Notes under the pieces: model-generated
Told to the model about the DNA's origin: nothing
Databases searched by the model: none
What the model saw: only the letters and a program-made list of their open reading frames with translations
In this document: positions 1-44,763 of the stretch, piece after piece
How positions within the stretch are numbered: the stretch's first letter is position 1
Layout of the letters: every line of letters starts with the position of its first letter
Assembly: GCA_964372405.1 (NCBI GenBank)
Contig: CAYJQM010000001.1
Location: 1-44,763, forward strand
Reading direction: 5' to 3'
Length of the DNA stretch: 44,763 nt
DNA from: an uncultured archaeon
GTDB taxonomy: Archaea; Aenigmatarchaeota; Aenigmatarchaeia; Aenigmatarchaeales; JACQIB01
Position numbers and translations under genes: made by a program

Positions 1-347
1 GCAACGTATTCAAAGTTCCGACTGATCAAGTAGCCAATCCTACACTTGCTAGCAACTTATCTGATGTTGTAGCAGAACTCGTGGTCAACGGTAAGAGCGG
101 CATCTACAACGTTTCTGGAACTACCCGCGTAAGCAAATATGAATTTGCTTTGAAAGTTGCAGAAAAGCTTGGATTTGATAAGAATTTTATTAAAGGGATT
201 GAAACTGCCTCACTTGGTCAGAAGGCTAAAAGACCGCTAAATGCAGGTTTAAAAACTTTTAAGGTTCAAGCAGATGTGTCTACCAAATTGTTAAACTTGG
301 ATGAAATGATGGAAATTTTAAAGAAAAAGGTTGAGAAAAATGAGTGA
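1..347 (+). CDS. RmlD-family (dTDP-4-dehydrorhamnose reductase-like) sugar reductase, C-terminal fragment; 5' end lies outside the window
   Basis: Frame 3 is open from the window edge (..FKVPTDQVANPTLASNLSDVVAELVVNGKSGIYNVSG..AKRPLNAGL..). The DQxxxPT and RP.N..L motifs are typical of RmlD C-terminal halves. Stop TGA at 345-347 overlaps the next gene. Confidence 0.55.
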   Translation, partial: NVFKVPTDQVANPTLASNLSDVVAELVVNGKSGIYNVSGTTRVSKYEFALKVAEKLGFDKNFIKGIETASLGQKAKRPLNAGLKTFKVQADVSTKLLNLDEMMEILKKKVEKNE

Positions 348-1653
348 AGAATTAAAGAAGAAAATACTAGAAGGTGTTGTTCAATATTACAAGGAAGCTC
401 ATAAGAGGAGCTTTGTTCCTGGTACTACTCCTGTCGGTTATGCAGGCAGGATTTATGATGAGAAGGAAATGGTTGCTGCAGTCGATTCTGTTCTAGATTT
501 CTATTTAACTCTCGGGGATAAGGGTAAGCAGCTTGAAGCAGAGCTTGCAAAATTTGTCGGGGTCCAGCATGCCGCGCTTGTTAATTCTGGATCGTCTGCA
601 AATTTAGTAGCTGTTGCTTCTTTGGTTTCTCCAGAAACACAGAATCACATGAAGAAAGGTGATGAAGTTATAACTGTTGCAGCTTCTTTTCCAACTACAG
701 TAAATGCAATTTTACATAATTCTTTGAAGCCAGTATTTTTGGATGTGGATGTTGGAACTTACAATATAGACTGTTCACGTTTAGAGGAAGCAATATCCGA
801 TAAGACTAAGGCAATAATGGTTGCTCATACGATGGGAAATCCGTTTGACTTAGACAGGGTTACCAGCTTTGCAAAGAAGCACGGGTTGTTTTTAGTAGAG
901 GATACTTGTGATGCTCTCGGATCTCGATATAACGGCAAAATGGTCGGAAGTTTTGGAGATGTTGCAACATTCAGTTTCTATCCAGCTCACCAGATGACGA
1001 TGGGAGAAGGTGGAGCTGTAATAACAAACAATGCAAGACTTTCAAAAACAATAAAATCGTTGAGAGATTGGGGCAGGGATTGCTGGTGCGATCCAGGTAA
1101 AAGCAATACTTGCGGGAAGCGCTTCGGATGGAAATTAGGTTCGTTGCCACTTGGCTATGACCACAAATATATTTACACTAACTTAGGATACAACTTGAAA
1201 CCACTCGAGATGCAAGCGGCTATAGGTTTGGAGCAGCTAAAGAAACTACCATCCTTTATTGAGGCTAGAAAGAAAAACTTCGCTTTGCTTCATAATGCTT
1301 TGAAGGACTATGAGAATTTTATCATACTGCCAAAGGCAACAGAGAAATCTGATCCATGCTGGTTCGGGTTCTTGATAACAGTTAGACCAGACGCAGGATT
1401 CTCAAGAAAAGATATTGTAGACTTCTTGGAAAAGAACAAAATAGAAACAAGAATGCTGTTTGCTGGAAATATATTGCGCCAACCGGCATACAAGGATATT
1501 GATCACAGAGTTGTCGGAGAACTTGTTAATGCAGATCTTATAATGACTAACACATTCTTTGTAGGCGTCTATCCTGGAATAGATGACCAAAGAATGAACT
1601 ACATGATAGAGAAGTTTAGAGAATTTTTCAAAAGTGTAAAATCTACCAGCTAA
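340..1653 (+). CDS. rfbH: CDP-4-keto-6-deoxy-D-glucose 3-dehydrase (E1; RfbH/DdhC), DegT/DnrJ/EryC1 aminotransferase fold
   Basis: His replaces the PLP-lysine in SFYPAHQMTMGEGG. An exact C-X57-C-X1-C-X7-C motif is present (DTC..57 aa..CWCDPGKSNTC), which is the [2Fe-2S] signature of E1. Length is about 437 aa. ATG at 340 is preferred over TTG at 331. Confidence 0.85.
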   Translation: MSEELKKKILEGVVQYYKEAHKRSFVPGTTPVGYAGRIYDEKEMVAAVDSVLDFYLTLGDKGKQLEAELAKFVGVQHAALVNSGSSANLVAVASLVSPETQNHMKKGDEVITVAASFPTTVNAILHNSLKPVFLDVDVGTYNIDCSRLEEAISDKTKAIMVAHTMGNPFDLDRVTSFAKKHGLFLVEDTCDALGSRYNGKMVGSFGDVATFSFYPAHQMTMGEGGAVITNNARLSKTIKSLRDWGRDCWCDPGKSNTCGKRFGWKLGSLPLGYDHKYIYTNLGYNLKPLEMQAAIGLEQLKKLPSFIEARKKNFALLHNALKDYENFIILPKATEKSDPCWFGFLITVRPDAGFSRKDIVDFLEKNKIETRMLFAGNILRQPAYKDIDHRVVGELVNADLIMTNTFFVGVYPGIDDQRMNYMIEKFREFFKSVKSTS

Positions 1654-2593
1654 GGTCTTTGAGTTTACCCATTCTGGGTTTTGCTACATCACCTGTATTA
1701 GAAATAAAATCTTTCAGACCTAATATGAATCCGATCATAAATGCAGGCCGTCCGCTTACCACATTTTTAATTGATCTCGCTATATCACAACCTAGTATCA
1801 ATGGTGTCAATAGTAAAAATTTTGTTAGCGACAAGTTTCTGAAGAATGTATAATACTTGTTTCTTGTGGTGAACCTGTCTTGGGTAGAAGACATATTATT
1901 CCTTTTTACAGATACGGATCCCTTATGGAAAGCAACTGATGCTGGATTATAAATTATTTTGTATCCAGAACTTCTTATTCTCCAACATAAGTCTGTTTCT
2001 TCAAAGTAAGTGAAATAATGAGGACATAAATATTCTCCCAGTTTATCCAGCACATCTTTTCTTACAGCAAAACTTGCGCCCATTGCCCACGAAGTTTCTT
2101 TAGAAGTATCGTATTTTCCCACGTCCTTCTCACCACAATGTTCACTTATTGCCATACCATAGAATGTTAAGCGCCCACCAACATACTGTATAGTGTCGTT
2201 TTTGTTTCCGTCGTAAAATAAAACCTTTGATGCAACAGCGCCAACTTTAGAATCAGAAAACGGTTTCATTATTTCTTCTAGCCAATGTTTATCTGCTATG
2301 GCATCATTGTTCAATAAAATTACGATGTCACCATTTGATTTTTCTATACCAACGTTATTCCCTGCTGCAAAACCTAAATTAGGTCTACCAGGAAGAGTTG
2401 CTGTACTTCTGATAAGGTTGATAGTGTTTTGCCTTTCAGTATAAATTTTTAATTGGGCAAACTGATCTTCTTGAGAATTATTGTCTACAACAATTATTTC
2501 AAAGTCCTTTGCAGTTTGATGCTTAAGCGATTCGAGACACTCTATCGTATCCTTTGTGGTGTTCCAATTAAGTATTATTATGCTTGCTTTCAT
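1643..2593 (-). CDS. family 2 glycosyltransferase
   Basis: N-terminus MKASIIILNWNTTKDTIECLESL..VVDNNS..LLNNDA is a classic GT-A/GT2 fold with a DxD-type motif. Its 3' end overlaps rfbH convergently by 11 nt. Confidence 0.8.
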   Translation of the reverse strand: MKASIIILNWNTTKDTIECLESLKHQTAKDFEIIVVDNNSQEDQFAQLKIYTERQNTINLIRSTATLPGRPNLGFAAGNNVGIEKSNGDIVILLNNDAIADKHWLEEIMKPFSDSKVGAVASKVLFYDGNKNDTIQYVGGRLTFYGMAISEHCGEKDVGKYDTSKETSWAMGASFAVRKDVLDKLGEYLCPHYFTYFEETDLCWRIRSSGYKIIYNPASVAFHKGSVSVKRNNMSSTQDRFTTRNKYYTFFRNLSLTKFLLLTPLILGCDIARSIKNVVSGRPAFMIGFILGLKDFISNTGDVAKPRMGKLKDLSW

Positions 2594-3675
2594 TTAATCT
2601 CCTTTTTACAAAGATCACTCAAAACTTTCTGAGCCATCAATCCAGCGTTTTTCCAGCTTAACTGCGATGCACGTTCCAATGAAAGCTCCGCATACCTTTT
2701 ACGCAACTTCTCATCATCAACTAATTTTTCTATTGCTTCGGATGTATGTTCTACATCAGGATATGTTAAGATGCCATACTTTCCAACAACCTCAGGCATA
2801 GTTGTAACATTTGATGCAATCACAGGAACGCCGCAAGCCATGGCTTCTACAATCGGCAATCCGAAACCTTCGGCAAGTGTTGGATAAACAAAAATATCCA
2901 AAGAGTTTATGAATTCGACCATTTTGCTGTCCGGTAAAGGCGACTGGAAGTATGTGTTTGGTATGTTCATTGACCGGAATATTTCAGTATTCCTGCCGCT
3001 GCCCACCATGTGCAGTTCTATGTCTGAACGCTTCTTTGACAATTGTGCAAAGCTTTTTACAACTAGTTCTGCGTTCTTCCTTCCATCAAAGCCACCGAAG
3101 TAACCAATTTTTACTTTTCCGTTTGGTTCATGTTTAATGGGTCTGTAGACACCTTGATCTACACCACAATAAATAACTTTTACTTGTTCGTCTCTAAGGT
3201 TTGTAGAATTTAGTATGTCTTGTCGTGCTGTGTTGCTAAGTGCTATCAACACATCGGAATTCTTTGCAAGTTTAAAGCAGCGCTTTATCCATGCATCCGC
3301 TATGCGATCTTGCAAAGTCATGTTATTGTTTTTCATCCATGGTACTGCATCCAAGACCGAAACAGCTCTCGGAGTTTTCTTTGCTGCCGCAAGCGCTGCA
3401 CCAGTTGTTATGTAGTCAGAAAAGTAAACGTCAGCTGTGGCATTGCGCATATGTTTGTATAGAGAAAAATGATAGGCCATCCAGCTAAATTTTGGTGATG
3501 GTATGGTTTTAATCCAGCTTTCTTCAGGTTTGTAATCATCTCTTACCAAAAGTGTTACGTCTTCACCAAGCCTAAAGAGCTCGCGGCTGATGTTGTAAAT
3601 ATACTTGCTTATGCCACGGCTTGTTCCAATAACACCGCTTTGCGGGCATGTGTGAGCAGCTATCAATATTTTCAT
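2590..3675 (-). CDS. family 1/4 (GT-B) glycosyltransferase
   Basis: C-terminal ..YPTLAEGFGLPIVEAMACGVPVIASN.. is the EX7E-type GT4 signature. The start ATG overlaps the micro-ORF stop as ATGA. Confidence 0.8.
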   Translation of the reverse strand: MKILIAAHTCPQSGVIGTSRGISKYIYNISRELFRLGEDVTLLVRDDYKPEESWIKTIPSPKFSWMAYHFSLYKHMRNATADVYFSDYITTGAALAAAKKTPRAVSVLDAVPWMKNNNMTLQDRIADAWIKRCFKLAKNSDVLIALSNTARQDILNSTNLRDEQVKVIYCGVDQGVYRPIKHEPNGKVKIGYFGGFDGRKNAELVVKSFAQLSKKRSDIELHMVGSGRNTEIFRSMNIPNTYFQSPLPDSKMVEFINSLDIFVYPTLAEGFGLPIVEAMACGVPVIASNVTTMPEVVGKYGILTYPDVEHTSEAIEKLVDDEKLRKRYAELSLERASQLSWKNAGLMAQKVLSDLCKKEIK

Positions 3676-3740
3676 TTTTGCTCACCAATTTTAAGTGCAA
3701 AAGTGTGTTGATGATTCAATTTCATAAAGGTCAACTTCAT
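3672..3740 (-). CDS. 22-codon micro-ORF (MKLTFMKLNHQHTFALKIGEQK), overlapped as ATGA at both ends with the flanking genes
   Basis: It has its own GGTGA SD 7 nt upstream of the ATG (3738-3740). Stop TGA is at 3672-3674. The first 15 codons are nucleotide-identical to the micro-ORF at 39748-39807. It is below the ORF-track length cutoff. Translation is not demonstrated. Confidence 0.35.
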   Translation of the reverse strand: MKLTFMKLNHQHTFALKIGEQK

Positions 3741-3767
3741 TTTTGCTCACCAATTTGGGGTGCGAAA
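3672..3767 (-). repeat. SD/start-codon cassette, copy A: two direct copies of AAATTGGTGAGCAAAAATGA 66 nt apart, flanking a 38-46 nt unique segment
   Basis: Manual alignment to 39720-39817 (reverse complement) gives a 61-nt identical core (3696-3756). The downstream module differs by one substitution and one 1-nt indel. A TTTCGCA match lies upstream. Confidence 0.9.
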
Positions 3768-4864
3768 TTAACGTTTTTTAAGAAAATTTTAATTTCCTCG
3801 ACTACCTTTTTGGTTGCATGTGCATCCTTAAGCTTCCGCTTCTTTAGTTTGCCATGTTTCACTGTTCCTATCTTAGAAAGTATTTCACTGCTATTACACC
3901 CGGTTACAAAGACGTTGTAATTGCTTAGATTTCCATACTGAAGAAAATTGTTTGTAACTATACACGGCTTTCCGAGTGCTGCACATTCCTCTTCAACGCC
4001 GTTGCTATCTGTTATAACACATGAGCTGGCTTTCATTAAATGTATATAGTCTACATAGTTCAATTTTTCTATAATTTTAGTATTTTCTAACCGTAAGTTC
4101 ATTTTTGAAAGCATCATCTTTATCGCCGGATTTGGAGAATAGATAACAGGCAGTGGGGAATTTTCCATTGCTGTTATCAGTTCCTTGAGATTATTTTTAT
4201 TTTTTACTCTTACAGAATTTGCTAAAACGTATTTACCTTTTGGCAAATCTACAGCAGATTTAATTGAAAGTGCTAGTTTTGTTGTTTCTACAACTGGGTT
4301 ACCGATGCAGACTATCTTGCCCTTCACGTCATTCAGGTTATGTTCAAGTTCTGGAGACCTTATGAATATCAGATCTGCTGCACTTTCTCCAACTTTGTAT
4401 CCAAAATCCAGCAAATTGTTTTCGCCTGTCCTCAAACCTGCTTCGTAATCGATAAGCACTGGAGTTTTCTTCAATGCCTGTGCAGCACGAACTGTAATGC
4501 CAACAGTCAATGTGTTACCCAAGTAAATTATCGGACCACCAGTATTTGCAAAGATCGTCTTTAATGAATTTATTGCTTTAAGTCCCCACACCAAAGATAT
4601 TGCAGCTCCCGAAATGCTGTAAGGTCCCAACATTTTCAGCTGTACTATTTTGTGCGAGGATAGTTTAGACCACTTCTCTCTTGGGGATTTGCGTAACTTG
4701 AAGTCTGGTTTTTGGAGTTTCAACAGCTCTACAATATCGCTTGTATCCTGTTGGTTTGTGTCAATTGTTAAGAAATTTATTTTCTGTCTTCGAAGCTCTT
4801 TAATTAGTGATGTAAATTTAATCAGTTCGCCGCGTGTTCCGTAAACTAATGTCAACATATTCAT
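3737..4864 (-). CDS. UDP-N-acetylglucosamine 2-epimerase-like (WecB family) protein
   Basis: N-terminal LTLVYGTRGELIK and C-terminal ..VITDSNGVEEECAALGKPCIV.. resemble the WecB GTRPE.IK and DSGG.QEEA..LG.P motifs. The last codons (..IGEQK*) are supplied by the repeat cassette. ATG at 4864 is preferred over TTG at 4870. Confidence 0.65.
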   Translation of the reverse strand: MNMLTLVYGTRGELIKFTSLIKELRRQKINFLTIDTNQQDTSDIVELLKLQKPDFKLRKSPREKWSKLSSHKIVQLKMLGPYSISGAAISLVWGLKAINSLKTIFANTGGPIIYLGNTLTVGITVRAAQALKKTPVLIDYEAGLRTGENNLLDFGYKVGESAADLIFIRSPELEHNLNDVKGKIVCIGNPVVETTKLALSIKSAVDLPKGKYVLANSVRVKNKNNLKELITAMENSPLPVIYSPNPAIKMMLSKMNLRLENTKIIEKLNYVDYIHLMKASSCVITDSNGVEEECAALGKPCIVTNNFLQYGNLSNYNVFVTGCNSSEILSKIGTVKHGKLKKRKLKDAHATKKVVEEIKIFLKNVNFAPQIGEQK

Positions 4865-4920
4865 TACCAATCAAAACAAGCTTTATAAGATCTGTGAATT
4901 CGTGGTCTCCGGTAAATGAT

Positions 4921-5955
4921 TCAGATTACACCAGACATCCAAAAGGCAAAGAGGCTAAAGAAAAGTTCAATTCCTATGATTATTGCAACAATTTCACGTT
5001 CCTTGAAGTTGCCTATTCTCATCACTATGTGCGTTAGAGAATATATTTTTTCATATGGTGATTTAAGAGTTCCGTCTTTTTGTAGCACCCCAAAGGTTTC
5101 GGCCTTAAATTTGGTACGAGCTTTTAGCAAAAGCTCTATAAACCATGGTGTAAAAGCGAATAATGTAAACCGTTCAATGTTTCCTATTACTGCAACGGCG
5201 GCTACTGTTGCACCTATGCAGTATAGTAAGCTGTCCCCAGGCAAAATTTTTGCAGGAGTCCAATTGAACTTAAGAAAAGCCAAAAGTGCAGCTACCATTA
5301 TGAGTGCAATGGCAGCAGCGGCAATCTGCCCGCTAATTAAAGCATAGATGCCCATGGAACCCAACAGAATAATAGACATTCCAACTTCCAATCCATTCAA
5401 GCCTGCTAACATGTTTATTGCATTAGAGGCACCAACTATTCCAATTGGTACAAATAATAATGGGAACAATATTCCAACATCAACTGTACTGATTACAGGC
5501 AATAATACTGTAGAATCTCCAGCCATTATTGCCATCAATGGTATAGCTGCTGGCAAAGTGAAGAGGGGTTTCTGCCACTGCTTCAATCCTATACGCTTCA
5601 CATTTCCAAATCTATCTTTTGATACGGTGGTTTTTATCAATCTACCCAAATCATCAAAAATACCGATGACAGTAATAATAAGAATTGTGGATATGGAAGC
5701 CAGCAGTTCTATAAGATTCTCTGCGGTTCCGTAAAGGAAAACGCGTACCCATATAAACAAAAAAATTCCTGCCAAGAACCCCATAAGCACAACAGGTCCT
5801 CCCATTTCTGCCACTTCAGGTCTATCGGGCTTCTGAATGTCGGTTCCGACTATTCTAGCCAATCGCAAAAACTCTATGAATTTTGGAAGCAGGGCATACG
5901 TTACTACGAATGATACTGCTATTGCTACATAAAATGCATTAGACACTCTAAACAA
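4921..5955 (-). CDS. AglH/GPT-type UDP-GlcNAc:dolichyl-phosphate GlcNAc-1-phosphate transferase (MraY/WecA superfamily)
   Basis: Polytopic membrane protein with the ..IFDDLG.. and ..ASNAINMLAGLNGLEVG.. motifs of the polyprenyl-phosphate HexNAc-1-P transferase family. Confidence 0.8.
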   Translation of the reverse strand: MFRVSNAFYVAIAVSFVVTYALLPKFIEFLRLARIVGTDIQKPDRPEVAEMGGPVVLMGFLAGIFLFIWVRVFLYGTAENLIELLASISTILIITVIGIFDDLGRLIKTTVSKDRFGNVKRIGLKQWQKPLFTLPAAIPLMAIMAGDSTVLLPVISTVDVGILFPLLFVPIGIVGASNAINMLAGLNGLEVGMSIILLGSMGIYALISGQIAAAAIALIMVAALLAFLKFNWTPAKILPGDSLLYCIGATVAAVAVIGNIERFTLFAFTPWFIELLLKARTKFKAETFGVLQKDGTLKSPYEKIYSLTHIVMRIGNFKEREIVAIIIGIELFFSLFAFWMSGVI

Positions 5956-7489
5956 CCTGGAATATTACCGTATCGGTATTTTCAAATACATTTTTGAAGT
6001 GGTTAGACGACTGCAAATAATTTACAAACTGCACTGGATATGTTTGCTGGTATGCCTGTTCAGAGATGGAAAATTTGGCAACCAGTATGTAATTAACGCC
6101 GTGTTTTTTTAGCGGCGGAAGCACCTTTTCATCCGTATTGGTCAATAAAATATCCCCAAGCTCTGCAACGCTCCACATCGCTCTGCGTTCAGAGTGGTAG
6201 ACAGTCGCTGCTGTCCACAGCGATAAAACAACGGAGTCTTTAGCCGTGTTCAGCTTCAACCACTGATTAGCCTCCACGAATGCTGGCGAAAACTGCTTTA
6301 CAGATGACATTACAGAGACTTTTGCCAAACCTGGTTGTGCAACCAATGCCGCAAAGATGAGGATTATTATTATACCGGCATATTTGAAATGTTTCTTTTC
6401 AAATGAGATGAGCTTGGATGCATATATTGCAGCAACAACACTTACCGGTATCACAACAGGTAAAACATATCTTGCAGCATCTTCTACTCTGCCAGTTGCA
6501 AATTTAAACAAAAGCAGCGATGAGAGCAAAAATACCAATGGAATAGAAAGGTAATTATTTCTGTTTATTATGCAAAGTGCTATTCCACCAACTAGTAAAA
6601 GTATTAACAGCGGATTACCATATGAAAATGCAAAAAAATTCAGCAGACCAAACTTTATTAATTCAGCTTCGCTGCCAACTTCTGCTATCCTACCTGAGAA
6701 CTCCTGTGAAGATTGTTCGGGGGCACCAAAGTTGCAGCCAGCCGAAGAAAAGAATCTTGGAACAACTGGGAAATTGTCGCATGTAGGGCTTCCATAAAGT
6801 GCAAAGTTTCTAACGAACCAAGGCGTCATTAAGATGAAAACGGCTATCAGCACCGTAAGCCCTGCTATCAAGAATTTTTTCCTTTCTGTAGTCATAAACG
6901 GGTAAAACAACAGGAATAGGAGCATAATTGGTCCGCTAGTCTTTGTTAACAATGATAAAGATGTGAACACTGCTGTAAGCGTCAGGAATATAGGTTTTTC
7001 GGTTTTGATGAACTTATGGAAAAACAGCAAAGATGCCATTACCATCAGCAGGAACAATCCATCGGAATAAAATAAAACAGCATATGTGACCTGTGATGGT
7101 ATCATTAAGAAAAGAAATGCTGCGAACAGACCGGCCTCAGCGGATACAAAATCCCTTACCCACAAAAATATTAGGAGTGCGGTAAGGACAGAAAATAATG
7201 GTATTACCATTTTAATTATGAACTCGTTCCAGCCGGCTAATGCAAAACCGGAGAAAATCATGTAAAGCAGCGGAGGTCTTACGAAGCCACCTTTGGCATC
7301 TGCTGTATCATAAAACAAAGGATACCATTTATGGTAAGTGGCGTCAGCGCCCATGGATTTAGACACTGCAGCATGAAACCCTTCATCACCAAAAATTATT
7401 GGTCTGGTAAGGCTTACGCTTAGGTAAACAATGTATACGAGCAGAACCATTGCAACAGCTAAACCCGATAACAATTTAGTCCTATCCAA
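5948..7489 (-). CDS. GT-C fold membrane glycosyltransferase (ArnT/PMT_2, GT39/83-like)
   Basis: More than 10 predicted TM segments. The first loop carries the acidic motif ..IIFGDEGFHA.. . A C-terminal soluble domain is present. Overlaps the downstream gene by 8 nt. Confidence 0.7.
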   Translation of the reverse strand: MDRTKLLSGLAVAMVLLVYIVYLSVSLTRPIIFGDEGFHAAVSKSMGADATYHKWYPLFYDTADAKGGFVRPPLLYMIFSGFALAGWNEFIIKMVIPLFSVLTALLIFLWVRDFVSAEAGLFAAFLFLMIPSQVTYAVLFYSDGLFLLMVMASLLFFHKFIKTEKPIFLTLTAVFTSLSLLTKTSGPIMLLFLLFYPFMTTERKKFLIAGLTVLIAVFILMTPWFVRNFALYGSPTCDNFPVVPRFFSSAGCNFGAPEQSSQEFSGRIAEVGSEAELIKFGLLNFFAFSYGNPLLILLLVGGIALCIINRNNYLSIPLVFLLSSLLLFKFATGRVEDAARYVLPVVIPVSVVAAIYASKLISFEKKHFKYAGIIIILIFAALVAQPGLAKVSVMSSVKQFSPAFVEANQWLKLNTAKDSVVLSLWTAATVYHSERRAMWSVAELGDILLTNTDEKVLPPLKKHGVNYILVAKFSISEQAYQQTYPVQFVNYLQSSNHFKNVFENTDTVIFQVV

Positions 7490-7588
7490 TTAATCACTAT
7501 CCAAATATTGTATAATCCATATCCAATAGCTGCTTCGGATAGTCCAATAACCACCTTGCAGCCGTCAAGCAGTCAATATTAACGAAGT

Positions 7589-7597
7589 CTTATAAAC
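7589..7597 (+). promoter_or_regulatory. TATA-like box (CTTATAAAC) about 30 nt upstream of ATG 7628
   Basis: The spacing fits an archaeal leaderless promoter. It lies in a divergent intergenic region. Confidence 0.35.
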
Positions 7598-7627
7598 CTT
7601 GTGGATAAATGTGTTTCGTGGTTGCAA

Positions 7628-8311
7628 ATGGTTGCTAAAATTGCCGTGCTGATTCCGGCTTACAATGAATCAAAAACAATAGGGGAAGTTGTAAAACGAA
7701 CAAGAAAAGCTGCCCGAGGAATTGAAGTGCTGGTTGTAGACGATGGCTCTAAAGACAATACGGCCGGGCTTGCAAAGAAAGCTGGTGCTGATGTAATTAG
7801 ACACGAAGTCAATAAAGGCAAGGCCCAAGCAATGATAACCGGCATGAACAAATTGAAAAAATTTGATTGGGTCGTTTTTCTTGATGCAGATCTTCAGTAC
7901 GAACCGGAAGAAATAGTAAAGTTTTTAGAGGTAATCAAGCAAGATGGTGCAGACTTCATTTTGGGATACAGAACATTTTCAAACATTCCACATTTCAGAC
8001 ATTGGTTGGCCAATGTTTTAGTATCGCTTATTTTCAATGTTTGTTATGGTGCTAACGTTAGGGACCTGACGTGTGGCTTGCGTGCAATAAAAATGTCTTT
8101 GTGGAACAAAATGAATTTAATTTTTTCCGGTTACTTAGTTGAGACGGAAATGGCCTACGATGCTGCTAAGTTTAATGCTCGAATACAACAGATGCGTGTT
8201 GGCGTAAAATATCATAGCAAGTCGGGCGTCAGTCGTGGGGTCAAGATAGTAGCTAGTATACTGATACATACTCTATTCTGGAAAGTTGTCGGCAAAAGAA
8301 GAATTTTCTAG
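7628..8311 (+). CDS. family 2 glycosyltransferase, dolichyl-phosphate hexose synthase-like
   Basis: MVAKIAVLIPAYNESKTIGEVV..VVDDGSKDNT..LDADLQ.. is a Dpm1/GtrB-like pattern. ATG at 7628 is preferred over GTG at 7601. Confidence 0.75.
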   Translation: MVAKIAVLIPAYNESKTIGEVVKRTRKAARGIEVLVVDDGSKDNTAGLAKKAGADVIRHEVNKGKAQAMITGMNKLKKFDWVVFLDADLQYEPEEIVKFLEVIKQDGADFILGYRTFSNIPHFRHWLANVLVSLIFNVCYGANVRDLTCGLRAIKMSLWNKMNLIFSGYLVETEMAYDAAKFNARIQQMRVGVKYHSKSGVSRGVKIVASILIHTLFWKVVGKRRIF

Positions 8312-9153
8312 GCATGTTTCAGTTTGCCAAGCAAAAATTCCCATGTTGCAACGAAATAAGCTTTGTCTAATTTTATCAAATAAAATATTGTTATCAATGG
8401 TAAGAATGGTAAGGCTTTGAGCCACATTCCAAATGTCCAATGCTTGCTCAAGAATCTGTAACGATTTCTATTACTGCTTAGGTTTGCTTCATAGCCCATT
8501 CTTTTAGTAGCGTCCCCGCTTTTGTGAAATACTGTAGACGATGTACAATACCAGTTTTCATATCCAGCCTTTGAAATTCTAAATGACAGATCAGCATCTT
8601 CATAGTAAACCGGATTGAAGTTTTCATCGAAGAAATTTATTTTTTTAAGGACTTCAGTTCTATATACACAACAAGCTGCCTGTGTTCCAAGAACCTTCAT
8701 ATTTTCTTTGTAGCTTTCTGGAGAAGAATGTTTACCCTTTGTAGCTATCATAGAACCATAAGTTATTTCTAGACCAACACTTTCCAAATATTTTCCATCA
8801 AAACTTAAAATTTTAGGCTGCACTGCTCCAACCTTTGGGTTGGCTTCAATGAAGCTCATCAGCTTTGCTATGCAGTCTGGATCCATCTTCACATCATCGC
8901 TAATTAGCGCAACGAACGGCGTTGTGACAGTTTTTAGTGCGTAGTTGTTGCCTCCGCTAAAGCCCCTATTAGGGCTCACAGATAAAGTCTTTATTTTGTG
9001 TGATTTCAACCAGTCTTCAGATTTGTCGATTGAGCCGTTTACACAAACTAACAGTTCAAAGTCTTTGTAGGTTTGCTTCTCTATTGACGGGATTGAGGAT
9101 TTTAAATTTTCTAATCCGTTCCAAGTGAGAACAATAATTGTAAGCTTTTTCAT
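8308..9153 (-). CDS. family 2 glycosyltransferase
   Basis: MKKLTIIVLTWNGLENL..; ..YYEDADLSFR.. are GT2 rhamnosyl/galactosyl-transferase-like motifs. A GGTGAT SD precedes the ATG. Confidence 0.8.
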   Translation of the reverse strand: MKKLTIIVLTWNGLENLKSSIPSIEKQTYKDFELLVCVNGSIDKSEDWLKSHKIKTLSVSPNRGFSGGNNYALKTVTTPFVALISDDVKMDPDCIAKLMSFIEANPKVGAVQPKILSFDGKYLESVGLEITYGSMIATKGKHSSPESYKENMKVLGTQAACCVYRTEVLKKINFFDENFNPVYYEDADLSFRISKAGYENWYCTSSTVFHKSGDATKRMGYEANLSSNRNRYRFLSKHWTFGMWLKALPFLPLITIFYLIKLDKAYFVATWEFLLGKLKHA

Positions 9154-10749
9154 TTAATCACCACGTTTCAGCACGTATATGTTTCCACAATAGTTAAAAG
9201 GGCTACAGTAGTTGTAAGTTTTGTAAACCAAATATGTCCAATTTCTTTTCAAATCTACTGGATTTTTAGAGAATGACAACATATAGTCATCGTCTTTGCA
9301 GAATTTCCAGTCGTGGGGGCGTACGCCTGTCGAATCATATATTCCAATTTGCTTCCAATAACTGTAAATCGGTTCGTAGCCAAAATTGTAGAAACAGTAT
9401 TCGAAACCACCGTTTATTTTCTCTGATTGTGTTTCATTTTGTAGCTCAGCTATCGCGTTCCACCGTATAGAATTCCATGACATGTATTCGCTTGTTCCAT
9501 AAAAACTGAGAAATCCAAAAAATATTATTGCGATTATTGTTGCACCAAGCATAATCTTCCTATTAAAATTATTATGCAGTAAAGCGGCAGCAAAAGGCAT
9601 TAACAACAAAACATATCTGTCAAAGTAAACGCCTTTCTTGAGCAAGGCAAACACCAAAAGAAGTACAAACAGAACTATTGCTATGTTGGATTTTTTTGAT
9701 CGTGACAGTTCTGTGATTATGAATGCTGTTGAAACCAGCGTAAATACTGTAATTGCAAGCCAGAAGTTTTCATTAAGCATTACAGGCTTGTCGCTTACAC
9801 CTGGCAATGTTAATGCTCCTATACCCTGCATATTCAAAGTGTTTGGCAAATAGGGCATTGATGCCGCTATCGGGTGCTGCAACGATATGAAAACGTTCAG
9901 AATTATTGCAGTCACTGCCAACAGCAGTGTTATCGATATCATTCTTTTATCTTTCTTAATTATTTTTTCTAATCCAAGTATGGAAAGTGGTAGCAACAAA
10001 AATCCGAGATAAGCTAAGCTTCCCCATACGGCGTAAACGCCATCTTGCGATAATCCTATAGGATTTCTTACATCAAGCCCACCTTCATAGAAATTCTCGG
10101 TTTCCATGAACTTTGCTGCTGAAAATCCGCCAAATGCTAAAAGTGGAATTGCTAACAGTGCAAAATGCTTCGCATCCAGTTTTTTGTTGGAAACAAACGA
10201 GATTATAACAAATGCTATTGGCAGAAGCAACCCGATTTGCCTTGTTAGCACAGCCAATGTAGAAACAAAGCATGCTGCAGCAAAATATCTTAACTTGTTA
10301 TTCTCTTGCCACATTTCATAAAGTATAACAGCAAGCAGTGCAAGTACAAAAAACATTATATCGGTCATGAATAAGCGCGATGCAGAATAGTAGATAGGAT
10401 TTACAAGCATCAATAGCGAAATCAAGACTGCAATTTTCTTTTTAGCGCCAAATTTTATCAATAATATGTACGTTAGTGCAATACCAGTAGCCCCTAAAAA
10501 CATTGCACCAAATCTCAAAACAGTTAGACTATATCCGAATATTGAAGAAAGAAATGTACCGTACAGAATAAGAACCAATGCAGAGGATGTACACCCCTCG
10601 CAACCCAGCTTCCCGGTTGTCAACATCACGTTTACGGCCCTTGCATAAACGGATTCGTCATTAAGAGGATAATTTAAATTCCATTCTACTGCAGCTAGCA
10701 ATGCAAGGCTTACTGCAAACAACATTACCATGATCCAAAAGTTTCGCAT
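9154..10749 (-). CDS. GT-C fold membrane glycosyltransferase (ArnT/PMT_2-like), paralog of 5948-7489
   Basis: Polytopic protein with first-loop motif ..PLNDESVYA.. and a C-terminal soluble Cys/Tyr/Trp-rich domain. Confidence 0.65.
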   Translation of the reverse strand: MRNFWIMVMLFAVSLALLAAVEWNLNYPLNDESVYARAVNVMLTTGKLGCEGCTSSALVLILYGTFLSSIFGYSLTVLRFGAMFLGATGIALTYILLIKFGAKKKIAVLISLLMLVNPIYYSASRLFMTDIMFFVLALLAVILYEMWQENNKLRYFAAACFVSTLAVLTRQIGLLLPIAFVIISFVSNKKLDAKHFALLAIPLLAFGGFSAAKFMETENFYEGGLDVRNPIGLSQDGVYAVWGSLAYLGFLLLPLSILGLEKIIKKDKRMISITLLLAVTAIILNVFISLQHPIAASMPYLPNTLNMQGIGALTLPGVSDKPVMLNENFWLAITVFTLVSTAFIITELSRSKKSNIAIVLFVLLLVFALLKKGVYFDRYVLLLMPFAAALLHNNFNRKIMLGATIIAIIFFGFLSFYGTSEYMSWNSIRWNAIAELQNETQSEKINGGFEYCFYNFGYEPIYSYWKQIGIYDSTGVRPHDWKFCKDDDYMLSFSKNPVDLKRNWTYLVYKTYNYCSPFNYCGNIYVLKRGD

Positions 10750-10799
10750 AGCTCACTTTCGTGCTAAAGGTTTTTATGCTTAACAAATGCACTTAAGGC

Positions 10800-11768
10800 A
10801 TGCACAAAGTTTCAATACTTATAATAGCAAAAAACGAAGAGAAAAACATCTCTAGACTCTTCGAGTCTATGAAAAGACTAACATATCCCAAGAAGGACTA
10901 CGAAGTCGTTCTGGTTGATGACAAATCAACTGATTCTACGCCTCAAATTGCCAAGAAATATGGCGCGCGCGTTGTTTTGAACAAGAATTGGAAGGGCCGT
11001 GCCCATGTAAGAAATATTGCATTGAAATCTGCTAAATACAATACAGTTGCGTGGATAGATGCAGATACTGAGATAGTGGATCCTGATTGGCTGCAGCAAA
11101 TGCTTGTTCATTTGAAAGGTAAAGTTGTTGGTGTAGCCGGAATGCATGCCTATCCAATAAACGGGACATTCATACAAAAATCTGTTTGGCACATTCCCGG
11201 GATGCACATAGAAGTTTCACGCCCGCAAAAGGCAGAGAGGGCTCCAACTACAAGCAGTATGTTTCTAAAGAAACCTTTGTTAGAAGTCGGCGGGTATGAT
11301 GAAAAGTTTACGACGGGTGAAGACTTAGAAATTTGCTGGCGATTGGCTGCAAAGGGCTGGGATTTTGTGCAAGTTCCTAATGCTAGAATAATCCACCATT
11401 ACAGGCCATCTGTTAAAAAATTCTTCAATCAACAAATAGAATATGGCAGCGAGGGTGCAAAAATTTGGAGAGCGCGATTTGGTATTGGTGTTTATGCTCT
11501 GTTTCTAGGTTTTGTGTTAGCATTCGGATACGCTTTGATGAATTACACCTCAACAACCATCCAAGCAATCGCTGCACTGATTTTATTTTTCCAATTCGCA
11601 TTGCGCGGAATCTATTTCACGCCATTCACAATGATTAAGGCGTTAAAGCATGAGCGCAATCCATTGATTTTGTTAACGACGTGGTTCTTGATTGTAATCA
11701 AGAACGTAGCTACGGTCTTGGGCTTCCTAAGAGGACTCTTTGTCGGCGGACGCTACGAAGAACGTTAA
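10800..11768 (+). CDS. family 2 glycosyltransferase with C-terminal transmembrane segments
   Basis: MHKVSILIIAKNEEKNI..LVDDKSTD..WIDADT.. and a GEDLE motif, followed by hydrophobic C-terminal helices. Confidence 0.75.
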   Translation: MHKVSILIIAKNEEKNISRLFESMKRLTYPKKDYEVVLVDDKSTDSTPQIAKKYGARVVLNKNWKGRAHVRNIALKSAKYNTVAWIDADTEIVDPDWLQQMLVHLKGKVVGVAGMHAYPINGTFIQKSVWHIPGMHIEVSRPQKAERAPTTSSMFLKKPLLEVGGYDEKFTTGEDLEICWRLAAKGWDFVQVPNARIIHHYRPSVKKFFNQQIEYGSEGAKIWRARFGIGVYALFLGFVLAFGYALMNYTSTTIQAIAALILFFQFALRGIYFTPFTMIKALKHERNPLILLTTWFLIVIKNVATVLGFLRGLFVGGRYEER

Positions 11769-11813
11769 TGATTTGCTCTGTGTGAGGCAATCTAGTTATA
11801 ATTAGAAGTATAA

Positions 11814-13865
11814 TTAGAAAATGACTTCGTAGATTTTTACCTGCTCGTTTCTGAACACTTGCTTAAAATGATTCAGGCCTTCACCATCAAGGAAATATTG
11901 TTTTGTAAATACACTATTCCTTAGATGCGTAGGTATTATGGCGATGTAGCTGAAATCTGATTTTGTCCATATTGTAGCAGGAATTGTCTGATCTGCGATT
12001 CTTATTCCGAGCGGTTCTTCAATGGCCCTCAACTGACTTATTAATTCTGTATTATTGCCATCGAATTTGTAGTAACTCATAACACCATTGGTGTTTACCC
12101 ACAGTTCGCTTATCAATGCTGCATTTCTACCCTGCAGAACAAGCGGTACCGGGTTGTCACCCATTAAAATCATTATGTTGCCATAATTCCTAATAACAAT
12201 TTTTCCATCTTGGCTTTGTTTTGTGGAATCCGCATTCATGAGGCCGAATAACGGACATTTAGGATCGGAGCGTGCATCGCATCCAGTGCCGAAATATTGC
12301 AGCCATTGGAATTTTCCAACCAAATCATCAGATGCTATCCAATAAATTTTTGACGATGTACCTTGATATTTATGTAAAAGTTTTAGGGCTTCGTTTTCAT
12401 CTGTCGTTGAGAAAATTTTTCCCAAGTCTGTTATCCTTGTATTGATTCCATAAAGACAATCAGCGCTTGAGCAGTGTGCACCATCGCCAATAACTCTGCG
12501 TTCTGCAAGTCCGGTTATCATATGTCCTGGATCCCACCACGTTCCTACTAGAGAGTTCTCGGGCGTTTGTGTACGCAAGAATGTCCATGCATTTTCCCAG
12601 TTGCTATTACTATCTGGACCTAAGCTTGTACCAAGTGACATTCCAATAGAAATCGCATAAAATGCTAGCAGTGCACCAAAACCAACGACAGTGGCTTTCA
12701 TCATGTCATTCTTTCTTGCGGCATACACAAGATAACCAAATCCAGCACCTACAACAGCCAAAAATAGTATGGATGAAAATTCTGTAAATCGTATACCACG
12801 TATGATTGTATAACCGCTTACCAAAATTATTGCTATCATGGAAGATGTTTTTAGCAAGTCGGTTCTGGAACTTTTGTAAAGTGCAGTTAATATGAGCGCT
12901 ATGAATGTTAGGAACACGAGCGTATCCAATGTTCTATCACCCGTTACAAATCTTCCCATGGCAAGCATCCATGTATTTATATCTGCTAAATTCACGAGCT
13001 GAAGCTCTGCAATGGATATGTTAACAATTTGCGCTTCCGGTCGCACAGCAAAACCAAAGATTGCTATTAAGCTCCATAGAGGGTTTACATTTAGAACCAA
13101 ACCGGCTAAAATCAGCAACACAAAGATGCTGGCAATAGACAACGCCTGCGCTTTTAGCGAGTCTATTGTAGCTTTCAGTCTTTGCGAGCTGTTCAACCCA
13201 TCTTTAAGGAGCCATTTGCCAAAGACGTTCTGTAAAGCAAAATAAAATACTAAACCTGCAGATGTTATCAGAAGCGGGTAGATGAATATTTCCCACGTAA
13301 GCATGAACAAAGTGAAACCTAACGCTGCACTGAAAATGCTTTCTGGTGTGCGAAGCCGCACAGCGCGCAAACTAAGGAACAGGCAAAGTGTGATAAAAAA
13401 TACTACAGGTTGATCGGTGTCATAAGACGAGCCAAATGTTCTGATGAGAACCTGTGGAGCCAACCCTATCAAAGCGGCGGCCATTAACCCGCCATACTTG
13501 TTAGACAATTCGCGGCCGAGCAGGAAAGCGGGAATTACAATCGCGGCTCCCCAAAGACCGGCGACTAAAGTTGCAGTATTGATTAAATTCCAGCCAATAC
13601 CTTTCAATATCCAATAAACAATTCCGGTCACGTAAAACAAGAAAGGTGCGAGTATCACCTGCCTGCCGACGTAGTAAGTGAGTTCGTCCCATGCTGGCAG
13701 GAAACCATGATCTGCAAAATATTTTGTATATCTGAATTCAAAGATAGGATCGAATGAAAGCATGCGATCAGGGATTGTATTAACTGTTCTCGCTGCATAA
13801 GCCAAATAAAATATAGCGAGCAAAACAAGAAATACTGCGCTTATTTTGATAACTCTAGATGACAT
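11814..13865 (-). CDS. aglB: archaeal oligosaccharyltransferase AglB (STT3 family)
   Basis: Multi-TM N-terminal domain with first-loop ..SFDPIFEFRY.. . A WWDxG catalytic motif is present as TWWDPGH (codons 12525-12539). A soluble C-terminal domain follows. It is short (683 aa) for the family. Confidence 0.8.
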   Translation of the reverse strand: MSSRVIKISAVFLVLLAIFYLAYAARTVNTIPDRMLSFDPIFEFRYTKYFADHGFLPAWDELTYYVGRQVILAPFLFYVTGIVYWILKGIGWNLINTATLVAGLWGAAIVIPAFLLGRELSNKYGGLMAAALIGLAPQVLIRTFGSSYDTDQPVVFFITLCLFLSLRAVRLRTPESIFSAALGFTLFMLTWEIFIYPLLITSAGLVFYFALQNVFGKWLLKDGLNSSQRLKATIDSLKAQALSIASIFVLLILAGLVLNVNPLWSLIAIFGFAVRPEAQIVNISIAELQLVNLADINTWMLAMGRFVTGDRTLDTLVFLTFIALILTALYKSSRTDLLKTSSMIAIILVSGYTIIRGIRFTEFSSILFLAVVGAGFGYLVYAARKNDMMKATVVGFGALLAFYAISIGMSLGTSLGPDSNSNWENAWTFLRTQTPENSLVGTWWDPGHMITGLAERRVIGDGAHCSSADCLYGINTRITDLGKIFSTTDENEALKLLHKYQGTSSKIYWIASDDLVGKFQWLQYFGTGCDARSDPKCPLFGLMNADSTKQSQDGKIVIRNYGNIMILMGDNPVPLVLQGRNAALISELWVNTNGVMSYYKFDGNNTELISQLRAIEEPLGIRIADQTIPATIWTKSDFSYIAIIPTHLRNSVFTKQYFLDGEGLNHFKQVFRNEQVKIYEVIF

Positions 13866-13932
13866 TTAATCACGGTAAATAAATTTAGAAGTAGTCCGGA
13901 TTTAAACTATTTAAAGTAAAGAGGTTGAAGAA

Positions 13933-14061
13933 CTACCACTCGTCGTCTTCTGATTCTTCGCTGGCTTCGCTGTTCCAGGTTTCTCCGCCTTCTGTGTTAG
14001 TGTCTTCTTGCTGTTCCACCTCTTCCACCTTCCTCTTCTTTGCATCTTTTTTAACAGCCAT
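13933..14061 (-). CDS. 42-aa basic-then-acidic micro-protein (MAVKKDAKKRKVEEVEQQEDTNTEGGETWNSEASEESEDDEW)
   Basis: ATG at 14059-14061, TAG at 13933-13935. A TATA-like CTTTAAATA box lies about 30 nt upstream. It is below the ORF-track cutoff and resembles no family I recognise. Confidence 0.3.
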   Translation of the reverse strand: MAVKKDAKKRKVEEVEQQEDTNTEGGETWNSEASEESEDDEW

Positions 14062-14090
14062 AAAATCTGTTTATTGCATGCGCCAATAGG

Positions 14091-14099
14091 TATTTAAAG
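14091..14099 (-). promoter_or_regulatory. TATA-like box (CTTTAAATA on the minus strand) for the 42-aa ORF / aglB transcription unit
   Basis: 29 nt lie between the box and ATG 14061, which matches leaderless geometry. Confidence 0.35.
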
Positions 14100-14157
14100 G
14101 TTTCTGCTGTGCAACAGCTTTATGCAATAGCTGCTGGTGAAATTTACAAAGCAGTTG

Positions 14158-14168
14158 CTATAAAATAG
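14158..14168 (+). promoter_or_regulatory. TATA-like box (CTATAAAATAG) for the Nog1-NIF3-hyp-Hsp20 operon
   Basis: About 28 nt upstream of ATG 14195, embedded in repeated AATAGCTGC / AAGCAGTTG motifs. Confidence 0.35.
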
Positions 14169-14194
14169 CTGCATGCGAAGAAGCAGTTGATATT

Positions 14195-15163
14195 ATGCAG
14201 AATCCATTTAGTCGAGTTCAAGCCGACTCTTTACAGAATTTGATAGACAAGGCCCTATCGGCCGCTTCGAAATATGTTGAGAAGGAGAGGTTTGAAGACG
14301 ATGCAATTGAAAATGCCAGGCAGAAAGAGGGCATAAGGGTCAAGGTTGTCGGCTCTAATCTGCATGATTGGTTGATGGCTTATGCTGCTTCATTCCCTGA
14401 TCCGAAGTACGTTCCTAAAATCTATTCACAATTAAGCGATGCCCTAGTTGGCAATGACGATTTGGTAAAAGCTAAGATAGCGCTCAATAAAGTTGCAGTC
14501 GAGGCAAAGAAATTGCAGATGCATTATCTGCGTGTGCTTGGAAATGCAAGGCATACCTACCAATTTAGAAACATCAGAAAAGAATTTTATGGTCGATGCG
14601 TTGCATTGCTGAAGAAAAACCGCAGGCACATTACTTTGCTTTACCAGGCTTCTAGAACCCTTACAAGACTGCCCAACTTTGAGATTGCCCCGACAGTAAT
14701 TATATCAGGCTTGCCAAATGTTGGGAAAACTTCACTTTTGAAAGTGCTAACGGGCAGCGAGCCAGAGATCGCTCCCTATCCATTTACTACTAAGGGTTTG
14801 ATGCTAGGCTTTGCTGAAATCAAAGGAAAGAAAATTCAATTTATTGATACGCCAGGTCTTTTGGACAGGCCAATGAAAAGACGCAACAAGATTGAAATGC
14901 AGGCAGTTGCCGCTTTGGAAAATTTAGCTAATGCTGTAATTTTTATTTATGATCCAACGGAGACTTGCGGCTATACTTTGGAGCAGCAAAAGAATCTTTT
15001 CAATGACGTTAGGAAGCAAATTAATGTCCCGCTTGTGGTTGTCTCCAATAAGTCAGATCTTGTTGGTGCGAGAGAAGTTGAAAGCGATTTGAAAATATCC
15101 TGCACCAACAATGATGGATTAGATGCCCTAAAAACATTTATATCTGAGAAGCTGAAGTTGTAG
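14195..15163 (+). CDS. Nog1-family GTP-binding protein (archaeal NOG1 homolog)
   Basis: G1 GLPNVGKTSLL, G2 ..YPFTTK.., G3 DTPGLLDRP, G4 SNKSD. The N-terminal helical NOG1 domain is present. Confidence 0.8.
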   Translation: MQNPFSRVQADSLQNLIDKALSAASKYVEKERFEDDAIENARQKEGIRVKVVGSNLHDWLMAYAASFPDPKYVPKIYSQLSDALVGNDDLVKAKIALNKVAVEAKKLQMHYLRVLGNARHTYQFRNIRKEFYGRCVALLKKNRRHITLLYQASRTLTRLPNFEIAPTVIISGLPNVGKTSLLKVLTGSEPEIAPYPFTTKGLMLGFAEIKGKKIQFIDTPGLLDRPMKRRNKIEMQAVAALENLANAVIFIYDPTETCGYTLEQQKNLFNDVRKQINVPLVVVSNKSDLVGAREVESDLKISCTNNDGLDALKTFISEKLKL

Positions 15164-15173
15164 TGTGACAGAT

Positions 15174-15935
15174 ATGGCTAAACTAAAAGAAATTGTAGAT
15201 TTCTTAGACAGCTATCTAAAAATTAAAGATTTTACTTCAGCTGATGATAGCTGGAACGGTTTGCAAGTAGAGGGTAATGCAGAAGTAAAGAAAGTAGCCC
15301 TAGCGGTAACGCAAGGAATGGAGGCTTTTAAAAAGGCTAAAGAAGTAAGTGCTGATTTCCTATTAGTGCATCACGGATTATTTTGGAAAGTAGGTAATCC
15401 ATCAATTAAAGATGTAATCAAAGAACGCGTAGAGTTTTTGCTCAAAAACGGAATTTCGCTATATGCTGCACATCTTCCTCTAGATGCACAGCCCGAAATA
15501 GGCAATAATGCAGAAATACTAAGAATATTAGGTGCCCAAAAGGGCGAAGAATATGGTACATTTGGCGGCAAAACCATAAGTTGGATTGGCGAACTAAAAG
15601 ATGTTCCGTTAAAAGAAATAGTCCAAAAATTAGAAAAGGAACTGCAAACTAAATGCAAAGTTTTGCCGTTTGGCAAAGAGAAAATTAGAACTGTTGCAGT
15701 AGTCACTGGCGGAGGCGGCTACCCGGGGTTTTTCGAAGCATTGGGCAGGAAAGCCGACCTATATATCAGTGGCGATACTGCAGAAATTTGGAATGAAGCT
15801 AAAGACCATAAGATGAATGTAATTTTTGCATGGCACTATGCTACAGAAACGGTTGGTGTGAAAGCTTTGGGAGAAGTTTTAAAGAAGAAATTTAAAGTGG
15901 AAGTAGAATTTTTAAATATTCCAACAGACTTGTGA
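15174..15935 (+). CDS. NIF3-family dinuclear metal centre protein (YbgI/GTP cyclohydrolase I type 2-like)
   Basis: ..WNGLQVEG.., ..LLVHHGLFWK.., ..AAHLPLD.., ..YATE.. are NIF3 signature blocks. ATG at 15174 is preferred over GTG at 15165. Confidence 0.8.
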   Translation: MAKLKEIVDFLDSYLKIKDFTSADDSWNGLQVEGNAEVKKVALAVTQGMEAFKKAKEVSADFLLVHHGLFWKVGNPSIKDVIKERVEFLLKNGISLYAAHLPLDAQPEIGNNAEILRILGAQKGEEYGTFGGKTISWIGELKDVPLKEIVQKLEKELQTKCKVLPFGKEKIRTVAVVTGGGGYPGFFEALGRKADLYISGDTAEIWNEAKDHKMNVIFAWHYATETVGVKALGEVLKKKFKVEVEFLNIPTDL

Positions 15936-15939
15936 TTTA

Positions 15940-16428
15940 ATGGCTAAACAAGAGCATTGGGAAAAACGACAGGAACAAATCTTTCCTAGAGGCATTGAAG
16001 AAGTTGAGAAGCTTTACAAGTGGTTGGCTGAGAAGGAGTATATTGATAGAGGTGCGTATGCTGATGGTAATACGGATGGGAAAATAGTATTGACGACAAC
16101 TGGTCAAGAGTATTTAGATAGAGTTGCAGAAAGAGAACAAGTAGCTGGCGAGCTGATTAATTTTGGTCTGTTAGATGCAAATGAATATAATAAAAAAGGA
16201 AAATTTGTTTTCACAGATGAAGGGAGAAAATGTATAGATCTAAAACAATATAGAAAAGGAAATATTGTTTTTACAAAACAAGGTCAAAAGCGGTTAAGTG
16301 AAATGCGGAAACAGGAAGCTCTAGGTACTTTGTATGGAGTTATGGACGACATGGGAGAGCAATTACTACAAGTTGCAGCATTTATTGCTGCTGGTAAAAA
16401 AGATGCCATAACACATATTTTGAGATGA
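15940..16428 (+). CDS. hypothetical protein with three tandem wing-like G-K-hVhT-xx-G-xx-h motifs
   Basis: The ORF sits in operon context. Internal repeats are DGKIVLTTTGQEYLDRV, KGKFVFTDEGRKCIDL and KGNIVFTKQGQKRLSEM. No family recognised. Confidence 0.5.
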   Translation: MAKQEHWEKRQEQIFPRGIEEVEKLYKWLAEKEYIDRGAYADGNTDGKIVLTTTGQEYLDRVAEREQVAGELINFGLLDANEYNKKGKFVFTDEGRKCIDLKQYRKGNIVFTKQGQKRLSEMRKQEALGTLYGVMDDMGEQLLQVAAFIAAGKKDAITHILR

Positions 16429-16919
16429 TATTTATGGAGAAAAAAGTAAAACAAAGACCGGAATTTTGGTTTGAGCAGCCGACTGCTACAAAGAGCTTGA
16501 TGAAGATCGATGATGAATTGCACAAGATGCTTAAGCATCCATTAGAAGCAAGATTTAATTTTCCTCAGTTCAAACTGTCTAGAGAATTGCTTCACATGAT
16601 GCCTACTGATATTGCAGATCTTGGTGGAGAGCTTGCGATAAAGGCTGCGTTGCCTGGCTACGATAAAAATAAAATTAAGTTGAAAATTGGACCAAGGACG
16701 GTTACAATTTCTGCCGAGCAAAAGAAACAGAAGCGCGATATTGGAAGGAAATCTTTCAGCCAAGAGACGTCTTTTGGTTCTGCTCACCAAAGTTTTTCAT
16801 TGCCAATCGAGGTTTCGCCTGACAGCGCAAAAGCAAAGTACGACAAAGGAATTCTTACAATACATGTGAAGAAAGCCAGGAAGGCTTTGGAAAAAGAAAA
16901 GGAAGTTAGGTTGGGTTAA
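16425..16919 (+). CDS. small heat-shock protein (Hsp20/alpha-crystallin domain)
   Basis: ..LAIKAALPGYDKNKIKLKIGPRTVTISAE..FSLPIEVSPDSAKAKYDKGILTIHVKK matches the ACD beta-sandwich consensus. Confidence 0.8.
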   Translation: MIFMEKKVKQRPEFWFEQPTATKSLMKIDDELHKMLKHPLEARFNFPQFKLSRELLHMMPTDIADLGGELAIKAALPGYDKNKIKLKIGPRTVTISAEQKKQKRDIGRKSFSQETSFGSAHQSFSLPIEVSPDSAKAKYDKGILTIHVKKARKALEKEKEVRLG

Positions 16920-17913
16920 CTTCAACCGTCTTCTTAGTTTTGTCAATTTCAAATTTAACAGGCAAGAATTTTTCTATTACATGCGTGTTTGTAATAATAT
17001 GATTGGTTATTTCGCTGGTTGTGATTTTGCCTTCGCCCGCTATAGCCATGTAAGGCAAGAGCATGTCTGCAGCATGCCTATCAACAGGGCCGCCGAAATA
17101 TTCGTCAACTAAATAGCGGGCTGCTTCGCGTCCAACTTCTTCTGATGTTTTTTCAATTGCGCCTAAAGCGTCCGTACCTATGACACCGTTCTCAGTTTTA
17201 ATGAAAAGCATTATTCCAGAACCGCGGGATTCTGTAGAATCATATTTGCATTGGCAGTCGAGAACTTTTCCTAGCTTCTGTTGGATATAGGCGCCTGCAG
17301 CATCAACTTGTCTCTCTGCGACTTTTCCTCGCTGCAATTGTAGTGATGCTGAGGAAACTCCGTATACACCTTGGACTAGACTTTTGTTAACAATTTCAAT
17401 CTTCTTTGCTTCCCATGGCGCGGTTTCAACTTCAACTTCTGCCCCACCTTTTGGATAGAAGCCTTCCTTGATGATTTTAATTTTGGTTTTCTCTCCCAGC
17501 AATGGCAAAAAGACTTGTTCGATATATGCAACAGGCGGTGCCCACTTCCCCCAACTTGCCCCGCCTTTGAAGTGGATTTTAATTGGCGATTTTAATTGAG
17601 ATGTTACTAATAATAAAGCCTGTAGGACTAGTCCTATACTTCCTGCTGTCGAGATTTCGACTTCGAGATCTTTTGGATTTAATTCGTGAGGTTCAAAAGT
17701 AAGCTCTTTCGAATTGAGAATTAACCCGTCTATTTTTGCATTGCACAATTCTCCTATTGCAGTAATTCCCTCGATGTGTTGCACTTTGAGACCTGGTTCA
17801 GGCCGTCCGCCGCGTATGTTTGAGATCTTCACGGGCTTTCCGGTTATTGCTGAAAGTGCTACTGCTGTACGCACAAACTGCCCGCCAGCTTCTTTGCCGT
17901 CTAGTTCTATCAT
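16906..17913 (-). CDS. rtcA: RNA 3'-terminal phosphate cyclase
   Basis: MIELDGKEAGGQFVRTAVALSAITGKPVKISNIRGGRPEPGLKVQH.. is the canonical RtcA N-terminus, and the protein is about 335 aa. Convergent 14-nt overlap with the Hsp20 gene. Confidence 0.85.
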   Translation of the reverse strand: MIELDGKEAGGQFVRTAVALSAITGKPVKISNIRGGRPEPGLKVQHIEGITAIGELCNAKIDGLILNSKELTFEPHELNPKDLEVEISTAGSIGLVLQALLLVTSQLKSPIKIHFKGGASWGKWAPPVAYIEQVFLPLLGEKTKIKIIKEGFYPKGGAEVEVETAPWEAKKIEIVNKSLVQGVYGVSSASLQLQRGKVAERQVDAAGAYIQQKLGKVLDCQCKYDSTESRGSGIMLFIKTENGVIGTDALGAIEKTSEEVGREAARYLVDEYFGGPVDRHAADMLLPYMAIAGEGKITTSEITNHIITNTHVIEKFLPVKFEIDKTKKTVEVNPT

Positions 17914-18008
17914 TGCGTGGACACCTCGTTTATGTCAGTCCATGCGTGCAAAACATAGGTATCAATATAAGTTATGTTTTTCATGCGCAGAATTTGAGTA
18001 GAAGGAAT

Positions 18009-19265
18009 TTAAAGCTCCACTGTTTCGCCTTGCTCTGGTGCTATCGCGTCAACAGCAAATCTACCGCGAAGTTCTGTTGCGAAACGCTCGCAGTAATCTC
18101 CGTGGACACAAATAACTTTTTCTGGGCGCAGTTTTTGCACGAATTCTAAAAGTTGTGTTCTTCCGGCGTGCGCAGAAAAGTCAAGCTGAGTAACTTTCAT
18201 TTTAACAGCGAGGTCAAAACCTTCTGTTACGAAACGACCGGTGTCTAGCAAATATCTTCCAGCTGTTTTAGGCGCTTGGAAACCTGTAAGTGTTAAAGAA
18301 CATTCAGGCTTGCTGTAAAGTCTTTTGATGTAGAATGATGCAGGTCCGCCTTCTAACATTCCTGATGTGGTAATTATTGCACAAGGCTCTTTGATTGCTT
18401 TTGAACGCTCTTCGTCAGAGTTTAGAGGAACAACATGGTCTGCGGCTGCTTGCAATGCCTTAGGATTTCTTAGCAACTCAGGATAACGCAAAGTTATTTC
18501 TGTCGCAGCTTTTGCCATGCCATCCATGTAAATTGGGAAGTCAGGCTTTGCAGAATGCAGAACCATGGCAACTTCAGCAGCCCGTCCAACAGCAAATGCA
18601 GGAAGTATTGATACGCCTCCGTTTCCAATTGTTTCTTTTACACTTTCAATCAACTTCTTTTCGCTTTCCTCTCTTGGGACGTGGTCTCTGGAACCATATG
18701 TACTTTCCATTATCAAAACATCAATATCCTTGAACTGGGAAATTTTCGCGCCGTTAAGCAGCCTTGTATTCAGCATATTGAAGTCGCTTGTGTAAAGAAC
18801 CCTTTTCTTTCCAAAATCCATAACCGTGCACATGCTGCCAGGTATATGTCCGGCGTCTAAGATTTCTGTAGAAGTGGTTTTGGTTTCAACTCGCTGTCCG
18901 TAAGTAACAATTTTATTGTTTTCCTTCATCGTGCCAACTTCGCGGTCGCTGAAAATTCTTGGTTTGTTTTCCAATCGCATTATTTTCAAGCTGTCATTTA
19001 GCAAAAGGTAGGCCTGATCTAATGTTGCAGCTGTAGCATAAACTGGAAACTTTTGTTTTTTGTAAAGAGTTGGTATGGCTCCGCAGTGGTCCAGATGTGC
19101 ATGCCCTAAAAATAAACCAGAAACCTTGTTTGCTGGAAGGGGTACATCTTGTTCGTCTGGGTGTATGCCATAGTCAAAAAGAAATCTTTCTTTACCATTG
19201 TCCAAAAGTATGCCGTTTCGGCCTACTTCCCTAAAACCACCCAAACACTCAAGCTTTAATTTCAT
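18009..19265 (-). CDS. beta-CASP family metallo-beta-lactamase RNase (aCPSF2-like, no KH domains)
   Basis: MKLKLECLGGFREVGRNG.., HxHxDH as LGHAHLDHCG, and C-terminal ..SAHAG.. / ..VHGD.. motifs. The upstream 50 codons of the track ORF are low-complexity and lie in the divergent promoter, so ATG 19265 is chosen. Confidence 0.8.
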   Translation of the reverse strand: MKLKLECLGGFREVGRNGILLDNGKERFLFDYGIHPDEQDVPLPANKVSGLFLGHAHLDHCGAIPTLYKKQKFPVYATAATLDQAYLLLNDSLKIMRLENKPRIFSDREVGTMKENNKIVTYGQRVETKTTSTEILDAGHIPGSMCTVMDFGKKRVLYTSDFNMLNTRLLNGAKISQFKDIDVLIMESTYGSRDHVPREESEKKLIESVKETIGNGGVSILPAFAVGRAAEVAMVLHSAKPDFPIYMDGMAKAATEITLRYPELLRNPKALQAAADHVVPLNSDEERSKAIKEPCAIITTSGMLEGGPASFYIKRLYSKPECSLTLTGFQAPKTAGRYLLDTGRFVTEGFDLAVKMKVTQLDFSAHAGRTQLLEFVQKLRPEKVICVHGDYCERFATELRGRFAVDAIAPEQGETVEL

Positions 19266-19317
19266 AAACAAACCTTTATCTATGGATATATTTAATAGTG
19301 GAATATAAAGGGATTTT

Positions 19318-20391
19318 ATGGACATTGAAAGGCGCATCGAACTTATAACAAGGGCTCCGACCGAGGAAGTTATTACAAATGAAGATCTGAAGAAGCTTCT
19401 TGAAACAAAAGACAAAGTTACAGCTTATGATGGTTTTGAACCTTCGGGACTTTTGCACTTAGGCAGCGGAGTAATGCGCGCGATAAAGTTGCAGGACATG
19501 CTTGATGCAAAAGTTGAGTTCATGTTGTATATAGCCGATTGGTTCGCTGCTCTGAATAATAAGTTTGGCGGTGATATGGAATTAATTAAACAGGCCGGTA
19601 AATACTTCATTGAGGGGTGGAAGGCTTGTGGAATTGACATGAATAAAGTTTCTGTGAAGTGGGCGTCTGAGGCAGTTGCCGATGAGAATTATTTTAAGGG
19701 CGTTCTAGAACTTGCAAAAATTACGACAATAAACAGGATGATAAGAACAGCACCAATAATGGGCAGATCAGAAGCAGAAATGATGTTCACTTCGCAAATA
19801 ATTTATCCTTTTATGCAGGCCTACGACCCTTTATACTTTGGTATAGATATACTTCAGTTAGGTATGGACCAGCGCCGTGTAACAATTCTTACTAGAGAAA
19901 TGGCACCAAAATTTGGTAAACCAAAGCCTGTGCTTGTTCACCACCACCTTCTCATTGGCTTACAAGGACCAGGACAGGGGCGAATGGGTCAAGAGCAAGC
20001 AATGTTAGAAGCAAAAATGTCAAAGTCAAAACCTGAGACCGCGATTTTCATACATGATAGCAGAGAAGAAATAGAAAGAAAAATCAACTCAGCATTTTGT
20101 CCAGAATTGAAATCAGAAGGAAATGCCATAATGGAAATGTGGAAGTACATCATATTTAGAAAATTCGACTCGAGAGTTATACAAAGAAAGAGGGATCCTA
20201 AACTTGAAGTACAATCTTTTGAGGAACTGGAAAAGAATTATGCAGCAGGCAAAATACACCCAATGGACTTGAAGAAGGAAACAACCGATGCAATAGATGA
20301 AATATTGAAACCGGTGCGCGCACATTTTGAAAAAAGCAAAGCCGCTAAAAAACTTTATGAGACTGTTAAAAATGCACAGGTGACTCGTTAA
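19318..20391 (+). CDS. tyrS: tyrosyl-tRNA synthetase (archaeal type)
   Basis: The class I HIGH-like element is EPSGLLHLGSG, and KMSKS is present. The family-typical ..QLGMDQR.. block is present. Confidence 0.9.
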   Translation: MDIERRIELITRAPTEEVITNEDLKKLLETKDKVTAYDGFEPSGLLHLGSGVMRAIKLQDMLDAKVEFMLYIADWFAALNNKFGGDMELIKQAGKYFIEGWKACGIDMNKVSVKWASEAVADENYFKGVLELAKITTINRMIRTAPIMGRSEAEMMFTSQIIYPFMQAYDPLYFGIDILQLGMDQRRVTILTREMAPKFGKPKPVLVHHHLLIGLQGPGQGRMGQEQAMLEAKMSKSKPETAIFIHDSREEIERKINSAFCPELKSEGNAIMEMWKYIIFRKFDSRVIQRKRDPKLEVQSFEELEKNYAAGKIHPMDLKKETTDAIDEILKPVRAHFEKSKAAKKLYETVKNAQVTR

Positions 20392-21716
20392 TGATTGATA
20401 TCAAACTGATAAGAGAAAATCCAGATATTGTACGCAAAGATCTTAAGAAAAGAGGTGCTGACGATAAGGCAAAAATTCTCGAGCAGCTTATTGGCGGAGA
20501 CAAGAAATGGAGAGAGTTAATAGTTGAAGCGGACAAGATGAGGCAGAGACGCAATCAGCTTTCGATGGAAATTGCAAAGCTAAAGAAAGAAAAGAAAAAC
20601 GCTGATGCACAGCTTAAGGAAGCTGGGAAACTTGCAGAACAAATAAAGAAAGACGAAAGCGAAATTAAAAATCTGGAGGAACTTAATCGCACGTTACTGA
20701 TGCGCATACCAAATATTCTACACGAAAGCGTACCGATAGGAAAAGACGAATCTGACAACAAGGAAATAAAGAAATTTGGAAAGCCTACTAAATTTAAGTT
20801 CCAGGCAAAAGACCACATAGACTTAAGCATGCCTTTGGGTCTTATTGATGTTGAAAGAGCTGCAAAAATTTCTGGTGCAAGATTTTATTTTCTTAAAAAT
20901 GATTTAGTTAAATTGAATTATGTTTTGCTGCAATACGGAATAGATTTTATGGTTAAACGAGGCTTCAATATAGCGCAGCCACCTTACATGATAACACGCA
21001 AAGCTTACGAGGGCGTCACAGATGTTGCAGACTTTGAGCATGTTATTTACAAAATAGAAGGTGAAGACCTGCACCTTATTGCAACAAGCGAACATCCATT
21101 AATGTCAATGTTCATGGGCGAAACTTTCGATAAAAAACAGTTGCCAATGAAAGTAGCTGGCGTTTCTACATGCTTTAGAAAAGAAGCTGGTGCTCATGGA
21201 AAAGATACGAAGGGAATTTTTAGAGTCCATCAATTTGACAAAGTCGAACAAACTGTCGTATGTTTGCCAGAACAAAGCTGGAAGTTACATGAGGAACTTA
21301 TACGAAATTCAGAAGAGTTTTTCAAATCACTTGGGATACCTTATAGAGTTGTTAATGTTTGTACAGGCGACATGGGAACTGTTGCAGCAAAGAAGTATGA
21401 TCTTGAAGGATGGTTTCCTGCTCAAGGAAAATATCGCGAGTTGGGTTCTTGTTCAAACTGTACCGATTATCAGTCGCGCCGTTTGGGTATAAAATATAGA
21501 AATAAACAGGGCGAGGCGCCGGCCGGTTTTGTCCACACCCTGAATAACACCCTTGTAGCAACTTCAAGGACAATTGCATGCATATTGGAAAATTTCCAAC
21601 AGAAAGATGGCTCGGTAAAGATTCCTAAAGTTCTTTGGAAGTATACAGGATTCAAGGAGATTAAGGCGCCGAAGGCAAAGAATAAGAAATCCAGCAAGCT
21701 TAAAAAGTCTAAGTAA
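20391..21716 (+). CDS. serS: seryl-tRNA synthetase
   Basis: N-terminal coiled-coil arm (MIDIKLIRENPD..). Class II motifs are ..FRKEAG.., ..RVHQFDKVE.. and ..GSCSNCTDYQSRRL.. . The ATG overlaps the tyrS stop. Confidence 0.9.
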   Translation: MIDIKLIRENPDIVRKDLKKRGADDKAKILEQLIGGDKKWRELIVEADKMRQRRNQLSMEIAKLKKEKKNADAQLKEAGKLAEQIKKDESEIKNLEELNRTLLMRIPNILHESVPIGKDESDNKEIKKFGKPTKFKFQAKDHIDLSMPLGLIDVERAAKISGARFYFLKNDLVKLNYVLLQYGIDFMVKRGFNIAQPPYMITRKAYEGVTDVADFEHVIYKIEGEDLHLIATSEHPLMSMFMGETFDKKQLPMKVAGVSTCFRKEAGAHGKDTKGIFRVHQFDKVEQTVVCLPEQSWKLHEELIRNSEEFFKSLGIPYRVVNVCTGDMGTVAAKKYDLEGWFPAQGKYRELGSCSNCTDYQSRRLGIKYRNKQGEAPAGFVHTLNNTLVATSRTIACILENFQQKDGSVKIPKVLWKYTGFKEIKAPKAKNKKSSKLKKSK

Positions 21717-21728
21717 CGCTGTTTCTTT

Positions 21729-22031
21729 ATGGCTCTAGTAACTTTGTGCAAAGAGAGCGAAGTTCCAGAAGGAAGAGGAAAATCTGTCTTAGTTGATGGA
21801 GTAGATGTGGCGCTTTTCAAAGTAAATGGGAACATTTTTGCACTTGAAAATTCTTGCCCGCATAGAGGAGGCCTTCTTGCAGAAGGGGAAATAACAAACG
21901 GTTGTTGCATTACTTGCCCTTTGCACAATTGGGAATTCGATTTGAAGAATGGTAAATGTACAACTATGGACGTATCAGCTAAAACATTTCCTATTAAGGT
22001 AGAGAACGGGGAAGTTAAAGTAGAATTCTGA
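21729..22031 (+). CDS. Rieske [2Fe-2S] domain protein (NirD-like small subunit)
   Basis: CPHRGG..(17)..CPLHNW is the C-x-H / C-x-x-H Rieske motif in a 100-aa protein. Confidence 0.75.
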   Translation: MALVTLCKESEVPEGRGKSVLVDGVDVALFKVNGNIFALENSCPHRGGLLAEGEITNGCCITCPLHNWEFDLKNGKCTTMDVSAKTFPIKVENGEVKVEF

Positions 22032-22124
22032 TCCACGAAAGTCTTTAAATACCTAGCCTATATTATAAGCCTGCGCAGTTCTCGGTTCAATAGCTGCCCA
22101 GAAATTTGTTAAGCAGGTAGTTTT

Positions 22125-24416
22125 ATGGTCACAGTAATGATCGCCGAAAAGCCCGACGCCGCATTTAACATTGCAAAGGCTTTGGCTGAAAAATCTTTGA
22201 AGAAGAAAACAAGTTCAACTGGTGTTGACTACTACGAGTTTGAGCGCGGCGGAGAAAAACATATTGCAGTTGCAGCTGTAGGCCACCTTTTCAACCTGAA
22301 GCAGAAGGAAGGAAAGGGTTGGAGCTATCCGATTTTTGATGTTGACTGGGCGCCGTCGTTTTCTATTAGGAAAAAATCAGAATTTTCTGAAAAATATTTC
22401 AAAACTTTGGAAGAAGTTGCAAAAGGCGGGGGAAAATATATTGTTTGCTGCGACTGGGATACAGAAGGTTCTGTAATTGGGTGGAACATTTTGAAATTTA
22501 TTTGCGGACAGAAAGATGCGGAGCGAATGAAATTCTCAACTTTAACCAAACAGGATTTGATAAAATCCTACCAAGAACGCTTCAAGCATATGGACTGGGA
22601 AAATATTGAGGCTGGAGAAACCAGACACATACTAGATTTTCTCTACGGCGTTAATGCAAGCCGTGCTTTGACTTTATCAATTAAGAAAGCTTCGCCGCGT
22701 TTTGCTTTGTTATCTGCTGGGCGTGTTCAAGGACCAGTGCTTTCATTTTTGGCTGAAAGAGAAAAAGAGATACAGGCATTCAAGCCTGTTCCATTCTGGC
22801 AGATATTGGCTCAGGTAAAAATAGTTGGTCAAGATGCAGTTGCAGAGCATGAGACTGATAAGTTTTGGAAGAAGGATGAAGCTGAGAAGGCTTTCAAAGG
22901 CTCCAATGTTAAGAATGCTGTTGTAGAAAGTGTTGAGAAGAAAGAACACAAACAATCTCCACCGGTTCCATTTAACATTACTTCTTTGCAAACTGAGGCT
23001 TACAGGCTTTTTGGATATTCACCTCAACAAACTTCAAGCATCGCACAGGACTTGTATACAAAAGCTTTCATCAGCTATCCAAGAACATCTTCAGAAAAAC
23101 TTCCACCACAGATTGGTTACAGAGAAATACTGGAAGCGCTGAGCAAGGTAAAGAAGTACCAGAAGCTTGCTGGAAAATTACTTGCGCTGAAAGAGTTGAA
23201 GCCGACAGAAGGAAAGAGAGATGATCCTGCCCACGAAGCAATCCACCCAACAGTTGAACCGCCTTATGACATTGCAAAGTTGAGAACATATCAGAGAAAC
23301 ATTTATGACCTAGTTGTTCGCAGATACCTTGCACTTTTCGGGGAACCTGCTCTGCGAGAGACAATGAATATTGAGCTCAAGCTGGGCAGCGAAAAGTTCT
23401 TTGTGACTGGACGCAGGACATTGAAAGCTGGTTGGATAGAATTCTACGGTCCTCTTGCAAAATTTGAGGAAATTTCTTTGCCGGAAATGAACAGAGGCGA
23501 CAAGGTCAATGTAAAGAAAGTTGAGATGTTTGACAAGGAGACCCAACCGCCGGCACGCTATTCACAAGCTGCTGTTGTAAAAGAAATGGAAAAGCGCAAT
23601 TTGGGCACACGTGCAACACGTGCTGGTATATTACAAACACTTTACGATCGTTATTACATTTCTGATAGATCTGTCAGAGTTACAGACCTGGGAATGAAGA
23701 TTGTCGAGGTTTTGAAAAAATACGTTCCAGATTTTATCGACGAAGGACTTACTAGAGAGTTTGAAAAAGATTTGGAAAGAGTCCTTCAAAAGAAAGCCAC
23801 GCGTGAAAAAATTATTAACGAGGCGAAGAAAGCTTTGACGAAAATCTGCAAGGAGTTCAAAGCCAATGAAGATAAGATTGGAAAGGACTTGGGCAAAGCT
23901 GTTGTTAAATCCGACGAAGACAGAAACACAATTGGCAAATGCATTAAATGTGGCGGAGATCTGAAATTACTGTTTAGTATTTTTACTAAGAAGCATTTTG
24001 TTGGATGTAATTCTTACAACAGATGTGCAAAATGTCACTTTACTAAGAAAGCTTGCAAGTGTAAGTGTTCGATATGTAGTGGGGAGAAAGGAAAATGCAA
24101 AGATCAATGGAAAGAAAAGGTCTGGTACCCAACCTGCCAGACCGGCTATCCATTGCCACACATGGCTACGATCCAAAGGTTGGACAAAGTTTGTCCTAAA
24201 TGCAATACTCCAATGATTCGCGTAATTAGGAAAGGCAAGAGGCCTTTCAATATGTGTTTGGCAACTGATTGCGAAACCAAAGCAGACTGGGGCAAAGAAA
24301 AGGGCAAAAAGGCAAAAGGAAATAGGCCTTCGGTAAACACAAAGAAAGCTCCATCTAAAGTAAAAGAAATTGTTAAGAAGAGAACTGCGGAAGAAAAGGC
24401 GTCTAAAATATCTTAA
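22125..24416 (+). CDS. topA: type IA DNA topoisomerase with C-terminal zinc ribbons and a Lys-rich tail
   Basis: Toprim N-terminus (MIAEKPDAA..CDWDTEGS). The active-site region is ..ISYPRTSS.. . Several CxxC..CxxC fingers are present (CIKCGG.., CPKCNTPM..). Confidence 0.85.
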   Translation: MVTVMIAEKPDAAFNIAKALAEKSLKKKTSSTGVDYYEFERGGEKHIAVAAVGHLFNLKQKEGKGWSYPIFDVDWAPSFSIRKKSEFSEKYFKTLEEVAKGGGKYIVCCDWDTEGSVIGWNILKFICGQKDAERMKFSTLTKQDLIKSYQERFKHMDWENIEAGETRHILDFLYGVNASRALTLSIKKASPRFALLSAGRVQGPVLSFLAEREKEIQAFKPVPFWQILAQVKIVGQDAVAEHETDKFWKKDEAEKAFKGSNVKNAVVESVEKKEHKQSPPVPFNITSLQTEAYRLFGYSPQQTSSIAQDLYTKAFISYPRTSSEKLPPQIGYREILEALSKVKKYQKLAGKLLALKELKPTEGKRDDPAHEAIHPTVEPPYDIAKLRTYQRNIYDLVVRRYLALFGEPALRETMNIELKLGSEKFFVTGRRTLKAGWIEFYGPLAKFEEISLPEMNRGDKVNVKKVEMFDKETQPPARYSQAAVVKEMEKRNLGTRATRAGILQTLYDRYYISDRSVRVTDLGMKIVEVLKKYVPDFIDEGLTREFEKDLERVLQKKATREKIINEAKKALTKICKEFKANEDKIGKDLGKAVVKSDEDRNTIGKCIKCGGDLKLLFSIFTKKHFVGCNSYNRCAKCHFTKKACKCKCSICSGEKGKCKDQWKEKVWYPTCQTGYPLPHMATIQRLDKVCPKCNTPMIRVIRKGKRPFNMCLATDCETKADWGKEKGKKAKGNRPSVNTKKAPSKVKEIVKKRTAEEKASKIS

Positions 24417-25089
24417 ACTTAACTTCTTTCAAGCCTTCGTTAACAATCTGGAATTCTATTTGCTTGTCTTCTTCCTGTGAGCGGGCTCTCGATATTCTTG
24501 CAATTCTACAGGCTGTTCTACCAGCATGCGAAAGTTCAACAATGTTTTTGCTCCACCACTTTACAATGTTGCGGCCAGACATTTCCAACTTTCCTGTTTC
24601 AATGTCGGCATAAACCTGGTTGGTAAGCAAAACAGGAATGTTGTGCTCACGCGCGTATTTTGATAGCAAAGACAATTGCGTGGCAAGTTCTTTGTTCACG
24701 TCTTGAAAATTCTTGCTGTCAATTGTTACGCGCCACAATGCAACAATGCTGTCCGCTACAACCAATCCAACGTTTTCTTTTTCAAGAATTTTTCCAACTT
24801 TCCTTATGGCATCGGATTGTTCCTGCCATGTCTTGGGCTCAAGCAAAACAATTTTATCCGTGTATTTGCGTGCTTGGCTTTTAGAAATCTGCTCTATTCT
24901 CTCAGAGGAAAACCCGCCTTCCGTATCAATGTAGACAACCCTTTTCCCCATATTTACTACGGATACGACAGCGCACATTGCTATGTTGCTTTTTCCGGAA
25001 GCAGCAGGTCCGTAGAAATTTGTTATGCATCCTGTTTCAATGCCGCCGTTAAGCAGCTTGTCTATAGGTTGCGAGATTGCAAAACGCAT
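24403..25089 (-). CDS. radB: RadB-type RecA/Rad51 paralog
   Basis: ..LLNGGIETGCITNFYGPAASGKSNIAM.. (Walker A) and ..LVVADSI.. (Walker B) in a 228-aa protein lacking the RadA N-terminal domain. Convergent 14-nt overlap with topA. Confidence 0.75.
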   Translation of the reverse strand: MRFAISQPIDKLLNGGIETGCITNFYGPAASGKSNIAMCAVVSVVNMGKRVVYIDTEGGFSSERIEQISKSQARKYTDKIVLLEPKTWQEQSDAIRKVGKILEKENVGLVVADSIVALWRVTIDSKNFQDVNKELATQLSLLSKYAREHNIPVLLTNQVYADIETGKLEMSGRNIVKWWSKNIVELSHAGRTACRIARISRARSQEEDKQIEFQIVNEGLKEVKFKIF

Positions 25090-25180
25090 GGTTATGTTGT
25101 ATAAGCGAAAGCTTTAAATAATAGTTAGTATGTATCATATGTAAACTTTACATGATGTAAACGCTAAATGTGAATTGTAT

Positions 25181-25243
25181 GCAAGTGAAGTTGACTGATG
25201 TCAATACACTTGCAAAATAAAACTTGGTGAGTATTTTGCAAGT
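25181..25243 (+). promoter_or_regulatory. two mutually exclusive hairpins around the start region of ORF 25224-25613
   Basis: GCAAGTG (25181-25187) pairs with CACTTGC (25207-25213). ACTTGCAAAATA (25208-25219) pairs with TATTTTGCAAGT (25232-25243) as a perfect 12-bp stem. That stem's 12-nt loop AAACTTGGTGAG holds the GGTGA SD and the TTG/GTG starts. The two stems share CACTTGC. Confidence 0.45.
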
Positions 25244-25613
25244 TAGAATAAAAAGAACTGGAAACCAAACAGCCGTTTTAATTAGTTTTGACACAGACTC
25301 TGAAAAGTTTGACAGCGTTTATGAGAGGAATAAGTTTTTCTCTGAACTTCATGGCAGAAAGCAAATCGTCATAAAAGATGGACGCAGATATGAGTATAGA
25401 AGAGACGGGATGCTTGATGAGGTTCCACATTTGAAAATTGCAAATTCTGTTTTTGTAATTATGCAACAGCACCTGAAGATGATGGAGCAATTTTTCGACG
25501 GATGGGAAGACAAAGTTATGGTGAAAAGTTTTCCAGTGGTCCTAGATAGAAGTGAGTTGAGGGAATTAGAGGATCAGAAGAAGGAAATGGAAAAGGATGT
25601 AGAGGTTGAATAA
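25224..25613 (+). CDS. hypothetical protein (about 125-129 aa, acidic C-terminus)
   Basis: Long ORF with no competing ORF. The start is non-ATG (TTG 25224, GTG 25227 or TTG 25236). No family recognised. Confidence 0.45.
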   Translation: MVSILQVRIKRTGNQTAVLISFDTDSEKFDSVYERNKFFSELHGRKQIVIKDGRRYEYRRDGMLDEVPHLKIANSVFVIMQQHLKMMEQFFDGWEDKVMVKSFPVVLDRSELRELEDQKKEMEKDVEVE

Positions 25614-25665
25614 ATATGTATGTTTACTTTGTAAACCTAATGACCTATAGGTCGCAAAACAAACC

Positions 25666-25684
25666 GACGTTGCGAAGCAACGTC
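25666..25684. terminator. hairpin GACGTTGC-GAA-GCAACGTC (GCGAAGC core) between ORF 25224-25613 and cdc48
   Basis: Perfect 8-bp stem with a GAA loop. It is preceded by GTTTAC-TTT-GTAAAC (25622-25636) and the 12-bp palindrome GACCTATAGGTC (25642-25653). It may act as a terminator or as cdc48 5'-UTR structure. Confidence 0.5.
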
Positions 25685-25728
25685 AAGCAGTTTTCGACGG
25701 TGATTTGATTATGCCAATCTTTAGTGCG

Positions 25729-28008
25729 ATGCCAAAGGAAATAAAGGAAGTTAAGATGAAAGTCGGGGAACTTACAGGAAGGGAAGACTTTGGTCGCGGG
25801 TTGGCAAGAATCGATTCTAATACAATGAAAACACTTGGTGCGAAGGAAGGAGATGTCATAGAGATTGAAGGCAAGAGAAAAAGTTCTGCTATTGCAATCC
25901 GTTCCTATCCTGCTGATGTTGGCTTGAATGTAATAAGGATTGACGGTTTGGTCAGAAAGAACTGCGGAACAAGCATAGGCGAATCTGTTACAATAAGAAA
26001 GGCGGATGTAAAGGAAGCGAAGAAAATTGTTCTTGCTCCGGCAGAGAAAGGTTTGATTTTACATTTCTCGCCAAACTTGCTTAAGCAAAACATTTACATG
26101 AGACCTATGGTTAAAGGCGACATTATAATTGCAAATCCAGTTTTCAGGACAAGGGGACGCGGTTCAGGCGATATGTTTGAGCAAATGTTTGGAATTTCCA
26201 TGGAAGAAGTTTTCTTACCGATGGGAACCGAGACAAGATTAGCTGTTGTTAAGACTTCACCAGAGTCGGTTGTTCAGATTACCGACATGACTGAAGTCGA
26301 GCTTCTACCAGAAGCTGTTGACATGGAAGAATCTAAGGCACCGTCAGTTACATATGAAGACATAGGCGGTTTGACGCAGATTGTTCCTAAAGTTAGAGAA
26401 ATGATTGAACTCCCATTGAGACATCCAGAAATCTTTGAGCGTTTAGGAGTAGAACCACCGAAAGGAGTTTTGCTTTACGGGCCTCCAGGTACAGGAAAGA
26501 CTTTGCTGGCTAAAGCAGTTGCTAATGAATCGGGCGCGCACTTTATTTCAATTGCAGGCCCAGAGATTGTTAGCAAATGGTATGGCGGTTCAGAAGAAAA
26601 CTTAAGAAAAATTTTCGAAGAGGCAGAGAAGAACGCACCAACAATCATTTTCTTTGATGAAGTTGATGCCATCGCACCAAAGCGTGAGGAGGTAACTGGT
26701 GAAGTTGAGCGTAGAATGGTTTCTCAACTTTTGAGTCTAATGGACGGGTTAAAGTCCAGAGGTAAGGTTATTGTTATTGCAGCAACAAATAGACCAAATG
26801 CAATCGATCCGGCTTTACGTAGAGGTGGAAGGTTTGACAGGGAACTAGAAGTTCCAGTTCCTGATAAAGCTGGAAGAAAAGAAATATTCCAGATTCACAC
26901 AAGAGGTATGCCTTTGGAAACCGATGTAAATCTTGATAGATTATCTGAAGTAACTTATGGTTACGTAGGTGCAGACTTGTCAGGACTGTGCAAGGAGGCT
27001 GCCATGTCGGCTTTGCGTAGAGTGTTACCAGAAATTTCTGCTTTGAAAGAAGGTGAACCGATACCTAAGGAGGTAATAGAAAAACTGCAGATAACTAAAG
27101 ACGATTTTGATTACGCGTTGAAAATGGTGCAGCCATCTGCGATGAGAGAAGTTTTAGTTGAAATACCAAAAGTAAAATGGGAAGATGTTGGAGGCCTTGA
27201 AGATGTTAAGGGTGCTTTGAAGGAAGCTGTTGACTGGCCATTGAAGAATCCTGAATCATTCACTAGAATGGGAATAAAACCAGCGCGTGGCATATTGCTA
27301 TACGGTCCGCCTGGATGTGGAAAGACTTATATTGTCAAGGCTTTGGCAAACGAAGCTGGTGCAAACTTTATTTCAATAAAGGCTGGTGAACTTTACTCAA
27401 AATGGGTCGGTGAGAGCGAACAAAGAATAAGAGAAGTTCTCAGGCGCGCAAAACAAGTAGCACCAACAATAGTGTTCTTTGATGAGATAGATGCCCTTGC
27501 TCCGCGCAGAGGAATGGATGCAGGTAGCAGAGTTTCAGAACAAGTGGTTTCACAATTGCTTACAGAAATGTCTGGCATTGAAGACATGGAAGGAGTTGTT
27601 GTGATTGCAGCAACAAACAGGCCTGATATGATTGATCCTGCTCTGTTGAGACCGGGAAGATTTGATAGAATGGTTTACGTTCCAGCTCCAGATGAAAAGA
27701 CAAGATTTGAAATTTTGAAGACGCACACAAAAGAAATGCCTATTAAAGGCCTAGACATGGAAGCACTTGCAGAAAAGACAGAAGGCTACAGCGGAGCTGA
27801 CATAGAAGCAGTTTGCAGGGAAGCTGGGTTAAATGCATTACGTTCCGATATGAACGCAAGCGAAATAACTAAAAAAGATTTCAATGATGCATTGAACAAA
27901 ATAAAACCAAGCATAACACAGGACATGTTTGCTAAATACCAAAAGGCTGTTGAAGACGTAAAGAAAGCAAAAGTTGATGAGGCAGAAAAAAGTAGATACA
28001 TAGGATAA
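25729..28008 (+). CDS. cdc48: Cdc48/VAT-type AAA+ ATPase (double-psi barrel N domain plus D1 and D2)
   Basis: N domain ..GRGLARIDSNTMKTLGAKEGDVIEIEG.. . Two Walker A motifs are present (GPPGTGKT, GPPGCGKT), along with two DE Walker B motifs and SRH regions. The start is ambiguous (ATG 25711, 25729 or 25756). The protein ends in ..KSRYIG. Confidence 0.9.
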   Translation: MPKEIKEVKMKVGELTGREDFGRGLARIDSNTMKTLGAKEGDVIEIEGKRKSSAIAIRSYPADVGLNVIRIDGLVRKNCGTSIGESVTIRKADVKEAKKIVLAPAEKGLILHFSPNLLKQNIYMRPMVKGDIIIANPVFRTRGRGSGDMFEQMFGISMEEVFLPMGTETRLAVVKTSPESVVQITDMTEVELLPEAVDMEESKAPSVTYEDIGGLTQIVPKVREMIELPLRHPEIFERLGVEPPKGVLLYGPPGTGKTLLAKAVANESGAHFISIAGPEIVSKWYGGSEENLRKIFEEAEKNAPTIIFFDEVDAIAPKREEVTGEVERRMVSQLLSLMDGLKSRGKVIVIAATNRPNAIDPALRRGGRFDRELEVPVPDKAGRKEIFQIHTRGMPLETDVNLDRLSEVTYGYVGADLSGLCKEAAMSALRRVLPEISALKEGEPIPKEVIEKLQITKDDFDYALKMVQPSAMREVLVEIPKVKWEDVGGLEDVKGALKEAVDWPLKNPESFTRMGIKPARGILLYGPPGCGKTYIVKALANEAGANFISIKAGELYSKWVGESEQRIREVLRRAKQVAPTIVFFDEIDALAPRRGMDAGSRVSEQVVSQLLTEMSGIEDMEGVVVIAATNRPDMIDPALLRPGRFDRMVYVPAPDEKTRFEILKTHTKEMPIKGLDMEALAEKTEGYSGADIEAVCREAGLNALRSDMNASEITKKDFNDALNKIKPSITQDMFAKYQKAVEDVKKAKVDEAEKSRYIG

Positions 28009-28022
28009 TTGTAGGTGATAAT

Positions 28023-28388
28023 ATGAATGAAGAAGATAAAAAAGTACGTGTGAATTTGAACATAGACCACGGACAACAGGCATTTTTTGCGGACCGCGTT
28101 ACGGTTTCGCACTTTCCAAACAAGTTTGTGATAGACTTTACGCAGGCATTGCCACGTTTTGACGTTGTAGGCGACCAACCGCAGCAAACTTTGGTCGTGA
28201 AGCATAATCCAATTGTAATGGATCCGAATGTTGTGAAAGAGTTCGTGCGTGTGCTTACAGAAAATATGGACAAGTATGAGAAGAATGTTGCGAAGGTTAG
28301 TATGCCAAAACAATCCAAGCAAAAAAAATCTTCAAAACCTTCGATGCAAAAATCAACAACGGATGCATCAAGCAGGTATATTGGTTAG
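28023..28388 (+). CDS. DUF3467-like protein ending in SRYIG
   Basis: ..FFADRVTVSHFPNKFVIDFTQALP..VVKHNPIVMDPNVVKEFVRVLTENMDKYEKN.. resembles the DUF3467 consensus. An AGGTGAT SD lies 4 nt before the ATG, 14 nt after the cdc48 stop. Confidence 0.65.
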   Translation: MNEEDKKVRVNLNIDHGQQAFFADRVTVSHFPNKFVIDFTQALPRFDVVGDQPQQTLVVKHNPIVMDPNVVKEFVRVLTENMDKYEKNVAKVSMPKQSKQKKSSKPSMQKSTTDASSRYIG

Positions 28389-28393
28389 TTTTG

Positions 28394-28446
28394 CTGCATT
28401 GCGAAGCAATGCAGTTATTTGATTGCTGAACTGCTTCGCAGTTCAG
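28394..28446. terminator. pair of perfect 9-bp hairpins between convergent genes: CTGCATTGC-GAA-GCAATGCAG and CTGAACTGC-TTC-GCAGTTCAG
   Basis: 28394-28414 and 28426-28446. Each contains the GCGAAGC heptamer (the second on the opposite strand), so one hairpin is oriented for each converging transcript. Confidence 0.6.
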
Positions 28447-28455
28447 TCGTAAATA

Positions 28456-28674
28456 TTATCCTTGCTTCCTTGCCAGCTCAACATCTTCTCTCTTAACAGT
28501 CTTACGACCAGCGTGTTGAGCGAAGCGTACAGCATCTTTTGCCAAACCATTGGCCATGTCGTGAAGAACATCTGCAAATGCACGTGCAGCATCATCACTA
28601 ACTCTTTCTGCTCCGGCATTCTTTAAAATTTCTGCCATTGGTGCGGCAGGTATGATGGAACGTTTTCTTGGCAT
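28456..28674 (-). CDS. archaeal histone (HMf family) with a short basic N-terminal extension
   Basis: ..IIPAAPMAEILKNAGAERVSDDAARAFADVLHDMANGLAKDAVRFAQHAGRKTVKREDVELA.. aligns along the whole histone fold. ATG at 28674 gives the N-terminus MPRKRS. An upstream TTG at 28707 would add 11 more residues. Confidence 0.85.
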   Translation of the reverse strand: MPRKRSIIPAAPMAEILKNAGAERVSDDAARAFADVLHDMANGLAKDAVRFAQHAGRKTVKREDVELARKQG

Positions 28675-28763
28675 TTTAATCACATGTTTTGCTTGGTTAC
28701 GAACCAAGTCATATAAATTGGGTTAGAATTTTCCTATTTATATACGTTTTGTAAAATGTTTTT

Positions 28764-30035
28764 ATGCCCAAGCTTAAGCGCGAAATAGGACTATTCGAAG
28801 TTACGATGTATGGAATTGGCGTAATTCTTGGTGCCGGTATTTACGTTTTACTTGGCAAAGCTGCCGGAGTAGCAGGAAATTCTGTTTGGATATCATTTGT
28901 CATCTCAGCAATAATAGCACTGTTTTCAGGATTAAGCTACGCAGAACTTTCTTCGATGTTTCCTAAATCTGCCGCAGAATACATTTACACCAAGAAGGCT
29001 TTTGGCAACAGGACATTTTCATTTCTTATAGGATGGATATCAATTTTTGCTATGGTTGTAGCCGGTGCGGCCGTTGCACTTGGCTTTGCAGGCTATGCAT
29101 CTGTAATTTTTGGTGTGCCAATTGTAGCTGCTGCTATCGGATTAATAATTTTGACTTCATTGGTTAATTTTTGGGGCATGAAGGAATCCGCAACATTAAA
29201 TATTATTTTTACGGCAATAGAAATGTTCGGTTTGTTATTAGTTATCTTCTTCGCGTTTCCGCATCTTGGAACTGTAAATCTTCTAGAAATGCCAACCGGC
29301 TGGGCCGGAATTTTCACTGCAGCTACTTTAATTTTCTTTGCTTATCTTGGCTTTGAAGACCTTGTAAATATTTCTGAAGAAACAAAAAAACCTAGGAAGA
29401 ATATTCCTTTAGGTTTGTTGATTTCAATTGTAGTAACTTCAATAATGTATATTTTGGTTTCTATGTCTGCTGTGACTTTGATGGACTGGCAGGCACTTGG
29501 AGCAAGCAAGGCACCACTTGCTGATACACTTTCCACAGTTGCTCCATGGGCAAGTAGATTGCTATTGTACATCGCACTATTTGCAACTGGTGGCACCGTT
29601 TTGTTTTTACTCATTGCTGCATCAAGAAAACTTTATGGCATGGCTGAGGAACACGAGTTTAGCAAGAAGCTTTGCCTTTTGCATCCAAAAACTAAAACGC
29701 CTTGGGTTGCTATTGGCGTTACAGCACTTGCTGCAATAGGCTTTGCAACTTTAGGCGACATAAAAGTTGTTGCAGAATTAACAGACTTTGCTGCCTTTAC
29801 ACTTTTCGCATCTGTAAACTTATCTGTAATAGTTTTGAGGCTTACTCAACCTAAACTATCAAGGCCATTCTCGGTGCCATTTTCAATAGGCAAGATACCA
29901 ATTGTACCGGTTCTCGGATTAGCTTCGTGTGTTTACCTATTAACATTCTTTACGACTAGTATTTACACTGGCATTGGTATCGTTTTTGCTGTTGGACTTG
30001 TAGTATTTTGGCTTTCCAGTAGGATTAAAATCTAG
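28764..30035 (+). CDS. APC-superfamily amino acid/polyamine permease
   Basis: About 12 TM helices. The N-terminal ..GVILGAGIYVLLGKAAG.. motif is typical of the APC family. Confidence 0.8.
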   Translation: MPKLKREIGLFEVTMYGIGVILGAGIYVLLGKAAGVAGNSVWISFVISAIIALFSGLSYAELSSMFPKSAAEYIYTKKAFGNRTFSFLIGWISIFAMVVAGAAVALGFAGYASVIFGVPIVAAAIGLIILTSLVNFWGMKESATLNIIFTAIEMFGLLLVIFFAFPHLGTVNLLEMPTGWAGIFTAATLIFFAYLGFEDLVNISEETKKPRKNIPLGLLISIVVTSIMYILVSMSAVTLMDWQALGASKAPLADTLSTVAPWASRLLLYIALFATGGTVLFLLIAASRKLYGMAEEHEFSKKLCLLHPKTKTPWVAIGVTALAAIGFATLGDIKVVAELTDFAAFTLFASVNLSVIVLRLTQPKLSRPFSVPFSIGKIPIVPVLGLASCVYLLTFFTTSIYTGIGIVFAVGLVVFWLSSRIKI

Positions 30036-30037
30036 AG

Positions 30038-30940
30038 TTAAAGTTTTGTAGTTACTACAGGCCTATCAGCAACAATTAACGTATGTTCAGTCTGTGCAAC
30101 CATTCCACCAGAAGTTTCTTTCAAAGTGTTGTAGTGGTAAAGTGCGCCGCTTTGCATTAGTTGTCGCAATGCATTTTCCACGTTAGCACCAAACTTTTGT
30201 TGGACCCAGCGCTTTGCGAAAGGAAGTTTTGACCAGTCGGTTTTAGATGCTTGTAATATTTTTCTCGCTAACTCGTCACGTTGTGGAAAATCTGCTATCC
30301 AACGAAAAATTGTTGGGGGTGGGCTGTCCTTTACCCAACCTTTGCCATTTGTTGAGAAGGGTTCAATTGCAAAGACTTCACCTTCGCTAAGAACTTTAGG
30401 AGCTGACATTTTTACTGCAGGAACATTTATTCCGGCATGCAAGTTAAACTGCTCAATGCTATGTCCGGTTAGATTTCCAATTGATTTTAGACCAAAACTT
30501 TTTGCTACCTCTTCCATTGCGGAGCTTGCTTCTTCGATAGCCGTTCCAGGCCTAAACATTTTTATTGCCGTTTCTAACATTTTTTCAGAACATTTTATTA
30601 TGTCGTCTTTGCCTGCAATCCTTACTGTAACTGCAGTATCAGCTATGTAGCCGTCAACATGCGCTCCTATATCAAGCTTAACGTAGTCCTTTTCACGAAT
30701 GACTCGCGGATCATTCAAAACAGGGGCGCAGTGAGCTGCAATGTCATTAATGCTTATACACGTTTGGAAAGCTGGCTTTGCCCCCAAGTCAAAAATCTTC
30801 TTTTCAATTTTGTCAGCAAGTTCAACTGCTAGCGTGCCCTCTTTTACTAACTTTGCTCCATAGTCACGCGCCTTCGCTGCAATTTCTCCTGCCCTTTTTA
30901 TTTTCTGCAAGGCTTCCCTGTCTTCGAATATGTTTAGCAT
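30038..30940 (-). CDS. map: methionine aminopeptidase, type 2 (archaeal)
   Basis: ..DYVKLDIGAHVDGYIADTA.., ..LTGHSIE.., ..FAIEPF.., ..AQTEHTLIV.. are pita-bread metal ligands. The helical insert of type-2 enzymes is present. Confidence 0.9.
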   Translation of the reverse strand: MLNIFEDREALQKIKRAGEIAAKARDYGAKLVKEGTLAVELADKIEKKIFDLGAKPAFQTCISINDIAAHCAPVLNDPRVIREKDYVKLDIGAHVDGYIADTAVTVRIAGKDDIIKCSEKMLETAIKMFRPGTAIEEASSAMEEVAKSFGLKSIGNLTGHSIEQFNLHAGINVPAVKMSAPKVLSEGEVFAIEPFSTNGKGWVKDSPPPTIFRWIADFPQRDELARKILQASKTDWSKLPFAKRWVQQKFGANVENALRQLMQSGALYHYNTLKETSGGMVAQTEHTLIVADRPVVTTKL

Positions 30941-31018
30941 TTTATCAACTTAAGCAAATTATTTGTGTGTACGATAGATACTGCTATATTTTAATAGGTT
31001 CGCTATCGCATTATTAAA

Positions 31019-31618
31019 ATGCCAAAACTCATCGTAAGTCTTGACAAGAAGAAATGTACCGGTATTGGTTATTGTCAATCTGTACAGCCAATTCTATGGT
31101 CCGTCACTGATAGAAAAGCCAAGCTTTTGAAAGGTAGTTTGAAAAAAGAAGACACCTATGAAGTGGATGCTGACGAATCTACTATGAAGGCAATACAAGA
31201 ATCTGCGCTCGTATGTCCGAATTATGCAATAGAAGTTCTCGACGACAAAGGTAATAGCATTCTCGGCATAAAAGGTGGAAAGTCGGTTAAGTTCAGAATA
31301 ATTAAATCTCATTATGACAGCAGGAAAGAGTGGGTTATGGATCCAATGGGCTTCTTTACAATAAAGCCATTTCCAAAAGAAAATATAATAAGAGTAAGAT
31401 TTTACAACAGCGAGTATCAATTGGCTGTCTTGATAGAAGGGGAAAATGCAGAAGACATATTCAATACTATTGTAAGGGAAAAGCTACTAACATCGTTAGC
31501 GCATGCGGCTTACCTAGGAAGCGAGCTTCAGAAAGCAGAAATAGCCCTTAAGTTAGGCGTCGAATACATACAAGACGATCCATTAGATTTAAATAAAAAG
31601 CCGATAGAAAAGCAATAA
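31019..31618 (+). CDS. fusion of a single-cluster ferredoxin domain and a DUF4346-like domain
   Basis: N-terminal KCTGIGYCQS..ALVCPNYAI is a CxxGxGxC...CP ferredoxin pattern. C-terminal ..WVMDPMGFFTIK..HAAYLGSELQKAEIAL..YIQDDP resembles DUF4346. Confidence 0.5.
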   Translation: MPKLIVSLDKKKCTGIGYCQSVQPILWSVTDRKAKLLKGSLKKEDTYEVDADESTMKAIQESALVCPNYAIEVLDDKGNSILGIKGGKSVKFRIIKSHYDSRKEWVMDPMGFFTIKPFPKENIIRVRFYNSEYQLAVLIEGENAEDIFNTIVREKLLTSLAHAAYLGSELQKAEIALKLGVEYIQDDPLDLNKKPIEKQ

Positions 31619-31628
31619 GTGATGTTTT

Positions 31629-32138
31629 ATGAAAGTATTATTGATATTCCCTCCACAAAACTTGGATCAAAGATATTCTCGTGACTTCGGGAATGTTGGA
31701 GGCTTTCTCCCACCGTTAGGCTTATGCTACATGGCAGCTGTCCTAGAAAAAGCCGGACACGAAGTTCGCATTATGGACTGTCCGGTCAATAATTTTGGTG
31801 CAGAAGACATAATGAAAGAAGTTACAAACTTCAATCCAGAATTCGTAGGTATTGCTGCTATAACAACTCCATTTCCCGGAACGCAGTTGTGGGATAACTA
31901 CGAAAAATACGGCACGCTTGATAAGAATTTCAGTGAATATCATGGATGGTCTCCTGTTTTCGTTCCTTTCGGCTACAAGAACCGAGAAGAATTAATGGCG
32001 ATGAATAAGGAAGCTTTCAGGAGATTCTACTTCAGACCTCAGTATGTTCTAAATAGAATAACAAAAATAAAATCTTTTTCTGAATTGAAAAGGAACTTAG
32101 CTGGCATAAAAGTTGTCACAGGAATGGTCAACGGTTAA
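31629..32138 (+). CDS. B12-binding-domain protein, an internally deleted but in-frame derivative of a B12-binding radical SAM enzyme (possible pseudogene)
   Basis: MKVLLIFPP..PPLGLCYMAAVLEKAGHEVRIMD..EFVGIAAITT is the B12-binding domain. It is joined directly to ..PFPGTQLWDNYEKYG..FRRFYFRPQYV.., the post-barrel C-terminal region. There is no CxxxCxxC motif. A GTGAT SD precedes the ATG. Confidence 0.6.
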   Translation: MKVLLIFPPQNLDQRYSRDFGNVGGFLPPLGLCYMAAVLEKAGHEVRIMDCPVNNFGAEDIMKEVTNFNPEFVGIAAITTPFPGTQLWDNYEKYGTLDKNFSEYHGWSPVFVPFGYKNREELMAMNKEAFRRFYFRPQYVLNRITKIKSFSELKRNLAGIKVVTGMVNG

Positions 32139-32190
32139 CTGCTTCTAGAGAAGCCAAATTTATTTATACGTAAAATATAGCACTTATCTT

Positions 32191-32697
32191 ATGTATGCCG
32201 ATGCAGGCCATTCCATTGCTAATGGCAAGAAGTTGCCTAAGACTGATCCGATCTTCGAACTTATCGGATCTCTCGATGAACTAAACTCTTTTGTTGGATT
32301 GGTTAGGGTTAACATAAGAAACGAAGAAGTTGATAACTTACTAAAAAATATTCAAGATAAAATATTTACAGCAGGAGCCGACATAGGATACAATAAAGAT
32401 GTAAAAATAAATTCTTCCGATGTAAAGTTTCTTGCTGATGCAATAGATCATTATTCCAAACAAATAGAAGAAATACATTATTTCGTTTACCCGATAGGTG
32501 CACAGTCATCAGCACTTTTACATGTATGCAGATCAATTTGCAGGCGTGCGGAGCGTAACGCATTCGCATTTTCAAATCAAGATGTAATAAATCCAGAGAT
32601 TTTGCAGTACCTTAACAAATTGTCCTCATTGCTTTTTGTTCTTGCACGTTTAGCAAACAAAGAAGAAGGCATTAAGGATGAAAAGTGGGGGCGCTAA
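32191..32697 (+). CDS. PduO-type ATP:cob(I)alamin adenosyltransferase family protein
   Basis: ..ELIGSLDELNSFVGLVR.., ..IQDKIFTAGADI.., ..LHVCRSICRRAER.., ..LNKLSSLLFVLAR.. match the Cob_adeno_trans helical bundle. The N-terminal ATP-binding motif is divergent or short (MYADAGHSI). Confidence 0.65.
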   Translation: MYADAGHSIANGKKLPKTDPIFELIGSLDELNSFVGLVRVNIRNEEVDNLLKNIQDKIFTAGADIGYNKDVKINSSDVKFLADAIDHYSKQIEEIHYFVYPIGAQSSALLHVCRSICRRAERNAFAFSNQDVINPEILQYLNKLSSLLFVLARLANKEEGIKDEKWGR

Positions 32698-35501
32698 CTG
32701 CTCCAATACTTTTTGTTTTTGATGAATTGACGCTCTGCGTCTAACATATCTTTGTAGAATTCGTCATCGTTTCGGTGCATTCTTGCTAAGATTCTGGAGC
32801 ATGTTTGAGGTCCAATGCCGCGGCCTGCTAGTGTTAGACAACCCCTTTGACCGTAAACAATAATCATATCCGCGCTACGCTTGATTTGCTCAAGTCTTTT
32901 CATCTCGTCTTTTGTCAAGTCTCCACCTTTCAGTCTTTTTTGCACAATACTCTTTGCTTCGGTCATGTATGGTGAAATTGCTGCAATCAACTTGCTCGTA
33001 CATTTTGGGCAACGGGGTTCTGTATCGATGTCAGCTACCGGTAGAACAATGTCGTATTTTGCACAGTTCACACAAACCAGTCTGAGCTTTGTAGCTAACA
33101 ATCTTTGTTTGTAAAGTTTAAGGATCTCGCCTTCAGGCCTATCGGGTTTTGCAATGTCGTGGAGCTCGTATTTCAATCCCAATTCTCCTAAAGGAGAAAG
33201 CTTCTCGGATTCCAGTAGTTTGATTTCTCCCTTCTTGATTTTCTTGAAAATTTCTTCTGCTTTCCTTACGTCAAGTTTCTGCTGGAATACTTCATTTAGG
33301 GTCTCATCGGCGAGAGGAGAATCACTGTAAGTCTTGATTATCCTATCCATGCTTATGTTCTCAAAGGTTGCATCCCTCCTTATTGCACCAAAACGCTTTG
33401 CTATCTGAATAAATCTGTGTTTGAAAAGAGAAGAGTTTGGCAGGGCGGCTGCAAGAACCGGTTCGATGTCCTCAGGCCTGTACTTATTAAATATTTTCTT
33501 GATGTCAGATATTTGAACAGAGTTAAAAACAATTCTGTAAGGATCGGACTTTGTTGCTATTATGCGACCTTGTTCTGCGGAAAGCAAAGCAGAAATGAAG
33601 CGAGCCAATGTTTCATTTACAAGAGAGCCGAAACAGGCATGTAGTACCGTATACTCTCCATAGTTTTCAAATACTACTGAGTTGTTATCAGGTACAATAA
33701 ACTTTGCCTGCTTCTTGATCAAATCTATCATGCATTTTGCTGCTCCAGTAGAAACAGGATATTTTCCTTTAATCTTTTCAATAAGGTTTTTATTGTCTAC
33801 GCCATCTGCAATTTCTTTTCTTAACCTTCCGACCTCCTGTGCGACTTCAAATGGAACCGGAATCAACTCACCTTCCCACGCCGGAACGGCAGATTCCAAT
33901 CCGCTTGTAGCCTCTACGTAAACTTTGTCTTTTTCTACAGAAACAACTCTCCACGGTCTGCCTTTTACAATAAAAGATGAACCAGCTTGGTTATGTTCCG
34001 CTACAAATGTTTCGTCTAAAGATCCAACTGCAGAATTTGTAGTCATGTCAATAATTCTGTACGTTCTATTGTCAGGTATTGTTGACATAGAATTGAAGTA
34101 GTATTCTAATCCTCGACGTTTTCTTGCGATTCCCTTATCGGTCCAGATAAGATGAATGGACTCCATGAATTTTAACATCTTGTCAAAATATTCTTTCGTT
34201 AAATTCTTGTAAGGGTAAGCACGTTTTACTATCCTGAAAACATCATCCGGTTGTATCTGGTAATTGCTCATTGACAAACCAATAATTTGGTGCGACAAAA
34301 CATCCAGAGACATTATTGGGAGCCTAGGATTTTCAAGCTCCTTGGCTAAAGATTTTCTTGCAATAACAGACGATTCAAAGATGTCGTCACCATCGCCTGC
34401 AATAATTATTCCTTTTGTAATCTTGCTTAAGCTGTGACCTGAGCGTCCAAGTCTTTGTAAGAATTGTGTAACCTCTCTAGGCGACATGTACTGTATTACT
34501 AAATCTATTACTCCAATGTCTATTCCTAATTGCAAAGAAGATGTTGCGATTATTGCCTTAAGCTTTTGTTCTTTGAACTCCTGTTCAGTTTTAATTCTAA
34601 CGTCTTTTGATAGAGAAGAGTGATGAATGTCATGCTTTAGATTTTTATCAAGGTCTCTTAACCTGCTGGAAAGAATTTCAGAGGCCTCTCGGGTATTTGT
34701 AAACATTAGAGTTGCTTTATGGCTGTTCATCAGCTCACTAATTGTTCTAAGCCTTGCTGCTACCGTATCCCCAATGAAAAGCTTCTCTGCTAGAACCTTG
34801 TCGTCTTTTGTAGGTTCTGGATATTCGACTTTAAGGTCTACTGACTTTTCAGCAGTTGCTGATAGGATTTCGTATGGGTGTTCTGCAAAAATAAATTTTG
34901 CTACATCTTCCGGAGCGCCCACAGTTGCTGAAAGAGCAACGATTTGGAAATTTGGAGAAATCTCCCTTAGCCTTTCTAATGCAAGTGTTAGCTGAACGCC
35001 TCTTTTACTGTCTACCAATTCGTGCACTTCATCGATAATCAGATACTTTAGATTTTGCAGGAGAGCACGCATTTTTCCTCCTACCAACATTGCTTGCATC
35101 TGTTCTGGCGTTGTGATTAACATGTCGTTTGGGAACTCTGTTTGAAGTTTTCTTTCGTGCGCTGTTGTGTCGCCATGCCTTACAGCAACAGAAAATTCAA
35201 GCTCTTTAGACCACCATAGGATTCTATCCAGTAAGTCTCTGTTTAAACTTTTCAACGGTGTTATGTAAAGAATCGAAGTTGGCTGTGGCTTTTCTTGTAG
35301 CCAGCGACTGAAAATTGGCATCAAAACAGCTTCCGTCTTGCCGGTACCTGTAGGTGCCATGAGCAAAACATTTTTGCCTTTAATGATCGGAGGTATTGCC
35401 AGATTTTGTGGAGCTGTAGAAGTGTTGAAACGCTTACCAACAGTCTTTTGCATTTGCTCTGATAATGTATTGAACGTCATTTCTCCCACTAAATAAAACA
35501 T
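32694..35501 (-). CDS. lhr: Lhr-family (large helicase-related) SF2 ATP-dependent helicase with C-terminal zinc ribbon
   Basis: Walker A APTGTGKTEA, DEVH box, SAT, ..QRLGRSGH.., a DEAD-associated domain and C-terminal CVNC..CPKC. Confidence 0.8.
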   Translation of the reverse strand: MFYLVGEMTFNTLSEQMQKTVGKRFNTSTAPQNLAIPPIIKGKNVLLMAPTGTGKTEAVLMPIFSRWLQEKPQPTSILYITPLKSLNRDLLDRILWWSKELEFSVAVRHGDTTAHERKLQTEFPNDMLITTPEQMQAMLVGGKMRALLQNLKYLIIDEVHELVDSKRGVQLTLALERLREISPNFQIVALSATVGAPEDVAKFIFAEHPYEILSATAEKSVDLKVEYPEPTKDDKVLAEKLFIGDTVAARLRTISELMNSHKATLMFTNTREASEILSSRLRDLDKNLKHDIHHSSLSKDVRIKTEQEFKEQKLKAIIATSSLQLGIDIGVIDLVIQYMSPREVTQFLQRLGRSGHSLSKITKGIIIAGDGDDIFESSVIARKSLAKELENPRLPIMSLDVLSHQIIGLSMSNYQIQPDDVFRIVKRAYPYKNLTKEYFDKMLKFMESIHLIWTDKGIARKRRGLEYYFNSMSTIPDNRTYRIIDMTTNSAVGSLDETFVAEHNQAGSSFIVKGRPWRVVSVEKDKVYVEATSGLESAVPAWEGELIPVPFEVAQEVGRLRKEIADGVDNKNLIEKIKGKYPVSTGAAKCMIDLIKKQAKFIVPDNNSVVFENYGEYTVLHACFGSLVNETLARFISALLSAEQGRIIATKSDPYRIVFNSVQISDIKKIFNKYRPEDIEPVLAAALPNSSLFKHRFIQIAKRFGAIRRDATFENISMDRIIKTYSDSPLADETLNEVFQQKLDVRKAEEIFKKIKKGEIKLLESEKLSPLGELGLKYELHDIAKPDRPEGEILKLYKQRLLATKLRLVCVNCAKYDIVLPVADIDTEPRCPKCTSKLIAAISPYMTEAKSIVQKRLKGGDLTKDEMKRLEQIKRSADMIIVYGQRGCLTLAGRGIGPQTCSRILARMHRNDDEFYKDMLDAERQFIKNKKYWSS

Positions 35502-35584
35502 TGTTATATAATTTGGGGATAGATTTTTACTCCCAGAGGTTTACTATAAATCAACTTTTAAAAAGACACATGTAACTTTAGTAT

Positions 35585-36223
35585 ATGAATGCTGGACAAA
35601 TTGGAGGGAAGAAGAGAATTTTCTTAGAGATCTTCAAGAAAGCCGAGAAAAGGTACGGTAAGGTTTCAAAGCGCCTTGCTTCGGAAGCTTGGGGAGAACC
35701 CTGGCAGACTTTGATCACGACAATAATGTCTGCGCAAAGCAGAGATGAAACAACAATACCGATTGCAGAAAGACTTTTTGCGCACTACGGAACTTTGGAA
35801 AAGTTATCGCATGCAAAATATGCGGATGTTCTTGAAATTTTCAAAAGCCTTAATTACAACAGGACAAAAGCCAAGAATGTTATAGGAGCTGCGAAATTTA
35901 TTCGCAATGAATTCAAAGGAAAAGTACCTGAGGATATTGAAGAGTTGGTAAAAATTCCTGGTGTCGGTCGCAAGACGGCGAATATTGTTAAGGTAGAAGT
36001 GCATAAACATCAAGCAATACCAGTGGATACGCATGTGCACAGGCTTTCAAATGTTTTAGGTTTGGTTAAAACAAAAACTCCTGAGCAAACAGAGCAAGAA
36101 CTAATGAAAATTGTGCCCAAGAAATATTGGGGCAGAGTAAACAGGATTTTTGTTCTTTGGGGCAAAGATGTTCCAGGTCGGGACAAGAAAAGATTTTTGA
36201 AGGCCTTGGATGCTAAAATCTGA
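35585..36223 (+). CDS. nth: endonuclease III-like HhH-GPD DNA glycosylase lacking the [4Fe-4S] cluster loop
   Basis: ..IPGVGRKTANIV.. carries the HhH and catalytic Lys, and ..VDTHVHRL.. the catalytic Asp. The C-terminal region has no cysteines where Nth carries C-X6-C-X2-C-X5-C. Confidence 0.75.
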   Translation: MNAGQIGGKKRIFLEIFKKAEKRYGKVSKRLASEAWGEPWQTLITTIMSAQSRDETTIPIAERLFAHYGTLEKLSHAKYADVLEIFKSLNYNRTKAKNVIGAAKFIRNEFKGKVPEDIEELVKIPGVGRKTANIVKVEVHKHQAIPVDTHVHRLSNVLGLVKTKTPEQTEQELMKIVPKKYWGRVNRIFVLWGKDVPGRDKKRFLKALDAKI

Positions 36224-37790
36224 TGCCAAAATTCGCAAGCACGCTGGAAAATAATTTTATTATTCCGTTGATCAGTGAAGAAATGAAATTGCTTGCGCCT
36301 GCAATTATTGCACCGCCAATATTTGATCCGCCAGTTTTGTTTCCACCCAAACCAAGGAAAAATCCTGTTAGACCAGATGGTTCTGGATTTTTTACGGTTT
36401 CATTGCTCACTATTTCAACAGAAACTTTTGTTCCAGTTTCCGATAAACTTTTTAACGTGATAGTTTCTGTTCCATCATAGTTTTTTGTACCGTCTTTAAC
36501 CCTAACTTTTAGAGTATACTCACCTTGCGCTTCCTGTTTTATGGTATTTGTTAATTTTATCGTGGTTTTGCTGTTTGGTTTTAGCGTAACGGTTTGTTTG
36601 TTGGCGGTTGCTCCGCCAGTATTTGCATATTCTGTGCTGCCTTCGCTCCTGTAAATATAGGAATAAATTTCAACTTCTTTTGTAGATTCAAAGCTATTGA
36701 AAATAAGTGCTTCGATTTCGAAATTATTTCTAATATACAAATATTTTGTGATATCGACTGAAATTGATGTGGAAATCGTGGAGGAGCTACTTCCGCCAGA
36801 AGTTGAGCTGCTTGATGAAGAGCTTGAAGGTGGCGGACAGTTTTGGTTGGGCGTTACAGTGAATGTGAAATCTATCCGTTCCAATTCTTCCCAGTCGTTG
36901 CTCGTTGCGTTGGTAAGATTGTAAACTCGCACCCTTCCGGTATATCCTCCTGTCGGATCGGCAGAGTTGCAGTTGGCTTCCATATTGAAAGTAATGTTGG
37001 TTTTAATGTTGTCGCTTGCATTAACATAGGAAAACTCTTTTGCAGTATCCGAATTTTGGAAAGTTTGACTGATTTTGCTTCCTGTGCTATCGATAGCAAT
37101 AAATTTAGGATCGAACGTGTAAGCAACAATCCTGATTTTAGAAAAATTGTAACTGCCAGCGCTGAAATTTATGTTTACAAAAGATTGTGCGCCGAAGGCG
37201 AGTGATGTCGGGAACGAATTAATCGTAACGTTATATTCAACTTGCGAACTTGGAACACCATTCTGGCTTCCTGGTGTGCCGCCATTCAATGAGGATTGCT
37301 TCAGCGAGCCATCTGACTGGCGCCCAAGAGAATAATTTTGCGATGCAATGTCATTGTAAGTTACACTATCATAAACCGTTCTATCGCTTCTGTTCAAAGT
37401 TATAGTTTCTCCAGAATTGCTTAGGCCGTTTGTGCACATCTCGCTCCCGTTGATGTGGAACAACCATGCAGAGGCATTTACAGTAAAATTGTTCAGAACG
37501 GTTGAGCCTGAACCGCCGTCTGCAATTATTGCATACGCTCCTGCAGGCAATGTTAGATTAGTTTCACCGTAGGTCAAGCCGTCAGATTTGTTGACATAAC
37601 CTGGCAATATCCCCTTGTCGCATAAGAACCATCCGGTTAAATTGATTTCTGCACTTTCATTATTGTAAAGCTCTACCCATTCAGCGTAAGATTCGCTCGC
37701 AGCAGGATCGTACATTATTTCGTTTATCTGTATCGCACCTGTTAGTGCTGGCAGTGCCAGCAGAAAAGTGCAGAACAACCTGAAGCTCAT
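36213..37790 (-). CDS. secreted/cell-surface lamin-tail-domain (LTD) protein with poly-Ser linker and C-terminal hydrophobic anchor
   Basis: Signal peptide MSFRLFCTFLLALPALTG (ATG 37790; the track ORF extends to 37823). LTD motif INEIMYDP..EWVELYNN..INLTGW. PPPSSSSSSSSTSGGSSSS linker. Gly-rich segment plus a hydrophobic C-terminus. About 18 N-x-S/T sequons by manual count. Confidence 0.7.
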   Translation of the reverse strand: MSFRLFCTFLLALPALTGAIQINEIMYDPAASESYAEWVELYNNESAEINLTGWFLCDKGILPGYVNKSDGLTYGETNLTLPAGAYAIIADGGSGSTVLNNFTVNASAWLFHINGSEMCTNGLSNSGETITLNRSDRTVYDSVTYNDIASQNYSLGRQSDGSLKQSSLNGGTPGSQNGVPSSQVEYNVTINSFPTSLAFGAQSFVNINFSAGSYNFSKIRIVAYTFDPKFIAIDSTGSKISQTFQNSDTAKEFSYVNASDNIKTNITFNMEANCNSADPTGGYTGRVRVYNLTNATSNDWEELERIDFTFTVTPNQNCPPPSSSSSSSSTSGGSSSSTISTSISVDITKYLYIRNNFEIEALIFNSFESTKEVEIYSYIYRSEGSTEYANTGGATANKQTVTLKPNSKTTIKLTNTIKQEAQGEYTLKVRVKDGTKNYDGTETITLKSLSETGTKVSVEIVSNETVKNPEPSGLTGFFLGLGGNKTGGSNIGGAIIAGASNFISSLINGIIKLFSSVLANFGIRF

Positions 37791-37836
37791 GCAGAATTTT
37801 GCGCAGAGCGCGCATAAAAACATCCAGAGCTTTTGT

Positions 37837-39285
37837 TTAACGTTTCTTTATCTTCATTGCGTGCTTCGGCTTTATTTTCTTTTTAGAAATCTTTTTCTCT
37901 TCTTTCTTTTCTTCCATCTTTGGCTTTGCGCCTGTCATTATTCCGTATTCGCGCAAGGCTGCTAAAGCTCTAACGGCGCGCTCTGGTGTTGAGTAGACTG
38001 GAATTCCAAATCCTTCCAACCTTCTTGTTAGCTTTAGTGTATAATCGCTCTTGTTTGCGCAAACAACCATTGGCTTGCCGTAAATTTTTGCATCACGCAA
38101 AACATCTACTACACTTTCCTCAACGGATGGCGATTGCAATTGCACTATAACAACAATCGCGTTAATGTTTTTGTCCTTGGATGCAGCTTCAATTGCTTTC
38201 TGGAACCATTCGAAGTTTGCCGCCAATGTAAGGTCTAAAGGATTGGAAATTTTTATATTTTCTGGTAACATGTTTTTCAAGCTCTTGGTAGCCTCCTTTG
38301 AAATTTCAGGAACTTCGAAGCCTGCTTGCGTTGCTGCATCAACTGCTAAGACACCCATGCCACCACTGTCTGTTACAATGGCAACGTTCTTGCCTGCAGC
38401 AGGTGGTTGTGATGCCAAAGCCTTTGTAAAGTCAACCAACTCTTCAAGCGTTTTCGCTTCCAATATGCCTGCTTGCCTGAAAGCTGCTGAATATGCCTCT
38501 GCTGGACCTGGTGATATGCCAGTATGCATCGCTACAGCTTCAGAGCCCTTTTGAGTTTTTCCAGCCTTTAAAACAACTATTGGTTTTATTTTAGCCACCT
38601 TTGAGGCCGTTTTAATAAAATCAGGGACGTTTGCTGCATATTCAATGCATAGTGCAATCGCTCTTGTGCCTAAATCACGTCCAAAATAGTCTAGAAGGGA
38701 AGTTTCGTTAAGTCCTATGCCAGCTCCATATGCAATAAATTTGCTTATTCCAATGCCTTCTGAGCCCATTCTATCCATAATTGAGCTTCCTATTGTACCA
38801 GACTGTGTAATAAGTCCAATTTGACCTTCAGAAGGTCTTTTAAGCCTTTCTTTTGTGAAAAAGAGCGTATCTATTACCTTAGGCTGATAGACTCCTAAAG
38901 CCGATGGACCTAAAAGTAGTACATCTTTTCCTTTTAAGAGCTTTTTAAGCTCTTCTTGTCTTTCTTTGTTCTCAGATCCTTCAAAACCAGTACTTAATAG
39001 TGAAATAGCCTTTATTTTCTTCTTAATACAATTTTCAAGTATTTCTAGAGCTAATTCTGCCTTCACAGCAATGATAGCTGTATCAACTTGGTCTGGAATG
39101 CTTTCTATAGAAGAAAACGTTTGAATATTGGCGATTTCAGTTGCTAAAGGATTAATAGGGTATATTTGTCCCTTAAAAGTACCTTTTAGGTTTTCTAGTA
39201 TATTGTATCCTATCTTTCCTGGCGTCCTGCTCGCACCTATTACAGCTATGTTGCGAGGGTTAAAGAACAAATCAATATTAGACAT
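37837..39285 (-). CDS. ADP-forming acetyl/acyl-CoA synthetase alpha-type subunit (CoA-binding plus succinyl-CoA-ligase-like domains) with Lys-rich C-terminal tail
   Basis: ..FFNPRNIAVIGASRTPGKIGYNILENL.. (CoA-binding Rossmann) and ..MHTGI..-type phosphohistidine region (AVAMHTGISPG). ATG at 39285 is chosen over the upstream extension. No ATP-grasp beta subunit is adjacent. Confidence 0.7.
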   Translation of the reverse strand: MSNIDLFFNPRNIAVIGASRTPGKIGYNILENLKGTFKGQIYPINPLATEIANIQTFSSIESIPDQVDTAIIAVKAELALEILENCIKKKIKAISLLSTGFEGSENKERQEELKKLLKGKDVLLLGPSALGVYQPKVIDTLFFTKERLKRPSEGQIGLITQSGTIGSSIMDRMGSEGIGISKFIAYGAGIGLNETSLLDYFGRDLGTRAIALCIEYAANVPDFIKTASKVAKIKPIVVLKAGKTQKGSEAVAMHTGISPGPAEAYSAAFRQAGILEAKTLEELVDFTKALASQPPAAGKNVAIVTDSGGMGVLAVDAATQAGFEVPEISKEATKSLKNMLPENIKISNPLDLTLAANFEWFQKAIEAASKDKNINAIVVIVQLQSPSVEESVVDVLRDAKIYGKPMVVCANKSDYTLKLTRRLEGFGIPVYSTPERAVRALAALREYGIMTGAKPKMEEKKEEKKISKKKIKPKHAMKIKKR

Positions 39286-39341
39286 CGTCGGTATAATGTA
39301 GCAACAAGTATTTAATGTTGACGGTTTTTGGTTGGTGTGGC

Positions 39342-39590
39342 TTACACTTTGTAAACCATATCGCCGTCTCTGCATTCCTTATCGGTTTTTAATGCAACTT
39401 CCTGACCTTTCTTGCCCGTGCTTACAGCTTTGTGCTCCATCTGCATGCTGGCAACAGTCTGTTCAAATGGTTCAGTCTTGCCGCCGATTTCAATTTTATC
39501 GCCCGCTTTTAGCGCAGCATCAAGTTTTACAACCGCAACGCTTACATTTGGGAAGAAATGAATTATCTTGCCGATCAACGTCTTTTCCAT
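39342..39590 (-). CDS. small EF-Tu domain-2-like beta-barrel protein ('translation elongation factor-like protein')
   Basis: MEKTLIGKIIHFFPNVSVAVVKL..LKAGDKIEI.G..TEPFEQTVASMQMEHKAV....KGQEVALKTDKECRDGDMVYKV matches the widespread ~85-aa family as I remember it. Confidence 0.55.
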   Translation of the reverse strand: MEKTLIGKIIHFFPNVSVAVVKLDAALKAGDKIEIGGKTEPFEQTVASMQMEHKAVSTGKKGQEVALKTDKECRDGDMVYKV

Positions 39591-39698
39591 GAGTTCATTA
39601 GGCTTCTAGAGAATAAAAAGGTTTCGTGATGGCGAACGTTTAAATGTTTAACAGGAACATATAAATCATTAAAATATAACTGAGTTGTAAAAAAAGAA

Positions 39699-39715
39699 GT
39701 TTAACTTCGTTAAAC
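39699..39715 (+). promoter_or_regulatory. hairpin GTTTAAC-TTC-GTTAAAC at the predicted 5' end of the cassette B / rSAM transcript
   Basis: Perfect 7-bp stem with a TTC loop closed by C-G. It lies downstream of TATA-like CATATAAATC / AAAATATAAC (about 39657-39680). Confidence 0.4.
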
Positions 39716-39719
39716 ATAT

Positions 39720-39817
39720 TTTCGCATTTAGAAATTGGTGAGCAAAAATGAAGTTGACCTTTATGAAATTGAATCATCAACACACTTTTGCATTTAGAAA
39801 TTGGTGAGCAAAAATGA
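39720..39817 (+). repeat. SD/start-codon cassette, copy B: 28-nt direct repeat GCATTTAGAAATTGGTGAGCAAAAATGA at 39724-39751 and 39790-39817, 66-nt period
   Basis: The two 28-mers are identical. The 61-nt core 39732-39792 is identical to the reverse complement of 3696-3756. Confidence 0.9.
39748..39807 (+). CDS. 19-codon micro-ORF / candidate leader peptide (MKLTFMKLNHQHTFAFRNW)
   Basis: The GGTGA SD lies 7 nt before the ATG. Stop TGA is inside the GGTGAG SD of the radical SAM gene, 6 nt before its ATG. Paralogous to the micro-ORF at 3672-3740. Confidence 0.35.
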   Translation: MKLTFMKLNHQHTFAFRNW

Positions 39818-41334
39818 CCAAGAATAAAGTTTTGTTGTTTGCGCCTAAGCCTTTGGATAATGATGTAAAGTATCCGCCGTATCCTGTGCTTTCCCTTGCC
39901 GGGTTTCTGCTGCAAGAAGGTTATGAAGTTAAAATTGTCCATGCTTCTGTTGATCCAGAATATGCAGACAAAGTTGCATCATTTTTAGATGATAGTGTAG
40001 TTGCTGTTGGCATCACATCTATGACAGGAGAGCAGATTAAAGGCGGCATCGATGTTGCTAAAGCTGTGCGAATAAAAAATCCAAATGTTCCAATTATTTG
40101 GGGCGGTTATCATCCATCGCTTATGCCCAAAGAAACTTGCGCCAGCGAGTTCGTTGACATTGTAGTTAAAGGACAAGGTGAAGTAACTTTCAAAGAACTT
40201 TGTAATACTCTTCGCGATGGAAAGCCGCTTGATGGCGTTCTCGGTATCGTTTTCAAGAAAGATGGTACAATAAAAGAAAATGCAGACAGACCATTTCAAA
40301 ATCTTAACAGTTTTCCAAAGTTACCGTGGCAACTTATTGATATTAGCAAGTATATCAACGAAAACATGGAAATGGGCAAGAAAACTATGGCTTACATAAC
40401 AAGCCAAGGATGTCCTTTCCGATGTACATTTTGTGCAGAACCGCAAGTAACCAAAAGAAGGTGGAGCGGAATAGAAGCAAAAAGAGTTGTTGATGATTTA
40501 GAATTTCTTGTTAAAGATTATGGTGTAGATTCCTTTATTTTCTCGGACAGCAATTTCTTTACAGACAGAGAAAGAACCAGAACATTTTGTCAAGAAATTA
40601 TTGATAGAGGATTAAATATAAAATGGGGCGAAGCCAACGGTCGCACAGAGAATTTGGTCCGATACGATGATGCATTATGGGAGCTTATGGTTAAGGCTGG
40701 ACTTTACAGTATTCTTTGCGGAGCGGAATCAGGTTTACCAGAAGCATTAAAAATAATTGAGAAGGATGCAACTGTTGAAGACACCGTAAATTTTGCAGGA
40801 AAGGCTGCAAAATATGGCGTGCGTGTAACTTTCTCTTTTATGATAGGGCTGCCGGGAATGGATATCAACAAGGAAATGCTTAATACTACAGATCTTATCA
40901 GCAAAATAAACAAGATTCAAAGTGAAAGTAAATACGAATATCACAACAGATTTTTCATTTACTTCTACTGTCCGTATCCGGGAACAAAATTATGGGGAAC
41001 AGCACTTACTTATGGTTTCGAATGTCCCACAGACTTGCAGGGTTGGGGAGACTGGACATTGGATACAAGACATTGCAAATGGATACCGGAAGGCTTGGAC
41101 TTGAAAGCCTTGAGGTATATTGTAAAGTTTGCCGCCAATGCTTTCGAATTGCCACCAAGCACGGCGAAGAAAATAAAATCCAACCCGCTTCTTCACATCG
41201 GTTACAAAGTTGGCTACAAAATGCTGCACACAACAGCTGCTATTAGATTAAAATACAAATTCTTTGAATATCCGATAGAATTCGCTCCGATTAAAAGGTT
41301 TGCAGAGGCATCTTCATTGAGAACCGTGGAATAA
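39814..41334 (+). CDS. B12-binding domain-containing radical SAM protein
   Basis: N-terminal B12-binding domain (..YPVLSLAGFLLQEGYEVKIV..VAVGITSMTG..), the radical SAM motif GCPFRCTFCAEP, and C-terminal ..YCPYPGTKLW.. . Confidence 0.85.
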   Translation: MTKNKVLLFAPKPLDNDVKYPPYPVLSLAGFLLQEGYEVKIVHASVDPEYADKVASFLDDSVVAVGITSMTGEQIKGGIDVAKAVRIKNPNVPIIWGGYHPSLMPKETCASEFVDIVVKGQGEVTFKELCNTLRDGKPLDGVLGIVFKKDGTIKENADRPFQNLNSFPKLPWQLIDISKYINENMEMGKKTMAYITSQGCPFRCTFCAEPQVTKRRWSGIEAKRVVDDLEFLVKDYGVDSFIFSDSNFFTDRERTRTFCQEIIDRGLNIKWGEANGRTENLVRYDDALWELMVKAGLYSILCGAESGLPEALKIIEKDATVEDTVNFAGKAAKYGVRVTFSFMIGLPGMDINKEMLNTTDLISKINKIQSESKYEYHNRFFIYFYCPYPGTKLWGTALTYGFECPTDLQGWGDWTLDTRHCKWIPEGLDLKALRYIVKFAANAFELPPSTAKKIKSNPLLHIGYKVGYKMLHTTAAIRLKYKFFEYPIEFAPIKRFAEASSLRTVE

Positions 41335-41346
41335 AAATAGCTAATT

Positions 41347-41484
41347 TTAGTTTAGCTGAAATCCTTCTTCTGGATTAGGTCGTCTTTTCTTAGGAAATAT
41401 ATCCGGTTCCATGTCGGCATCGCAATTTGCGTAATTAAAAGAAAAGGTTTCTTCGAAAACTACATCGAAGTTCGGTTCGGGCAT
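41347..41484 (-). CDS. 45-aa acidic micro-protein (MPEPNFDVVFEETFSFNYANCDADMEPDIFPKKRRPNPEEGFQLN)
   Basis: ATG at 41482-41484, TAA at 41347-41349. A TATA-like GCTTATATTCC box (41503-41513, minus strand) lies about 20 nt upstream. It is below the ORF-track cutoff and matches no recognised family. Confidence 0.25.
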   Translation of the reverse strand: MPEPNFDVVFEETFSFNYANCDADMEPDIFPKKRRPNPEEGFQLN

Positions 41485-41534
41485 GAATTTAATGTGTCAA
41501 AAAGGAATATAAGCATATGTATTCTGTAGTTTTT

Positions 41535-41583
41535 ACTTTCCTACGGTAATCGTAGCGTAGGAAAGTGTGTTAACGAAGTTAAC
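41535..41583. terminator. hairpin cluster downstream of pyrG: ACTTTCCTACG..CGTAGGAAAGT (11-bp stem) and GTTAAC-GAA-GTTAAC
   Basis: Stem 41535-41545 pairs with 41556-41566; the loop contains a nested CTACG/CGTAG alternative. The second hairpin is at 41569-41583 with a GAA loop closed by C-G. Confidence 0.5.
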
Positions 41584-41601
41584 TTCATTTTCCTGCAGTA
41601 A

Positions 41602-43368
41602 CTATTTTGTCTCAAGCTTCTGGAAAACAAATGGAGGGGTCGGTAAATCCAATTTTACTGTCTTGCAAGCTTCTGCGAAGCCTAAGAACAGCGGGTTCGG
41701 GTATTTGTAGTTGCTTGTGAATTCTGGGTGAGCTTGTGTTGCAACAGAAAACGGATGGTCCTTCCAAGAAATCATTTCTATCAACATAGTTCCGTCTGCC
41801 GAGTAGTGTACACCGGGGAAAAGCATCCCCTTTTCCTGTAAAGCTCTATGAAAAGATGGATTTACTTCGTATCGATGCCTGTGTCGTTCTAATATTACAA
41901 AGTCTGCAGGAGCTATTTGCCCTAGGCGAAGTTTGTCATAATTCTGTAATTTTTGTTTTTCATATTCGTCAGGTCTTCCAATCTTTTCGTAAAGTGCGTG
42001 GACAAAAGAACTTTTGTCAATTATGCAAGCAAAGTCTCCAAGTCGTTGGGTTCCGATGAAGCCTTGTGTTTGTCTCAACTTTTCCTGCTCGGGCAACCTG
42101 CAAATGACATGAGCATTTCTATCTGGGCAATCCTTATCTTCGTCCATTTCTTCGCTGTGTGCATTTACTACGCCGCATGCATTTCTAGCAAATTCAACTA
42201 CACCCATTTGCAATCCTAAGCATAATCCTAAGAATGGCACACCGTTTTCTCTCGCATATTTTATTGCGGTAATTTTACCTTCCAAGCCGCGTGACCCGTA
42301 GCCACCAGGAACAATTATTCCTGCCATCTTTTTCAAAACTGATTGATCCTTTTCAATTGTTACTGCATCGATTCTGTGTATTTCCGGTAAGAATCCTATT
42401 TCAATACAAGCTCTTGTCAAAGCCTCTTCGACAGAAATATAGGCATCCCTATGAATTCCTTTTCCTTCTGCGACATATTTGCCAATGTAGGCAATTGGAA
42501 TTCTCTCAACGGTTGCGTTCAACTTTTGCAAGTAGGAATCGTAATTATTCCAATTAACTGTGCTAACGGGAATTTTCAATGCGTTAACAAGTTTTTGTCC
42601 TAGTAGTTGCTGTTCGAATACAACAGGCATTTCGTAAACAAATGCTAAGTCTGGGTCTGCAATAATGTTTTCTTTAGGAACGTTGCAGTATAAACTTAAT
42701 TTCTCCTTTCTTTTTGTATCGAGCATCATTTCATGCGGAGCTCTTACTACTACAAAGTCTGCTGCAAGCCCAAACTCGTTCAATGCGCGCACAGCGTTTT
42801 GTGCGATTTTGGTTTTCGGTTCGCCAACGCTTTCATTGAAAACCAATGGAACTAAAACAACAATAACGGCTTCTTCCTTGTCCTTGTGAACCATACTTTC
42901 AATTGCTCGCAAGAAAATTATCGATTCGTCATCTCCTATTGTTCCGCCGACTTCTACAACTGCCACATCTGCGTCTTTTGCAGCTTCTCTTATGAAAATT
43001 TTATGTTCGTCTCTTATGTGAGGTATTACCTGTATGCTTTTACCCAAGAATTGCCCTTTCCTACCCTTCTCAATTGCAGAAAGGAAAACTTTTCCTGAAG
43101 TTATGTTTTGGATTTTTTGGCATGGTTGTGCAGTAAATCTTTCGTAATGACCAAAGTCTTGGTCAATTTCTCCACCATCTTCTGTTACAAACACTTCCCC
43201 ATGTTCGTTCGGGTTCATGTCGCCTGCACCCAAATTAAAATAGGGATCAATTTTAATCGGTTTTACTTTTAGTCCATAATTTTGCAGAAGTTTTGTGATC
43301 GATGCTACCAGCACTCCTTTTCCGAGTCCTGAGTATCCTCCACCAAGAACAAATATGTATTTGGGCAT
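41602..43368 (-). CDS. pyrG: CTP synthase
   Basis: MPKYIFVLGGGYSGLGKG.. is the synthetase domain. The glutaminase domain has ..GLCLGLQ.. (catalytic Cys) and ..HRHRYEVN.. . ATG at 43368 is preferred over TTG at 43374. Confidence 0.9.
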   Translation of the reverse strand: MPKYIFVLGGGYSGLGKGVLVASITKLLQNYGLKVKPIKIDPYFNLGAGDMNPNEHGEVFVTEDGGEIDQDFGHYERFTAQPCQKIQNITSGKVFLSAIEKGRKGQFLGKSIQVIPHIRDEHKIFIREAAKDADVAVVEVGGTIGDDESIIFLRAIESMVHKDKEEAVIVVLVPLVFNESVGEPKTKIAQNAVRALNEFGLAADFVVVRAPHEMMLDTKRKEKLSLYCNVPKENIIADPDLAFVYEMPVVFEQQLLGQKLVNALKIPVSTVNWNNYDSYLQKLNATVERIPIAYIGKYVAEGKGIHRDAYISVEEALTRACIEIGFLPEIHRIDAVTIEKDQSVLKKMAGIIVPGGYGSRGLEGKITAIKYARENGVPFLGLCLGLQMGVVEFARNACGVVNAHSEEMDEDKDCPDRNAHVICRLPEQEKLRQTQGFIGTQRLGDFACIIDKSSFVHALYEKIGRPDEYEKQKLQNYDKLRLGQIAPADFVILERHRHRYEVNPSFHRALQEKGMLFPGVHYSADGTMLIEMISWKDHPFSVATQAHPEFTSNYKYPNPLFLGFAEACKTVKLDLPTPPFVFQKLETK

Positions 43369-43423
43369 ATGCAATTATGCTAAGACATAAATAAATAGTT
43401 TTGTATTATGTCGAAAGAGGATT

Positions 43424-43717
43424 TCAAATTCCAATCAAAGACCTTAAGGCCTTGAAAAACATCAGTACGATAGTTATCCAAAACAACCAACTGGGTAATG
43501 TTAATGAGAAAAGAAGCGTTGTCCCTATTATAATGTCAACCAAATCCATCCAGATGAAAAAATAGCCAGCCAGCAAGGACGACAGCGCCGACCAAACGCC
43601 CTTTATCAGGATTATCGTACCAAGAATTATTGCAAGCCCACCTAAAAATTCTGGAAGAAGTAAAGTTAATGCACCTAGAATGTCAACAATTCCAAACAGC
43701 GCAAAAATGATGCTCAT
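43424..43717 (-). CDS. small integral membrane protein (3 predicted TM helices)
   Basis: Hydrophobic 97-aa ORF, 4 nt downstream of the radical SAM gene on the same strand. Confidence 0.55.
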   Translation of the reverse strand: MSIIFALFGIVDILGALTLLLPEFLGGLAIILGTIILIKGVWSALSSLLAGYFFIWMDLVDIIIGTTLLFSLTLPSWLFWITIVLMFFKALRSLIGI

Positions 43718-43721
43718 AGCA

Positions 43722-44738
43722 TCACCTGTAATTTAACGGCGTTACTTCAAAATCCCAAGGCTCTGCACTTGGATATTCTTCAACAATTGCCACTTTAAAT
43801 GGGATTTTGCTTGCCAGTCCTTCCGCATCTTTTACTGAAAGCTCTATTCGATTTTTATTGTCGTAGACGACAAAATTATTTTTACCTACTAATCTTTCCA
43901 TTTCGCTGCTAATTTTCTTTAGGTCGTCACCAAAAATTATTCCTTTAAGCAGGAAGCCGTTGTCAGTTACTCCTTCAAAAGGTTTCTTCACATTTGTTGC
44001 ACGATTAATCAAACGATTTCGCAGCTGGTAGTTAAGCTTCAGTGCAGCAGTGCAAAAATGAACAGTAAGGCTTTTGCCGCGTGCATACTTCAAGGCTTTC
44101 AGTGCAGCTTCGTAGCTGCCGTCTATCGCTGTAAGCGTTCCATCTTTCTGGAAGAAACCTTTCATTTCAATCCTGTCGTTATTGCGTTCGCTGAATTCCA
44201 GCTCATTGAGATTTAGCGTATCAACGTTGTTTGCATCAAGGAAGTCTATAAGTTCAAAAACTTTCTTTTCTTCTCCAGGTATGCATGGTATTTCCATTCC
44301 TACTTTCCAGGGGAATTTTCTTGCTATTGGAACTTTGTCTTTGTAAATATGAAAGCGAATTTCATCCAATCCGGCTTCGTAAAGCATTTTCATTTTTGCT
44401 TCATCCAGTTGCCATCCGCTTGTGTACATGTGAATGTGGAAATTTTTGCCAAAATTGCTTTTCAGAAGTTTGATGTAATGTATGACGCGATCCAAGAATG
44501 CAGCAGGCTCGCCTCCGGTTATTCCTGCTCCTGTTGCACCGCAGGCTTTAGCTTCTGCAATAACGTCTTCATCAGTTTTTACAGGTCTTTCGTTCGCGTA
44601 AATGTCGTCTTTCTGCCAGCGATTATGAGATATTGTGCAATACCAACAATCCAAAGGGCATACACCACTTACAAATAGAACCATCTTTCTTCCGGCTATA
44701 CACGATCCGCATCCCTGAGATATTTTTCCTACTGCCAA
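43722..44738 (-). CDS. radical SAM protein (archaeal PflA-related, COG2108-like)
   Basis: ..CGSCIAGRKMVLFVSGVCPLDCWYCTIS.. carries the CxxxCxxC motif. ..GITGGEP.. is the SAM-binding GGE motif. Confidence 0.75.
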   Translation of the reverse strand: MAVGKISQGCGSCIAGRKMVLFVSGVCPLDCWYCTISHNRWQKDDIYANERPVKTDEDVIAEAKACGATGAGITGGEPAAFLDRVIHYIKLLKSNFGKNFHIHMYTSGWQLDEAKMKMLYEAGLDEIRFHIYKDKVPIARKFPWKVGMEIPCIPGEEKKVFELIDFLDANNVDTLNLNELEFSERNNDRIEMKGFFQKDGTLTAIDGSYEAALKALKYARGKSLTVHFCTAALKLNYQLRNRLINRATNVKKPFEGVTDNGFLLKGIIFGDDLKKISSEMERLVGKNNFVVYDNKNRIELSVKDAEGLASKIPFKVAIVEEYPSAEPWDFEVTPLNYR

Positions 44739-44763
44739 GCTTTCTCCTGGGGTTTCCTGAATT

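Follow-up and report, generated by a model that had tools for sequence, protein, structure and literature searches.

A Proposed Small Insertion Family at Gene Start Regions of an Uncultivated DPANN-Type Archaeon, With a Repeat-Hairpin-Repeat Unit Between an Epimerase-Like and a GT1 Gene as Candidate Youngest Member

Introduction

The window analyzed here, the whole stretch of 44,763 nucleotides of one contig from an uncultivated DPANN-type archaeon, contains a unit in which two direct repeats (R) enclose a hairpin module (S), at 3672-3767 on the minus strand between an epimerase-like gene and a GT1 gene (locus A). This R-S-R unit recurs with an identical core of 61 nt at 39719-39817 on the plus strand, in the leader of a B12-radical-SAM gene (locus B). 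We propose that the unit at locus A is the youngest member of a small lineage-specific insertion family at translation-initiation regions, which spread by template switching or gene conversion; our confidence in this reading is middling and covers family membership, comparative history, inferred mechanism and inferred consequences jointly. About 150 kb of the lineage were examined. The R module is, at loci A and B, the translation-initiation region (T) itself, and templated insertion or recombination between such start regions is the most likely origin of the family. The cassette is a candidate portable translation leader, possibly with a function gated by its upstream ORF (uORF). The micro-ORF at locus A would represent an orphaned upstream start codon, and a conserved micropeptide gene is not supported.

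The Repeat Unit at Loci A and B

At locus A the stop codon of the epimerase-like gene (TGA 3739-3737) overlaps the ATG of the micro-ORF (3740-3738), and consecutive ORFs on the same strand are joined by two 4-nt ATGA stop/start overlaps (3740-3737 and 3675-3672). Re-reading of the sequence confirmed the coordinates and codons of the micro-ORF and of both overlaps as given in a preliminary description of this DNA, and the unit does carry a Shine-Dalgarno (SD) motif and a start codon (Table 1). The 61-nt core that had been described was computed to be exact (3696-3756 is the reverse complement of 39732-39792) and is followed, as reported, by one substitution and a 1-nt indel, by which the second R at A (one substitution, 1-nt deletion) is distinguished from that at B. 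The direct-repeat spacing of 66 nt stated there applies to locus B, whereas it is 65 nt at locus A. In a repeat search of the whole window the match between the two loci spans 68 nt at 97%, and no other near-identity repeats were found. The 20-mer AAATTGGTGAGCAAAAATGA occurs four times (3672-3691, 3737-3756, 39732-39751, and 39798-39817) versus 0.01 occurrences expected from shuffles, and the 34-nt S occurs twice versus none expected. Perfect short hairpins are in modest excess in the window (31 versus 18±5 in shuffles).

The second R at locus B carries the SD (39802-39806) and the ATG of the B12-radical-SAM gene (39814). Its micro-ORF ends 6 nt before this ATG, and the C-terminus differs from that at locus A because of the 1-nt indel between the copies. 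Since the micro-ORF at B stops at the TGA of the SD and no ATGA overlap is formed, coupling by a double overlap is confined to locus A; the arrangement proposed for translational coupling through two ATGA overlaps is thus present at A and absent at B, where the uORF stops inside the SD.

Table 1. Features of the insertion family in the window (hp1, hairpin of S; dots and hyphens separate first and last positions)
Feature	Position	Strand	Description
Micro-ORF A	3740-3672	-	22 codons, encodes MKLTFMKLNHQHTFALKIGEQK and stop; starts on epimerase stop, TGA overlaps GT1 ATG 3675-3673
Locus A, T/R1	3737..3767	-	Final codons of epimerase-like gene (..FAPQIGEQK and stop); SD GGTGA 3751-3747; ATGA 3740-3737; pre-existing stop/start junction
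Locus A, S module	3703..3736	-	hp1 GTTGA (3735-3731) with TCAAC (3711-3707), then ACAC; 100% identical to S of B
Locus A, anti-start arm CACTTTTGC	3697..3705	-	Complements GCAAAAATG (spacer and AUG) downstream (3681-3673) and upstream (3746-3738)
Locus A, T/R2	3672..3702	-	Duplicated start region; SD GGTGA 3686-3682; GT1 start ATG 3675-3673
Putative archaeal BRE/TATA cgaacgTTTAAAtg, locus B	39633..39646	+	100% conserved in relatives
Locus B, unit u0	39692..39751	+	Ex-start codon now AAG; hp1 GTTTAACttcGTTAAAC (39699-39715); R1 39719-39751
Locus B, unit u1	39752..39817	+	S 39752-39785; hp1 39753-39757 with 39777-39781; anti-start arm 39783-39791; R2 39786-39817
Micro-ORF B	39748..39807	+	19 codons, MKLTFMKLNHQHTFAFRNW and stop; stops at TGA 39805-39807 within GGTGA (SD)
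Member D	25170..25243	+	In front of conserved 125-aa gene
D, T_left	25170-25186	+	ATG at 25179
D, hp1 GTTGACtgatGTCAA	25190-25204	+	Hairpin of S
D, anti-start arm	25208-25219	+
D, loop	25226-25230	+	GGTGA
D, T_right	25227-25243	+	TTG start of gene at 25236; start fixed by homologues
D, uORF	25179-25220	+
Member E	41532..41601	-	Begins 1 nt past CTP-synthase stop codon
E, T_left	41601-41585	-
E, S	41584-41565	-	hp1 GTTAACttcGTTAAC
E, anti-start arm	41566-41553	-
E, T_right	41549-41532	-	Native sequence in relatives
E, uORF	41588-41541	-
Locus C gene	43722..44763	-	Radical SAM enzyme with DUF8061; 5' end cut by contig end 14 nt past start codon

Relatives and History of the Two Loci

Junction A contains a single R and no S in the relatives L013 and L019 (85-86% protein identity) and neither R nor S in the more distant L014 and L015; the junction in L013 and L014 is a plain, ancestral ATGA overlap. 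At locus B, S homologues are present in all relatives of the 90% cluster, and the S+R arrangement appears to be ancestral in this leader. One R without S at junction A in close relatives, taken together with ancestral S+R at B, argues that copy A is a recent ectopic copy from B, with unit u1 as its probable donor. Copying between the loci, as had been suggested at the outset, is supported by the 61-nt identity and by the single R without S in L013 and L019, and the picture of a self-contained cassette wedged between genes had to be given up because the first R at A is a pre-existing junction, present as a single copy in these same relatives. Only S and the second R (65 nt) are new at locus A. 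The orthologous S in a relative with 92% protein identity is only ~76% identical, and fourfold-degenerate sites there are 52-58% identical.

Both R copies within a genome share lineage-specific indels, and the same X-Y hairpin insertion is found in unit u2 of locus B (L020) and at locus C (L021/L026). The R copies at B thus seem to be homogenized within each genome by concerted evolution. Unit u0 at B appears ancient, and R at this locus appears old and constrained: the corresponding leader in a relative at 72% protein identity, whose fourfold sites are saturated at 35%, matches at 36/45 nt, and the score of this alignment is 46 versus a maximum of 33 in 500 shuffles. R is strongly conserved also in the relative L012, where it bears no SD or ATG, and this hints at a function of R other than translation initiation. 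A role of R as promoter was considered and rejected, as the TATA-like TTTAGAAA lies only 21 nt before the ATG, versus 27-31 nt for the TATA upstream of leaderless genes in this DNA. The TATA-to-ATG spacings of other genes imply, for the putative BRE/TATA element in Table 1, a leader of ~145 nt at B that would contain u0 and u1.

Diverged Members and a Third Gene

Searches with nhmmer recovered no members beyond A, B, and their orthologues. The covariance model that the preliminary description had proposed was built, and this structure-aware search, run with filters off, yielded members D and E in the window. With model R1 they reached E-values of 0.002-0.003 (D, 30.1 bits; E, 28.8 bits). Model R2 was rebuilt with D and E in the seed alignment, and its E-values of 1e-7 to 1e-8 (D, 48.6 bits; E, 53.6 bits) add no support because both members sat in that seed. 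Member D has a 17-nt direct repeat, an inverted repeat matching at 12/12 positions and a fold z-score of -3.3; in its predicted fold a perfect 12-bp stem buries the TTG start, the SD lies in the loop and the uORF stops at the end of the anti-start arm (antiT). Member E has an 18-nt direct repeat, a 14-nt inverted repeat at 93% and a fold z-score of -3.4. It precedes no gene start and sits upstream of the promoter of the next gene; the relative L024 presents an empty site for E with a single T.

A family unit (fold z-score -4.4) lies directly before the locus C gene in relatives at 91% identity (L021/L026), whereas locus C of L024 is an empty, leaderless site. A copy at the window's own locus C is suspected. 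The contig end at 44763 was rejected as proof of this third copy and is only a hint, because it falls 14 nt inside the gene and not in a repeat. As a second hint of another R context, the 30-mer with which the Logan contig L001 begins occurs only once in the window. No further copies outside orthologous sites were found in ~107 kb of relatives.

The window thus contains members at four loci of the 44.8-kb contig (A, B, D, and E), with stems that differ between the copies, and all five loci (A-E) are co-oriented with their flanking genes. The preliminary statement that nothing else in the window is repeated at this level remains correct for near-identity and is to be supplemented by the diverged units at 25170-25243 and 41532-41601 and by the degenerate u0. 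A new small repeat family of this lineage, one of three options offered at that stage, is now backed by D and E and by the units in relatives. The opposite outcome, in which only two copies exist and relatives lack the element, was not observed: in relatives, locus B has homologous tandem units and a third gene has a unit as well, and two diverged members reside in the window.

Shared Architecture, Pairing, and uORF Frame

Every member follows the layout T_left-S-antiT-loop-T_right, with direct and inverted repeats at every locus. T denotes the start region of the given locus, with SD, spacer, start codon, and a few further nt, and is directly duplicated over a length that depends on the locus (10, 17, 18, 31, or 33-39 nt). 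S is a conserved hairpin module of ~20-34 nt (AGTTnAC..GTnAAC-ACAC), whose left boundary is always (A/G)TGA, or AAGA in u0 of B with its mutated ATG. An origin of S by decay of a copied 5' end of the downstream gene was found unsupported for A and B; at C and D no more than the first ~10 nt match, and these are part of the duplicated T. AntiT, which is specific to each locus, repeats the spacer and start codon of T in inverted form and is predicted to pair with either T copy; its inverted repeat measures 13 nt at 92% in L010 and 9 nt at 89% at A and B. At these two loci the predicted hairpins do not exceed shuffled sequence in stability (z about -0.8 to +0.5).

Across the aligned units, 95.5% of cells are paired versus 86% in shuffles and 36-63% in slid controls, and in four pairs both partners have changed. 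In 10/10 units no stop codon interrupts the uORF frame within antiT, even where a 51-nt in-frame insertion is present, whereas 5/10 units have the other non-trivial frame closed. Both this 10/10 count and the covariation counts are inflated, because the units are paralogues and orthologues subject to gene conversion and hence not independent. Annotations of relatives at family sites contain 5-residue N-terminal extensions and spurious 50-aa ORFs.

Proposed Mechanism and Consequences

As read from the comparison of relatives, the history begins at locus B, with an old S+R unit that was duplicated in tandem and whose R copies were homogenized in each genome. Junction A first gained a single R and then, in the lineage of the window only, S and a second R copied from B, by recombination between R copies or by template switching between them. 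The family in general may have passed from one start region to another nearby by template switching guided by microhomology, or by gene conversion, with no need of a dedicated transposase, and the inverted antiT arms may be products of the same kind of templated event. Template switching can make perfect stems and multibase compensatory changes in one event (PMC8794818); for the family described here it is deduced from sequence patterns alone. By T_right the downstream gene would retain an intact SD and start, and the orphaned start of T_left would open a short uORF through antiT, the peptide itself being presumably without function. Translational coupling requires overlaps or very short distances (PMC10666635), and therefore the 65-nt insertion at A would uncouple GT1 unless an ORF bridges it; the uORF would restore an unbroken chain of ATGA overlaps from the epimerase-like gene to GT1.

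A bolder, speculative reading, which we rate as rather doubtful, is that S modules constitute a new class of insertions that target start codons in DPANN archaea. They would land 3' of (A/G)TGA, duplicate the initiation region and build a locus-specific anti-start arm, and in this way turn starts that are simple and in many cases leaderless into two-state leaders with an SD and a gating uORF, i.e., a portable translational control module spread by a templated mechanism or by an enzyme as yet unknown. If the family is general in such archaea, it would be one route for rewiring gene starts: a start that was leaderless or tightly coupled would come under the control of an SD, with a short uORF and a competing hairpin in front of it, and such a leader could afterwards be transferred between genes. 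It would, if true, provide a rare natural portable translation-initiation module and a testable case of regulatory hairpins and uORFs that arise by templated mutation and not by point mutations. Even as a mere mutational by-product, the insertions would mark recombination or template switching between start regions and would call for caution in gene calling.

Alternative Explanations

The finding of the same S at five sites, always 3' of (A/G)TGA or the mutated AAGA, looks more like the target specificity of an enzyme than like random mutation. S might accordingly be a non-autonomous mobile element of the REP/REPIN/PATE type, mobilized in trans with strand-specific insertion 3' of (A/G)TGA, so that it would land on start codons and ATGA overlaps; we consider this unlikely. 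It would account for the one left boundary of all S modules ((A/G)TGA directly followed by AGTT, or AAGA in u0), for a conserved short hairpin with conserved flanks (A..ACAC), for filled and empty sites among relatives at A, C, and E, for at least four loci in 45 kb and for the single orientation relative to transcription in every copy. However, neither transposase genes nor terminal inverted repeats lie nearby, as already stated in the preliminary description, and the window ORFs scanned with Pfam include no transposase, Y1 (RAYT/TnpA) or IS200/IS605 gene. Moreover, the direct target duplications vary by locus (10-33 nt), the locus-specific inverted arms do not suit the known chemistries of transposition, the stems of hp1 differ from copy to copy, ~107 kb of relatives lack further copies outside orthologous sites, and the exact 20-mer is absent from genome, metagenome, and viral contig collections save for single chance matches with unrelated flanks. 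Viral contigs scanned with S and with the R' variant of relatives yielded nothing.

The predicted alternative pairings of antiT with both T copies at every locus can also be read as a selected cis-regulatory leader, a two-state RNA switch in which antiT pairs with T_left or T_right and translation of the uORF gates the downstream gene, modeled on translational attenuation of the ermC type or on coupling by unfolding, with two radical-SAM genes and GT1 among the members of a small regulon. The stem of D over its TTG start with the looped SD and the uORF stop at the antiT end fits such a switch, as do the frame open in all ten units, a leader more conserved than fourfold-degenerate sites and the sense orientation of all copies. 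Its probability is nevertheless low, given the weak stems at A and B, the position of E upstream of the next gene's promoter, the lost ATG in u0 of B and the absence of a matching Rfam family; moreover, open frames and pairing could be inherited or follow automatically from duplication and templated inversion.

It is very improbable that the micro-ORFs encode functional micropeptides, e.g., RiPP precursors for the adjacent B12-radical-SAM enzyme, an idea suggested by tandem short ORFs directly upstream of this B12-binding radical-SAM gene, by the similar N-terminus M-K/R-L/F-T-F of the units and by weak NCBIfam matches of the enzyme that include RiPP methyltransferases, all far below cut-offs. 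A conserved micropeptide had also been put forward in the preliminary description, and purifying selection on the peptide is contradicted by the frameshift between A and B, the loss of the start in u0 and variable stop positions; among close relatives the peptides measure 13, 15, 16, 19, 22, 29, 33, and 50 aa. The u1 units of L010 and L020 differ by two non-synonymous and one synonymous change, R is not accompanied by a uORF in the relative at 72% identity, and the module also stands before unrelated genes (GT1, the gene of D, the CTP-synthase 3' region).

A CRISPR-like mini-array or an off-target Cas1 integration, with duplication of a repeat around a captured spacer, is likewise disfavoured and scarcely probable. 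The dimensions (R 31-39 nt, S 27-34 nt, period 65-66 nt) would suit it, and a bona fide solo Cas1 (TIGR00287, 183 bits) is encoded beside the locus C gene in L011, L024, and L025, but the neighboring 97-aa gene encodes a membrane protein and not Cas2, the Cas1-bearing L024 has empty sites at C and E, R is the native SD and start region, the duplication length varies (10-33 nt), the "spacers" share homology and do not differ between the two loci, and an Rfam CRISPR-DR match (E=1.7) covers hp1 only. An assembly artefact at A, i.e., a chimeric path through the R repeat common to both loci, which a low-k de Bruijn graph would hold as an R-S-R cycle, is barely conceivable, since one substitution and a 1-nt deletion set the second R of A apart from both R copies of B and a k=31 Logan contig (L018 from run ERR3478686, not necessarily reads of this MAG), which ends exactly where A and B turn identical over 30 nt, carries the A-specific part of R1 joined to the first 10 nt of S.

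Comparison With Known Systems

Rfam 15 gave no match at the gathering threshold in the whole window, CRISPR-DR families included; the best E-values at the two loci (0.49-9) are far below gathering scores, and C/D-box snoRNA-like matches (antisense, E 3-9) were rejected as they have no D box. No tRNA genes were found in the window. The members differ from a CRISPR array in that the S units are homologous and not unrelated spacers, and the window has no cas gene. They differ from MITEs in that the inverted repeats are internal hairpins (hp1, antiT with T) and not terminal, and in that the duplication differs in length by locus and is not a short target-site duplication of fixed length.

With REP/REPIN-RAYT sequences (PMC2817692, PMC3116915) the family shares short extragenic, non-coding hairpins with a conserved flanking motif, dispersed in transcribed intergenic regions and evolving within the genome. 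REPs are bacterial, present in >100 copies, near-identical per genome, paired in inverted orientation and linked to RAYT, whereas the family described here is archaeal, shows in the DNA examined only a handful of copies with variable stems and no RAYT, and has at each copy a directly duplicated start region and a locus-specific inverted arm as flanks. The pneumococcal BOX elements, boxA-boxB(n)-boxC (PMC3049150), are also modular small repeats with a tandem internal module that are co-transcribed with their neighbors and fold into hairpins; however, their module sequences are fixed, they do not contain the SD or start of a downstream gene and they have no sequence similarity to the present family.

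In the ermC and cat attenuators (PMC5499644, PMC5118997), too, a short uORF served by a separate ribosome-binding site precedes alternative stems, and the main start region is sequestered by one of these; in silico the family shows the corresponding feature, as a uORF with its own start overlaps an arm of alternative stems masking the main start. While erm leaders require a drug together with a particular stalling peptide, the family here is archaeal, has no conserved stalling peptide, its peptides varying in sequence and length, and its competing partners are duplicates of one start region. Termination-reinitiation coupling at ATGA (PMC6728339, PMC10666635) resembles locus A, where the micro-ORF begins and ends in an ATGA overlap; a relay by way of an interposed ORF of 22 codons has not been described, and locus B has no overlap. 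Finally, template-switch hairpin mutations (PMC8794818) likewise generate perfect inverted copies, 10-14 bp long, of the sequence next to them, and compensatory changes of several bases within stems; those described so far are local events, whereas in the family presented here a shared S module and a direct target duplication accompany each event.

The repeated unit at loci A and B

Locus A is part of an N-glycosylation cluster and is flanked there by an Epimerase_2 gene and a Glycos_transf_1 (GT1) gene. On its minus strand, the TGA of the epimerase-like gene (3739-3737) overlaps the ATG (3740-3738) of a 22-codon ORF, and the TGA of this ORF overlaps the GT1 start (3675-3673). These overlaps, the ORF and its coordinates, as given in the preliminary description, are confirmed on the sequence, and so is the near-identical second copy at locus B, upstream of a B12-binding radical-SAM gene: a 61-nt core is identical in inverted orientation, and a repeat search of the whole window revealed no other repeat at this level of identity. 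At both loci a start region R (Shine-Dalgarno (SD) sequence GGTGA, spacer and ATG) is repeated around a hairpin module S. The 20-mer AAATTGGTGAGCAAAAATGA occurs four times in the window vs 0.01 expected, and the 34-nt S twice vs 0 expected. The R copies are 65 nt apart at A, not 66 nt as described, and 66 nt apart at B. Because of this 1-nt indel, the micro-ORF of B stops at the TGA inside GGTGA and encodes a 19-aa peptide with a C-terminus unlike that of A, so that the double ATGA overlap ascribed to the unit is found at A and not at B. Locus B furthermore contains a degenerate upstream unit, u0, whose start codon is now AAG.

The window, a complete NCBI contig of 44,763 nt, encodes AglB/STT3, NOG1, CDC48, an aCPSF-like beta-CASP protein and Lhr, and the best named homologues of its proteins belong to Aenigmatarchaeota (DPANN). 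No transposase or cas gene turned up in the ORFs scanned in the window, in agreement with the earlier remark that no transposase lies near the unit. Genes at the head of a transcription unit mostly lack an SD and have a TATA-like box 27-31 nt upstream of the ATG, for which reason they appear leaderless; internal operon genes carry GGTGA(T) 4-6 nt before the start, frequently with ATGA overlaps. A cobalamin-related cluster is encoded ~7 kb from the B12-radical-SAM gene. Between this gene and the CTP-synthase gene lies a 45-aa ORF (MPEPNFDVVFEETFSFNYANCDADMEPDIFPKKRRPNPEEGFQLN), which is kept in relatives to ~82% identity and has its own TATA 28 nt upstream.

Coordinates of the features described (L-numbers are contigs of relatives)
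Feature	Sequence	Position	Strand	Remark
Locus A	window	3672-3767	-	epimerase-like/GT1 junction
Locus B	window	39719-39817	+	leader of B12-radical-SAM gene
61-nt core	window	3696-3756; 39732-39792		identical, inverted
u0	window	39692-39751		locus B
Locus D	window	25170-25243	+	model R1 hit 25185-25245, 30.1 bits, E 0.002
Locus E	window	41532-41601	-	model R1 hit 41533-41588, 28.8 bits, E 0.003
Gene behind D	window	25236-25613	+	
Cobalamin cluster	window	31019-32697		Fer4 + pterin-binding-like DUF4346 protein, B12-binding domain protein, cobalamin adenosyltransferase
45-aa ORF	window	41347-41484	-	
Called 5-residue extension	L010	1288-1302		MPVVKM.., begins inside R'
Called second uORF	L020	9874-10029		156 nt with stop
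Solitary Cas1	L024; L025; L011	4098-5069; 4098-5069; 4664-5635		equivalent window point ~43718-43722
Mini-hairpins	window	25666-25684; 28394-28414; 28426-28446		
Mini-hairpins	L010	983-1084		
Mini-hairpins	L020	9925-9977; about 11770-11800		
Mini-hairpins	L021	6252-6300; 6440-6500		

Origin of the copy at locus A

Relatives with a 92-94% identical radical-SAM protein (L010; L020/L022/L023) carry a two-unit tandem before this gene, the sequence of which differs from that of the window. Their S parts are orthologous to the window's with ~76% identity, and both R copies of each genome carry common lineage-specific indels (R' = TAGGTGAAATTTATGCCTGTTGTAAAAATGA), which argues that the R copies are homogenised within a genome. 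Between these lineages, fourfold-degenerate sites of the radical-SAM gene share only 52-58% identity, so the B leader is conserved beyond the level of neutral sites. A relative at 72% identity (fourfold sites 35%) still has a recognisable u0 (36/45 nt; score 46 vs at most 33 in 500 shuffles), which lies there 220 nt before the start and has no GGTGA or ATG. By this conservation the unit is old and constrained at B. The 100% identity of A and B in the window has to be recent, with B as source and A as target. Gene callers are misled by these leaders: in relatives the radical-SAM proteins are given a 5-residue extension, and in L020 the second uORF is called as a 51-residue product (50 aa + stop), which is lengthened by a 51-nt in-frame hairpin insertion and overlaps the radical-SAM start.

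In L013 and L019 (epimerase 85-86% identical), epimerase stop and GT1 start overlap directly in ATGA; a single R lies upstream (..CTTGGTGAGCAAAAATGA), and S and the second R are absent. L014 and L015 (80% and 59% identity) have no R at the junction and an epimerase that is shorter by 9 codons. In the closest lineages R is thus the native junction at A. It was gained after the split from L014, and S plus the second R (65 nt) are found in the window's lineage only. An assembly path through R does not account for the insertion, which is real: the second R copy at A has a private substitution and a 1-nt deletion, and a Logan contig (k=31) links the A-specific part of the first R copy to S and stops exactly at the point from which A and B can no longer be told apart. 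On sequence comparison, copy A is a recent ectopic insertion, confined to this lineage, of a piece of the B leader into a junction already carrying R. The "RBS + micro-ORF + RBS" unit is part of a small repeat family and was copied between loci, as had been proposed, but it is not a self-contained cassette, since R at A is the native junction.

Further members of the family

The proposal of a small repeat family of this lineage is borne out by a covariance model built from eight units (R1, filters off), which recovers two further diverged members in the window, D and E. Under a second model, R2, both reach 48-54 bits, a rise expected by construction because D and E are in its seed. No other copies were found in the window and ~87 kb of relatives outside orthologous positions, and the exact 20-mer is lineage-private in DNA scans. 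In the second unit of L020, the 51-nt in-frame insertion consists partly of two triloop hairpins, X and Y. This stretch recurs in L021/L026 (91% over 35 nt) directly 5' of a radical-SAM/DUF8061 gene (locus C), where it sits inside a complete S+R-like unit; L024 (82% identity) has an empty site at C with a leaderless promoter-ATG arrangement. In the window, the contig end (44763) truncates the orthologue 14 nt after its start, so a third copy is suspected there, although not seen. At D, homologues place the gene start at a TTG in the right copy of the duplicated start region T (T_right; MQVRIKR..), and in T_left an ATG is retained, with the same initial codons after it (MQVK..). At E, T_right is the native sequence, conserved in L020 and L024, the latter with a single T. 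The unit is one of a small family of insertions into start regions, for which relatives show filled as well as empty sites.

The gene behind D encodes a conserved small protein (homologues 108-133 aa; 43 representatives at E<=1e-3; no Pfam family), the apparent TTG start of which is predicted to be buried in a 12-bp stem. The Logan contig of the B12-radical-SAM gene, L001, begins at position 1 with a 30-mer of the second R copy that is unique in the window, suggesting another such context in that sample. In relatives at 72-82% identity, a solitary bona fide Cas1 gene (TIGR00287, 183 bits) separates the radical-SAM/DUF8061 gene from a conserved gene for a 97-aa membrane protein; the window and the relatives at 91% identity lack it, and neither Cas2 nor a CRISPR array was seen on the three contigs.

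A second family of mini-hairpins (7-9-bp stems; GAA/TTC/AAA triloops; core often ..TGCgaaGCA..) is dispersed in intergenic regions and leaders, and its presence differs between close relatives. Compensatory arm changes occur (GAAAATTGC/GCAATTTTC vs GAAAATTGT/ACAATTTTC). In L010, a 97-nt mini-hairpin insertion lies between two divergent promoters, 21 nt of it identical to window 28427-28447.

Shared architecture and coding capacity

Every member has the layout T_left - S - antiT - loop - T_right, so that the unit first described at A reflects a general property of the family. The start-like region T is directly duplicated (A 31, B 33-39, D 17, E 18 and C 10 nt). S, a short hairpin module, consists of AGTTnAC..GTnAAC and a subsequent ACAC. 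The arm antiT is an inverted copy of the spacer and start of the local T, predicted to pair with either T copy: CACTTTTGC with GCAAAAATG at A and B, ACTTGCAAAATA with TATTTTGCAAGT at D (12/12), 14 nt at 93% at E and 13 nt at 92% in L010. The start region is thus duplicated around S, and the micro-ORF is the reading from the orphaned upstream start.

In a model with two hairpins (that of S and the antiT:T stem), 95.5% of cells are paired; column shuffles give 86% and slid controls 36-63%. Four pairs differ in both partners. With only eight sequences, all related, this support is no more than suggestive. Among the predicted folds, those of D, E and C are significantly stable (z -3.3, -3.4 and -4.4), and those of A and B are not (z about -0.8 to +0.5). 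The uORF frame runs through antiT without a stop in 10/10 units, the one with the 51-nt insertion included, and half of the units close the other non-trivial frame. A rival, less likely explanation is a leader with two states that is under selection: translation of the uORF through antiT would gate the main start. The peptides themselves do not support a functional, conserved micropeptide gene, as had been considered: they range from 13 to 50 aa, are frameshifted between A and B, have lost the ATG in u0 and differ by non-synonymous changes between close relatives.

Possible mechanism of spread

We infer that the family spreads from one start region to another via recombination or template switching guided by microhomology, with junctions at ..TGA|A and inside the SD region. 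The locus-specific inverted arms would arise in one step, as template switching can generate inverted arms of this kind (PMC8794818), and after each event the SD and start of the downstream gene would still be intact. The left edge of S is always directly 3' of (A/G)TGA, or of AAGA in u0 with its mutated ATG, and all five loci are co-oriented with flanking genes. A REP-like element mobilised in trans, with (A/G)TGA as its target specificity, is another rival, likewise less likely. Readings as a CRISPR-like array, a RiPP precursor, a promoter or an artefact are disfavoured.

The 1-nt deletion at A sets the micro-ORF in a frame ending at the ATGA of GT1. Since termination-reinitiation coupling is lost at gaps of about 20 nt (PMC10666635), the micro-ORF relay to GT1 may matter, the right frame being expected by chance in about 1 in 3 cases.

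Comparison with known systems

No sequence-level relative of the family was found, and a limited literature search returned no description of an archaeal element that duplicates a translation-initiation region and adds an anti-start arm. It does not show the features that define MITEs, CRISPR arrays or any Rfam family. The family shares with REP/REPIN and BOX elements the character of short, modular, transcribed hairpin repeats, and with erm-type attenuators a uORF with competing stems, and we rate it as akin to small interspersed hairpin repeats and uORF leaders.

Follow-up and report, generated by a model that had tools for sequence, protein, structure and literature searches.

A Y-hydrophobic-G C-terminal tail shared by Cdc48, a PbaB-like PAC2 protein and DUF3467 in DPANN archaea, a candidate docking element for the 20S proteasome

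The cdc48-DUF3467 locus and its genomic background

The window analyzed here, a stretch of 44,763 nucleotides from an uncultured archaeon of the order Aenigmatarchaeales, carries on its forward strand two closely spaced genes whose products end in the same five residues. The upstream gene, cdc48 (25705–28008), encodes an AAA+ unfoldase with an N domain, D1, and D2, which matches the CDC48 model TIGR01243 at 1072.7 bits (cut-off, 802.65) and in which a family HMM search found CDC48_N, CDC48_2, two AAA, and two AAA_lid_3 domains. Since TIGR01243 is matched only from residue 16 onward, the position of the start codon is not certain. The protein ends in ..EKSRYIG, and the codons of the terminal pentapeptide S-R-Y-I-G (AGT AGA TAC ATA GGA, 27991–28005) are followed by a TAA stop (28006–28008). 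After a gap of 14 nucleotides, which includes a Shine-Dalgarno-like AGGTGAT (28013–28019) and in which no terminator-like site was found, the second gene (28023–28388, forward strand) starts with an ATG at 28023 and encodes a protein of 121 residues. This protein matches the DUF3467 family, PF11950, at 34.2 bits (cut-off, 25) over residues 5–90, and at 35.2 bits when the genome was searched in six frames. It ends in ..ASSRYIG, the pentapeptide being encoded by AGC AGG TAT ATT GGT (28371–28385) in front of a TAG stop (28386–28388), and the third base differs in all five codon pairs. The identical ends, their different codons, and the short gap with its own AGGTGAT had been pointed out in an earlier note on this DNA, and all are present in the sequence. 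On the 3′ side of the DUF3467 gene, and before a convergent histone gene, lies a terminator-like hairpin on the forward strand (28393–28415), a 10-bp stem followed by TATTTGATTG, which by its position is the putative closure of a cdc48-DUF3467 two-gene unit. Judging from the gene spacing and this hairpin, cdc48 and the DUF3467 gene are probably cotranscribed in the order.

The host is a tiny DPANN archaeon with a 634-kb, 88% complete genome, in which ordinary 20S α and β subunits are encoded, with no HslV beyond them. The α subunit retains YDR and SPDGR motifs as well as, by alignment to solved archaeal α subunits, the pocket Lys (the Lys66 equivalent) in ..DKIHQID... No classic AAA unfoldase other than Cdc48 was found; a PAN-like second AAA protein turned up neither in this genome, at its 88% completeness, nor in 40 genomes of the order. 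Cdc48 appears to be the sole unfoldase for 20S there. On another contig the same genome encodes a PbaB-type PAC2 protein that ends in ..LKYIG, matches PF09754 at 148.2 bits, and among PDB structures finds PbaB (3VR0) with an E value of 1.7e-58 and PbaA (3WZ2) with one of 1.5e-19. Among 840 open reading frames of at least 100 residues in the genome, 0.015 ends of the form [RK]YIG would be expected, against the three seen in Cdc48, DUF3467, and the PbaB-like PAC2 protein (Poisson P ~6e-7), each of which stops directly after Y-I-G; for two neighboring genes to share all five terminal residues, the expectation is ~6e-4 cases per genome. A further open reading frame, on contig C14, has a canonical-looking E-F-Y-G end.

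Conservation of the tail and architecture of DUF3467

Within the order, all 22 DUF3467 orthologs end in [RK]YIG and all 29 complete Cdc48 ends read [RK]Y[IV]G, those at 10 loci without a downstream DUF3467 gene included, while the tail is carried by every PAC2 protein (30/30), the joint pattern of the three families being [RKT]-Y-[IV]-G. The penultimate residue is Ile throughout, with Val in one Cdc48, and a further 120 of 120 closest PAC2 homologs end in [KR]YIG. Because the tail is kept in orthologs of all three families, we conclude from the sequences that it is a feature selected at the protein level, neither a DNA repeat nor a product of chance; the claim that the identity is held in the protein and not in the DNA, which had been made from the codon differences, therefore stands. 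Of the 22 genomes with DUF3467, 20 have it directly next to cdc48. DUF3467 is missing from about half of the order's genomes and is therefore dispensable; Cdc48 and PAC2 retain their tails in those genomes.

In 15 further DPANN genomes, Cdc48, PAC2, and DUF3467 all end in Tyr, a hydrophobic residue, and Gly or Ala, with two exceptions among the Cdc48 proteins. The resemblance extends over six residues in one lineage, where the DUF3467 ends RPSYMG, RPHYMG, and MPNYFG mirror the Cdc48 ends KPSYMG, RPSYYG, and KPRYFG. Of 136 DUF3467 representatives, 91 end in Y-x-G and 101 in Y-hydrophobic-[GASR], and conservation reaches 2.6, 1.5, and 2.8 bits at positions −1, −2, and −3, respectively, against at most 0.95 bits from −4 to −25, where the variable Lys/Glu linker is free to diverge and only the three terminal residues stay fixed. 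The conserved positions are tied to the very end of the chain, with a small last residue, and the tail is kept across DPANN phyla in which the gene does not adjoin cdc48; outside the order its upstream neighbor encodes MCM, an M50 site-2 protease, or a coiled-coil protein. A general cdc48-DUF3467 operon link is rejected on that ground. Neither a lack of synteny nor a lack of tail similarity in relatives, outcomes that the earlier note had named as refuting, occurred: synteny holds within one order, and the Y-hydrophobic-G pattern recurs in all three families, with partial covariation beyond it. Strict covariation is rejected because DUF3467 and Cdc48 of one genome frequently have different residues at the hydrophobic position (M/Y, L/F, I/V, and I/F), and the resemblance of their extended tails holds at the level of lineages only. 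In two lineages, positions −4 to −6 of DUF3467 are closer to the tail of Cdc48 than to that of PAC2, whereas for Nanohaloarchaeota and the other members of the class, the YIG of DUF3467 fits the YIG of PAC2 better than the YFG or YVG of Cdc48.

The DUF3467 protein consists of a folded core (residues ~20–90), a Lys/Ser-rich linker of low model confidence (~91–116), and the tail (117–121). In the AlphaFold2 model, pLDDT is 95–98 over residues 21–90 and 52–67 over 101–121, and the core is a three-stranded sheet (strands 25–30, 35–49, and 52–66) with a helix (68–88) that ends in the conserved Y-E-K-x-F-G-x-I, from which a linker of about 30 residues leads to the tail. Conservation confined to the last three residues, behind a low-confidence linker, is what characterizes a docking peptide at a chain end. 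Within the family, conservation is highest in the YEKxFGxI segment, which is common to bacteria, so the core must bind something that is not proteasome specific. A sequence search of the PDB for solved relatives of the core gave nothing below an E value of 0.5, and a Foldseek search against the PDB nothing below 0.09, with TM scores of at most 0.35; the top Foldseek matches, levivirus coat proteins and CapZ, were not taken as homologs. In a literature search, the family was not reported as a tail carrier: the name DUF3467 occurred only in one unrelated proteomics paper and PF11950 in none.

Comparison with known docking tails

Among the closest known counterparts is the HbYX tripeptide of PAN, archaeal Cdc48/VAT, AMA, PbaA/PbaB, Rpt2/3/5, and Blm10/PA200, which likewise lies at the extreme C terminus behind a flexible segment, and Cdc48 and PbaB, whose homologs carry the tail here, belong to families in which HbYX-dependent binding to 20S has been shown (PMC3493965, PMC3605417). 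All three proteins of the genome present the tail at the extreme C terminus with a free carboxylate, and its Tyr at −3 is among the residues allowed there by the published pattern, [LVIMGAPFYW][FY]x (PMC3493965). However, the penultimate residue is not Tyr or Phe, either here or elsewhere in the order, and [RK]YIG therefore fails the pattern, in agreement with the remark of the earlier note that the tail is not a canonical HbYX; only some other DPANN genomes, with Y-F-G and Y-Y-G variants, fit it. The invariant Tyr is thus at −3 rather than penultimate, Ile, Val, Leu, or Met takes position −2 in most cases, and the chain nearly always closes with Gly, where HbYX accepts any residue.

In register and chemistry the tail agrees with that of HslU, whose tails, EDLSRFIL in Escherichia coli and IDLAKYIL in Trypanosoma brucei HslU2, dock between HslV subunits, the third-last Tyr or Phe being the key determinant of HslV activation (PMC4106860). 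A basic residue, an aromatic residue at −3, Ile at −2, and the chain end are common to both, and an Ignavibacteria HslU encoded next to a bacterial DUF3467 ends in ..DLSRYIL, to be compared with ..EKSRYIG of the present Cdc48. Of the HslU-type pattern [RK]-[FY]-I-L, the first three positions are matched, but the last residue is Gly instead of Leu, the tail is carried by proteins other than HslU, and the would-be partner is the heptameric 20S α ring, not the hexameric HslV. Human 20S also prefers Tyr at P3, in a "Y-Phi" motif (Y-F/Y) for which the optimized peptide is ..NLSYYT (doi 10.1101/2021.04.28.441858). Tyr at P3 followed by a hydrophobic P2 is what the archaeal tail offers, although that motif was defined on human 20S with an aromatic P2, whereas the tail described here has a mostly aliphatic P2 and Gly at P1.

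As a whole protein, DUF3467 calls to mind the SspB-type adaptors of AAA+ proteases, in which a small folded domain is connected through a long disordered linker to a short C-terminal docking peptide. In its model, DUF3467 has the same three-part architecture. It has no sequence or fold relation to SspB, and whereas SspB docks on the N domain of the unfoldase, the docking proposed below for DUF3467 is on the peptidase ring.

Possible roles of the tail and of DUF3467

Published work has established that archaeal CDC48 docks on 20S in a C terminus–dependent manner (PMC3493965) and that PbaB needs its C-terminal motif to bind 20S (PMC3605417). Because both dock on the α ring by their C termini, we read Y-hydrophobic-G as a docking tail, and the explanation we favor, with reasonable though not strong confidence, is that it represents the DPANN form of the 20S docking tail and that DUF3467 is a tethered accessory factor at the same pockets. 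The C-terminal Y-hydrophobic-G, [R/K]-Y-I-G in this genome, would dock proteins in the inter-subunit pockets of the α ring; it sits on Cdc48, the only unfoldase candidate, and on the PbaB-like PAC2 protein, and DUF3467, built like a tethering factor from a small folded core, a flexible Lys/Glu-rich linker, and the putative docking tripeptide, has acquired the same tail. The DUF3467 tail might occupy α-ring pockets left free by the symmetry mismatch of six on seven with Cdc48 or four on seven with PbaB, or might alternatively take pockets in competition with these proteins. Its core would thereby be held next to the gate, and the Cdc48-20S machine might have in DUF3467 an accessory adaptor or regulator. 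A docking site common to the tail carriers, probably the 20S α ring, had been suggested before, and the conservation together with the PbaB-type carrier argues for it; docking of DUF3467 is, on sequence grounds, a well-supported prediction. Further points in its favor are the ordinary 20S subunits of the genome, the precedents for an aromatic residue at −3 in HslU and the human Y-Phi motif, and the lack of the tail in bacterial DUF3467 proteins, whose hosts have no 20S/Cdc48 system. Against it are the penultimate Ile, Val, Leu, or Met in place of the Tyr or Phe of HbYX, a register not known from tails that bind an archaeal α ring; the single tail of a possibly monomeric DUF3467, which would bind weakly; the restriction of the linkage with Cdc48 to one order, together with the dispensability of DUF3467; and the sharing of the YEKxFGxI segment with bacteria.

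The receptor might instead be Cdc48 itself or another shared partner. In free HslU, the C-terminal tail is buried at the interface between ATPase subunits (PMC4106860); by analogy, the D2 ring of Cdc48 could offer a resting site for the tail of Cdc48, for which the DUF3467 tail would then compete, and DUF3467 would be a Cdc48 cofactor anchored by tail mimicry. The tail of eukaryotic p97 binds PUB/PUL cofactors, and such a role would suit both the probable cotranscription with cdc48 and the two lineages whose DUF3467 tails side with Cdc48 at −4 to −6. We nevertheless consider this rather unlikely, since the tail is also found on the PAC2/PbaB protein, which is known to partner with the 20S α ring, not with Cdc48 (PMC3605417), no PUB/PUL-like partner is evident, and the DUF3467 tail of Nanohaloarchaeota and the other members of the class is nearer to that of PAC2. 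A carrier of the PAC2/PbaB type, with its C terminus–dependent binding to 20S, points to the α ring rather than to a PUB/PUL-type partner.

C-terminal tripeptides can also act as degrons, and a short tail behind a Lys-rich linker, which could conceivably be a site of modification or initiation, might serve as such a degron, stabilize the chain, or signal its processing on three proteins without any common docking pocket. This seems improbable, as two of the three carriers are known to dock by their C termini (PMC3493965, PMC3605417), a chain end and a small last residue are needed for the motif, as they would be for a pocket ligand anchored by its carboxylate, and bacterial homologs do not have it. 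Coincidence or functionless shared descent, such as the copying of a 3′ fragment of cdc48 onto its neighbor, is scarcely credible: the genes do adjoin and the motif is only three to five residues long, but every third base differs, the count of tails far exceeds expectation, DUF3467 keeps its tail in DPANN phyla away from cdc48, and the linker diverges next to three fixed residues, so that the conservation data already contradict this reading.

Bacterial members of DUF3467 keep the core with its YEKxFGxI helix end, live in hosts without the 20S/Cdc48 system, and have, instead of the Y-hydrophobic-G tail, a hydrophobic-G-F motif after a short linker (..KIGFVH, ..MFGFQPP.., and ..EIGF at the chain end). 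This motif looks similar to the tripeptide, IGF or LGF, of the loops that ClpX, ClpA, and ClpC use for docking on ClpP. The DUF3467 gene lies tail to tail with hslUV in 9 of 51 bacterial loci, each of them labeled Ignavibacteria or Bacteroidota. HslV as a general bacterial partner is rejected because it was found in only one of five other DUF3467-bearing bacterial genomes. ClpP was found in all five (weakly in one), which is uninformative. DUF3467 could tentatively be regarded as a universal accessory module for chambered proteases, the docking peptide of which was swapped to fit the resident machine; we think this unlikely, but were it so, protease docking in the two prokaryotic domains would be connected through a single domain family.

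A Y-hydrophobic-G tail with Tyr at −3 is thus common to Cdc48, PbaB-like proteins, and DUF3467 in at least three DPANN groups, and such a tail would escape pattern-based HbYX screens and databases. The proteostasis of DPANN archaea is minimal, and any extra factor at the Cdc48-20S machine is informative. The predicted docking on the 20S α ring by its tail would be the first testable function for DUF3467, and the tail would connect archaeal 20S docking with the register of the HslU tail and the Y-Phi preference of human 20S, which bears on how the recognition between tails and pockets evolved.

The cdc48-DUF3467 unit and its genome

The product of cdc48 (25705..28008, + strand), which matches TIGR01243 at 1072.7 bits and contains CDC48_N, CDC48_2, and two AAA modules, ends in ..VDEAEKSRYIG, the last five codons being AGT AGA TAC ATA GGA, followed by TAA at 28006-28008. 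After a 14-nt gap, which holds a Shine-Dalgarno-like AGGTGAT (28013-28019, +), the same strand encodes a 121-aa DUF3467 protein (ATG 28023, TAG 28386-28388; PF11950 34.2 bits, cut-off 25) with the C terminus ..TTDASSRYIG, written AGC AGG TAT ATT GGT before the stop codon. The third base differs in all five SRYIG codon pairs, and the account of the two tails in the earlier note, with their different codons, the 14-nt gap, and AGGTGAT, was exact on re-reading of the sequence. The two genes look like a single transcription unit, given that a search of the gap between them found no terminator-like site and that a terminator-like 10-bp hairpin with a T-rich tract (28393-28415) lies just 3' of the DUF3467 gene, before a convergent histone gene.

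The genome (634 kb, 76 contigs, 40.6% GC, 88% complete) is that of a DPANN archaeon, since the nearest homologues of its proteins carry the name Candidatus Aenigmatarchaeota. It encodes a third protein with an [RK]YIG end, on contig C5; this one belongs to the PAC2 family (270 aa; PF09754 148 bits; end ..KKPEDLKYIG) and is closely related to Pyrococcus PbaB (PDB 3VR0, E 1.7e-58). Ordinary 20S α and β subunits are also encoded, and the former is a normal archaeal α subunit (E 3.4e-64 to 3H4P) that retains the motifs YDR and SPDGR as well as the Lys within ..DKIHQID... A second classic AAA unfoldase was not found in this 88% complete genome, a PAN-like ATPase had no match in 40 genomes of the order Aenigmatarchaeales, and Cdc48 seems to be the sole candidate unfoldase for the 20S proteasome in both. 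A canonical hydrophobic-Tyr-x end occurs on a 232-aa ORF (contig C14, 761-1459, +; ..GTGEFYG), which may be coincidental because the ORF, judged by sequence alone, could be a DNA-repair glycosylase.

Distribution of the tail in archaea

All five close DUF3467 homologues (68-94% identity) end in SRYIG, while the linker ahead of the tail varies. The gene is present in 22 of 42 genomes of the order, always with an [RK]YIG end (22/22); at 20 of these loci the abutting same-strand upstream ORF is a Cdc48 C terminus ending in [RK]Y[IV]G, and the remaining two loci, which come from a single genus, have Cdc48 1.3-3.1 kb upstream in the same orientation, separated from DUF3467 by other ORFs. The tail is also found on all 29 complete Cdc48 ends in the order, 10 of them at loci without DUF3467 downstream, and PAC2 proteins end in [KRT]YIG in 30/30 cases in the order and in [KR]YIG in 120/120 of the closest homologues. 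The tail is therefore a property of Cdc48 and PAC2 regardless of DUF3467, which is an accessory gene bearing the same tail. In several relatives (among G012, G015, G016, G021, and G361), the Cdc48-containing ORF reaches 1215-1709 aa, and the match is split in two further genomes (G023 and G024), which points to insertions, perhaps inteins, or to fusions in this gene.

A profile search placed DUF3467 in about 94 of 371 genomes of the phylum. The Y-I-G end of the protein persists at 72 further loci (as Y-V-G or Y-I-D in a few), and the gene does not adjoin cdc48 there, its upstream neighbor being MCM, an M50 site-2 protease, or a coiled-coil protein. The gene lies directly downstream of MCM at 17 loci from other families of the class (including L066, L080, L089, L093, L097-L100, L107-L111, L116, and L117), the MCM protein ending in ..LFEPRPGFIQKI, and downstream of the M50 protease at 17 others. 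In a Woesearchaeota genome (locus L128), about 1.8 kb separates the DUF3467 gene (3950-4294; end ..QDYFG) from a PAC2 gene (1281-2129; end ..ATYIG) upstream on the same strand. A scan across 1.84 billion representative proteins yielded 136 relatives, of which 91 end in Y-x-G and 101 in Y-hydrophobic-[GASR], most commonly YIG (41), YFG (20), YMG (13), YLG (8), and YVG (5). Relatives anchored at the C terminus carry 2.6, 1.5, and 2.8 bits of information at positions -1, -2, and -3, respectively, and at most 0.95 bits at each of the Lys/Glu-rich positions -4 to -25.

The Cdc48 and PAC2 tails were then collected from 15 DUF3467-bearing archaeal genomes outside the order. Written as DUF3467/Cdc48/PAC2, they are RPHYMG/RPSYYG/TSYIG and MSYLG, RPSYMG/MPSYLG/TSYIG and MSYLG, RPNYLG/KVAYFG/AGYIG and LSYVG, RQDYFG/KPSYMG/MSYVG and ASYIG, APNYFG/KPSYYG/LNYLG, MPNYFG/KPRYFG and RQNYFG/TNYIG and MSYLG, and RPSYTG/KPSYYG/MSYLG in Woesearchaeota-labelled genomes; EDVYIG/DTDYVD/QTRYIG, YTGYIG/EISYVG/KLRYIG, EPTYIG/EIDYVG/KLRYIG, FSDYIG/EPEYLT/YSEYIG, SESYIG/DTRYLG/ETRYIG, and SSYIG/MSYVG/LRYIG in the rest of the class; and HNYIG/PDYFG/LGYIG and HGYIG/ADYFA/LGYIG in Nanohaloarchaeota. 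Y-hydrophobic-G/A is thus common to the three families, with DTDYVD and EPEYLT, both from Cdc48, as exceptions. Two lineages have an extended DUF3467 tail that parallels the Cdc48 one, namely the order, with [ST][RK]YIG, and the Woesearchaeota group, with [RK]P[SN]Y-hydrophobic-G; the other surveyed lineages do not, so the co-variation visible in these sequences is real at the lineage level but partial. The synteny and tail similarity in relatives on which the earlier note made its idea depend accordingly hold, the former for the abutting genes of the order and the latter for the widely kept Y-hydrophobic-G, but adjacency does not extend beyond the order.

Single-module AAA proteins of 376-451 aa, which are probably PAN, end in ..M-F-G in Woesearchaeota-labelled genomes (L205, L207, L209, L211, L212, L252, and L257) and in ..I-F-A in Nanohaloarchaeota (L258 and L259). 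Because these ends are HbYX-like with Phe, the same genomes appear to use two tail classes, one with penultimate Phe (PAN) and the other with Tyr third from the end (Cdc48, PAC2, and DUF3467).

Proposed docking on the 20S α ring and its alternatives

Archaeal Cdc48 binds and activates its 20S via the C terminus, and activation is lost when its last 12 residues are deleted (PMC3493965). PbaB likewise binds and activates mature 20S via a C-terminal motif; its tetramer caps the α ring and leaves some tails free (PMC3605417). Homologues of precisely these two C-terminal 20S binders have [RK]YIG in common in this genome and Y-hydrophobic-G throughout DPANN, and on the simplest reading the tail is the α-ring docking element of DPANN archaea. 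It differs from the published HbYX pattern, [LVIMGAPFYW][FY]x, which requires a penultimate Tyr/Phe (PMC3493965), in that the invariant Tyr occupies the antepenultimate position, which bears out the earlier description of the tail as noncanonical. The same register is seen in the HslU tails EDLSRFIL and IDLAKYIL, which insert between HslV subunits with the third-last aromatic residue as the key activating one (PMC4106860), and the human 20S also favors Tyr at P3 with a hydrophobic residue after it (doi 10.1101/2021.04.28.441858).

We therefore consider it rather likely that DUF3467 docks in the α-ring pockets. Chance is an extremely improbable source of the shared tail: for 840 ORFs of ≥100 aa in the genome, composition predicts 0.12 Y-I-G ends and 0.015 [RK]-Y-I-G ends, and three of the latter were observed (Poisson P ~6e-7). 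A terminal signal unrelated to docking is very unlikely, and a receptor other than the α ring, namely Cdc48 itself or another partner shared by the carriers, is also unlikely, albeit less so. If the DUF3467 tail does enter the α-ring pockets, the protein would be an accessory factor that adapts or regulates Cdc48-20S. It plausibly uses pockets that the 6-on-7 mismatch leaves unoccupied, or it competes with Cdc48 and PbaB.

DUF3467 as a protein family

The AlphaFold2 model of DUF3467, built with a 99-sequence alignment, has a mean pLDDT of 86.6 (95-98 over residues 21-90 and 52-67 over the last 20 residues) and consists of three long antiparallel strands (25-30, 35-49, and 52-66) and a helix (68-88). 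A PDB relative was not found by sequence, nor a fold relative by Foldseek (best E 0.09, TM ≤0.35). Such an architecture of three strands and a single helix may depend on a binding partner or on self-association. On the α-ring reading, DUF3467 looks like a tethered accessory protein whose core is joined by some 30 flexible linker residues to a docking tripeptide, a design similar to that of SspB-type adaptors.

Fetching of 80 loci from species genomes gave 51 bacterial ones (Ignavibacteria, Bacteroidota, Elusimicrobia, WOR-3, Chloroflexota, and others), whose proteins have the same core with the motif N-I-x-K-Y-E-K-K-F-G-E-I; of 14 control genomes, those of Thermus thermophilus, Bacteroides thetaiotaomicron, and Methanosarcina acetivorans contain PF11950. 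None of the 51 ends in Y-hydrophobic-G. Nearly all carry a conserved hydrophobic-G-F after a short linker, shortly past the end of the YEKKFGEIK helix (..PKIGFVH, ..GQMFGFQPPPKDEKFH, ..SPYGFQIPTKEKVH, ..MFGFQPPPKDEKFH, and ..EIGF at the very end, among loci L141-L199), which is similar to the IGF/LGF tripeptide in the loops that Clp ATPases use for docking to ClpP (reviewed in PMC9035409). At nine of the 51 loci, all labelled Ignavibacteria or Bacteroidota (L150, L159, L162, L170, L176, L180, L183, L187, and L196; about 3.9-6.3 kb), the DUF3467 gene and a convergent hslU-hslV operon are arranged tail-to-tail, and HslU there ends in ..R/KDLSRYIL, close to the ..EKSRYIG of Cdc48 in the window. 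In five other DUF3467-bearing bacterial genomes, a search found HslV in only one and ClpP in all five, one of the ClpP matches being weak. We regard it as a tentative and rather doubtful idea that bacterial DUF3467 may carry an IGF-loop-like motif for ClpP and that the family is a universal protease-docking module, a reading based on a three-residue resemblance and one lineage-specific hslUV neighborhood.

Our literature search turned up neither a function for DUF3467 nor an account of a tail register with Tyr third from the end for archaeal proteasome partners, and screens for the HbYX pattern, such as ProEnd (PMC11475706), would miss [RK]YIG. Docking of C-terminal tails on chambered proteases is known; what is new is the [RK]YIG variant and DUF3467 as a candidate carrier family, which, if the universal reading is true, would be a protease-docking module in archaea and bacteria alike.

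What the first reader, a model, noticed from the sequence alone, without database searches (positions are those of the whole stretch)
39699..39817. Cassette copy B forms the leader of the B12-radical SAM gene, with alternative helices that can each sequester one of two start codons
Copy B sits directly upstream of the only intact B12-binding radical SAM gene. The micro-ORF (39748-39807, MKLTFMKLNHQHTFAFRNW) shares its first 15 codons, nucleotide for nucleotide, with copy A. A 1-nt indel changes its C-terminus and places its TGA inside the GGTGAG SD of the rSAM gene (ATG 39814). The 9-mer CACTTTTGC (39783-39791) can pair 8/9 with GCAAAAATG at 39742-39750, the micro-ORF start; GTTGA 39753-39757 pairing with TCAAC 39777-39781 extends that helix. 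The same 9-mer can instead pair with the second GCAAAAATG at 39808-39816, the rSAM start; the 16-nt loop of that helix contains the SD and the micro-ORF stop. Mutually exclusive helices over two start codons, with a short ORF running through the shared strand, is the logic of ribosome-mediated translational attenuators. These are barely characterised in archaea. The same pairings exist in copy A because the sequence is identical. A C-GAA-G type hairpin (39699-39715) lies at the predicted 5' end, downstream of TATA-like boxes. The shared part is 100 percent identical, so there is no synonymous-site evidence for or against selection on the peptide. A RiPP-precursor role next to the rSAM is conceivable but unlikely for a 19-aa peptide that also occurs in a glycosylation operon.
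Basis: inference. Interest (0 to 1): 0.75.

Follow-up and report, generated by a model that had tools for sequence, protein, structure and literature searches.

The report
Hairpin insertion element at gene starts
The "leader" of the radical SAM gene is two tandem copies of a small hairpin repeat that, in a group of DPANN archaea, sits at the start codons of unrelated genes, repeats the start region in both orientations and carries its own ribosome-binding site, so it is not a regulator built for this one gene.

Summary
The sequence facts hold: the micro-ORF (39748-39807), the twin GCAAAAATG and the 9-mer pairings are all there.

The two GCAAAAATG exist because the region is a tandem repeat of one unit. 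A covariance model finds 15 units at 10 loci: five in this window (39687-39728, 39740-39794, 3748-3694, 25177-25218, 41596-41556) and ten in five other contigs.

Where the downstream gene is visible (nine loci), eight abut its start codon on the same strand. The genes are unrelated: rSAM, GT4, GARS-like, TFS, DEAD helicase, PIN, DUF3467 and one unknown.

Each locus reads: target copy, conserved core hairpin, inverted target copy, linker with GGTGA, target copy with the real start. Three empty sites in relatives show gain or loss.

The hairpin covaries (87% of cells paired against 35-47% when slid). Both alternative pairings are locus-specific (permutation p about 1e-4).

A dedicated, peptide-sensing rSAM attenuator is not supported:
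- the micro-ORF peptide is not conserved;
- a 72% rSAM orthologue lacks the element at its start;
- in copy B the start-sequestering helix is predicted at probability 0.04.

The origin of the inverted copy and the function are unresolved.

The parts
39687..39728 (+). Unit B_u0, a degenerate short unit. Inner hairpin GTTTAAC(39699-39705)-TTC-GTTAAAC(39709-39715). X' is TTTTCGC at 39719-39725. It has AAG where other units have ATG.
   Evidence: CM R1 42 bits and R2 37.9 bits. It is homologous to the L002 short unit with a compensatory G-C to U-A change.
39726..39747 (+). Linker of B_u0, carrying GGTGAG (39737-39742), followed by a copy of the start-region repeat X (GCAAAA, 39742-39747).
   Evidence: Direct repeat of 39 nt with a 66-nt period; exact repeats.
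39740..39794 (+). Unit B_u1, a long-loop (alpha) unit. X_up is GCAAAA (39742-39747) and the ATG is at 39748-39750. The inner arms are GTTGA (39753-39757) and TCAAC (39777-39781). ACAC is at 39782-39785 and X' (TTTTGC) at 39786-39791.
   Evidence: CM R1 50.4 bits and R2 64.3 bits. This hairpin is the MFE structure of the 91-nt and 89-nt sub-segments. In the full 152-nt leader X' pairs with an upstream partner at P = 0.69, though there the MFE partner is the u0 flank rather than 39742-39747.
39748..39807 (+). Micro-ORF of 19 aa. Its stop TGA (39805-39807) lies inside the SD of the rSAM gene.
   Evidence: Translation. The peptide is not conserved in L003 or in other units.
39792..39816 (+). Linker of B_u1, carrying GGTGAG (39803-39808), followed by X_down and the real start (GCAAAAATG, 39808-39816).
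   Evidence: The predicted probability that X' pairs downstream is 0.04.
39814..41334 (+). B12-binding radical SAM gene (506 aa), the gene downstream of copy B.
   Evidence: Pfam PF02310 and PF04055. Orthologues at 92% (L003) and 72% (L004/L005) identity.
3694..3748 (-). Unit A_u1, whose core is identical to that of B_u1.
   Evidence: CM R1 51.2 bits and R2 64.9 bits; alignment.
3741..3773 (-). A partial upstream unit (the 3' half of a short unit plus its linker). It now encodes the last residues of the epimerase, which stops at 3739-3737.
   Evidence: Sequence similarity to 39709-39747. The Pfam epimerase domain ends at residue 360 of 377.
3672..3740 (-). Copy A micro-ORF (22 aa). Its stop overlaps the GT4 start as ATGA (GT4 ATG at 3675-3673).
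   Evidence: ORF table.
25177..25243 (+). Copy C, a single short unit. Target copy TGCAAGT at 25180-25186, with the original ATG at 25179-25181. Core 25187-25209. Inverted copy ACTTGCA at 25208-25214. Linker with GGTGAG. Second target copy TGCAAGT at 25237-25243, where the gene now starts with TTG at 25236.
   Evidence: nhmmer; CM 43.4 bits. Empty site in L137...ctaaATGCAAGTTAGG. An 11-12 bp X':X_down complement.
41530..41613 (-). Copy D, a single short unit lying after the pyrG stop. CM match at 41596-41556. An inverted target copy forms an 11-bp helix with the downstream target copy. The direct target repeat is about 16 nt.
   Evidence: Empty site in L004 (GCAGGAAAAT|AAAAACT) and a core-less remnant in L003.

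Best explanation
Copy B is two tandem members of a dispersed family of hairpin repeats, each roughly 45-80 nt. They occur in Aenigmatarchaeota-like DPANN archaea.

Shown:
- Every unit has a conserved core, GAAGTT(N)AAC-loop-GTT(N)AA(C/T)-ACA(C/T).
- To the left of the core lies a copy of the local sequence (X_up). Immediately to the right lies an inverted copy of that sequence (X').
- Next comes a linker that carries GGTGA(R), a good Shine-Dalgarno sequence.
- Last comes a second direct copy of the local sequence (X_down), which holds or abuts the real start codon.
- At three loci a related genome shows the empty site, and there the extra DNA sits just after ...AAAAT or ...AAGT. This is often between the T and G of a start codon.
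- The ATG of the micro-ORF is therefore a junction product.

Inferred:
- The units spread by duplicative insertion or by template switching between copies, aimed at A-rich start contexts, followed by gene conversion between copies.
- A unit is tolerated at a gene start because it rebuilds the start and supplies an SD.
- In the mRNA, X' can close the long hairpin with X_up, which leaves the real start free. Alternatively it can pair with X_down in a hairpin that holds the SD in its loop and buries the start.
- A ribosome reading the micro-ORF would open the long hairpin and terminate within about 20 nt of the real start. The most likely effect is therefore a modulation or coupling of translation initiation.
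- For copy B the predicted state is 'start free'.

The element is not a dedicated sensor for the rSAM gene.
For: Tandem structure.

Family: CM R1/R2 separate 15 units (at least 34 bits) from background (at most 18 bits) in about 176 kb of related DNA. Three of these units were found without being in the training set: L002 2032-1996, L050 2363-2309 and the L138 pair.

Location: eight of the nine loci where the downstream gene is visible abut a start codon on the same strand, and the genes are unrelated.

Hairpin covariation: 87.4% of cells paired against 35-47% when slid. Eleven of 15 pairs have changes on both sides, and 0 of 500 shuffles reach the observed score.

Locus-specific X_up:X' complementarity: p = 1.5e-4. 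Direct X_up/X_down repeat: 0 of 5000 permutations. X':X_down complement: own mean 8.3 nt against 5.2 for other units, p = 1e-4.

Duplicated coding sequence: ATGGAATTTTGCGAAAA occurs twice (TFS) and ATGAAGTTCGAAG twice (DEAD helicase) in L050.

Empty sites: L004 for copy D, L137 for copy C, and the window for the L138 locus.

Concerted evolution: units within one genome share 3' ends that differ between genomes, as seen in window versus L003.

The repeat is seen in several independent assemblies, and a Logan unitig breaks exactly at it.
Against: - Only 15 units are known and no complete genome was available.
- No transposase, integrase or reverse transcriptase was seen in the Pfam scans, which covered 30 of the window's 37 larger ORFs. 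The means of spread is unknown.
- The inverted target copy lies between two conserved parts of the unit, which simple cut-and-paste with target duplication does not explain.
- A conserved A.C mismatch is hard to reconcile with pure fold-back synthesis.
- The antisense strand folds more stably: summed -145.6 against -120.3 kcal/mol. The structure could therefore matter in DNA or in an antisense RNA.
- The transcription start is unknown. If transcripts start inside the first unit, part of the proposed RNA structure would not exist.
- Copy D is not at a gene start.
- Closer relatives (L136, L137) have no unit in 21 kb.
Confidence: 0.7

Rival explanations
1. One reading: a dedicated ribosome-mediated translational attenuator of the B12-radical SAM gene. 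Translation or stalling on the 19-aa micro-ORF would decide which of two helices forms and so set rSAM translation.
For: The two mutually exclusive pairings exist. The micro-ORF crosses the shared strand and stops 7 nt before the rSAM ATG. The 92% orthologue keeps a two-unit leader with compensatory changes in both helices.
Against: The same unit lies in front of unrelated genes. The 72% orthologue has no unit at its start. The peptide, its length, its frame and its stop all vary, and substitutions are mostly non-synonymous. P(X':rSAM start) is 0.04. Fold z-scores are -0.7 to -0.9. No conserved stalling motif or regulatory codons were found.
Confidence: 0.08
2. A host-selected cis-regulatory RNA family. 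A protein or RNA factor binds the conserved core hairpin and its AA/A internal loop, stabilises the long hairpin, and so frees the start codons of many genes at once (a regulon wired by a portable module).
For: The core sequence and the loop subtypes are conserved between distant contigs; for example, the alpha and beta loops occur in L003, L050, L018 and L138. Stems covary. Orientation is consistently that of the downstream gene. X':X_down helices of 10-12 bp bury the start in copies C, D, L018 and L3_u0.
Against: The associated genes share no function. Units are gained and lost between close relatives. There is no Rfam match, no candidate factor, and the strand is ambiguous.
Confidence: 0.12
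3. A DNA-level element whose hairpin acts in single-stranded or cruciform DNA, for example as a recombination or replication-associated site. The effects on mRNA would then be incidental.
For: The left part is a near-perfect palindrome that includes the target copy. The antisense strand folds better. The direct-inverted-direct order of target copies is what template switching at inverted repeats produces (established for DUP-TRP/INV-DUP rearrangements; my own knowledge).
Against: Strand bias toward the downstream gene and the carried SD point to constraints at the RNA or translation level. The attC, CRISPR and REP definitions are not met (see membership tests). No recombinase was found nearby.
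Confidence: 0.08
4. A neutral local tandem duplication by replication slippage in an AT-rich leader, with no family and no function.
For: Copies A and B are internal tandem repeats. Fold energies are unexceptional.
Against: Homologous units occur at 10 loci in 6 contigs with different flanks. Stems covary. Inverted target copies are present.
Confidence: 0.02

Closest known systems
Small non-autonomous prokaryotic repeats: MITEs, Correia elements of Neisseria, Rickettsia palindromic elements (RPE), REP/BIME
   Same: Short, multi-copy and hairpin-forming. Insertion-polymorphic between relatives and flanked by direct target repeats. Able to alter expression of the neighbouring gene. RPEs likewise sit inside genes without destroying them (my own knowledge; general review PMC3184786 listed).
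   Different: There are no terminal inverted repeats; the inverted repeat is internal. The direct repeat varies in length (7-17 nt). An inverted copy of the target lies inside the unit. The unit carries an SD and lands at start codons. No parent transposase was found. There is no GTAG/RAYT signature.
Ribosome-mediated translational attenuators (ermC, cat and cmlA leaders)
   Same: A short leader ORF and mutually exclusive helices, one of which covers the SD or start of the downstream gene.
   Different: No conserved leader peptide or stalling motif. The element is not tied to one gene family. It is gained and lost like a repeat. In copy B the sequestering helix is predicted to be almost unpopulated.
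DUP-TRP/INV-DUP and quasi-palindrome template-switch rearrangements
   Same: The same order of segments (direct, inverted, direct) around a short inverted repeat; variable junction positions; microhomology at junctions (AAAAT/G).
   Different: Here the pattern recurs at many loci with one conserved inserted core and linker. The scale is tens of nucleotides. A conserved mismatch is kept within the palindrome.
Integron attC sites
   Same: An imperfect hairpin with two helices separated by unpaired bases and a variable loop. It lies just upstream of ORFs. GTT/AAC triplets are present.
   Different: The polarity is 5'-GTT...AAC-3', not 5'-...AAC...GTT...-3'. The conserved triplets are in the inner helix, not the outer one. 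The flanking genes are syntenic core genes. No IntI was found.

Membership tests
Ribosome-mediated translational attenuator | Leader ORF with its own start (and SD) upstream of the regulated gene | tested here: met
   The ATG at 39748 is preceded by GGTGAG at 39737-39742, and the ORF encodes 19 aa. However, B_u0 lacks an ATG, and single units C and L2_u0 lack an SD.
Ribosome-mediated translational attenuator | Mutually exclusive helices, one of which occludes the SD or start of the regulated gene | tested here: inconclusive
   The pairings exist and are locus-specific. In copy B, though, P(downstream helix) is 0.04. That helix dominates only in D, L018 and L3_u0.
Ribosome-mediated translational attenuator | Leader peptide or regulatory codons conserved among homologous leaders | tested here: not met
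   MKLTFMKLNHQHTFAF... (window) against MRFTFVKLDSKYIFT... (L003), with about 10 non-synonymous changes to 1 synonymous. The conserved ACACTTT is read in three frames. Lengths range from 11 to 30 aa.
Ribosome-mediated translational attenuator | Leader is inherited together with the regulated gene | tested here: not met
   Present in the 92% orthologue L003 and absent from the start of the 72% orthologue L004/L005. The same unit precedes 7 other gene families.
MITE-like or dispersed repeat element | Multiple dispersed, homologous copies in one genome and in relatives | tested here: met
   Five units at 4 loci in the window and 10 more in 5 other contigs.
MITE-like or dispersed repeat element | Presence/absence polymorphism with direct target repeats | tested here: met
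   Empty sites in L004 (for D), L137 (for C) and the window (for L138). Repeats are 7-17 nt and include duplicated coding sequence.
MITE-like or dispersed repeat element | Terminal inverted repeats matching a parent transposon | tested here: not met
   The inverted repeat is internal (the core stem). The ends are GAAGTT... and ...GGTGA(R). No transposase was found in the Pfam scans of window ORFs.
MITE-like or dispersed repeat element | Fixed target-duplication length set by a transposase | tested here: not met
   Lengths are 7 (C), about 10-13 (L018, L050-2) and 16-17 (D, L050-1).
Integron attC | R'' RYYYAAC at the 5' end and R' GTTRRRY at the 3' end pairing at the base of the hairpin, with an integron integrase nearby | tested here: not met
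   The polarity is reversed (5'-GTT..AAC-3') and the triplets lie in the inner helix. No integrase was found. The neighbouring genes are syntenic.
CRISPR array | Several identical repeats separated by unique spacers | tested here: not met
   There are at most 2-3 repeats per locus, and the 'spacer' is identical in copies A, B and L002. The only Rfam hit is CRISPR-DR40 at E = 1.8.
Known cis-regulatory RNA or riboswitch (Rfam 15) | A match to a curated covariance model | tested here: not met
   No match at gathering score over the whole window. Nothing better than E = 1.8 in 39590-39900.
C/D box sRNA or k-turn motif | C (RUGAUGA) and D (CUGA) boxes, or tandem sheared G.A pairs next to a 3-nt bulge | tested here: not met
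   By inspection of the alignment: the internal loop is AA/A, flanked by U-A and G-C pairs. There is no GA on the 3' strand and no D box.

The most novel reading that the evidence does not exclude
The units could be self-programming, portable translational switches. On insertion at a start codon, the element would copy the local start region in both orientations. That would automatically build a sequestering helix (X':X_down, with the SD in the loop and the start buried) and an anti-sequestering helix (X_up:X', extending a conserved core hairpin). Arbitrary genes would then come under one common control, either ribosome traffic on the junction-created micro-ORF or a factor that binds the conserved core. 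It would be a mobile element that wires genes into a post-transcriptional regulon in archaea.
Probability: 0.2. Interest if true: 0.9.

Novelty: new variant of a known kind. Interest (0 to 1): 0.68.

Why it matters
If the description holds, it adds a class of small archaeal repeats with three unusual properties:
- a preference for translation start sites;
- an element-borne ribosome-binding site;
- a built-in inverted copy of the target.

Each insertion would therefore come with a ready-made pair of alternative helices over the start codon.

That has three consequences:
- It points to a route by which translational control could spread between unrelated genes in DPANN archaea, where post-transcriptional regulation is almost unknown.
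- It poses a mechanistic puzzle: how is the target copied in inverted orientation between two conserved parts of the unit?
- It matters for annotation. These units create false upstream starts and N- or C-terminal extensions, such as the 511-aa call for P0001 and the epimerase tail in the window.

For the rSAM gene itself, the practical message is that the leader says nothing specific about B12 or rSAM biology.

Tried and rejected
- Rfam at gathering score over the window, and at E up to 10 over 39590-39900: nothing meaningful.
- tRNA/tmRNA scan: none.
- Protein search with the concatenated micro-ORF peptides, hoping to find fused N-termini: no candidate.
- First metagenome pattern (CACACTTTTGCAN{4,6}AATTGGTGA): 0 hits.
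- Second metagenome pattern: 49 loci, of which only L018 and L050 are genuine. The rest lack the stems.
- Viral contig scan: 81 loci, none genuine. The best, L100, lies in a coding region and has no stems.
- attC, CRISPR, C/D-box, k-turn and BHB-intron readings were considered and rejected on the sequence layout (see membership tests).
- A RiPP-precursor reading of the micro-ORF was rejected: the peptide is not conserved and the unit precedes unrelated genes.
- Strand assignment from G.U pairs is ambiguous. Three units have G.U on the sense strand, but the conserved A.C mismatch becomes G.U on the antisense strand.
- Pfam scans of 30 of the window's 37 larger ORFs found no transposase, integrase or reverse transcriptase.
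- Three literature searches found no description of such an element.
- The promoter/terminator scanner was not used because it models bacterial sigma-70 promoters. The transcription start remains unknown.

Full report
**1. The observation**

- The micro-ORF 39748-39807 gives MKLTFMKLNHQHTFAFRNW*. Its copy A counterpart, 3740-3672 on the minus strand, gives MKLTFMKLNHQHTFALKIGEQK*.
- The two copies are identical apart from one substitution and a 1-nt indel.
- GCAAAAATG lies at 39742-39750 and 39808-39816. The 9-mer CACTTTTGC is at 39783-39791. GTTGA (39753-39757) faces TCAAC (39777-39781).
- The downstream gene (39814-41334) is a B12-binding radical SAM enzyme.

Energies alone are unremarkable, with z-scores of -0.7 to -0.9 against shuffles. 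Rfam and tRNA scans find nothing.

**2. Related sequences**

- A genome scan with the 34-nt core found a third context in another uncultured archaeon MAG (L002). It holds a 51-nt short unit followed by the long unit.
- The 92% rSAM orthologue (L003) keeps a two-unit leader. Its sequence has diverged, yet the pairings are kept: GTTGTAAAA/TTTTACAAC replaces GCAAAA/TTTTGC, and GTTTGC/GCAAAT replaces GTTGA/TCAAC.
- The 72% orthologue (L004/L005) has no unit at its start, only decayed relics 170-250 nt upstream.
- A hand-made profile and then covariance models R1 and R2 found further units:
  - copy C at 25177-25218, in front of a 125-aa ORF;
  - copy D at 41596-41556, after the pyrG stop;
  - a unit in front of a GARS-like gene in L002.
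- A second metagenome scan added L018 (in front of a PIN_9 gene) and two units in L050 (in front of TFS and a DEAD-box helicase).
- Contigs of relatives fetched through CDC48 added a tandem pair in L138, in front of a DUF3467 gene.

In total there are 15 units at 10 loci, scoring at least 34 bits against at most 18 bits for background in about 176 kb. Sources name the relatives Candidatus Aenigmatarchaeota. The window has archaeal markers such as AglB/STT3, NOG1, aCPSF, RadB and CDC48.

**3. Anatomy**

Every locus reads, on the strand of the downstream gene:
- local sequence X_up;
- the core GAAGTT(N)AAC-loop-GTT(N)AA(C/T)-ACA(C/T);
- X', an inverted copy of X;
- a linker with GGTGA(R);
- X_down, a second direct copy of X that holds or abuts the real start.

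X differs from locus to locus: GCAAAA, GTTGTAAAA, TGCAAGT, AGGAAA, CATGAAA, TGCGAAA, GAAGAT. X' follows it each time.

In L050 the direct repeat contains the first 17 nt of the TFS gene and the first 13 nt of the helicase gene. That can only be a duplication of the target.

Loop subtypes recur in different genomes. The long unit looks like a short unit with a nested 15-nt duplication (and my reading of it).

**4. Statistics**

| Test | Result |
|---|---|
| Cells forming standard pairs, long hairpin (15-unit model-fitted alignment) | 87.4%, against 35-47% when partners are slid |
| Pairs with changes on both sides | 11 of 15 |
| Shuffles reaching the observed score | 0 of 500 |
| The same picture on the MAFFT alignment | yes |
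| X_up:X' complementarity, own unit against others | p = 1.5e-4 |
| X_up/X_down direct repeat | 0 of 5000 permutations |
| X':X_down Watson-Crick run, own mean against others | 8.3 against 5.2 nt, p = 1e-4 |

Caveats: the sample is small, several units are close paralogues, and the structure was derived from these same sequences.

**5. Gain and loss**

- Copy D. L004 has the empty site GCAGGAAAAT|AAAAACT. The window has about 16 nt of it on both sides of the insert. L003 keeps a core-less remnant.
- Copy C. L137 has ...ctaaATGCAAGTTAGG. The window has ATGCAAGT[GAAGTT...ACAC TTGCA ...GGTGAGTATTT]TGCAAGTTAGA, and the gene now starts with TTG.
- L138 locus. The window is the empty site, GGTGATAAT|ATGAATGAAG.

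In all three the extra DNA begins with GAAGTT, directly after ...AAAAT or ...AAGT. The ATG of the micro-ORF is therefore AT (or GT) from the target plus G from the unit.

Units within one genome share 3' parts that differ between genomes. The A and B cores are 100% identical, while the orthologous L003 leader differs by roughly a quarter of its positions. This points to recent copying or gene conversion.

At copy A, a partial unit now encodes the last 17 or so residues of the epimerase.

**6. What it does**

Predicted equilibria differ by locus:

| Locus | X' pairs upstream (start free) | X' pairs downstream (start buried) |
|---|---|---|
| B_u1 | 0.69 | 0.04 |
| A | 0.69 | 0.14 |
| C | 0.99 | 0.00 |
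| L050-1 | 0.87 | 0.08 |
| L050-2 | 1.00 | 0.00 |
| D | 0.00 | 1.00 |
| L018 | 0.00 | 1.00 |
| L3_u0 | 0.03 | 0.93 |

Constrained folds agree with this picture.

Micro-ORFs of 11-30 aa start at the junction ATG and stop between about -16 and +39 nt from the real start. Several stop within a few nucleotides of it, either in the TGA of GGTGA or as an ATGA overlap.

The peptides are not conserved, and the conserved nucleotides are read in three frames. Any role of the micro-ORF would therefore lie in the act of translation (unwinding, termination-reinitiation), not in the peptide.

I infer a modest, portable effect on translation initiation. For copy B the predicted effect is "SD and start exposed".

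The antisense strand folds better overall and the transcription start is unknown. A role in DNA or in an antisense RNA is therefore not excluded.

**7. What remains unexplained**

The inverted target copy lies between two conserved parts of the unit. Ordinary transposition does not produce that.

Fold-back synthesis or template switching at the core inverted repeat would give the direct-inverted-direct order and the variable lengths. It would not obviously give the conserved A.C mismatch or the conserved linker.

No enzyme candidate was found in the window. A Cas1 gene with odd 27-nt repeats lies in a relative, but nothing links it to the units.

**8. Verdict**

The alternative-helix logic is real and general. 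A dedicated, peptide-sensing attenuator of the rSAM gene is not supported.
- The entity is best filed as a new variant of small dispersed hairpin repeats, with an unusual start-site preference and a target-derived inverted segment.
- No description of it was found in three literature searches.

Noticed in passing
L003:975-1090 (compare window 39591-39640): A roughly 110-nt insertion that the window lacks. It consists of three consecutive perfect hairpins (GTCGACT-TAG-AGTCGAC, TTCAAC-AGCA-GTTGAA, GAACTGC-TTC-GCAGTTC) and may be another small repeat family.
   Followed up: no
L004:4664-6963: A Cas1 gene (PF01867) is followed by three copies of the 27-nt repeat GTTGCACATTACATGCATGTGAGAAAC, spaced 333 and 811 nt apart and enclosing small ORFs. 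This is not a normal CRISPR array. The window has a radical SAM gene at the corresponding place.
   Followed up: partly
window 3737-3790 (-): The last 17 or so residues of the UDP-GlcNAc 2-epimerase-like protein lie beyond the Pfam domain end. They are encoded by repeat-derived sequence, and the stop is the TGA of the unit's ATGA.
   Followed up: partly
window 39629-39652 and L003:1088-1111: The box GATGGCGAACGTTTAAATGTTTAA is conserved between the divergent 82-aa EF-Tu-domain-2-like gene and the rSAM leader. It is probably a shared archaeal TATA/BRE promoter region.
   Followed up: no
L005:5290-5400: Two decayed units lie 170-250 nt upstream of the 72% rSAM orthologue: ...ACTTCGTTCGCAAATTTTTGCTTTTGAAATTGGTCAGCAAAAAC, and GGAAAAT-CTTCACTTCGTTCG-ATTTTCC. 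Both fall below the model threshold.
   Followed up: partly
window 25705-28008 compared with P0123, P0144, P0158: The CDC48 orthologues of several relatives carry an intein (Intein_splicing and LAGLIDADG domains, about 1250 aa). The window's copy is intein-free.
   Followed up: no
L137:796-4022: A 3.2-kb stretch has no called gene. At least its last 90 or so nucleotides (about 3855-3943) read as the N-terminal coding sequence of the divergent RadB orthologue on the minus strand, so RadB may simply be uncalled there. The rest was not examined.
   Followed up: no
L001:1-30 (window 39788-39817): The Logan unitig carrying the identical rSAM gene starts 26 nt upstream of the ATG, exactly inside the repeat. 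This is what a sequence present more than once in that sample would produce.
   Followed up: partly
L004:1877-2131 compared with window 39342-39590: The 82-84-aa EF-Tu-domain-2-like gene lies upstream of the rSAM gene in the window and in L003. In L004 it lies downstream of it, a local rearrangement next to the repeat-bearing intergenic region.
   Followed up: no
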